Source of the DNA: Salpingoeca rosetta
Taxonomy: Eukaryota; Protista; Choanoflagellata
NCBI GenBank assembly: GCA_033442325.1
Contig: JAWQFM010000015.1
Span: 34,561 to 98,560, forward strand
Length of the DNA: 64,000 nucleotides
Direction of reading: 5' to 3'
Part shown: piece after piece, positions 1 to 64,000 of the stretch
Numbering within the stretch: position 1 is the first letter of the stretch
Layout: each line of letters begins with the position of its first letter
Program-made: the position numbers and the translations under genes
Notes under the pieces: generated by a model
What the model was told of the DNA's origin: nothing
Seen by the model: the letters and a program-made list of their open reading frames with translations, nothing else
Database searches by the model: none

Positions 1-62
1 ACGAGAATGAAATTGCACACAATCGCCACACACAACAAAGTCCTTCCCGACCAACTGCTGTC

Positions 63-380
63 ATGTCGGAGACGACGACGACGAGGAGGAGGAGGAAGAA
101 AAGGGAAGGAAAGACGCGGGGCGATGGCCGTGGAGGGAGTGCACGGACGCCTGGAACACGCGGTGGCCGTACAACGTTGCAGCCTGCCTCCAGCTCCTCC
201 CTTGCCCTCAACTATGCCATGGCAAGGGCCGAGGACGGCTCCGAAGCCCTCACCACGGGCCGCATCAACCTCATGTTCGCAGCCCTCGCCAAGCTGATCC
301 CACACACGGGCCATCTCAAGGTACAGCCAGCCTTTCACAACCCACGGCCATGGTCCTGTTTGGTTTGGTTTGGCTTGACA

Positions 381-413
<33 letters not shown>

Positions 414-451
414 CCGTTCTCTATCACGCGTGTGGCCACGCGTGGCGCACG

Positions 452-516
<65 letters not shown>

Positions 517-1086
517 GCACACTCACATACACTCACGCACACTCACACACGCACATACTCACAGAAATCGTTTGATGTGGTGTTTGAGGAGTTGTATGAT
601 GCCGTGTACAGTCCAGAGTTGACCACCGTGGAAGAAAGTGGCGACACAGCAGCCACGCCTCGGCACAGCCGTGAGCAGAGCGCAAGGCGCGCAGTTGCAA
701 CTACAGGTGCGGCTTTCTTTCATGCATGCAACGTACACGACATGGTCGCCATTTGCTTGTGTTGCAGTTTGCACTTCTCTTCACGTTTTGCGGTAGCGCT
801 CACACCGCACTTTGGTTGCTGCAGAGGTACAGCGCATTCCATACGCAGTGCTGTGTCAACAGTTGCAAGACCAAAAGCTCTCTGTTGAAGAAGAAGTGAA
901 CCGCGCAGTTCAGGCTTGCGAGCGAAAGGTGTGCGTGTGTCTATGTGTATGTGTGTGTGTGTTTATGTGTGTCTATGTGCATGTTGCTACCTTATCGCGT
1001 CCGCCTCACCCACTAGCACACACACTACCACACCCTAATATGCACGCACACACACAAACACGCACGCACACACAAACACGCACACA

Positions 1087-1174
<88 letters not shown>

Positions 1175-1466
1175 CCCTCGTATGCGCACCACCATCCCCT
1201 GTCAGCATGCGAGCGACCGGCGCGATCTGCTCAACTGTCGGGCGGAAGTGGAAGAGTTGCAGACGCGGAAGCGGGAGCTTGAGGAGGTGCTGAGCAGCGA
1301 AGAGGCCAGACTCGGCGACAAGGAGCTGCGCTTCCACGAGAAAGAAAAGTGTGAACAGCGTTGTTTCGTTCTTGTGGGGCGGATGGACGTGCATCCTACA
1401 GCGCACGCATTGTACACTGGGACATCGCGCAAACCACTGCTTCATGTTCTTATCGGGAGCACCTTC

Positions 1467-1546
<80 letters not shown>

Positions 1547-3021
1547 TCACAAACACATTCACACACATCTCTAGGGAGTTGCGGCAGGAGCTGCAAGCGC
1601 TGCATGAGCACGTGTCAACTCTTGATGCGGAGATTGCGGTGCTCAAGGCGGAGGTGGCGCAGCTGCACGTGACAGTGGCGGATCTGCAGCCGTACAAGGA
1701 CGCGCACGACGACGTGCAACGGAACTTGGGGACTCTCATCCCCGGGAACACGCCACAGCGTGGCTATCTCAAAGTGCCAATCACGGTGAGGACGTGGCGG
1801 CATTGGGTGGAATGGTCCAGTCTCAGGCATGCCATTCTTCGCTGGTCATACACAGGTGTGCGCCCACATCCAAAACACCCCCCCCTTTCCAAACACACAC
1901 ACACACACACACACACATACACACACACACTCAAACACACACACACACATTCACACGTGTTCCACCGGCAGCTGCGGTGTGGAATTACGCCATCAACAGC
2001 ACGGGGTCGCTGAAGGCGCAGCTGCTGCAGTTTCGCGTGTCGCTCGTGAGAGACATGGAAGCAGCGAACATGAGGGCTCTTCGTGATATGTACGTGGTAT
2101 TCGAGTGCTTGTTATCCTGTATGATCAAGAATTCCCCCCCCCCCACACACACACAGCATCAACTTGCTGTACATTTGACGCAACTCAATCTCAAACTCAT
2201 GTTGCTCTTGTTCTTGTTCGTGTTCGTGTTCCTAGGCGAGCTATTCTCTGGTTTCCACCACCATCGACATCATCATCCTTGTCGACATCATCATCAGCCG
2301 CAACGTCGGCGTCTCGCCAACACAGCTGCTCCTTGACACATCCACGTGCATTTGTGTGGGACCCACCCTCAACCAACGTAAGCTTTTCATGACAGCAGTG
2401 CCCAAGGGTACTGTCAGCACACAAGGAAATACATGTATGCACACACACAGCTGTACGCGTACATTCCTTCGCTTACACCACACGTTCTTGGATCACCGCA
2501 TGCTTGTGCGTATATGTGCAGCATGAAGAATCGATGAGCATGCTGAAGACGGTTGCACGGGAACTCACCATGACAGCAGCAGACATGTCGCGGTGAGTGG
2601 CGCGGCCTGAGTTGTGTGTGTATGTGTATGTGTATGTGCATGTGTATGTGTATGTGTATGTGTATGTGAATGTGTATGTGTATGTGTATGCGTATGTGTA
2701 TGTGTATGTGTAAGTGTAAGTGTAAGTGTATGTGTATGTGTATGCGTGTGTTTGTTTGGAGAGCGACGATGTGCTGCACCTCTCACGCTTCTCACGCTCC
2801 CTTGCACACCACTGCATCTCCTCCCTTTGCGTACCCATGTGCCGTGTTCGTTAGCGCGAAAGAGAAAGCGCAGCAGTTTGCTGATCGCGACACGGAGGCG
2901 TTTGAGGTCGTCGGCCAATTTTATCCGCAGGTGCTACTCCGTGCTCGTTGATTGATCCTTTCGTTGCCTTGATACCTGCACACACACACACACACACCAG
3001 CACGCATGTATGAATGTGTGT

Positions 3022-3078
<57 letters not shown>

Positions 3079-6051
3079 CGCACATGTTCACGCATGTGCT
3101 GTTCGACAGCTGAAGGAGCCGCATCTTCCGGCAACGCGGCCGGCGTCACTTGCTGTCGAACGGCGACCCGAACACGTCGATGAAGGTGCGATGTGCACAC
3201 ACACACAGCCACACACAAACACACAAACACACCAACACACACACACACAACCACACACACACAAACACACAGCCACACAGCCACACATTTGCATGCCAGC
3301 GATCAACTTGACCTGATAGTGTGTTTGCTTGTGCTTACACTCCATTCTCCCCCAAAACTCTCAACGGATCAACAATGGCAGACGACCACAAGTTGCTGTG
3401 GCGCCAGTTGGGCACGCGTCGCCAGTTTGAATCGCTGCCGCCAACGCTTCTCTCCATTGGTGAGAGGACGCAGCAATGGCCCCCATCATTAATCCCTGGT
3501 GGTGCTGCTGCTGCCATGTCGCTCGTTGCTGCCCATTACCACCGCACATCCTCACCCCGTCTGCATGCGTGTGCGTGTGCATGTATGTGCGTGTGCATGT
3601 ATGTGCGTGTGTCTTACCGTGGTTGTGCAGAGGTTGTGTATGCGTACATCACAGATCTTGCTGGCCGCGTGCTCGCCCACGACGTACAGCTCGCCTTTGA
3701 CACCGCCACCAGTGAGGACGACGTCATCTCGTTCCAGCAACACATGTACAACATGTTTGACGAACGCTTTCCCCACGCAGATGCCGCCACGCTCGCCATC
3801 CGCGACTTTCTCTTCTGTACGTGTGTATGTGTTTGCTCTCTGTGTGTGCGTGTCTTGCGTGCGTGCGTGTGTGTGTGTGTGTATGTTGCTCTCCTTCTCT
3901 ATTCGTTTCTGTGTGCTGTGTTCGTGCGCACATCCACGGTTCGCCCCTGAATTGCAGCGCTTCTTTCCCTCATATGTTGCGACCGTTGGTTCGTACTCGC
4001 GTGTGCACGTGGCCACTGACGGTGTGCGTTCGTTTGCACCTCAGCTGTGGAGCATCACAGCAGCGCCGATCCGCTCGTACAGCTGCTCTTCTTCTCGCTC
4101 GTCGGAAAGCAGGATGTGTCATCGCTTATGCACTACACAATCGTCCACATGGTGCGTCCTGTGCTTATCATTGTGTGTGTGTGTCGCGTGTTTGTATGTA
4201 TGCGTGTGTTGAATTATGCTTTGGCTCGTGATGATATGCGTGTGTGTGCACTCAAACAGAATCCATCCACCCATGCAGTCCATCTTCCATCCACCCGCGT
4301 TTCCTCACCGGGCACACGCTCGTCTCGTTCTTCCACACATGTTCAGTTGATCCACACGTTGCAGCTCTCAACGCCGCAACACCTCTCCTGGCTCATGACG
4401 GAGCTGTTTCCAGACTCGGTGGGGCAAGCGTTCGTGTCTCGTGGCATGCGCGTATTTGCGTACATTTGTGTCTCGTGGCATGCTCGTGTGCGTATGCGTG
4501 TGTGCATGTGTGCATGCGTGTGCGTGTGTGCATGCGCGTGTGTACGGTGCATTTCAGTGTGCTTTGTCCGGGTGTGCCAACTCGCTTATCTTCCATCCAT
4601 GCTTCCCCGTGCCAGCTTACATGACGCGTTTGCTGTACATACGTTCTTCCCCCCTCTCACCGTGTTCCCACTGCTCCAACCAGCACCTGTCACTGGACAA
4701 GCTGATGCTGGCGTACACGGGCTTTGCCGATGGCGCCCCGTCCTCCGATCGCATCTCCCGCTTTTATCTCCGCGAAACCGCTGCGCGCGACTGGAATCCA
4801 GCAGCAGCCGAGGTGGAAGGGATGATGGAAGAGGAGGGACGGGGGTGTGCGTGGTTGCTCTGTGTGGTTGCTCTATGTGGTTGCTCTGTGTGTGCGTATG
4901 TGTGCGTCTCTGTGTGTGTGCGTGTGTGTGCGTGTGTGTGCGTGTGTGTGCGTGTGTGCGTGTGAATGTTCGTGGGCATGGTCGTGTGCACGCACGACTG
5001 CGTTTCCAAGTACATCCTCTTTCCTAACAGTCACCACTACCACCACCACCACCACCACAACTGACACGTCATGGCCACCGCCATAGATTGTGCGCGTTGC
5101 TGCGGAGGTGGCCGGTGCGCCGCCAACGGGCTCGAAACCGCTCAGCGTCATCAAGTGCGAACGCATCAAGCACGCGCTCCATCCACACGTTCCCGACCAG
5201 GTATGCGTGTGCGTGCGTGTGTGTGCATTTCGTAAGTGGCATGTGCATGCACTCTGACGGCTGCGAGATGCTCGGTCTCTTGGGTCGTGCTTTGGTTGGT
5301 TGACTGGATGCTTCTTTGGTTGGTTGCTTGATTCATTGATTGCATTGATTGCATTTCCCACCTCCTTGGTATCATGTGGAATGTCCTGCACACAGGTGCT
5401 GCGGCTACTCTACGAACAATCCGCCAAGATACATGGGTATGTGTGAATGTGTATGTGTGTGTGTGAAGGTGTGTGCGTGTGCTTGTACCAGTGAATCATG
5501 CTGTGTGTCGTGTCTCTCGTGGCTGCGGCTCTCTGCATTGTCGTTCTCGTCACACACACACACACACACACACACACTCTCTCTCTCTCTCTCTCTCTCT
5601 TTCTTTCTCTCTCTCTACTGCAGGGTGGATGCTGAGTTGCCGTCGAGTGTGTGCACGTGGCTGCTGCTCCACGCACGCTTGTTGTTTGAGACGGAAATGG
5701 TTCGACTCAGCCTCAAAGACAGACTGGTACGTCCTCTCGTGCGTGTATGTGTTTGTGTGCATGAATGTGTGTTTGTGTTTGTGTGTTGATGATCATCACG
5801 ACATGACATCACCTTTGCTCAAACTGGTGTTGCGTTCCGTTCGGTACCCTCGCTACTGCAACTCACATTGGCTGCCCTTCGCTGCTTCCTGCTTCCGTTC
5901 ATATGTCACACGACAAACGCAACCAACACAACCGCAACCAACAAAACAGGACGGGCTGTCTGAACAGCAACTGCTGGTGAACAAGCGGAGCCGCCTCGTG
6001 CAGCTGAAGCAAGAGCTCGCACCAAGAAGTGGACGGGCAAGCACGTCGTGA
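63..6051 (+). CDS. Multi-exon uncharacterised coiled-coil protein, possibly TSNAXIP1-like
   Basis: Exons join through GT-AG introns, e.g. 63-320 (MSETT...GHLK) and 564-706 ([18 protein letters not shown]). Heptad-rich exons follow ([18 protein letters not shown]; [29 protein letters not shown]), then helical exons ([28 protein letters not shown] / [21 protein letters not shown]). Last exon ...[15 protein letters not shown] ends at 6051. Exon phases at 4850-5440 are uncertain and the family call is weak. Confidence 0.7.
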
Positions 6052-6189
6052 TGTAACGCTGGACACACACCAACAACAGAATAACGAAAGACGAAAAGCA
6101 AGCATGTGCAGGCGCAAGCAGCCAACAAAGAACACTGGCAGAGGTGGAGTGGGCCGGTATCTTATGTCATGGCTCGGGCAATTGTGCCG

Positions 6190-11694
<5,505 letters not shown>

Positions 11695-11785
11695 CTCCGT
11701 TGAATTTCCAGTGGAGCAATTTGCCAATTGGCGTGCGAGTGCAATTTGCAACGAGAAGCAACTGACAGCAGAGATACACACGACA
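11695..11785. promoter_or_regulatory. Probable bidirectional promoter, arylsulfatase/NUP43
   Basis: 91 bp between divergent ATGs (11694 and 11786). Contains palindrome GCCAATTGGC (11723-11732) and two GCAATTTGC copies (11716, 11741). Confidence 0.55.
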
Positions 11786-13181
11786 ATGCAGCGAAGCAGC
11801 AGCAGTGGTGCGTCCTCGCTGCCACTGGAAGGCGTGGTGGCAGTGGCACAGCTGCCACAGGCGCAGCGCAATGCCCTCGTGGCCATCTCATCCCACGGAA
11901 AGGTGTGCGCGGCTGTACGTACTTCTTGTTGTTTCGATCCCCTTTGGAACCACCAGTGCTGGCAAGATTTGGGATGGATGAAGGCGCCCAGCACGCATGT
12001 TCTCACACATACACTCACACTCTGTGTCTGTCTGTCTGTCTGTCTGTGTGTCTGTGTGTCTGTGTGTCTGTCGGTCTGTCTGCCTGTCTGTCGCTCTCTG
12101 TCTGTCTCCCCCTCACTCACTCATTCTCACTCTCACTCTCACTCACTCTCACTCTCACTCTCACTCTCTCTCACTCACTCATTCACTCACTCACTCACTC
12201 ACACACACACACACACACACACACATGCACTCTCTCTCTTATGACCACACTACATTCATTGTGCGGGTGCAGGGCACGGAGGCTCTTTCGTTGCTGGATA
12301 TAGAGACGCAATCTGAGCGTGGCGTGCCCTTCTCGTCCAAGCTTGCCTCACCAACACTGAGCCTTTCATGCCAGCAATCCATTCCCCTGGCGCCACTGCA
12401 CGTCACAGTAAGCGCTGTGCGCGTGCCGGTGTTTCTGCACGCATGCGTTTGTGTACAAATGAAGAGAGACTGTGTGCAGTGTGTGAGGATCAGTCTCCCG
12501 CTCAGACCACACATACCCACTCTTTGCACAAACACACACACGCACACACACACACACACTCACACACTCTCTCGCACACGCACACACACACGCATCCTAC
12601 CCATGTTGACACGTGTCACTCACATCGTGATGGTCATTCGCGCGCATTGTGCCAGGGCTTGAACTCAGAGGCAGTTGTGGTTGGTGCGCAAAGCGGAGCC
12701 GTCTCCGTCTATTCACTCAACTTTCACAAGGTTGCATGGTGTACGTGTATGCATGTGCGTGTTTGTGCCCCTGCACGTGAATGCAACAGAAGTATCTGGC
12801 AAGCTCACCCTTGTGTTGTGCTTGTGCGATGCCTGCCGGCAGGATGACGTGTTTGAGGAAGCAGCGACCATGACACCTCCGCCAGCGCACGCGACAGATC
12901 GCGCTGAGGAGCGGCAGCCGGTCTCTGGTCTCTCCGTCCTGTCCGGCGGTGATGGCCGCTTCTGCTCGACAACAGAGGATGGGCTGCTTCATGTCTGGGA
13001 CGCAGCCGCACCCGCACGCGTGGGCAGCTGGGGTACGTGTCAAGTCCGAGCAGCGCGTTGTGGCATTTGCGAGACAGCGAGGGAGAGAGAATGTGTTCGT
13101 TCGTTCGCCCGCACGCGTGTGTGTATGTGGGTACATTTGTGTATGCACAAGGCACCACCATGTCACACATGCGCACTCATT

Positions 13182-13228
<47 letters not shown>

Positions 13229-13523
13229 ACACACACTCACACACACACTCACACACACTCACTCACACTCACTCACGTACCACCCTTGCTGTGTACCGAC
13301 ACAGGGCGACCCAAGGCACTGCGCTGCTCAATGCTCAGCTGCGTTGCGCAGACACACAAGGACGTGGTCGTTGGCACGAATGTCGGTGCTGTTGAGATTT
13401 GGGACACACACGCGCCAACTGCTGACTCCAAAAGCGGCAGCAGCGCAGCCCTCACATTCACCAGCGAGCCAAGGTACAATGCCGCCTTGGTCACCCTGGG
13501 TGCATGCCTGCGTGCGTGTGAGT

Positions 13524-13564
<41 letters not shown>

Positions 13565-14307
13565 TTTGTGTGCGAGTGTGTACATACTTGTGTGTGTGTA
13601 AAGGTGCTCAAGCCTTGTGTTGCCTCGCTGCTCCTGCTCACCATGTCCGCGTGCGTGTGTCTCCATTTGTGGCCCCTCCCCCCCCCCCAAACAGCGAGGA
13701 CGGAAGCCTACAGATGTTCCACAGCATTGCCGTTCATCCGAGCGAGCGCAACATTATTGTTGCCGGCGGCCACGACGGTCTGCTCGTGTTCTGGGATGCA
13801 CGCCAACCGCTCGTCCCGCTCGCCACTATCCAAGCACACACCGGGCCAGGTACCCTCCTGCTGCCGTCCTGCTGTAGTCGTGTGCACGCCCGAACTGACT
13901 GTTGTTGTTGAGCGGTGTTTGTTGTGATTGTCATGTGTTATTTCTTTATCGACACAATGGTGACAAAAGGGAGCCGGCGTCAAGTAAGAAGAGATCTCAT
14001 GCCAAGTTACTCACCACCCTCAAACCACCACCACCCTCACCGTCAAGTGTGGGACATTTCGTTTGCGCCTCGGAATCCGCATGTGCTGGTGACGGCGGGT
14101 GAGGACGGGAGCGTGCTGCACTGGAACACCAACCCGCGCCAGGCAGCAGCCCGCACGTCGTTCAACATCTCCACAGACAGCGGCGAGCTCGTGGTGACAG
14201 ACATGGCGGCACACGCTGTTGGCTCTGTCTCCCGCGCCGTTGTAGTGGATCGCACTGTCGTCTACTCGCGATACCACCACCAGCTGACCGCACTCAACCT
14301 CCCCTGA
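11786..14307 (+). CDS. NUP43: Nucleoporin Nup43 (WD40 repeat)
   Basis: WD40 exons. The spliced segment FHSIAVHPSERNIIVAGGHDGLLVFWDARQPLVPLATIQAHTGP|VWDISFAPRNPHVLVTAGEDGSVLHWN matches the remembered Nup43 pattern (HP..QHVVATGGQDGMLSIWDVRQ...AH...WEVHFHPSNPEHLFTCSEDGSLWHWD). Stop at 14307. Confidence 0.85.
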
Positions 14308-14334
14308 CACCCCGCTGTGTGTGTGTGTGTGTGT

Positions 14335-14402
<68 letters not shown>

Positions 14403-14688
14403 GTGGCTAACCCGGCAGTCCCTTCGTTCGTTCGCTTTGCGTGGCCAGAAAACCTCCAACTGAACCCGTTTGTTCATCATTGTGTTCGTTCATTGTTAAG
14501 ATGCAACCCCTTCTCTCTCTCGCTCTCCGATACCAAAATCGCCTGAGTTCAGCACTAAATGTACAGCAAACGCCACAACAGCCCGCCGCACGGAAACATC
14601 GTCCTTACAACGATTCCAGCTTGGAGTCGAACCTGTGCAGCACAAACAGCGGTGCATTCATGTGAGCAGCAGGGAACGAACAAGGGAA

Positions 14689-14728
<40 letters not shown>

Positions 14729-14789
14729 CCACACAGCCACACACAGCCACACACACACACACACGCACACACAACCACACAATCAAGAG

Positions 14790-17700
14790 GCAGACGTACG
14801 CATGGGCAAAGTTCTTGTGTGCGCGGTTCTCGTATGATTTGCGCTTCCGTCGGATGGTGCTGTCAACGCACGCAACATGAAACACGCAAAAGGCAGTGGG
14901 CACGAGTGAGCAGGGAGGTGCAGGCAGACATTACAGGTGATGGGTTTCGCGAGAGCAGAAGCGATAGACAATCCAGTGTTGCGTGTGTGCGTGTGATGGA
15001 AATGATGACCGCAGCACTGACCGCTTGCTCTTCTCGCGGTACTCGATGATGTTGCGGCGAACCATGCTGAAGATGCGCTCCCGAAACACGTTGCCCTCGG
15101 GCTGAGCGGCCGCGACAACAGCATGCACGCGTTAGTGGCCATGCACAGCTTGGATGAGCAATACGCGGGATACGCCCGCTGTGGCAGAAATAGCACACAC
15201 ACACACACACGCACACATGCGCGCGTACGCACAGCACCAGCAGTAACACCAGCAGTGACAACGACAGCAGCAAGCGCACCTTCATTTGGCGAAGAGATGG
15301 TGTGAGCTCGTCGGTCAGCTTGACGGGCAGTGGGGGCTGCCTGTATGCGGCAAGCACGACGGGCGGAGACAAGCGAGTTGTGGCGATGGTGGTCAGGCGA
15401 TGAGCACCACGCAAGCAAATCACGCTGGGAAAAGTGAAAGCAACCAGTGCCGTACAATCACAAACTGCAACACAATCTCCAAACGCACACAGACACAGAC
15501 ACACACACACATATTCGCACACACACAACACAAACACAACGCGCACGCGAGACTGACTTGATCTGGAACTTGCTGAGACGGCGTGGGCGGGCGAGGCGGT
15601 CGAGTGCGCTGCGTTGCCGGTGCTCGCGTCGGCGCCGATACCGCTCATCCTGCTCGTCCAGCGCTTTGCTGATGGGCTTCAACTGCGAATACTGGCGCAT
15701 GCGCAGGCGATGGCGCTTGCGGGCCTGCTGTCGTCGCATGCGCCGCTCATGTCGCAGCTGCCGGTTGCGCTGCGCCTTTGTCCTGGCGGCGTCGGCGGCG
15801 GCGGTGATGGCGGTGGTGATGGTGGTGGTGGGTGATGAGCAATATGATGGAGCAATTGAGGGCGGAAACATGGAAGAAGCACGGCAAGTTGTTGCTTGCA
15901 TGCACTCATGCAATAAACAAAAACAAAGTGAACAAACAAAGTGAACAGCGTCCACAAGCAAACAAACAGGTTGGGCAAACACACGAGCAGTACATGGTGG
16001 TACGCACTTCCGCTCTGTGACTTTCTTGGTTCGCTCCATGCCTGGTTCCGGCACCTCCAGGCCACTATCACCGTCACCCTCCTCACCCTCGTCACTGTCG
16101 TCATCGCGGTCTTCACCGGCGGCCTCACGTCGCTGCCGCTCAAGATCGCGTGCCACCTGCACCATCTGATCGCGCTGCGCTGCTGCTGGATTCACGTTTG
16201 CAGCCCGCGGCGCTCGCCGCTGTAACCTCGCTTGCCGCTGGCGATGTGATGTGACGTGTTGTGTTGTGTTGTGTTGTGTTGTGCGGATGTGAGACGATGG
16301 CGTGAGGGCCAAGGACAATAGCGACCAAAAGCTTTGCACACGCACACATTAACGCAGCACACACACACACACACCCTTGCATACAGCGTGACGTACGCGG
16401 TCTGCGAGGATCTCTGTCGCTGCCGCAGCAGCAATCAGTTTCCTGTGCGCATCGTACTCCGGGTTGTACGACTGGCCCTGCAGGGGCCGCTCCACAGCTT
16501 GCTGGTTCAGCACAGTTTCTGCAGCACATACAACGTCCAGATATCAGTTGTGGAGCAGGCATACAACAACGCGCGAAACCACACACACACACACACACTC
16601 GCTCACTCACACACACTCACACTCACACACACACACTCACCCACACTCACACACACGCACAAGCACAGCCACCAGAGTGACTCCCCGACTCACCCACCCA
16701 CACCCACACCCCCACACACACCCACACACACCTGGTCCCTTGCGCTGTGATTTGGACTGTTTGAGCTTGGGTGTGTGTTCTTCGCTTGCCCAGATGTCAA
16801 AGACGGGTTCGTCTGCAGTGCTACCCTCCTGCACCTGCGTTGCTTCCTCCTGTTTCTTCTTGTTCTTGTTCTTGTTCTTCTGCTTCGCGTCTGCTGCTGG
16901 CGCTGCGCTTCCTGTGATGCCCGTTGAGCCTGAGGCACTGCTGCCTGGTTTGCGTGCGGCCTTGCTGCGGGTGGGCTTCACGGTGCGCACGGCTTTGATG
17001 AACTTGTTTGAGGAGGGGTGGTACCTGGTGCGCAGCTCCTCCGCCTTCTGGCGGGCCTTGAACTTGCGGCCCACTTGTGGCGTGTCGCCCATGGGGGTCA
17101 CCATCTCCGCAAAAAGCGCTTCATCCGGCGCCTCATGCACAAGTCCACTGATCCACCAATAACAACATGTGAGGATGCATTTGTGTGCGCATTTGTGTGT
17201 GTGTGTGTGCATGTATGCACGATTGCGCGCATCGCTGCTCAATGTGTTGCTGGTAAAACACAGGCACACGCAGGCATGGACACACGACAGATGCAAAGCA
17301 GTTGGTGCGCACAGGGGCATCAAACTTACCCTGTACGCATTTCATGCGACACTTCATCGCGGTGTGTTCTGTCAGAAGCGATCGCGCAAGGAGAAGTGGA
17401 GGTGAATCAACCAAGCACATCCAGCACATGCACGCACACACAAAGCCAGCAAGCAAGCAAACAAGCGAGCTCCCAAGCAAACTGTCAAGCTCACGAGCGA
17501 ACAGCCATACCCAAACCGCACACGTACGCACGCACGCACACACACACACACGCATCTACACACACGCACACACACACACACATACACGCACACACACTCA
17601 TCTACACACACGCACACACGCACACACGTACACACACAAGACAACCATGCACTCACTCGACGGCGGAGAGGAGGATTTCGGTGTGTTTGCGGATGTTCTT

Positions 17701-17853
17701 CTTCTTTGATCTGGAGCCATACTTCTTCTTGGTTTGCTTTTCCAGAGCCACCAGCGGCTCCGCGGGCTTCTTGCCCTTTGCCTTCATCGCCTTCTTCTTG
17801 CCCTTCTTCCCTTCCTGCTGCTGCTGCTGCTGCTTCTTGCTCTTCACCGCCAT
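14790..17853 (-). CDS. NOP53: Ribosome biogenesis protein NOP53 (GLTSCR2/PICT1)
   Basis: Lys-rich N-terminus (GSRSKKKNIRKH), DEALF, FDIW, GQSYNPEYDAHRKLI, TKAQRNRQLR, PRRLSKF, VKLTDELTPSLRQMK|PEGNVFRERIFSMVRRNIIEYR, RKRKSYENRAHK. All are characteristic NOP53 blocks. Exact 3' end uncertain (14658-14800). Confidence 0.92.
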
Positions 17854-18464
17854 GATGGCTGCTGGGTCTGGATCGACGCACGCTGCAAACCACGCTGCTT
17901 TGTCTCGTCTTGTTTCCCTTACACGTGCAGTGCGGACGATTCACGAATGTCTTCCACGATACAGCGTAACCCGACACCCACCAGCAACCAACTAATTGAA
18001 AAAAAAAAAGTGTGTGCTGCTCACTTTGCATTGTGGTTGGTTGGTTTGGTCTGTGTTTTGTTTTCCCCCTTGCCCCACACCACCACCACAGAGCAGCCAC
18101 ACCAACAACAAAACCTAAACCCACCCCAAACACACAACCCACCTGACGGGCGTCCTTGTTCGATCAAACCTCCCCCTCCCTCACTGCCTGCCTGGCTGGC
18201 TTGCCTGGCTCGCTCTCTTCACACGGGTGCATTCCACCTCGTTGTCAGCCAGCACACGAGCACAGATACATACACACATACATACACACGAATACAGCCG
18301 CCTCGCGCACAGCGCCTGCGTCGGTTGCAATTTTCATCCATCCAGTGAGACCGCAAGCAAGTCCACTCGCTCCCGTTTGTCGAGACGCGGGCAAACAATC
18401 ACAGCAGTGGCAGCAACTGTAGCAACTGTAGCTTTTGTTCCCTGTCCCCGCGACACAACCAACC

Positions 18465-18794
18465 ATGCCAGTCCATGCATGGGGGACTGGCGAGAATGAC
18501 GCGCAACCTCCAGAGTTCAACGTCATCCACGTCACCGTGCACCGCTCGCGTGAATATGCCTTTGGCTTCACCCTCGGCTCCACTGGTGCGTTTTGCGGTG
18601 CGAGTGCTTCGGGAAGGGGAGGGGGGTGAAAGCGGCTGTTGATGTGCTCTTCGTGTGTTGCATTGCTCCCATGCACACACGCTCACACACACCTTCACGC
18701 ACAAACAAACACATACACATACATACACATACACACACATATACACATACACACATTCACACGCACTCACACACGCGCACACACTCACATACAC

Positions 18795-18826
<32 letters not shown>

Positions 18827-21800
18827 TCACTCACACATACACACGCCGACGCATGCCAACAGCGGAGAAGCTGCATGTGGTGTCGTCTGTGACGGCAGCA
18901 GGCCCTGCGTTTGGTCTGCTCCAGGAGGGCGACATTGTCGAGGCCATCAACGGCATCACCACCGCCAACCTCTCCCACCGCGCAGTGCCACGCATGATTG
19001 GCAGCAAGAAGGTGCTCAACCTTCGCCTGCGGCGGCCCCTTGACTCTGGCCAAACGTCGTCCCCCGCGTCCTCTGCCTCCTCCTCGGCCGCCACCGTATC
19101 GGATACGTCGCGCCCGCGCTCCTCGCGCCTCAACTTCATTGCGCAGTCCGGGCCCATCGGCACGCCAGCGCGCAGCATCGTGGACGAGCTGAAGCTGCGC
19201 TACACGCCGCAGCAGTACAACTCGCCCGCCTCCGACGCAGCGGGCCCGCCGGAGTTTGCAGAGACGCCGCTGCCAGGCACTGCGCCGCAGCCAACGGGTG
19301 ATGACAACACGGCAGCTGGCGCCAGTGGCGACGAGATTGTCCCCGTACAGCGGCGGCTTGATGGCAACGCAGCAGCACCAGCACCAGCCATGCAGACACC
19401 GCGCAGTGCCGTGCGCTCAGACCGCCTCCCGCCACTCAACTTCTCGGTGAGTACGCGGATACACTTGTGCCTCTGTACTCGTCCTTGCGTGCCTGTGTGC
19501 TTGTTTGTAGTATGTGTGTTGGTTGTGTGATATGTGTGTGTGTGTGTGAGTGTGTGTGTGTGAGTGTGTGAGTGTGTGTGTAACAGGTGTGGTGAAGAGT
19601 GCACGTGCTCCTGCCAACGTGCACACGTGTGCAACATCGTTGCGCATAGTTTTGTTTTGTATTTTAAGCATTGCTTTGCAACGCATCCCCGTGGCAATGT
19701 CGCTTATCGCTGCCACACACACACATTCTCACACACATATTCTCACTCACACACTCACACACACACACACACTCACTCACTCACTCACTCACTCACTCAC
19801 TCACTCACTCACTCACTCACTAACACACACACATTCTCACTCACTCACTCACTCACTCACTCACTCACTCACTCACTCACTCACTCACTCACTCACTCAC
19901 TCACTCACTAACACACACACACACATTCTCACTCACTTCCCCCCTACCTTCTCCCCTTCCGTTCCTGGCCCACCACAGCAAGAGGAGAGCAGCCTGCTGA
20001 ACACGTCTGCGGACGCCAGCCATGCCCAGCGCAGCCGCATGGACCTGAGCCCCATCACCCCGGCCAGCACCGTCAGCGCCATGCGCTCCCAGCCAACAGC
20101 AGCCCGCCGCCGCTCCAGCCAGCTCGCAACATCAACCCCGCAGACTGCTGCCGCACCTGCCACCACCACCACCGTCAGCGATGCACCCGTGACGTCTGCC
20201 GCGTCTGCGCCAACCTCAACCATGCCCACCTCAGGCCCCATCGAGAGCGTGTTCATCCAGCGAGTGGCCGGCCAGCGTCTGGGCCTGCGCGTCGTAGGCG
20301 GCCTCGACACCCAGCTCATGGCCGTTTTTGTTGATGGCATCACCGAAAATTCGGCGGCAGCGGCGTCCAACATCCAATATGGCGACCGGCTGCTGGCCGC
20401 AGACGGCGTGTCGCTGCTCAACCAGTCGCGGGACCGCGTGGTGGACATCCTGCGGGGAGCAGGGTCGACCCTCACGCTGGTGGTGCAGCACATTGGCGCC
20501 GACCAGTGGCACGACATCAAGGCTGAGGCCGCATACCGCGTGGAGATGCGCCACCCGCACGCCTTTGCCGTCCGCGAGCTTGTCCTGCCGCTGCTCAGCA
20601 GCGAGCCAACAGCAACGTGCACGCGCGGCGAAGTAAAGACCGTCACCCTCTCCACCGACGACGACTGGGTGCAGGTCTCTGGCGGGTGCGGCAGCGTCCT
20701 CGGCGGCTTCTTCGTCACGCGTGTTGGCGACGGTGCTGGGGCGCCCATCGCCGTCGGGCACCGCGTCATCGACGTCAACCAGCGGTCGTTCGTCCTGTCC
20801 AAGATGTGGGACCTGCAGCAGCTGGCGGAGAACCTCGCCACCCCCGTCCACCTCACCGTCCAAGTCGTCGATACCCAGCAGTGGGCCCGCATCTGCGATG
20901 CAGCCGAGTTTGACCTCGTTGCAGACACGCGCAACAGCGCATTTGTCGGCGGCGCTGCCAAGCTGCGGCCACAGCACGACCAGCAGCAGCGGCAGCAGAG
21001 GATGAGTGTTGCCTCCACAGCGAGCTCCACCCCGTCCGGCCACCCGCTCACGTCCATGTTGTTCCCAGCACCGCCGCCGCCATCGTCGTCGTCACGAACC
21101 AGCCCGCGCCGCGCGTCACGCGAGACAGCCGTGGTGAGCATGAACGGTGGTGTGCGCACTGTTCAACTCACACGTACGGAGGACGGCACGTTCGGCTTCA
21201 CCCTCATTGGGCCAAGCGACCCGGCCCAGCGCAACAGCCACGTGGAGGGCGTGTATGTGAAGGAGCTGACGTGCGCAGAGCCGATTGAGGCCGGCCTGTT
21301 CATTGGCGACCGCATCCTGGCCATCAACGAGCACGACGTGACGTCCGAGCTGGCAAACGCCGTCATTGACCGCATTGCGTCGCTCGACCGCATGACGCTC
21401 GCCGTGGAGAACAGCCCACGGGCGCTGGCGCTGCTTGAGGTTGAGCGGCGGAAGGCCGGCGAGCCGCGACTCGTCACCGTCACCAACATCAGGCGGTACG
21501 GGCTCGGCATCGACCTGCTCGCCTCGCTCGACGCAACGGCATCCGACCTCGACAACAGCAGCAGCGGCACGGTTGGCCCCGCGTACGTGGCTGCAGTTGA
21601 CCCGAGCGGCGCCATTGGGCGGGACGGGCGCATCAAGGCCGCAGACCAAATACTCATGATCGACGGCCAGCGCGTGCAATCGCCGCAGCACGCGGACAGG
21701 CTGCTGTCCACCAACCGGGACACCATGTCCCTCGTGGTGCGCATCTCGGATGCCGGGTACGACGCTGTTCGCCAGGCCCTGCTGCACACCACCCTCGATA

Positions 21801-24800
21801 CGGAGCTCGCTGGGCCAATTCGCACCTTCCAGCTGCCGGACACAGACAAGCTTGGTCTCATACTTGCTGGTGGCAGCGACACGGCGTTCTGTGGCGTGTT
21901 TGTGCAAGGGGTGAAGCCCAACTCCCCCGCTGCAGAGCTTGGCATTGTGGCCGGTGACCTGGTGCTGTCGCTTGACGATGCGGGCATGCTGCGGCGCTCG
22001 CGTGCAGACATGGTCGAGACCTTTCACCGCAACGCCCGCGGCGCACAGCTGCGTGTGATGCGGCTTGGCGCTGGGCTGTGGAACAAGTACCAGGCGGTGT
22101 GCTCCCGCACGGGGATGGCACGCCCCAATCTGCCGCCAACCACCCTGCCGCTGACCAAGGGCACCCGCACGTCTCTCAGCAGCACGGGGCCCATTCTCGC
22201 CGTGGACGTGTACCGGGAGCCGAACCAGCCGTTTGGGCTGAAGCTGATTGGCGGCGTGCAGCAAGGCATGGACACATTCTTCGTGACGGGGGTGGAGCAG
22301 GAAGGGCCATGCTTTGGCTTCATCCAGCCAGGCGATCGCATCCTTGAGGTAAGCAGGCAGCCAGCTGACACCAGATGCTGCTGTTCTTTGCCTATGTTTG
22401 TTTGTTGTGTTTTGTGGATAGTCGGGGAGGATGTCGAGGAGGAGGAGGAGGAGTTGTTGCGCAGTACATGACTGCCCACAATCACGCACACACACATACA
22501 CACACACACATACACGCGCGCACACACACACGTACACAACACAAACACACACACGTACATGACCCAACACAAATGCACATACACACACAAACACGAACAC
22601 ACACTCGTACACGATCCATCACAAACGCACATACACACAAACACACTGACGTGTCCATGCAAACCCTCTGCCTTATCCTACCTTGCGCAGGTGAACAACC
22701 ACGCGCTCGTGGGCGCGTCCATGCAGGATCTTCTGCGGCTGATTGGCGCGACCGCAACCGCGCTGGAGGTGGTCGTGCAGCGCACAGGTCGCGAACAGTG
22801 GGAGGACATCAAGACCACCATGGACAACATCGACATCCAGCTGCAGGAACAGCAACAGCAGCAGCAGCAAGAACAACAGCAACAGCAAGCAAGTGCCACA
22901 TCGCCGCCAGCAGCAAAGGTGCTGAAGCGAACGCTGTCGCGGGAAAAAGGGCGGCTTGGTCTCGGCATTGCTACGGTGCCGGGCGCAGGCACAAGGATTG
23001 GCGCCGTGGACTCCGACACAGCGCGCCGGCTTGGGCTGAAGGAAGGGCAGGAGATTGTGGCGATCAACGGCAGAGACATCAGCGGCCTGGCGCATGAGGA
23101 TGTGCTGCGGCTGCTGCACGAAGCCAACGAGTCTGTGCAGATTGAGGTGCGGGAGGCGGAACCACAGCACGTGCAGGTGCAGCGCTTTGACGGCCGGTTT
23201 GGATTCACAGTCATGACCACCAAGCAGAATGAGGACGGCAGCGGGTGCAACGGCCTGTACGTGCACACGGTCACCAACCCGACCACAGCACTCAAGCCAG
23301 GCATGCGCATCATTGGCATGTGCGGCGAAGACATGCATGACGCAGACTCTGCACGATTCCAGCGCCTCCTCATGGCTGTGACCGGCGATGAGATTGTGCT
23401 TGACGTGCTGCCGCCGCTGCCGTCTGCACCATCATCGCGCCCGCAGTCCGCGGCACACGACGCCTCCAGGGCCCGGCTGCAGTCGCACGCCGGCGCCAAC
23501 TGGAAGGACATGGAGGTGCTCACGTTCACCCTCGAGCGCAGCAGCGGGCGCCTTGGGCTCGCGGTTGCAGCACACTTGACAGAGGGCCGCTTTGGCGTGT
23601 TCGTTGCTAGCGTCAGCAACGCAAACGCGCGGGAGCGGGGCGTGCGGCGTGGCATGCGGCTGCTGGCGGTGAACGGCACAGATGTGCAGCGCGCAACCCG
23701 CGACCAAGCTGTCACCGCCCTCAAGAAGGCTACGGAACCCATCATCATCAAGTGCGCAATGCTGCCGCACACCCGCAACGTGGTGGTGCACACGAAGGAC
23801 ATCACCGCACGATCGTCGCCCTTCCGGCTGCAGAGCACGCCGGGCGTCATGACCCCTGTGTTCCTTGTGCTGAAGGAGGACCAGACCAACGCCACGGCAC
23901 AGCTGGACGGCGTGCACGGCGGCGCCATCACCGCTGGCGACCGCATCCTCTTCATTGGCGACGAGTCGGCCATCCTCGCATCACAGGGTACGCGAACGTG
24001 TGTGTGTATGTGTTTGTGTGTGTGCGCGCGTGTGTGTGTGCGTGTGTTGTGCTTGTGGTTGCGTGTCGTTGGTTCACCAATTGCTCGTTCTGTTTCACCG
24101 CTCGCCAACAGCGTCGCTTGTTAGTCCTCCAAACCACTGTTGCACCAGCGTCTCAAACACCAAACTGTACTTGTTATGCACTTTCTGCCTCCTCACGTCC
24201 TGCTCATTCACAACCCCGCCCCCTCCAACGCATTATATCCACACGACAGAGCAAGTGAACGGCATGCTGGCCGAGGCTGGCAAGGCGGTGACGCTGATGG
24301 TGGCTCGCGATAAGGACATGTGGCGGCTGTTCGAGCCAAGTGCAGCCGCTGCTCCTGCTCGCACGCTCTCCACACCTTCGCAATCACCATCACCATCGCC
24401 ACGCCGCGGCACCTCCCTCCGAAAGCGCATCTTCAGCCTCTCGCGCAAGAAGACCAACCGGTCGGGGACGGTGACTGTGCGGGCAAAGCGCATTCGCCTG
24501 AGGCGTATCGATGGCAAGTTTGGCGTGACGGTTGCGGGTGATACCAGCCGCCGCGGTCGCGGGGTGTTCGTTGCCGGCGTGAAGAATCTCGATGCAGAGA
24601 AGCAAGGACTGGCACGCGGCATGCGCATCATGGAAGCTGACGGCGTCGACACGACCCAGTCCACACAGACACAGGTGCTTGACATCTTCAGCAACGCCGA
24701 GGACACGATTGTGCTGCAGGTCATCAGGGACGTGCACGGGTTTGCTGAGTTTGAGGCCGGGCTGTCACGACACGCGTCTACGCGCCCAACACCAGCGACC

Positions 24801-27800
24801 ACTCCTGTCCGCTCTCCTGCGCCCGGGTCATCCCGTCTCCCCTCGCAGACAGATTCTGTGTTTGAGAGCGAGGGTGCCGCTGCCAGCACCAGCACTGCCA
24901 CCAGCACACACAAGCGCATTATTGTTCGCCGGCAAGAAGGGCGACTTGGGCTTGGGATTGTTGGCGAGTCAACGGCACGTGGGTTTGGCGTGTACATCAG
25001 CAACGTCGCCAACACAGACGCAGCGGCGCAGGGCCTGGTGGCAGGGATGCGCATCATGACGGTTGATGGAGAGGATGTGCGGGAACTGTCGCAGGGAGAC
25101 GTGCTACAGAAACTGGGGAGCAAGCGTGGGGACGAGGTTGTGCTTGGGGTGATTGGTGATGATGGCGGGTACTCGCGGTTTGTTGAGGTTGCATCGACCC
25201 AGACATCGGGAACACCGTCTGTGTCCGAGTCACAAGGAAGAGCGGCAGCGGGGCTGGCGTCTGTGACGGAGGAGGCAGAGGAGAGTGATGACGACGACGA
25301 CGATGACGATGATGGTGATGTGGCCCGTGCCGAGCAGAAGGCGGTGCAAGAGAAGGCGCAAATGCAGCATGAGGAATCTCGCACCGTTGAGAACCAGCAG
25401 CAACCTGAGCAACAGGCAGCAGCAGCAGCTAATGTGGAAGAAGAGAACGCCAACGAGGCCGAGGAACAGCGCCACGCTCAAGAGCACGAGCGACAACAAC
25501 CATCGCAACAACATCCACAGCAAGAGGACCAGCAAGAGGAAATGGAACGTGAGCAGGATGAGGTGGAGGTGGAGGTGGAACCGTTGCCAGTTGCTGAAGC
25601 CGCTGTCCGCCAAGCCGTGCCCATCGCAGCAATTGCAGAGGAAGATGAGCACGAGCACGAAGATCACCATGACGAGGTGCAAGCCAGCGATGAAGCAGAC
25701 GAGGATGGGTCATCCGACAGTGACTCGGGTGACGACGAAGATGCACAGCGCATTGTTGTTCGCCGGCAAGACGGGCGGCTCGGGCTTGGTTTGGTTGGCG
25801 AGTCGATGGCACGCGGATATGGCGTGTACATCAGCAACGTCGCTAACACAGATGCAGCAGCACAGGGGCTGGAGGTTGGAATGCGCGTGCTGAGCGTGGA
25901 TGGCCACGACACGCGGGACGCGACACAGAGCGAGGTGCTGTCGCTCGTGACGAGCAACGATCACGATGAAGTCATCTTCACCGTCATCCCAGACGACGGC
26001 GGGTTTGCCAAGTTTGCGCACGCATCGTCACTGCCCGGATCAGCTGCTGCAACGCCGCGCCGGCAGTCGAAAGAGGAGACAGCAGCTGCTGACGTGTCTC
26101 ATGAGCACCCCGACCTGGTGAAGCAGCCCGCGATGGACATGAGCCTGTACTCGCGGCGACAGAGTAGCGTAAACGTGCAGCCCATCACCGTTCGCCGGCA
26201 AGAGGGGCGACTTGGGCTGGGGATTGTTGGCGAGTCAACAGCGCGTGGGTTTGGCGTGTACATCAGCAACGTCGCCAACACAGACGCAGCGGCGCAGGGC
26301 CTGGTGGCAGGGATGCGCATCATGACGGTCGACGGAGAGGATGTGCGGGAACTGTCACAGGGGGACGTGCTGCAGAAGCTGGGAAGCAAGCGTGGGGACG
26401 AGGTTGTGCTTGGGGTGATTGGTGATGATGGCGGGTACTCGCGGTTTGTTGAGGTTGCATCGGCCCAGACATCGGGAACACCGTCTGTGTCCGAGTCACA
26501 AGGAAGAGCGGCAGCGGGGCTGGCGTCTGTGACGGAGGAGGCAGAGGAGAGTGATGACGACGACGACGATGACGATGATGGTGATGTGGCCCGTGCTGAG
26601 CGAGAGCAGCACCAGGAGGAACAGGAACAGGAACAGGAGGAAGACTGGGGAGAGGAGAATGAGGGGGAACCGGACAGGGGACAGCAAGATCGTCACGAAG
26701 ACCAAGACCGCGACCAGCACCAAAAGCAAGAGAAGCATCAGGGGCAAGAGGAAGTAGAACAGGAACACCGGCAGGAGGAGGAGGTTGCAGTAGTTGCTGA
26801 AGCCGCTGTCCGACAATCCGAGCCCATCGCAGCAATCGCAGAGGAAGCGGAAGAGCAGCAAGAGCAGCAAGGGCAGCAACGCCACGATGAAAGTTCTGAC
26901 GATGCAACAGAAAGACGAGAGGTCGGTGAGCATGACACTGGCAACGGTTCGAGTGCTGATGTTGCTGATGCTGCTGCTGATGATGATGAGGATATTGATG
27001 ATGATGAAGGCTTTCAACGTGTCGTTGTTCGCCGGCAAGATGGGCGACTTGGGCTTGGGATTGTTGGCGAGTCAACGGCACGCGGATATGGCGTGTACAT
27101 CAGCAACGTCGCCAACACAGACGCAGCGGCGCAGGGCCTGGTGGCAGGGATGCGCATCATGACGGTCGATGGAGAGGATGTGCGGGAACTGTCACAGGGA
27201 GACGTGCTGCAGAAACTGGGAAGCAAGCGTGGGGACGAGGTTGTGCTTGGGGTGATTGGTGATGATGGCGGGTACTCGCGGTTTGTTGAGGTGGCATCCG
27301 CCCAGACATCGGGAACACCGTCCGTCTCTGATCGCGGGCGTGTGGGTGCACACGACAGCGATTTCCATCACGAACATCAGCCGCTTCCCGAGGAACGCGA
27401 GAGTGCAGCGTCGAGCAGTGACGATGACTACGAAGACGGATCACTGGCTGACAGCGGTGTACAGCGCATTGTCGTTCGCCGGCAAAATGGGCGGCTCGGG
27501 CTTGGTTTGGTTGGCGAGTCGATGGCACGCGGATATGGCGTGTACATCAGCAACGTCGCTAACACAGATGCAGCAGCACAGGGGCTGGAGGTTGGAATGC
27601 GCGTGCTGAGCGTGGATGGCCACGACACGCGGGACGCGACACAGAGCGAGGTGCTGTCGCTCGTGACGAGCAACGATCACGATGAAGTCATCTTCACCGT
27701 CATCCCAGACGACGGCGGGTTTTCTCGCTTCGGCACCCCGACGTCTCCCGTTCGCGCACCCCAGCAGCAGCAGGAGCACCAACAACAGCAGAGCGATGCT

Positions 27801-29646
27801 GCCGCGGCCAGGGATGGCGATACAAACGATGAAGAGGAGACAGTGCCCGATGCCCCGCCAGCGCTGGTGGAGTGCGACGTGACGAGGACGGACGGCCGGC
27901 TCGGTATTGGTCTGCTGGGTCATCCAACCCAGCAGGGTCTCGGCGTGTACCTGTGCTCTGTCACCAACCCCGTGGCCATTGCTGCGGGCATGAAGAAGGG
28001 GCTGCGGCTGGTGCAAGTCAACGACAAGGACCTGACGTCGGCAACGCAGCGCGAGGCATTCAGCATCCTCACCACAGCCACGGAGCCTGTGCACCTCGCC
28101 GCACGCGTGGACACGGACGGATATGCGCGCATTCAGGGTTTGGCAGACAACGCTGACGCCGGCACCAAGACACACGGGACCCCGCAACCCGTACCACCGT
28201 CGCTGCCGATTCGAGTCCTGAACGTGGATGTTGAGAAGGACCGCGGGCGGCTTGGTTGCGCCATTGTCGTGCATGGGCAGTCTGTGAAGAACACGTACAT
28301 CAACAGCGCCCACCCGCGCCACGCGGGCCGCGTACAGCCGGGCGATTGTGTGGTTGCCGTCAACGGCGAGGTGATTGTTGGCAAGAGCCAGAACGTGGTT
28401 GTTGGCCTGATCCAGGCTGCTGGCGATGTTCTTCGCTTCACCATTGCCCGCTGCCCCAACGTGTCCCTCCCCGTGCGTGACGGCAGCTTCCAGTTTGACG
28501 TCACCGCCGCGCCCACCGCGGCCCGTGTCTCCATGCCATCTGCAGATGTGGCTGCGGTTGCCTTTGAGGACATTGGGTCTGGCGCACCGACCGTCGCCAA
28601 GGACCACACCCCGCTGCGTCGTGGCGATGTTGTTGCCGCAATTGACTCGAACATGCTCGTCGACAGCACCAGCAGCGACGTGACAGCGTTGGCGGCGCAG
28701 TCTGGTCGCGCTCGCACCACATTTACCGTCTGCCGTGTTGGCGCAGAGGTGTGTGGTTGTGTGCGTGTGAGAGAGAGTGAGTGTGTGTGTGTGTGTGCGT
28801 ATGTGTGCATGTGTGAGAGAGAGTGTGTGTGTGTGTGTGTCCGTGTGTGTGTGTGTTTTTCTTTTTTTTCTGCGTCGTGTGTGTAATGTACGCTCGTTGC
28901 CTGCTCTTATGCTGCTACATCTCTGCAATTTGTTTTTCCTCATTGCTTTGCGCTGTTGTGTCTGTGGCAGGTCCCCGCCTCACCTTCCCCGAGCGCTGCG
29001 GGTCGGTCCAACACCGACGCCGCAAGTCAGCAGCAGTCGTCTCCAGCCGAGGGCGCGCAGGACAACGCCAACGATGATGATGATGGCAACAACGCCAGCA
29101 CTAATGCCAACATCAACGACACCGACACCGACAGCGCAGAGCCCGATACAGCGGTGATTGTGCTGCACAAGGGCTCGCAGGGCTTTGGGTTTGTTCTCAA
29201 GGCGAAGGACAAGCCTGGCCCGCTGACGGTGGGGCGTGTGCGTGAGGGCGGTGCGGCGTCCAACGAACCGCGGCTGAAGAAGGGCGTTCGCGTCCTCAGT
29301 ATCAACGGCACCGACACATCCGTCGTCACAAAGCGTGAGTGCAACAGGCGTGTAGAACACGTACTTGTGTGTGTGTGTGTGTGTGCGTGCGTGTGTGTGT
29401 GTGTGTGTGTGTCTGTGTGTGCGCGTGTGCCTGCGCTGATATGGGTTGCTTGCTCTTGGTCCTTTCAAACGCTCTTCTCAATGTTTATCACGTTCATGTG
29501 TCGTTGTTACTCCACCACTCACACTGGCCTTGCCCATCATCTTCAACTGCGCGCTTTCGATGACGACAGAGGATGCTGGGCGCCTCATCTCGCGCGCCGG
29601 CGACACGATGGAGCTCAAGATTGTGCTCGATTCATCAACTGCGTGA
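18465..29646 (+). CDS. Giant multi-PDZ scaffold protein (~3,103 aa, ~21 PDZ domains)
   Basis: Phase-consistent exons 18465-18585, 18863-19446, 19979-22348, 22691-23987, 24250-28748, 28971-29334, 29570-29646 (9,312 nt). Repeated GLGF-type loops (FGFTL, LGLRV, LGIDL, LGLIL, FGLKL, LGLGI, FGFTV, LGLAV, FGVTV, LGIGL, FGFVL) each precede a GD/GMR-I-x-x-V-N/D-G segment. Confidence 0.93.
24924..27722 (+). repeat. Internal near-identical PDZ-coding duplications in order A-B-A-A-B
   Basis: A units at ~24924-25335, ~26190-26601 and ~27027-27322; B units at ~25745-26007 and ~27461-27722. They are near-identical at the DNA level with scattered substitutions. Confidence 0.97.
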
Positions 29647-30109
29647 TGTGAGGCATTCGTGTGTGGAATTGCTGCACTCATTTTGTGGACATGTGTGCAG
29701 TGCACATGAATGTGCTTTGTCCCCGTGAAGTTTTTCTATTTGTTGTTTGCACAAGGCTGTCAAGACTGTCCCTTCACAATGCCTGCTTTGTACACTTTCT
29801 CACACATTATTTCTCCTTCTTCCTGCTCCTCCACATTCTGCCCTTCATTCTGTGCCTCTGTGGCTGGCAGGTGTCAGCTGCTGTCCTCCAGAAGAGATGA
29901 CAGTTTTGCTTGCAACTGCTGTGTTTCCTGTCGATGTTTCTGTTTGTGTGGCATTGCGTGGTGCGTGGAGAAGAGGGGGTGGTAACATGATGAGCACTTG
30001 ATAGGCGATAGTTGCATGCTGTGCTTTCGTGCGTGGCAATCCAAGGTTTTGTGTGCTTTTGTGCAACAGGGTGCGTGTGCGACGAAGTGTCGCTGTGGTT
30101 TTGTCTCGC

Positions 30110-33543
<3,434 letters not shown>

Positions 33544-33584
33544 CGCAACCAACAACAACAACACACACAAACAAATCGTTGAGG

Positions 33585-34543
33585 ATGATGATGGGGAGCG
33601 ATTCGAGACCAGACGAGCAGCAGCAGCAGCAGCAGCATGGAGCGAAGGAAGTGGAGGTGGAGGGGGAAGCGGGTGTTGTAGTGAGGGGCAATGAGGTTGG
33701 AAAGGGTGGGGCTGGTGGTGTGCACAGTGAAGAACAAGGGCAGCTGCCGCCAGCATCGCCAAATGAAGGAAGGCGAGACCATCCTGAGGCAACGCCGCAA
33801 GCACAGGATGCAGAGACCAGCGGCATCAACGTGCTTGACGACGATGGTGCAGAGGAGGGCTCGGGCTCGTTATCGATGCCATCATCGCCCATGTCACTAC
33901 AGAGCAACACGGTGACGTCGCGCAGCGTGGTGGACAGTTGGCCAAGCGAGCAACACTCGCACCACACCACCAGCACAGCAGCAACACTGTCAGGAGGCGT
34001 GGAGCCACAACACCACCAACAACACCACCAACAGCACCTACGCCGTCCACGGCAAACCCAAGGCGACATGGGCAAGCGCGGCTCTATACGGCGTGGCTCA
34101 AAGAAGCACTCGCGCCACCATCTGGACCCAGACCTCCTGTTCCCGGACTTGCCGCGGGAGCGCCGGTCACCACTGCCGTCACTCAGCAAGACCGGTGGTG
34201 GCAAGCGGCGAAGCAGCAGCACAGGCGATGCAGAGCTCGGTAGCCTGTCACCACACCGTGTGCTGCCTGGTATTGGGTCAGCCCGAGGCCCAGAGCAACA
34301 ACAACAACAGCGCCGCGGCACCTCGGCAACAGACCAACGGCCAAAGACAGCGGACTCGACGCGGCAACTGCGCCGACATCGCACGGAGGAGGAGGAGGAG
34401 GAGGCTGCCATGGCACCCGTGTTTCCCAGATCAACGGACCACAGCCGAGCAGCACAGGACGAACACAACGAAGAAGACCACCAACCACAACCAGACCCAC
34501 AGGTGTGTGTGTGTGTGTGTGTTTGTGTGTGCGTGTGTGTGTT

Positions 34544-34597
<54 letters not shown>

Positions 34598-34951
34598 TGC
34601 GATGTGATGTCAATCGGCTCATCAGCTGTCACAACTTTCAACGCACTGGTTCCTGTGCATGTACAATAGCATCACGACCCACGGGAGATGGCCGTGTATC
34701 TGGAGCGCGCTGGCGTTCGCCGAACAGTGCAGGTGTGCCCATCATGGCTCCATGCACCTGTTGCCTGACTCCCGACGACCCACACGCCTGTGCTGCTTCC
34801 TGCTCCCATTTCATCTTCTCGGCACTCATCCCGTGTGCTTGCGTCTTGCTCGTCGCCGCTCTAGAAACTCGTGGAGGAGCTGGTGCTGGCGCAGCCGGAC
34901 GCTCCACTCGACTACATGATTGACCTGCTCGAGCGAGACTTGGCCGCATAG
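33585..34951 (+). CDS. Disordered protein with C-terminal Dpy-30/RIIa-type dimerisation-docking (D/D) domain (TEX55-like architecture)
   Basis: Exons 33585-34502, 34670-34732 and 34865-34951, all phase 0. The C-terminus EMAVYLERAGVRRTVQ|KLVEELVLAQPDAPLDYMIDLLERDLAA* fits the YL...L.E.L....P.DPL.YM..L D/D pattern. Confidence 0.8.
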
Positions 34952-34965
34952 ACACACTCACTCAC

Positions 34966-35046
<81 letters not shown>

Positions 35047-35397
35047 CACACACACAAACGTTGTGTGCATGTAAAAGTGTGCAGTGCGTGTCTTGTTGCT
35101 GTGCTCGTCTCCTTGTGTCGGGATGGGCTTCTGGGGTTCGTTTACTTGTGGCTCATGATCATCATGTCGTGTTGTCGTCACTTCACATCACACCATGCCG
35201 CAAATGTGTACATATGTGGTGTCACATCATGCAACAAGGGCGTGACAGGCATGCTTCGCTGTACAATAAAACTCTCTCTCACACTCACACACTCTCTCAC
35301 GCATGCAGCAACAGGTGTGGCAACAAGCAGAGTACGCGAGTGAGCAACAGCTGGTGGTACTCAGCGTGTGACATGGGGGTATTGGTGAGTGGGTTGG

Positions 35398-41705
<6,308 letters not shown>

Positions 41706-41933
41706 CGCCGCCGCCGTAACCGCCCAGGCAGTGTAGAGGATTCGTTGAAATCTCCCAACAATCCTCCGTTCACACGTGAAGTGTGCCTTTTTTGCCTTGT
41801 GCCTTTGACTTCAGAACCAGCAACCAGCCAGCCGCAGCCAGCCGCATTCACCAACGCACCTCGCTCGACTCGCTCGACTCTCTGCGTCTTCGATTGGGAA
41901 CCACTTCCTTCTTCTCCCCTTACATCACCAGTC

Positions 41934-44782
<2,849 letters not shown>

Positions 44783-45589
44783 ACCCCTCGCGCCACACTC
44801 GCTCTCTCTCTCTTTGACATGCAGCACCAACCAACCAACCAACCAACCAACCAACCCCCTTCACTAGCATCTAAGCTCCTGTGTGGCTTGTCCCACTCGT
44901 CGCACAATTCACAGCATCAAACCGACCCATCCATCCATTACTCTGTGCTCGTTTGCCTTGTTTGTTTGCTTGGTTCCTTTCGTCGCCAGCCCTCACAGCG
45001 GCAAGCCAGCCAGCTTGATTGTTCTTTTCTCGCCTTTTGCTTCCTGCCTGTTGTTTGTCCTCACCTGTAATCATTTGCACGCGTGCAATATCAGGGCCCT
45101 CTCCTTCCTTGTTGTTTGCTTGTTTGTGTGTTTGTTTGTTGTTCTCGCCTTTCATGCCGAGTGTGTGATGTCGTTGTTGTCGCTCGTAAAAGGCCCTTCC
45201 CCGCACACTTCCTGTCAACCACCACCACCACCACCACCACCACCACAGCTGCGGCTGTTCTTGGCCTAAAGTTTACTCGATGCGGTCATCAAAGCACACA
45301 CACATACACACATACACATACATACACATACACACCTGTTTGAATAATACGTCTCCGAGCAGCCCACCGATTGCTGATAACGGCAATCGCACTTGCTTCC
45401 CCCCCCCCTTCCCAAAATTCACTCCAACACCAAACCACCATCAACCACGGCCCCCCCCCCTCCTTTCCTCTCCTCTCTCAACTATCACGATCAGCAACTG
45501 CACCTGCTCGCCACAGCCACGTCCCGGCACCGCGGTTCGCCTAGAACTATGCAAAGCAGCGGCTGGTCCGTCCGAAGGAGCAGTAGGTG

Positions 45590-46969
45590 CTATGATCGAT
45601 ATGAGGAGAACGCCTTGATGACAGGCTGCTTCTGCTGCCAGTGCTGTGACGCCAAGTACGCAGCCACCTCCTCCCGCAGCTGTCGATACTCCCCACCAGC
45701 CAGACTCCAGCCGTCCTTGGGGCCATCGCATGCATAGTCGAACTTGTGCCCCCCTGCGCGGGCCGCCACCTCGGAGAAGGCAGACCACCGACTGAGGAGC
45801 ACACGCGAGCACCTGCTGAGCAGCATGGCGCTGGCAGTCGCAATCTGCATGCACGTTGTGTTGCGCGTGGTGCACGTGGGCAGGGCGTGCACGGTGACAT
45901 GCTGTGCCAGGCCGGCAGCAGCAGAAGGCACGTCGCTGGATACAAACACTTCTGTGACGGGCGGTTCAAGCGCTGCAATGCGGCCAACAAAATGGCGCCA
46001 GTGGCACGCCAGGCGGAAGGGGACAGCAAGGTCGAGCATGCTGTCACGGTCACCGCCAACCTCACCATGCACGTCCGTGTTCATGCGCACGTGCACGCCC
46101 GTGAGCTGCGCGTGGAAGTCTGGGGCATCTGGTGCACTGACGGGAAGCGACGAGTAGTAGCGGTTGATGATGGCTTGGACGGGACTGCTTGGCTGTCGCA
46201 ACAGGCCCCTGGTGAGATGATCGTGCCGTGGTAAGCAGAGTGACGAATGATGTGAGGTGGAGTGAAGATGTGGCGTGAGTCGTGCAGCCATGAACATGTT
46301 GAGGAGAGGGGAGGTATTGAAATGAAGTGTCGTGCAGTGATGAAATCATGACGTGTCAACACGAGGACAACACATCAGATAAGCAAGTCGCACAGCAACT
46401 ACACACGCATGCGCATGCATACACACTCACGCAGACACGCACACCGTACCTGAGATAAATGTTGTCGTTGCGGTAGTGCCAGAGCGGCGAGTTGTTGAGT
46501 GCGTATGCCGTGGTGATGTACACGTGCTTGCTCTTGGGGAAATTGAGTGGACTGGCGCGTACCGCTGCGTTGAGCATGTCAACCATCTTCCATGTGCCAC
46601 GTGCGTTCTTTGCCAACTTGAGGAATTCGGAACCATCCTCCACCACAGAGAGGTCCTCGTGCGCTGCAAACAAGTCACGAAACGACGCCTCGCAGTGGTG
46701 ATCGGGTGTCCACACCACCACCAGCGTGCGCGCAAGACTGCTTGCCATCGCCATCGCGGAGCTGATGGCCCGTACGCGCGAGCCAAGCCCAAGCTTCACG
46801 TCCACCACAAGGGCAGGGCGACCCAGCGCTGGGTCGTGCATGCGTGCAAGCAGACACATGACGTGGGCGGACGCAGAGGCCGGTACGGACACTTTTGACG
46901 CCTGCAGCTATCGACGCGGACATTGGGGTTGGGATTGAGCGAGCGTTGTGAGTGTTGTGAGTGTGGTGA

Positions 46970-47023
<54 letters not shown>

Positions 47024-50000
47024 AGTGTGAGTGAGTGAGAGTGAGTGAGTGTGAGTGAGTGTGAGTGAGTGTAGTGCGTGCATTCGAGTGAGAGCTTGTG
47101 GCAGAGGCAGCCAACACAGGAGCAAAACAGCATGCATGCATCGATATGCACAATGCAGCACATGCGCATGGGCACCGCGCATCAGTATGTGTGCTTGTGC
47201 ATGCTTGTCCACACGAGCATGTTTGGTGGTGTGAACTGTATTCTGTGGTTGCGTCTCACCATCTCCTTGAGCACAACCACCTCCCCCGGCAGCCAGTCGC
47301 GGTCACAGCCGAGATCAATGTCGAGTACGTGGTTACGCACACGCTGCCGCACCTTGTCCAGATACCGCTCCCTGATAACGATGGCGGTGGTGGTGGTGGT
47401 GGTGGTGGTGGTGAGATAGAAGTGGTGATGATGACATTCTCCGTGGTTGACATTCGGTGGTTGACATTCGGTGTTGGTGGATGTGTCTGGTTTGCCACTA
47501 CAAATGCACGGACGAATGCATGCGCACGCACACGCACACGCACGCACACACATGCACACACAAACAAGCGCAACACGCACACCAGCTCACCGTGCGGGCA
47601 GCTTTGGGCTTGGGTCAAACTCCTTGCTGCTGGGGAGGGTCTCTGAGAAGCGGGTGATGGTCTGTTGGCCGGGAAGCAGCGGCGCCTTAATGCGCTTTCG
47701 CCCCCACGTCAGCAGCAACATATCAGATGGCGCAGGCCACGCGCTCACATCCGGCAGCGGGTCTGGTGGACGTGGAAAGGATGGTGGTGGGGTGTGGTGA
47801 GAGTAGGTGGGTTGTGCTGGAAAAGAAAACACAGAGTACGCACAGACACACACACATCACCACAACCACACACGCACACAGGCACACGCACACACGCACA
47901 CACGCACACACACACCACACACACGCACGTACGCACACGCACGCACGTACGCACGCACAAACATGCAAACACAAACACACACACACGCACGCACGCACAC
48001 ACACACACGCACACACGCACACACACTCACGCAACACTCACCTTTTGCAGTGACGAGGGGCACCTCGAGGCGCTCTCTGAGGTAGGGGAGCCACTTCTGC
48101 TTGATGTTTGTGCCGGCCTCCACGCGCGGGGTGGTGAGGGACTTGTGGTCCGGCAGGTTGATGCTGATGAGGAACAGGCCCTCCTCCCACATGAACCGCT
48201 GCAGGTACTTCTTTGCGCTGCGCTCCGCGTCCCACGTGTTGCTCCACGCGTGCGGGATAAACGGGTCCAGCCGGCTGTGGTCCACGTACCAGCGCAGGTA
48301 GCGCGCATATGGCGCCGCCACAAACACCGTGCCCCAGCTGCACGGCTCCTGGATCTTGAAGGGCATGTTGTTGTTGTTGACGGGCCGCTCAAACCGCTGG
48401 TTCACCTCGTCCCACTTCTGGTTGTACAGCTTGTACCCGAGCACGCTCGGGTCCTGCTCCTCGCCCTCCCCGTACCGCCGCACAAAGTGCTCGGCATACA
48501 CAAACAGCATCTCCGACACCTCAATGTCGTCCTCGAGAAACATGGCGTACTCCCCCTCCACGGGCGCCCACGCCTCCAGCATCGTCCCGCGCAGGCCCTT
48601 TGGCGACGCAGCAAACACCGCCGTCACGGGGCCGTGCGCCGTCGTCGTCCCAGACAGGCCCGACGCAACCGTCACCTGCTCCTTCCACGCCTCGCTCTCC
48701 TCCCGGTCGTAGTCCACGTGGATCACAAAGTACGTCGGCATGCCGCTTGGCCGCGCAGCCATCAGCTGCCCCCACAGCCGCTCCTCCCACATGAACCGCT
48801 GCAGGTACTTCTTTGCGCTGCGCTCCGCGTCCCACGTGTTGCTCCACGCGTGCGGGATAAACGGGTCCAGCCGGCTGTGGTCCACGTACCAGCGCAGGTA
48901 GCGCGCATATGGCGCCGCCACAAACACCGTGCCCCAGCTGCACGGCTCCTGGATCTTGAAGGGCATGTTGTTGTTGTTGACGGGCCGCTCAAACCGCTGG
49001 TTCACCTCGTCCCACTTCTGGTTGTACAGCTTGTACCCGAGCACGCTCGGGTCCTGCTCCTCGCCCTCCCCGTACCGCCGCACAAAGTGCTCGGCATACA
49101 CAAACAGCATCTCCGACACCTCAATGTCGTCCTCGAGAAACATGGCGTACTCCCCCTCCACGGGCGCCCACGCCTCCAGCATCGTCGCCCGCAGGCCCTT
49201 TGGCGACGCAGCAAACACCGCCGTCACGGGGCCGTGCGCCGTCGTCGTCCCAGACAGGCCCGACGCAACCGTCACCTGCTCCTTCCACGCCTCGCTCTCC
49301 TCCCGGTCGTAGTCCACGTGGATCACAAAGTACGTCGGCATGCCGCTTGGCCGCGCAGCCATCAGCTGCCCCCACAGCCGCAGGAAGTTGTCCGGCCGGT
49401 TGAACCCAAACACGTGCACAGAGAGGCGGCTGGTCGTCAATGTCGCCGCTGCTGGTGCAACGGTTGTTGTCATTACTGTTGTGGTGGTGGTTGTTGTTGT
49501 CGTCGTTGTCGTCGTTGATTTTGCAGTGGGCCTAGTGTTGCCTGCCTGCCCTGGCGCGGGTGTCACGTTGAGCCGCTGACTCTTGTCCTGAGCGTCCCTG
49601 GTCTCTGTCCCACCATTGTTGCCCTGTGCGGCCAGCAGTCACAGCAGTGAAACACGGCACCATCATGCGTGTGGTGAGGTGTGGTCACACCGCCGCATGC
49701 ATGCATACACGCACACACCACGCACACACCACGCACACAAACACACGCCCAACGCACATTCAAACGACTCAAACGTGCACCAAGAACACACTCATGTGCT
49801 CACACATGCTCACACACACGCACACACATGCTCACACACATGCTCACATGCACAAAACCTCACTGAGGTCTCACCTTGTTTGGAGCGACAAGGCCTTCGT
49901 CTGTGGTTGGATCCATGTCGCTCTTTGGAGTGCCTATTGCTCCTGCTGCTGCTGCTTGTGTTGTGCCCTGCACGGTCCCTGCGGCGGCTTGCTGATTCGC

Positions 50001-50213
50001 CGCCTGTGATTGTGTTGCACTTTTGCGGTCTGATGGGAGTGGAGTGTCGCCAGCCCTCCGCACCGGTCTCGGCGTTGTCCAGGGTTGTTCTTGCTGACCA
50101 TATGTGTCTGCAAGCAACCCTGGCCCCTCTCCACCGTTTGTGTGATTCCACAAGACCACCACCATGGCGATACCTGCTGCGACGAGGAACACATAGGCGC
50201 GGTGCCTGCTCAT
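45590..50213 (-). CDS. Type II membrane protein fusing a GT-A glycosyltransferase domain (duplicated) to a C-terminal fucosyltransferase-like GT-B domain
   Basis: TM anchor [16 protein letters not shown] and Thr-rich stem. GT-A motifs: [37 protein letters not shown]. In-phase splices then lead to [23 protein letters not shown] and [14 protein letters not shown] (fucosyltransferase motifs I-III). Stop at 45590. Confidence 0.85.
48181..49380. repeat. 600-bp in-frame tandem duplication (two copies)
   Basis: 48181-48780 vs 48781-49380 look identical except at 48587/49187 and 48589/49189 (KGLRGTM vs KGLRATM). Confidence 0.98.
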
Positions 50214-50972
50214 GGTTCCACGTCAGCGAGGGGTGTGTGTGTGGCTTTACTCCCTGTTTGTCAATCAGACACACGACCACCACACGCCACGTCCCGCACC
50301 TCACTATCCAATCACGCCTTCCTTTCTTCTGGTGTTCTCTGTCCCTCTGCTGCTCTGGATCTCACTGCCACCACTGACGCTGCTGCTGCTGTTGCTGCTG
50401 TGGTTGCTGCTGTTGCCTGTGGGTGCTGCCTGTCTCTTCAATATCCGTCAGCAAGCCAACACCACCACTGCCACCACCATCACACTCACCACCACAGCAG
50501 GCTCCAAACCCACCACACCGCGTCTTGTTGTGTTGTTGTGGGCAACCACGCTTCACCCTCTCTTCTTCCGCCTGTGTGCTGCTGGGTGGAATATTGTATG
50601 GCGATATCCGTGAATTATCTTTGACCAACGACAAACGACCAAAGAAGCCGTTGCGTTTGCCTTCCATACCCCTTCGCTCGCTTGCTTTGCTGTGCTGTCT
50701 TGTCTTGTTGGCTTCGTGGTGTGCTTTTGTGCTGGTGGCGTGCAAACTTCACTCAGGAAGGAGAAGAGGACAGACGCCAGCGCACACCCTTCCTCGTGCT
50801 GCACCCACGCACGCTCTCCCTCCTCCATCTCTTTCCATTTCGATTGTGCCAGCGCGCTTGGCCGTTTGGGTTGTTGGATTGAGCGTTTGGTGTTTGTTTG
50901 TGTGTACGTGCGTGCGTGATCATTCTGCTGCGCTGTGTGCGGCACCGCAATCGTCCTTCCTCTTCTGTATCG

Positions 50973-51050
<78 letters not shown>

Positions 51051-51351
51051 TGGAGGGGGTGGTATGACGAGTTGCGCGTCATTGGAGTTGTTATGCTGCT
51101 GCTCCTGTGTATCCGTGCTGTGTTTGACGAGGGTTGGCGTTGCACTTGTTGCGCTTGTGGCTTGTTCATGGAGGGACCGCGACACGCCACACAGTTGTGT
51201 GGCCCGGGTCGTACCTGTCAAGTCATGCAACCTCACTCACTTTGCTGCTGCAACCTTGTTGAACGGCGCCTAATGGCGTGCTGTCCTCGCACACGTGCTG
51301 CGGAAACAGGGACCTTGGCTTTGACCTTGCCCTGAGCTTCGTGGCAGCATC

Positions 51352-52494
51352 ATGTCGAGTGGTGGCAATGTGCGGGTTGTGTGCCGCTTTCGGCCACAGC
51401 TCAGCAACGAGACGTCGCGTGGTGGCGTGAACATCTCCACCGTGGACCCTTCTGGATCAACAGTCAGCATTGATGTACGGCACTCGTTCACTGTGCCGTG
51501 TGCTCCAATGCGTATGGGCGGGAGTGTGTGGATGTATGCGGTGTGCATGTGAGTGGATGTGTGTGGGTGTGTGGGTGCATGTGCTTATGTACATGTGCTT
51601 GTGTACTTCTCTTGTCTCTGTCTGTACATCCCTTTCCCCCCTTTTCTCCCTTCTCCCTTCTCCCCCTTCCCTATCAATCTACCCGTCTCTCTTCTCCCCT
51701 GTTGTGTACAACCCATGTGTTTGAGATCCGAGCAACAATGACTGACAAACGATGACTTCGTCGTGTCCTTTGCGTGCTGTTGTGCGTCTCGTGTACAGGG
51801 CCAGCGCCAGGCGCAGTTTACGTTCGACCGCGTCTTTGACGGAGATTCTTCGCAGGATGACGTGTACGAGTATGCCGCCCGCCCCATCGTCGAAGGTGCG
51901 CCACCAAGTTGCATGTGTGCATCACCGGCACGTTTGCACGTGGGTTGCGCCAGCGTGACACCATATGCGTATGATGTCATCTCACGCCACGCCACCATGG
52001 ATATCGCTCATGCCTCCTCGTAGATGTGCTCAAGGGTTACAACGGCACCATTTTCGCGTATGGTCAGACCTCCTCGGGTAAAACCCATACCATGGAGGTG
52101 CGTATTTATCTGTGTGCGTGAGTGAGTGAGAGAGAGAGAGTGTGTGTGTGTGTGTGTGTCTTTGCGTGTGTGTGTGCGTGTGTGTGTGTGCGCATACGTG
52201 GTTGTGTTTCACTGCACGTGTGTGCTTTCGTGTGGATGTTGCGCCCCTGTGTCTGAGTGTGCAACGTGTCGCTCACCGCTGCCACCGTACCCCATCACCA
52301 CCACCACCACCACCATCAGGGCCCGAGCATCGACGACCCTGCGTCGCGCGGTATCATCCCGCGGATTGTGGAGAACATCTTCCAGTACATCGACATGGCG
52401 CCAGAGACGCTTGAGTTCACCGTCCGCGTCTCCTACTTTGAAATCTACATGGAGCGCATCTCAGACCTCCTCTGCGGTGCGTGCGTGCGTGTGC

Positions 52495-52533
<39 letters not shown>

Positions 52534-52848
52534 TTTATTTCCTTGTGTGTGTGTGTGTGCTTTTATTTCCTTGTGTGTGTGTATTCGGGGTGCAACCTTC
52601 TGTGTGGTTGCTTGCGACGTTCCCTGCTTCCTCATCCTCTATCTCCCTTCCCGACCCCTGCTACCTCCACCGCCGCCAACACCGCTGCGTGCAGACGGCA
52701 ACGACAACCTGCAGATCCACGAGAACCGTGAGCGCGGGGTGTATGTGCGACACGCGACGGAGCTGTACATGCAGGACCCGGAGGACGTCATGGATGTCAT
52801 GCGTGCCGGCGCCGAGCGACGATCCGTCGCGTCAACAAGTCGGTCGCC

Positions 52849-52904
<56 letters not shown>

Positions 52905-52932
52905 TGTGTCTGTGTGTGTGTGTCTGTCTGTC

Positions 52933-52972
<40 letters not shown>

Positions 52973-53377
52973 TGGACAATTCATGCTGCACTACATAATT
53001 GTCGCCCCACCCATCATCACCACCCCCACTCACCATCGCCACCGCCCACCACTACCGCCTGCAGACATGAACGACATCAGCTCCCGCAGCCACTCTGTGT
53101 TTCTGATGGAGATTTCGCAGAAGGACACGGTGCGCGGCGGCATGAAGACCGGAAAGCTCTTCCTCGTCGATCTTGCGGGTTCAGAGAAGGTCTCCAAGAC
53201 CCACGCGGAGGGCGAGGTGCTGCAGGAGGCAAAGAACATCAACAAATCGCTCTCTGCGCTCGGTCTCGTGATCATGTCCCTGACCGACGGGCAGAAGCGC
53301 CAACACGTCCCCTATCGTGACTCCAAGCTCACCCGCATCCTCCAGGTCCGCCGACGGTGGTGCTGGTGTTGTGTGTG

Positions 53378-53408
<31 letters not shown>

Positions 53409-53433
53409 GTGTTTGTTGTTCTTGCTCCTGTTC

Positions 53434-53498
<65 letters not shown>

Positions 53499-54625
53499 GC
53501 TGCTGCTGTTCTTGCTGATGTGCAAGTGCTTTGTTGTGCGTGTCCGCATACATTTGTGAGATTTGACATGCGCGTGCTTGCTTCTGCCTCCATTGCGTGT
53601 GCGTGTGTTTAGGAATCGCTTGGTGGCAACTCCCGCACCACCATCATCATCTGCTGCAGCCCTTCCTCCTACAACGAGCAGGGTACGCATGTGTGTGCGT
53701 CAAGTAGTAACTGAGAGCACCTTTCCCTCATCCGTGACCAGCATATGGCTGCCCATCTTTACCTCACGCCACCATCACACTCATCACCACCTCACCTCAC
53801 GCCACCATCACACTCATCACCACCTCCACTCATCCCACCACCACCACCACCTCCATCACGCCCTGCCGTGTGTGTGTGCGTGTGCAGAGACGATTTCGAC
53901 GCTGCGGTTTGGCCAGCGAGCGAAGCGCATCAAGAACCGCGCCGTCATCAACGTCAAGTACAGCGCCGAGGAGCTCCAGAAACAGGTGCCGTCATTCGTA
54001 TGGTGTTGTATGGTGTTGTGTTGGGTAGTGTACAATACACACAACTCTCCCTGTGTCGCATGTACGCACATGGCAATCACCCACCGCATCCACTGTGACA
54101 CCCAAACACACACACGCGCGCGCACACGCACACACGCACATCCTACGTTCACTCACATCACCCATATCGTACGCCCGTCCCACGCCGTGTGGCAGCTGGA
54201 CCAAGCGAAGAAGGAGATCAAGAAGCTTGCCAAGCGGCTGCAGGCGGCAGAGGCCGAGCTCAAGATCTGGCGCGAGGGTGGCACCGTCAGCGAGGCAGAC
54301 CGTGTTGCCCTGACAGCACAGGCCGGCGACGCGGTGACCAAGGCGCTGGCAGAGGGCGAGGAGGAAGAGGAAGAGGGTGCCGGCCCCAAGGAGGCGGGCG
54401 GCATCTCGGAGGAAGAACGCAGAGAACTGCTGGAACGCGAAGAGGAACTCCTCAACCTGCTCGACGACAAGGTTATCATGGTGGCGGTGGTGGTCGTGGT
54501 GGTTATTGGAACTGTTTTGGAGTTTGTACGCTATGTGTGCGTGTGCCTGTGTGTGTGGGGGGGGAGTGTATGCCTGTGTGTGGGTGGGGGTGGGTGGGTG
54601 TCTCTCTCCCTCTCTATGTTTGTGT

Positions 54626-54662
<37 letters not shown>

Positions 54663-55816
54663 GTCGCATGTTTATTGAACGGTTGCGTGCCATATTCCTA
54701 TCGTTGGTCTCGCCTGTGCTGTTTCGCTGCTCACACAACTCGCCACCATCACCACCATGCCCCTGCTGGGCGTGAATTGCGTGCAGGACAAGTTTATCCG
54801 GGAGCTGGAGCGGGAGATTGAGGTTCTGTCGCAGGATAAGGTGACCATCACCAAGCTCGCCTCGGAGAAGGCCCAGCTGCAGCAACTCCTCCAGGAACAG
54901 GAGGAGGTCGAGACTAATGTACGTGGGGCGGTATTGCTTTGTCGTCGCGTTCCTTGCCTTACTTGGTCCCTTCACTGCTTCGTTCCTTGCTTCTATCCCT
55001 CTGCACAGTCTTGCAAACGACTCACATGCACGTATAACCACCACCGACAACCCTTCATTCCCCCATCGTCACCTTCCTCCTTCCTGTTTGTCTTCCTGTC
55101 TGTCACGCCGCGCAGCTGCTGGCCGAGAATGAGGAGTACGAGTCTGCCATTGAGGATATGGCCATGGTCAACGGCAAACTCGACGCAGACCTCAAGGCCG
55201 CAATCGTAAGTCTAGCTGCTTGTATGCACGTGTGTAGGGGGGGTTGTGGGGTGGGTGGGTGTGTGGGTGTGTGTGTGGGTGTGCTCGTGTGATGTGTTGC
55301 ATCGCTTACATGACTCACCATCCCTCGATTGTTTGTTTTGGACGTGCGTACGAACGTTCACGCCCCCTCTCTCCTGGTTACTTACTCCCCCGCCCCCTCT
55401 CTCTCTCTCTCTCAAAACCACGACTGTGTGTAGGAGCGCACGAAGAAGCTGCAGGGCGCCATGGAAGAGCAGACGGCCGCAACGGCGGCGCAGTTGGCAT
55501 CTGTCGCCGAGGCTGTGGCGCGCCTGTCCTCAGCAGAGGACGCCGAGGCGGAACTGCCGGAAACGGGCACCATTGTCGACACGCAGCTGTCGAAGGTGCA
55601 CGCGTATGTCAAGCAGCTCCTCTCAAAGGGCGGCGACCTCGAGAAGGTGCGAGTGCATATGTGTTGTGTGTCTGTATGTGTGGGTGGGTGCGTGTGTGTG
55701 TCTGTGTGGGTGGGTGCATGCGTGTGTGTGTCTATGTGTGCAATGTTTGGCTACATCCCTCCCTGCTTACCTGTGGACTGCGTTCCTTGTTGCCACATCA
55801 ACCCGACCAACCGCTC

Positions 55817-55871
<55 letters not shown>

Positions 55872-57493
55872 CTACAGGTGCAAAGCGAGATGGGCGAGGA
55901 GAAGACGAAGCTGCAGGAGGCGCTTGAGGCGACGCGGCGGGAGCTGACCACCAGCCAGGTCTCGTACGGCCAGCTCGAGAAGAAGCACGCAGACCTCCTC
56001 CAGGCAAAGTACGCGGACGCGATGGAAAGCACTGCAATGCAGTGCAGTGTAGGGGTGATGGTGGTGGCATGATGCTTGGTGTTGTGGCGGTGGTACTTGA
56101 CACATGTAACAAATGCCTGCATCCCCCGCAGGTTTCTGTCGTTCTTCTCACACTCACAAACGCACACACACATACACTCACAAACGCACACACACACACA
56201 CATCAATCAACCACGAACACACACACACACACATCAATCAACCGCACACAAACACACACACATCAATCAACCACACACATACACAACCAATCAAACACAA
56301 TCTGGGTGCCAGGGAGAAGCTGGCGCAGGAAGCTGAGGAGCTTCGGCAGCACAAGGCGGAGAGCCAGGCGCGCATCGAGGGCCTCATGTCGCAGCTGGTG
56401 ACCATTGAGGAGAACGTGCAGCAGAAGGAGGCGCAGGCGCGGTCGACAGACGAGAAGCGCATGACGGAGCTGCGGGAAGAACTCGAGAAGCAGCGGTCGC
56501 TTCAACGGGAGGAGGACAGCAAGGAGCTTGCGGCGCTTCGGTCCGATTTGGAGACGACCAAGGCTGCCCTGGAGAAGAACCAGGCGGACAAGGACGAGCT
56601 GCTGTTGGAGGTGGAGCAGCTCAAGTCAGACTTGGAGGCGCAGCGGCACGTGGTCGACGCGCAGAAGACGGAGCTGGCACAGCTGAGCGAGCGCGCGGCG
56701 GCCAGCGAGAAGGAGAAGAAGGAGTCTGAGGTGATTGGCGTGGCGACGCGGCAGAAGCTGCACTCGTACACGGCCATGTCGGAGAAGTGGCGCGAGACCA
56801 TTCTTGAGCAGTGCCGCACCGCGCTCAACCACCTTCGGGAGAGTGGGGCGATTGCGGGCACGGCTGGTGGCGCCGGGGAGGAGGGCGCCGGGTCTGCGGA
56901 GCAGCAGGTGCTGCACAAGGAGAACGAGCGGCTGCGGCGGGAGGCAAAGGACCTCGCCACCAAGAGCCGCACACTGCAGCGCCAGCTGCACGTCTCGGAC
57001 ACGCGCATCAAGGCCTACGAGAAGCGCATTGTGGAGCTTGAGGCGAAGATGGAGGAGAACGCGCGCAAGATGCGGCGGCGCGTGCGGGAGGCGGTCAAGG
57101 CGCAGAGCGGCGCCGAGGCCCGGGCTGTTCGACGCAAGCACCCGCCCGTGTACGTGGTGGAGCCAAGTTTGGGGGGAGGGGGAGGCGGTGGTTGTGGTCG
57201 GAGACTGTGTGAGGGGGTTTGGTGATGATGACACTGCTTGTCGAGTGGAGTTGATGTCGGCTTGCTTTGCTCGATTGCTTGCTATTCGATGGTCTAATCT
57301 GTTGGTGCGTGCTTGCGATACGTGTGCCCCTTGGTGTGTGCCTGCAGGCAATCTGTGCGGGGCGGGAGCCGGCTGAACATGGACGACAGCAAGGCGCAGT
57401 TCTGGGCCAACGAGGCGAAGCAGAGCCGTATGCGCGACTCGCGCGTCCTCCGTTCAGAGCGCTCCTCCTCCATCCGTACGTTGCCCCTTGCAC

Positions 57494-57562
<69 letters not shown>

Positions 57563-57966
57563 ATATGCGTGTGCTTGTGTGGTCTGTCTCTGTAGCATCT
57601 CCCTCTCCTTCACTCACCTTGGTCACACTAATTGTGCACCTACCACCACCCACAACCACCCACAACCACCACCACGCACCCCTGCTTCTCCCTGTTGCTT
57701 CCCCTCTTGCAGTCGGACAAGGCGAGCCCCTCGTCGGACAATGTAAGAAACCTTTGCATGCACGCGCGCATCTTCATGCACACACATGAGTGTGCACACA
57801 CACACACACACGAGCATGCACGGACGGAGGGACCCAAACCCGACACACCCCTTCCTCATGTCGCCTTGTGTCTCACACTTTCCCGCGTTGCTTGTGATGA
57901 GCAGTTAAGGAAAAGACGAAGAACATCGACATGGAGAAGGAGCTCAACACCGTGCAATACGTGTGA
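51352..57966 (+). CDS. KIF5: Kinesin-1 heavy chain (KIF5/KHC)
   Basis: [10 protein letters not shown]; FTFDRVF; [20 protein letters not shown] (P-loop ~52062-52085); [10 protein letters not shown]; [13 protein letters not shown]; [14 protein letters not shown]|[10 protein letters not shown]; [17 protein letters not shown]; neck AELKIWREG; long coiled coil; tail ends ...ELNTVQYV* at 57966. Probable 5' UTR intron at 50973-51347. Confidence 0.96.
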
Positions 57967-58269
57967 TGATGACACACGCACACGTACACGTACATGTACG
58001 CGCAGGCGTGTGTGTCTTGACTGCATCGATCACTCTGCATCCCCCACCGTGTCAGCAACAGCACCACCACCATCCATGTTTGTTCTTGATTCCTTCCACT
58101 TGTTGTTGTTGCTGTTGTTGTTGCTGTTGTTGTTGTTGTTCCCTGCCCCTTGCTCCTCGCACACAGAGAGTGCATGCACACAGATATCCACACGCGCACA
58201 CGCGCGCGTCTTCACGCTTCACACACAGACCCTGCTTTCCACCACCACCAACACCACCAACACCACCAC

Positions 58270-59847
58270 CAACACTGCTTGGCCTAAGTCCTTTGGTGTG
58301 CACAACACGTTCATGTTCGTTCGTTCGTTCTCTCCAACAACAACAAGCAAGCAACAAGCAAGCAAGACAATGTCAAGAGCGTTGGTGATGTTGAGTGCGG
58401 ACAACGATGCGAACGACAACCACAGTGGGACAACAACGACGATGACACGCGCAGAGGAGTTGCTGATGAGGCTGCAGTTGCAGCTGTGCACCCCGAGCTA
58501 TGACACGTTCCCCACAAGTGTCGCAGCGCCGGCAAAGCGGTGTGACACAGGTGGCAACAACAACTTCCTGAAGGGCTGCCAGTGGGCTCCGGACGGCCTG
58601 TGTATCTTGACGTGCAGCGATGACAACCGCCTTCGCCTGTTCAACCTCCCGGACGCGCTCCTTCAGGACAGCAGCAGCGGCATGGATACACAGAATGACG
58701 CCGCGCTTGCAGACCAAGAGGACCGAGCGAGTGACAGACCAACGGCAGCGCCACATGGACAACAGCTAACACCCACGGCATCGCACGTTCACAGCAATGA
58801 CGGCAGTGACGACATTGGTGCAGAGGACAGGGGTGTTGGTGGTGCTGCGTCAACTTGGCAGCCCGTGCTGACGGCGGCGGAAGGAGAGCTGGTGTATGAC
58901 TACTGCTGGCTGCCAGGCATGACCTCAGAGGACCCGTCGAGCTGCTTGTTTGTGACCTCGTGCCGAGACCACCCCGTGCATGCGTGGGACGCGTTCACGG
59001 GCACGTTGATCGGCTCGTATCGCAGCTACGACCAGTACGATGAAATTATGTGGTGCGACGCTCGGCGTGCAACACTGCTTGGCCTAAGTCCTTTGGTGTG
59101 CACAACACGTTCATGTTCGTTCGTTCGTTCTCTCCAACAACAACAAGCAAGCAACAAGCAAGCAAGACAATGTCAAGATCGCTGGTGATGTTGAGTGCGG
59201 ACAACGATGCGACCGACAACCACAGTGGGACAACATCGACGATGACACGCGCAGAGGAGTTGCTGATGAGGCTGCAGTTGCAGCTGTGCACCCCGAGCTA
59301 TGACACGTTCCCCACAAGTGTCGCAGCGCCGGCAAAGCGGTGTGACACAGGTGGCAACAACAACTTCCTGAAGGGCTGCCAGTGGGCTCCGGACGGCCTG
59401 TGTATCTTGACGTGCAGCGATGACAACCGCCTTCGCCTGTTCAACCTCCCGGACGCGCTCCTTCAGGACAGCAGCAGCGGCATGGATACACAGAATGACG
59501 CCGCGCTTGCAGACCAAGAGGACCGAGCGAGTGACAGACCAACGGCAGCGCCACATGGACAACAGCTAACACCCACGGCATCGCACGTTCACAGCAATGA
59601 CGGCAGTGACGACATTGGTGCAGAGGACAGGGGTGTTGGTGGTGCTGCGTCAACTTGGCAGCCCGTGCTGACGGCGGCGGAAGGAGAGCTGGTGTATGAC
59701 TACTGCTGGCTGCCAGGCATGACCTCAGAGGACCCGTCGAGCTGCTTGTTTGTGACCTCGTGCCGAGACCACCCCGTGCATGCGTGGGACGCGTTCACGG
59801 GCACGTTGATCGGCTCGTATCGCAGCTACGACCAGTACGATGAAATT
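58270..59847. repeat. ~778-bp direct duplication with 800-bp offset covering the 5' UTR and first half of WRAP53
   Basis: 58270-59047 vs 59070-59847, separated by 22 nt. About four substitutions, clustered just after the ATG. Confidence 0.97.
58370..59188 (+). pseudogene. Truncated upstream copy of WRAP53 (or assembly artefact)
   Basis: Same protein as the intact copy up to YDQYDEI, then a shift into unrelated sequence and a stop at 59188. Confidence 0.6.
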
Positions 59848-60660
59848 GCAGCGCCCAAGGCCCTCGCCTTCACCAACGACAGTTCGCAGCTGCTCTGCGG
59901 CCACCGCGGGCTGCTGCACATCTTCGACGTGGAGCGGCCTGGCCGCGATTACACCGCCTGGGACTTGACAAGACAACACATGAAGGGCGTGGTGTCAACG
60001 CTTGCGTTCAGCAACCACGACGACAGGCTGCTGGCGGCCGGGTGCTACGGTGGCGACGTCGCCCTCATGGACTGCTCATCCCGGACCATCGCCACGCACA
60101 TCCGCGTGTCATCCGGCGTCACGCACGTGCTCTTCAGCCCGCACGACCCGCACGTGTACGTGGGCACGCGCATGGACCCGCACATCTGGGGATACGACGT
60201 GCGCAACATGGCACGGCCGCTGCTGGGCCTGCAGCGCGGCGTCACCACCAACCAGCGCATGTACTTTGACATCGACCCGAGTGGGCAGTACCTCATCACG
60301 GGGCAACAGGACGGCAGCATTGTGTGCTACGATCTCTGGTCGTGCGTCTCTTCGGACGGACCAGACACCACCATTACAGACCCAGCGTACACGCTGCGCA
60401 GAACAGCGACCACAGCGCACATCCACACTGCCGCCACCAACGGTGTGTCCATACACCCGTATCTGCCGTTGCTCGCGACAGCGTCAGGGCAGCGCATGTT
60501 TGAACTCGTTGGTGATGACAGCGACAGCGACGATGAGGAGGACGCTGATGAGGAGGACGCTGAGGAGAGAGATGAGGAGGAGGAAGCAGAGGCGTGTTTG
60601 GTTCCCGACAACACGCTCAAGGTGTGGCGGCTCAAGTGGGATGTGTACGAGCAAGGCTGA
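59170..60660 (+). CDS. WRAP53: Telomerase Cajal body protein 1 (WD40), intronless
   Basis: NFLKGCQWAPDGLCILTCSDDNRLRLFNLP; EGELVYDYCW; HPVHAWDAFTG; YRSYDQYDEI; TNQRMYFDID; NGVSIHPYLPLLATASGQRMF. These are TCAB1 signature blocks. Confidence 0.96.
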   Translation: MSRSLVMLSADNDATDNHSGTTSTMTRAEELLMRLQLQLCTPSYDTFPTSVAAPAKRCDTGGNNNFLKGCQWAPDGLCILTCSDDNRLRLFNLPDALLQDSSSGMDTQNDAALADQEDRASDRPTAAPHGQQLTPTASHVHSNDGSDDIGAEDRGVGGAASTWQPVLTAAEGELVYDYCWLPGMTSEDPSSCLFVTSCRDHPVHAWDAFTGTLIGSYRSYDQYDEIAAPKALAFTNDSSQLLCGHRGLLHIFDVERPGRDYTAWDLTRQHMKGVVSTLAFSNHDDRLLAAGCYGGDVALMDCSSRTIATHIRVSSGVTHVLFSPHDPHVYVGTRMDPHIWGYDVRNMARPLLGLQRGVTTNQRMYFDIDPSGQYLITGQQDGSIVCYDLWSCVSSDGPDTTITDPAYTLRRTATTAHIHTAATNGVSIHPYLPLLATASGQRMFELVGDDSDSDDEEDADEEDAEERDEEEEAEACLVPDNTLKVWRLKWDVYEQG

Positions 60661-60717
60661 GTGGAATGGATGATTGGTGGCGCGTACATGCTGGCCATGC
60701 CGCTGTGTGTGTGTGTG

Positions 60718-60752
<35 letters not shown>

Positions 60753-61030
60753 GTGATGTGTGTGTGTCTGTGTCTGTGTGTGTGTGTGTGTGTCTGTGTG
60801 TGTCTGTCTAACTAGGAAGCCCCGCCTTTGTTGTGCATATGAGCTTGGTCGGCGCGTTTACGTGTGTCGTTCGTTCACTAATCAAGACTTTGATGATCGA
60901 CACAGCCACAGCAGACCGTGACATGGAAACAATTTGATGTGAAGGAAGAGAGACACGAAGCAACCTCACACACACACACACAACCACCACCACTACGCAC
61001 ACACCCTCCGCTCGCGCATCCACGCTGCCG

Positions 61031-61360
61031 CTATGATCTGATCTTGCGGGCCATTTCCTTGACGAGCTCGCGCGTGTGCTTTGCGCTGAGGCGCTCGCTG
61101 GCCCTGATGGCGTTGACCACCAGCATCGTCTCGCACGCGCGCGCCGCCTTGGCCCACACGCGCCCGTTGCGGCCAATGGTGATCTCAAACGGCAGCTCCG
61201 CCCCGAGCGCATGCAGCACCGCACACCCACGCGACAGCAGCCTGTGATGATGGCAGTTGGCAACGGGGGGCGTTGAGATGAATGTTGTGGGGGGGGGAGG
61301 GGTTGAGGTGAGAGGAAGGGTGCGAGGAAGGCAGGGTGAGCAACGCCTTGTGTCTACTGG

Positions 61361-61399
<39 letters not shown>

Positions 61400-61592
61400 T
61401 GTGTGTGTGTGTGTGTGTGTGCGTGTGTGTGCAGTGTACCCCCTGATTGTCATTCTCTGCAGCATAACAAGACCACTCACGTGCGGGAGAGACCGAGGGA
61501 GATCTCAAACAGAAACCCGCCTTCCAGCAGGCCCATCCCTTGCGCTTTGCCGCTGCCACGGAGTGAACGAGTGTGCGTGTGTGTGGTTGGGT

Positions 61593-61679
<87 letters not shown>

Positions 61680-63038
61680 TGGGTGTGGGTGTGGGTGTGG
61701 GTGTGGGTGCAGATGAGAGAGTTGCATACATACACAGTGTTTGCGTGTGGATCATGGCATCGAGGAACAGCAGCACGCAGGCAACAGCAACAAATTACGC
61801 TGTTGTACCTGGCGTGTACGCATGTGAGCTCTGGTTCCATGTACTTGTGCATGAGCTGTACCCTCGCATACACGAGATCGCCAACCTGTTTGCACACACA
61901 TGTGCGTGCGTGCGTGTGCGTGCGGGGAATGAGACGCATGGGCGGAGAAGAAGTGCACAGATTGGATGACAAAGGAAAAGGACACAACAACACCATACAT
62001 ACACACACATACACACACATACACGCATACACACAACGCACTCGTGCACACACACCCACAAACACACAACGCGCACCTTTAATCTGGGGCGGTTGCGTTT
62101 TGTTGCGCCTTCAAACGCCAGGTTGTGAAGGCTGCAAGGGTCCATCACACGTGCCAGGAGTGCACACACACAATGTTGATGAGCTCCAGCTGATGCAGGA
62201 CACTTGTACAGAAGCAGCAGCACACACCTTCTCACCCACACGCACATCCACACGCACACAAACGCACACGCACTCCCACAAAAGCACACGCACACCCACA
62301 CACCCATACACGCTCACTCACGTGGCATTGCAGGAGCCGCCAATATCCACGTTGTAGTTTTCGCCAGGCGTGCCCGTGATGATCCCAATCACATAATCGC
62401 CTTCAGCCGGCAGCGCCTACACGCAAGCACACCACAACATGAGATGATCACGACATGAAACAAGAGGAGAGTCAGAGTTGAAGTGAACCCTTGATGGAGC
62501 AATTGCAGCAGTGAATTTGTGCGTGCACGAGCGTGTACATACACATTCACATACATAAGCATTTGCACACATTGAAACACACACATACACACACACACAC
62601 CAACGTACACATGTGTACATATGCAAAATATGCAAAACAAACCCTCTTTACTCCCCTCTCCACCCTCTCCACTCTCCTCAGCCCACTCCATCCAAACACA
62701 CACACACAACACACAACACACAACACACACAGCAGCAACGATGACAATCGCACCCGCTTGTGGACGCCGTCGACCCAGACCATGTTGCCCTTCCTGCGCA
62801 AATCGCCGGGCACCACCACCTGCAACATCGCCGTGTTGCCGCTGCTGCTAGCGTCGCCGTCAAGGACGCCTGCGGCACGCAGCTGTGTCTCTGGGATCAC
62901 CGTCAGGCCCGGCCCTATCCTCAGCGCGGCGTCCTTCTCCCCCTTCACCTCCACGGGCGCCACCTCCACCGTATCGCCTGGTGCCACAAACACGCTGCAC
63001 GCATCGTCCCCCACCGCAGCCGCTTCAACGTGCACCAT
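61031..63038 (-). CDS. EXOSC3: Exosome complex component RRP40
   Basis: VAPGD..LRIGPGL; VWVDGVHKR; GDYVIGII; YNVDIG; LAFEGATKRNRPRLK|VGDLVYARV..MEPELTC; GMGLLEGG; LPFEITIGRNGRVW. Stop at 61031. Confidence 0.96.
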
Positions 63039-63131
63039 CGCTTCGCCTGTCGCCTGTCGCACAACCAAAGTTGGGAAAATTTGTTGGCAGCAACGCAAAT
63101 GCTCTGCAGAAGGTGAAGCCAAAAGAGGAAG
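63039..63131. promoter_or_regulatory. Probable bidirectional promoter, EXOSC3/NAGPA
   Basis: 93 bp between divergent ATGs at 63038 and 63132. Confidence 0.5.
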
Positions 63132-64000
63132 ATGATGAGGATGAGGACGTTGAGTGGTTGTGGTTGTGGTTGTGGTTGTGGTGGTGGTCGTGTTTTTGTT
63201 GTGTTGGTGGCCTTGGTGGCGGGTGTGTCGGTTGTTGGCGGGGTTGTTGCGAGTGAGGGGAACGCAGATGACAGAAAAGGTCCTTCCGGGCCAGCTCCAG
63301 CTCCACCAGCATGGATGGATGTGTTGGCACCGCCGTACCCGCGTGGTGAATTCGGGTGGAACATGACGCTTCAAACGTTTCGCGAACAATGGGTGCGGCG
63401 AACAGCAGCACTGCGTGAGCGGCGAAACGAAGGGGACGGTGGCACCGCTGGCGAACGCATGTATGAAGTGTTCCACCCCAGCACCACGCCACCATCTCGT
63501 GATGATGATGCGTTGCCGTGGGTGAGCGTGCGCCGACTGGCACGCGCAGGTGTTGGGGTGCAGGTGGCCGTGGCCACCGACCCACTCCGCACGCTGTCCA
63601 TCTATGAGCCGGGAGACCGGGGCACCTGCAACTCGCCCGCAGACAACAGGTTCGACAATAGCTCCTCCATGAGCCACACCTGTAACTTCTTCATGCCTAG
63701 CACCACGTTGCCTGCTGCGTTGATGAGCACGGGCATGTGCAAACGTATCCGAAACACCCACCGTGTGTTGTGTCCTTCATCAACCTGCTCGCCCCGATTT
63801 GCAGGACACTCGTGAGCGAGTCCGCTGCACGGTATGGGTGCACATACGCTGCGAACGCTGGCTTCTTCAACACGCATACAGGTACCACGTTGTGCATACG
63901 TGGGCATATGAGTATGCTGCTGTGAAGAGGAACGCGTGTTGTGTTAAGTGCAGCATATGGGAAAGGGGGTGAAAATGCGCAGTTGCAATGCCATGGATTG
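63132..64000 (+). CDS. NAGPA: N-acetylglucosamine-1-phosphodiester alpha-N-acetylglucosaminidase (uncovering enzyme), 5' part; continues beyond the window
   Basis: Signal peptide RVFVVLVALVAGVSVVGGVVA. DPLRTLSIYEPGDRGTC...|RTLVSESAARYGCTYAANAGFFNTHTG matches the remembered NAGPA segment PLRTFSVLEPGGPGGC...TVEETA..ADCRVAQNGGFF. Confidence 0.88.

What the first reader, a model, noticed from the sequence alone, without database searches (positions are those of the whole stretch)
18465..29646. Giant ~21-PDZ scaffold, longer than animal MPDZ/MUPP1
Seen: a phase-consistent ~3,103-aa product with about 21 PDZ repeats (three degenerate, near 20630, 23770 and 28460) and no other recognisable domain (no L27, SH3, GK or TM). 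Established: MPDZ has 13 PDZ domains and PATJ has 10. Inference: an independently expanded cortical, junctional or collar scaffold in a unicellular relative of animals, able to cluster many C-terminal ligands. This is the strongest candidate for an undescribed system in the window.
Basis: partly seen in the sequence, partly recalled or inferred. Interest (0 to 1): 0.8.

Follow-up and report, generated by a model that had tools for sequence, protein, structure and literature searches.

The report
Giant 21-PDZ choanoflagellate scaffold gene
This is a real seven-exon gene of the choanoflagellate Salpingoeca rosetta (already annotated as uncharacterised PTSG_05802) that encodes a 3,103-residue protein made of about 21 PDZ peptide-binding modules; it belongs to a choanoflagellate family that built its long PDZ array separately from the animal MPDZ/PATJ scaffolds, and its function is untested.

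Summary
Seven exons (18465-29646, + strand) with six phase-consistent GT..AG introns give a 3,103-aa product. It is identical to the public protein XP_004992694.1 / PTSG_05802 of Salpingoeca rosetta, named only 'hypothetical' or 'PDZ domain-containing'.

- **PDZ count:** there are 21 PDZ-sized units. Seventeen pass a Pfam PDZ-family cut-off on their own, and four (3, 9, 11, 20) are sub-threshold. Profile comparison supports units 3, 9 and 11 as PDZ-like; a confident AlphaFold model also supports unit 3. Only the C-terminal half of unit 20 is recognisable.
- **Other domains:** no L27, SH3, GK, TM or other Pfam domain was found.
- **Not an MPDZ/PATJ orthologue:** it lacks L27 and positional colinearity. 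A domain tree allows full separation of animal and choanoflagellate units.
- **A conserved family:** Monosiga brevicollis A9V625 also has 21 units. Barroeca monosierra and Tara Oceans scaffolds (about 19 units) carry colinear orthologues. Units 1-7 and 19-21 are conserved, and the middle expanded lineage by lineage.
- **Duplicated units:** the near-identical S. rosetta copies differ by synonymous changes only or mostly, so they are real and under constraint.

Other notes of this scan cover parts of this same gene on this same window, not other DNA. Verdict: real and correctly read, moderately interesting, and a new member of a known kind.

The parts
18465..18585 (+). Exon 1: start codon and first half of PDZ1
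   Evidence: ATG at 18465; donor GTGCGT at 18586
18863..19446 (+). Exon 2: second half of PDZ1 plus a disordered Ser/Pro/Ala-rich linker
   Evidence: Acceptor CAACAG; joined PDZ1 scores 30.9 bits for PF00595
19979..22348 (+). Exon 3: PDZ2-PDZ6 and the first part of PDZ7
   Evidence: Single open frame; environmental and Barroeca ORFs end exactly at this exon's 3' border, Sr aa 1026
22691..23987 (+). Exon 4: rest of PDZ7, PDZ8-PDZ10, and the first part of PDZ11
   Evidence: Joined PDZ7 scores 30.9 bits
24250..28748 (+). Exon 5: end of PDZ11 and PDZ12-PDZ20, including the A-B-A-A-B amplified units and two acidic linkers
   Evidence: Single 4.5-kb open frame
28971..29334 (+). Exon 6: acidic/Asn-rich linker and most of PDZ21. 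It has no Met, so it cannot start a separate protein.
29570..29646 (+). Exon 7: last helix and strand of PDZ21, tail ...DSSTA, and the stop codon
   Evidence: Joined PDZ21 scores 43.3 bits
18516..19041 (+). PDZ1 (aa 18-100, split by intron 1), loop YAFGF, alphaB1 His
   Evidence: PF00595 30.9 bits; one-to-one with Mb unit 1 and Bm unit 1
20240..20497 (+). PDZ2 (aa 323-408)
   Evidence: PF00595 55.3 bits
20627..20869 (+). PDZ3 (aa 452-532): PDZ fold with a non-canonical carboxylate-binding loop (DDDWVQV), conserved in all orthologues
   Evidence: PF00595 17.9 bits; hhalign 97% with orthologues; AF2 pLDDT 89.5 with all top Foldseek PDB hits being PDZ domains; alignment A1
21146..21415 (+). PDZ4 (aa 625-714)
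   Evidence: PF00595 29.8 bits
21461..21748 (+). PDZ5 (aa 730-825), with a long betaB-betaC loop
   Evidence: PF00595 30.0 bits, PDZ_6 30.7 bits
21812..22069 (+). PDZ6 (aa 847-932)
   Evidence: PF00595 24.9 bits, PDZ_2 30.9 bits
22187..22786 (+). PDZ7 (aa 972-1057, split by intron 3)
   Evidence: PF00595 30.9 bits on the spliced sequence
22910..23152 (+). PDZ8 (aa 1099-1179); 3-residue linker to PDZ9
   Evidence: PF00595 37.6 bits
23162..23413 (+). PDZ9 (aa 1183-1266): GRFGF loop but a weak Pfam score
   Evidence: PF00595 13.5 bits; own HMM 24.3 bits; hhalign 95.8%
23504..23758 (+). PDZ10 (aa 1297-1381); 3-residue linker to PDZ11
   Evidence: PF00595 35.8 bits
23768..24311 (+). PDZ11 (aa 1385-1478, split by intron 4): degenerate N-terminal half with no GLGF-type loop
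   Evidence: PF00595 20.3 bits on the C-terminal half; hhalign 95% over 60 columns; ESM atlas nearest clusters are all PDZ, score 0.93
24477..24731 (+). PDZ12 (aa 1534-1618), about 44% identical to units 13-17
   Evidence: PF00595 27.8 bits; identity matrix
24906..25169 (+). PDZ13 (type A)
   Evidence: PF00595 35.0 bits; 98% identical to PDZ15 with 11 synonymous and 0 non-synonymous differences
25170..25739 (+). Acidic linker (190 aa, 61 Asp+Glu)
25740..26003 (+). PDZ14 (type B)
   Evidence: PF00595 34.4 bits; 98% identical to PDZ17
26175..26435 (+). PDZ15 (type A)
   Evidence: PF00595 35.3 bits
26436..27008 (+). Acidic linker (191 aa, 69 Asp+Glu)
27009..27272 (+). PDZ16 (type A with a B-like start)
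   Evidence: PF00595 36.8 bits; 94% identical to PDZ13 and PDZ15
27456..27719 (+). PDZ17 (type B)
   Evidence: PF00595 35.1 bits
27861..28115 (+). PDZ18 (aa 2662-2746)
   Evidence: PF00595 26.6 bits
28200..28451 (+). PDZ19 (aa 2775-2858); 5-residue linker to PDZ20
   Evidence: PDZ_6 31.4 bits, PF00595 23.2 bits
28467..28745 (+). PDZ20 (aa 2864-2956): the most degenerate unit; only the C-terminal half is PDZ-like and the fold is not confirmed
   Evidence: PDZ_6 16.0 bits; hhalign 70% alone and 95% with Mb unit 20, over 43-45 columns; AF2 pLDDT 48.9 with no significant fold match; ESM atlas named neighbours are PDZ-type, 0.90-0.91
29142..29634 (+). PDZ21 (aa 3015-3100, split by intron 6)
   Evidence: PF00595 43.3 bits; one-to-one with Mb unit 21

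Best explanation
The locus is one seven-exon gene, Salpingoeca rosetta PTSG_05802. It encodes a soluble, acidic 330-kDa 'beads on a string' scaffold with 21 PDZ-type units and no catalytic, membrane or other interaction domain.

Shown here:
- Seventeen units pass a Pfam PDZ-family threshold on their own, and 18 have a canonical hydrophobic-Gly-hydrophobic carboxylate-binding loop.
- Units 3, 11 and 20 lack that loop.
- Unit 3 is still predicted with confidence to adopt the PDZ fold, and it is conserved in every orthologue.
- Units 9, 11 and 20 each follow a canonical PDZ after only 3-5 residues.
- The protein belongs to a family conserved in craspedid choanoflagellates (M. brevicollis A9V625, Barroeca monosierra, Tara Oceans scaffolds). 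The family has one-to-one orthologous units 1-7 and 19-21, and a middle block that was amplified separately in each lineage.
- In S. rosetta the amplified copies (three type A, two type B) differ mostly at synonymous sites, so they are kept by purifying selection.
- The family is not an MPDZ/PATJ orthologue.

Inferred from what is established for PDZ scaffolds such as MPDZ/MUPP1, PATJ, GRIP and PSD-95:
- Each canonical unit binds a short C-terminal or internal motif of a membrane or signalling protein.
- The array clusters many such partners at one cortical site.
- The identical copies raise valency for one abundant ligand class.
- The loop-less units act as packing partners in tandem supramodules rather than as binders.
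- The two 190-aa acidic linkers act as spacers.

The ligands and the cellular location are unknown.
For: - **Gene model and identity:** the model is identical to the public protein.
- **PDZ calls:** Pfam per unit. An HMM from its own units finds exactly 21. Compared with a profile built only from animal MPDZ/PATJ units, 19 units taken singly score 93% or more. Unit 3 reaches 97% and unit 20 reaches 95% once orthologues are added. Shuffled controls score 1.5% or less. AlphaFold of unit 3 has pLDDT 89.5, and its top Foldseek PDB hits are all PDZ domains.
- **One gene:**
  - Introns 1, 3, 4 and 6 split PDZ domains whose halves only score when joined.
  - Exon 6 has no Met.
  - The independent gene models of M. 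brevicollis and B. monosierra are colinear with it: the M. brevicollis model along nearly the whole length, and the 1,583-aa B. monosierra model across Sr junctions 1-3.
  - A Tara scaffold carries all parts in the same order on one strand.
  - RNA-like runs hold 0.72-0.75 of the sampled words of 18300-24299, against 0.90-0.93 in DNA-like runs. About 0.72-0.74 is expected if the four introns are absent. The second half gives 0.69-0.71 against 0.82-0.83.
- **Family structure:**
- **Selection on copies:** PDZ13 against PDZ15 shows 11 synonymous and 0 non-synonymous differences.
- **Not MPDZ/PATJ:** L27_2 is present in four animal proteins and absent in three choanoflagellate ones. There is no colinearity. 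AU test p 0.73.
- **Soluble and acidic:**
Against: - The word-share argument is indirect, and the tool only guesses that those runs are RNA.
- Intron 2 and intron 5 lie in disordered linkers, so domain continuity does not support them. Exon 3 has an internal Met (aa 255) that could start a shorter product.
- Unit 20 has no confirmed PDZ fold. The N-terminal half of unit 11 matches nothing.
- Binding, ligands and localisation are pure inference. Most units carry Gln, Arg or other residues rather than His at alphaB1, so ligand classes cannot be read off.
- DNA-like runs hold only 0.83 of the words of the repeat-rich half. This is unexplained and leaves some doubt about the exact copy number.
Confidence: 0.8

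Rival explanations
1. The 3,103-aa model fuses two or more transcription units, or the main products are shorter isoforms. In that case no single protein carries all 21 units.
For: Introns 2 and 5 lie in low-complexity linkers and have no domain-continuity support. Exon 3 has an in-frame Met at aa 255. No read-level evidence could be obtained. All the comparison models are themselves predictions.
Against: Exon 6 has no Met. M. brevicollis and B. monosierra models, made independently, join PDZ1 to the rest. A Tara relative keeps the same order on one strand, and its PDZ1 exon and exon-3 equivalent lie in the same reading frame, aligned in a single tblastn HSP, Sr aa 33-1026. RNA-like runs hold about the exonic share of words over both halves.
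Confidence: 0.1
2. It is a divergent orthologue of animal MPDZ/PATJ that lost the L27 domain and gained extra PDZ units, rather than an independent expansion.
For: After the choanoflagellate proteins, the best full-length hits are MPDZ and PATJ/InaD-like proteins from sponge to fish, with E-values of 1e-38 to 1e-28. Sr PDZ2 is the reciprocal best match of MPDZ unit 7 in three animals, and the two group loosely in the FastTree tree. Some sponge PatJ proteins also lack a detectable L27 (PMC5968619).
Against: The high full-length scores are sums over many PDZ units. There is no positional colinearity beyond the PDZ2/unit 7 match. Animal units group by position from sponge to chordate, while choanoflagellate units group among themselves. 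The tree with complete separation is not rejected and has a higher likelihood. L27_2 and MPDZ_u10 are absent. Best solved-structure matches of single units scatter over InaD-like, DLG, Scribble, GRIP, syntrophin and Erbin.
Confidence: 0.08
3. The count of 21 is inflated, because several units are relics that no longer fold as PDZ or because the near-identical A/B copies are an assembly artefact.
For: Four units are below the Pfam thresholds. The unit 20 model is unreliable. DNA-like runs hold only 0.83 of the words in the repeat-rich half.
Against: Seventeen units pass on their own. Units 3, 9 and 11 are supported by profile comparison, and unit 3 also by a structure model. The A copies differ by 6-11 synonymous changes, so they are distinct loci and not duplicated reads. 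The degenerate units 3, 11 and 20 are present at the same positions in the Tara orthologue, and units 3 and 20 also in M. brevicollis.
Confidence: 0.05

Closest known systems
Monosiga brevicollis A9V625 / MONBRDRAFT_38169 (uncharacterised PDZ domain-containing protein, 2,772 aa)
   Same: It is the orthologue. It is colinear over nearly the whole length and also has 21 PDZ-like units by the same HMM. Units 1, 2, 4-7, 19 and 21 are best matches of the same-numbered S. rosetta units. [quoted passage not shown]
   Different: The middle block is built from different duplications. Mb units 11, 12, 13 and 15 form their own clade with no S. rosetta member, and it lacks the near-identical A/B copies and the long acidic linkers. 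Its annotated C-terminus looks mis-predicted.
Animal MPDZ/MUPP1 (L27 + 13 PDZ) and PATJ/InaD-like (L27 + 10 PDZ)
   Same: These are long PDZ-only arrays that act as multivalent scaffolds. They are the best-scoring animal proteins in sequence searches.
   Different: They have an N-terminal L27_2 domain, which links them to Pals1 in the Crumbs complex (PMC5968619). Here L27 is absent. There is no positional orthology of units and the units separate in trees. This protein has 21 units rather than 13 or 10. The Crumbs complex proteins are described as metazoan developments (PMC9729800).
GRIP1/GRIP2 (7 PDZ) tandem supramodules
   Same: From my own knowledge of the GRIP literature, not tested here: in GRIP PDZ1-2 and PDZ4-5, a PDZ that does not bind ligand packs against its neighbour and stabilises it. 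Here, units 9, 11 and 20 each follow a canonical PDZ after 3-5 residues; 11 and 20 lack the binding loop, while 9 keeps a GRFGF loop and is only a weak Pfam scorer.
   Different: No structural or binding test was made here. Sequence similarity to GRIP is limited to single units.

Membership tests
PDZ domain superfamily (Pfam clan PDZ-like: PF00595, PF17820, PF13180) | Each unit matches a PDZ profile above the curated gathering score | tested here: met
   Met for 17 of 21 units: 1, 2, 4-8, 10, 12-19 and 21. Units 3 (17.9 bits), 9 (13.5), 11 (20.3) and 20 (16.0) are below it.
PDZ domain superfamily | PDZ fold (six strands, two helices) for the degenerate units | tested here: inconclusive
   Unit 3: met, with AF2 pLDDT 89.5 and top Foldseek PDB hits being Scribble PDZ1 and PSD-95 PDZ3, target-normalised TM 0.70-0.77 for the leading hits. 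Unit 20: the model is unreliable (pLDDT 48.9) and has no match. Units 9 and 11: not folded; hhalign gives 95-96%.
PDZ domain superfamily | Carboxylate-binding loop of the type hydrophobic-Gly-hydrophobic (GLGF motif) | tested here: met
   Read directly from the sequence and the HMM alignment. It is present in 18 units and absent in units 3 (DWVQV), 11 (PFRLQ) and 20 (SFQFD).
PDZ domain superfamily | Binds C-terminal peptide ligands | not testable with these tools
   Needs peptide-binding assays.
MPDZ/MUPP1-PATJ family | N-terminal L27 domain (L27_2, PF09045) | tested here: not met
   L27_2 was found in Lingula, amphioxus and Oscarella MPDZ and in fish PATJ (31-51 bits). It was not found in the S. 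rosetta, M. brevicollis or B. monosierra proteins, which begin with PDZ1. No hit was found in three upstream + strand frames either.
MPDZ/MUPP1-PATJ family | Position-by-position orthology of the PDZ units (units group by position from sponge to chordate) | tested here: not met
   Score matrices show no diagonal; only Sr PDZ2 and MPDZ unit 7 recur as a match. In the tree, animal units group by position and choanoflagellate units group apart. Complete separation is not rejected, p-AU 0.73.
MPDZ/MUPP1-PATJ family | MPDZ_u10 region (PF16667) | tested here: not met
   It is listed for fish MPDZ hits and not for P0001, and it is absent from the Pfam scan of P0001.
Choanoflagellate giant PDZ family (PTSG_05802 / A9V625) | Colinear orthology of units 1-7 and 19-21, starting with PDZ1 at the N-terminus, with degenerate unit 3 | tested here: met
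   M. brevicollis, B. monosierra, Tara scaffolds L001-L003, and the unit 3 alignment A1.

The most novel reading that the evidence does not exclude
Choanoflagellates have their own giant PDZ scaffold family, unrelated by descent to the animal MPDZ/PATJ arrays. Its PDZ number is actively tuned lineage by lineage: about 19 units in a Tara relative, and 21 in S. rosetta and in M. brevicollis reached through different duplications. New copies are kept under strong purifying selection, and pocket-less PDZ folds are conserved as structural partners. On this reading it would be a lineage-specific hub that organises many membrane-protein tails at one cortical structure such as the collar base or cell-cell bridges. 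That would make it a convergent counterpart of the animal junctional and synaptic multi-PDZ scaffolds.
Probability: 0.35. Interest if true: 0.55.

Novelty: new member of a known kind. Interest (0 to 1): 0.33.

Why it matters
Multi-PDZ scaffolds organise junctions, polarity complexes and synapses in animals. A larger PDZ array that arose independently in the closest unicellular relatives of animals shows that extreme PDZ multivalency is not tied to tissues. It also gives a tractable case, since S. rosetta can be transfected and edited, for asking what such a scaffold clusters in a single cell. The recent copies under selection offer a natural experiment on valency. However, the gene is already annotated and its M. 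brevicollis orthologue is already catalogued, so what is added here is the family-level picture and not a discovery of the gene.

Tried and rejected
2. **The search for homologous proteins** with P0001 region 1-1060 returned only the query itself and fish MPDZ/PATJ, and missed the M. brevicollis orthologue because its candidate list was truncated. It was not used again. I also judged a search for S. rosetta cDNA-derived fragments futile, because P0001's 90% cluster has a single member.
3. **AlphaFold of unit 20** with a two-sequence alignment gave pLDDT 48.9 and no fold match.
4. **Literature:** no paper names PTSG_05802 or F2UCU2. The supplements of the S. rosetta genome paper held here do not contain the id. 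The supplements of the two M. brevicollis PDZ papers are not held, so I could not confirm that the '20-PDZ' protein is A9V625.
5. **Salpingoeca infusionum P0020** (2,278 aa) was considered as an orthologue and rejected, because it shows no colinearity.
6. **A hidden upstream L27 exon** was considered and rejected. Three upstream + strand frames have no Pfam hit, the orthologues also start with PDZ1, and the next gene upstream is a minus-strand Nop53-like ORF.
The PDB sequence search served as a partial substitute.

Full report

The window is GC-rich eukaryotic DNA. On the + strand between 18.4 and 29.7 kb lie five long open frames separated by CA/TG microsatellite-rich stretches. All five carry PDZ hits in Pfam.

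Choosing GT..AG pairs that keep the frame gives seven exons: 18465-18585, 18863-19446, 19979-22348, 22691-23987, 24250-28748, 28971-29334 and 29570-29646. The six introns are 222-532 nt long.

An exhaustive HMMER search with exon 3 returned a 3,103-aa public protein (P0001). It is identical to my spliced model. It is Salpingoeca rosetta PTSG_05802 / XP_004992694.1 / UniProt F2UCU2, named only 'hypothetical protein' or 'PDZ domain-containing protein'.

**2. How many PDZ domains?**

By eye there are 21 PDZ-sized units. Several tests bear on the count.
- An HMM built from 11 of the units finds exactly 21 domains in the protein, even with all filters off.
- Scanned one unit at a time against Pfam, with the spliced protein used for units cut by introns, 17 units pass a gathering score. 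These are units 1, 2, 4-8, 10, 12-19 and 21.
- Four units are below threshold: unit 3 (17.9 bits), unit 9 (13.5), unit 11 (20.3, C-terminal half only) and unit 20 (16.0 for PDZ_6, C-terminal half only).
- Against a profile made only from animal MPDZ/PATJ units, 19 units taken singly score 93-99% in hhalign. Unit 3 rises from 30% to 97% when its orthologues are added. Unit 20 rises from 70% to 95%, but over only about 45 columns. Shuffled controls stay at or below 1.5%.
- AlphaFold2 on unit 3 with a ten-sequence alignment (A1) gives pLDDT 89.5 and a PDZ topology plus a C-terminal helix. Its Foldseek hits in the PDB are all PDZ domains, led by Scribble PDZ1 and PSD-95 PDZ3.
- Unit 11's nearest ESM-atlas clusters are all PDZ families, with a score of 0.93.
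- Unit 20 could not be confirmed. Its model is poor (pLDDT 48.9), it has no significant fold match, and its atlas neighbours are only weakly PDZ-type.

Eighteen units carry a canonical hydrophobic-Gly-hydrophobic loop, and units 3, 11 and 20 do not. No other Pfam family reaches its gathering score; the only non-PDZ-clan hit, Hint at 18.2 bits on an unspliced reading frame, did not recur on the spliced protein. There is no L27 and no TM-like stretch. The protein is 330 kDa with pI 4.9, and 59% of its residues lie in PDZ units. It has two 190-aa linkers with 61 and 69 acidic residues.

**3. Is it one gene?**

The indirect evidence is as follows.
- Introns 1, 3, 4 and 6 cut PDZ domains. For PDZ1 and PDZ7 the halves score below threshold alone (20.5 and 19.7 bits) but above it when joined (30.9 bits each). 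PDZ21 rises from 35.0 to 43.3 bits when joined.
- Exon 6 contains no Met, so PDZ21 cannot be a separate protein that starts there.
- Independent gene models of M. brevicollis (2,772 aa) and Barroeca monosierra (1,583 aa, partial) are colinear with the S. rosetta protein: the M. brevicollis model along nearly the whole length, and the B. monosierra model across junctions 1-3.
- Prokaryote-style ORFs called on genomic contigs of relatives end exactly at S. rosetta residue 1026, the exon 3/4 border. That intron position is therefore conserved.
- Tara Oceans scaffolds (L001-L003) carry all the parts in order on one strand. The matches are Sr aa 33-1026, 1017-1464, 1458-1655, 2382-2957 and 3017-3079.
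- Runs that look like RNA hold 0.72-0.75 of the sampled 31-mers of 18300-24299, against 0.90-0.93 in DNA-like runs. By my arithmetic from the exon coordinates, about 0.72-0.74 is expected if the four introns and the upstream flank are missing. For 23900-29899 the shares are 0.69-0.71 against 0.82-0.83. The tool only guesses which runs are RNA, so this is supportive and not decisive.

**4. What family is it?**

The M. brevicollis orthologue A9V625 also shows 21 units with the same HMM. Unit-by-unit score matrices and a domain tree show one-to-one orthology for units 1-7 across Sr, Bm and Mb. Positions 19, 20 and 21 also correspond.

The middle of the array differs between lineages.
- Sr units 12-17 cluster with Bm units 9-10.
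- Mb units 11, 12, 13 and 15 form a clade of their own with no S. rosetta member.
- The Tara relative has about 19 units. These include the degenerate units 3, 11 and 20, but it has fewer A/B-type copies.

The family is therefore old within craspedid choanoflagellates. Its ends are conserved and its centre expands lineage by lineage, so the shared number 21 in Sr and Mb is partly coincidence.

In S. rosetta, units 13, 15 and 16 are 94-98% identical, and units 14 and 17 are 98% identical. They lie as five 300-nt DNA repeats spaced 834, 432, 837 and 447 nt apart. The copies are distinct at the DNA level and under constraint:
- unit 13 against 15: 11 synonymous and 0 non-synonymous differences in 82 codons;
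- unit 13 against 16: 6 and 2;
- unit 15 against 16: 8 and 2.

This argues against an assembly artefact and for function.

**5. Relation to MPDZ/PATJ**

After the choanoflagellate proteins, the best full-length hits are MPDZ and PATJ/InaD-like proteins from sponge to fish. Such scores add up over many PDZ units, so they overstate the relationship. The tests below argue against orthology.
- All four animal comparators have an N-terminal L27_2, and the three choanoflagellate proteins do not.
- There is no diagonal in the unit matrices. Only Sr PDZ2 and MPDZ unit 7 recur as a match.
- In the tree, animal units group by position from Oscarella to amphioxus, while choanoflagellate units group with each other.
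- The tree that holds all 50 animal units on one side and all 47 choanoflagellate units on the other is not rejected. It has a higher likelihood than the free quick tree (p-AU 0.73).
- Best solved-structure matches of single units scatter over InaD-like, DLG, Scribble, GRIP, syntrophin and Erbin.

One caveat applies: the tree contains only these two families and has few columns.

The literature treats the Crumbs-complex proteins, including PatJ, as metazoan developments (PMC9729800). PatJ is recognised there by L27 plus PDZ domains (PMC5968619).

**6. What was already known**

- No paper in the library names PTSG_05802 or F2UCU2.
- The M. brevicollis orthologue appears in a PDZ catalogue. [quoted passage not shown] - Another M. 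brevicollis protein, A9UPI8, has at least 18 PDZ domains.

Giant PDZ arrays in choanoflagellates are thus on record as catalogue entries, but no function or family analysis has been published. My result on unit 3 refines the earlier judgement. The fold is predicted with confidence and the unit is conserved in ten relatives, but the binding loop is non-canonical in all true orthologues.

**7. How it most likely works**

The domain make-up, the canonical loops, the conservation and the selection on copies are all shown here. The rest is inferred from established knowledge of PDZ scaffolds.
- Each canonical unit binds a short C-terminal or internal motif.
- The array brings many partners together at one cortical site.
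- The repeated identical units raise valency for one ligand class.
- The loop-less units 11 and 20 (and the weak-scoring unit 9, which keeps its loop) each follow a canonical PDZ after 3-5 residues. They probably act as packing partners, as described for GRIP tandems (my own knowledge, not tested here).

The alphaB1 position is His in only a few units. It is Gln through units 11-19, so ligand classes cannot be assigned by rule. The protein's own tail...DSSTA, could itself be a PDZ ligand, but this is speculation. Location (collar, junction, cortex) is untested.

**8. Verdict**

It overstates novelty, because the gene and its orthologue are already catalogued. It is also untested as to function. 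I rate this a new member of a known kind, of moderate interest.

Noticed in passing
window 18586-18862, 19447-19978, 22349-22690, 23988-24249, 28749-28970, 29335-29569: All six introns of this gene hold CA/TG-type or CTCA microsatellites. Translated in frame they give the THTHTH or CVCVCV runs that mark exon ends. One of them, at 18745-18781, tripped the read tool's filter.
   Followed up: partly
window 20490-28140 (after units 2, 3, 5-7 and 11-18): Fourteen of the 21 units are followed by a short conserved aromatic motif, for example G-x-x-Q-W-x-x-I or G-G-Y/F-x-x-F. In the AlphaFold model of unit 3 this is a helix (residues 95-105) with block-mean pLDDT of about 89-95, and PSD-95 PDZ3, which has an extra alpha-3 helix, aligns over 97-100 columns. 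This agrees with the scan's note s1-432598.
   Followed up: partly
window 24913-27762: Five in-register 300-nt repeats are arranged A-B-A-A-B. The fourth copy (PDZ16) starts like type B and continues like type A, which suggests a mosaic made by conversion or unequal exchange. This agrees with the scan's note s1-432597.
   Followed up: partly
window 23900-29899: DNA-like runs hold only 0.82-0.83 of the sampled words here, against 0.90-0.93 for 18300-24299. The reason is unknown. Possibilities are repeat collapse in Logan contigs, strain differences, or assembly differences in the repeat block.
   Followed up: no
window 29621-29643: The protein ends in ...LDSSTA. Ser at -2 and a small hydrophobic residue at 0 would fit a weak class I PDZ-binding motif, so self-binding or head-to-tail chaining is conceivable. 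Conservation could not be checked, because the M. brevicollis C-terminus looks mis-predicted and I did not examine the Tara scaffold for the last-exon equivalent.
   Followed up: no
window 15461-16348 (minus strand): An open frame matches Nop53 (60S ribosome biogenesis, 39.6 bits). It is the probable upstream neighbour, transcribed divergently from the PDZ gene.
   Followed up: no
L001 608-10408 (Tara Oceans scaffold; also L002 and L003): An uncultured marine relative carries a colinear orthologue with about 19 PDZ units on an 11-kb scaffold. Its PDZ1 exon and exon-3 equivalent lie in the same reading frame, separated by one short interruption, unlike the 532-nt intron 2 of S. rosetta.
   Followed up: partly
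P0153, P0154, P0008 and P0031 (environmental ORFs): ORFs from environmental (JGI/IMG and NCBI) records that align to several consecutive PDZ units of this protein, colinearly for the P0007 cluster (which holds P0153 and P0154) and P0008, are named 'S1-C subfamily serine protease', 'RseP' and 'CtpA/Prc' by their sources. These names probably come only from the PDZ hits, but I did not check the ORFs for protease domains.
   Followed up: no
P0006 (ENA, 2,196 aa): Another giant array has a FERM_C-like N-terminus followed by 13 PDZ units. Together with M. brevicollis A9V3B6 (2,600 aa) and A9UPI8 (at least 18 PDZ), it shows that several very long PDZ arrays are on record, two of them in M. brevicollis; the organism of P0006 is unknown.
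   Followed up: no
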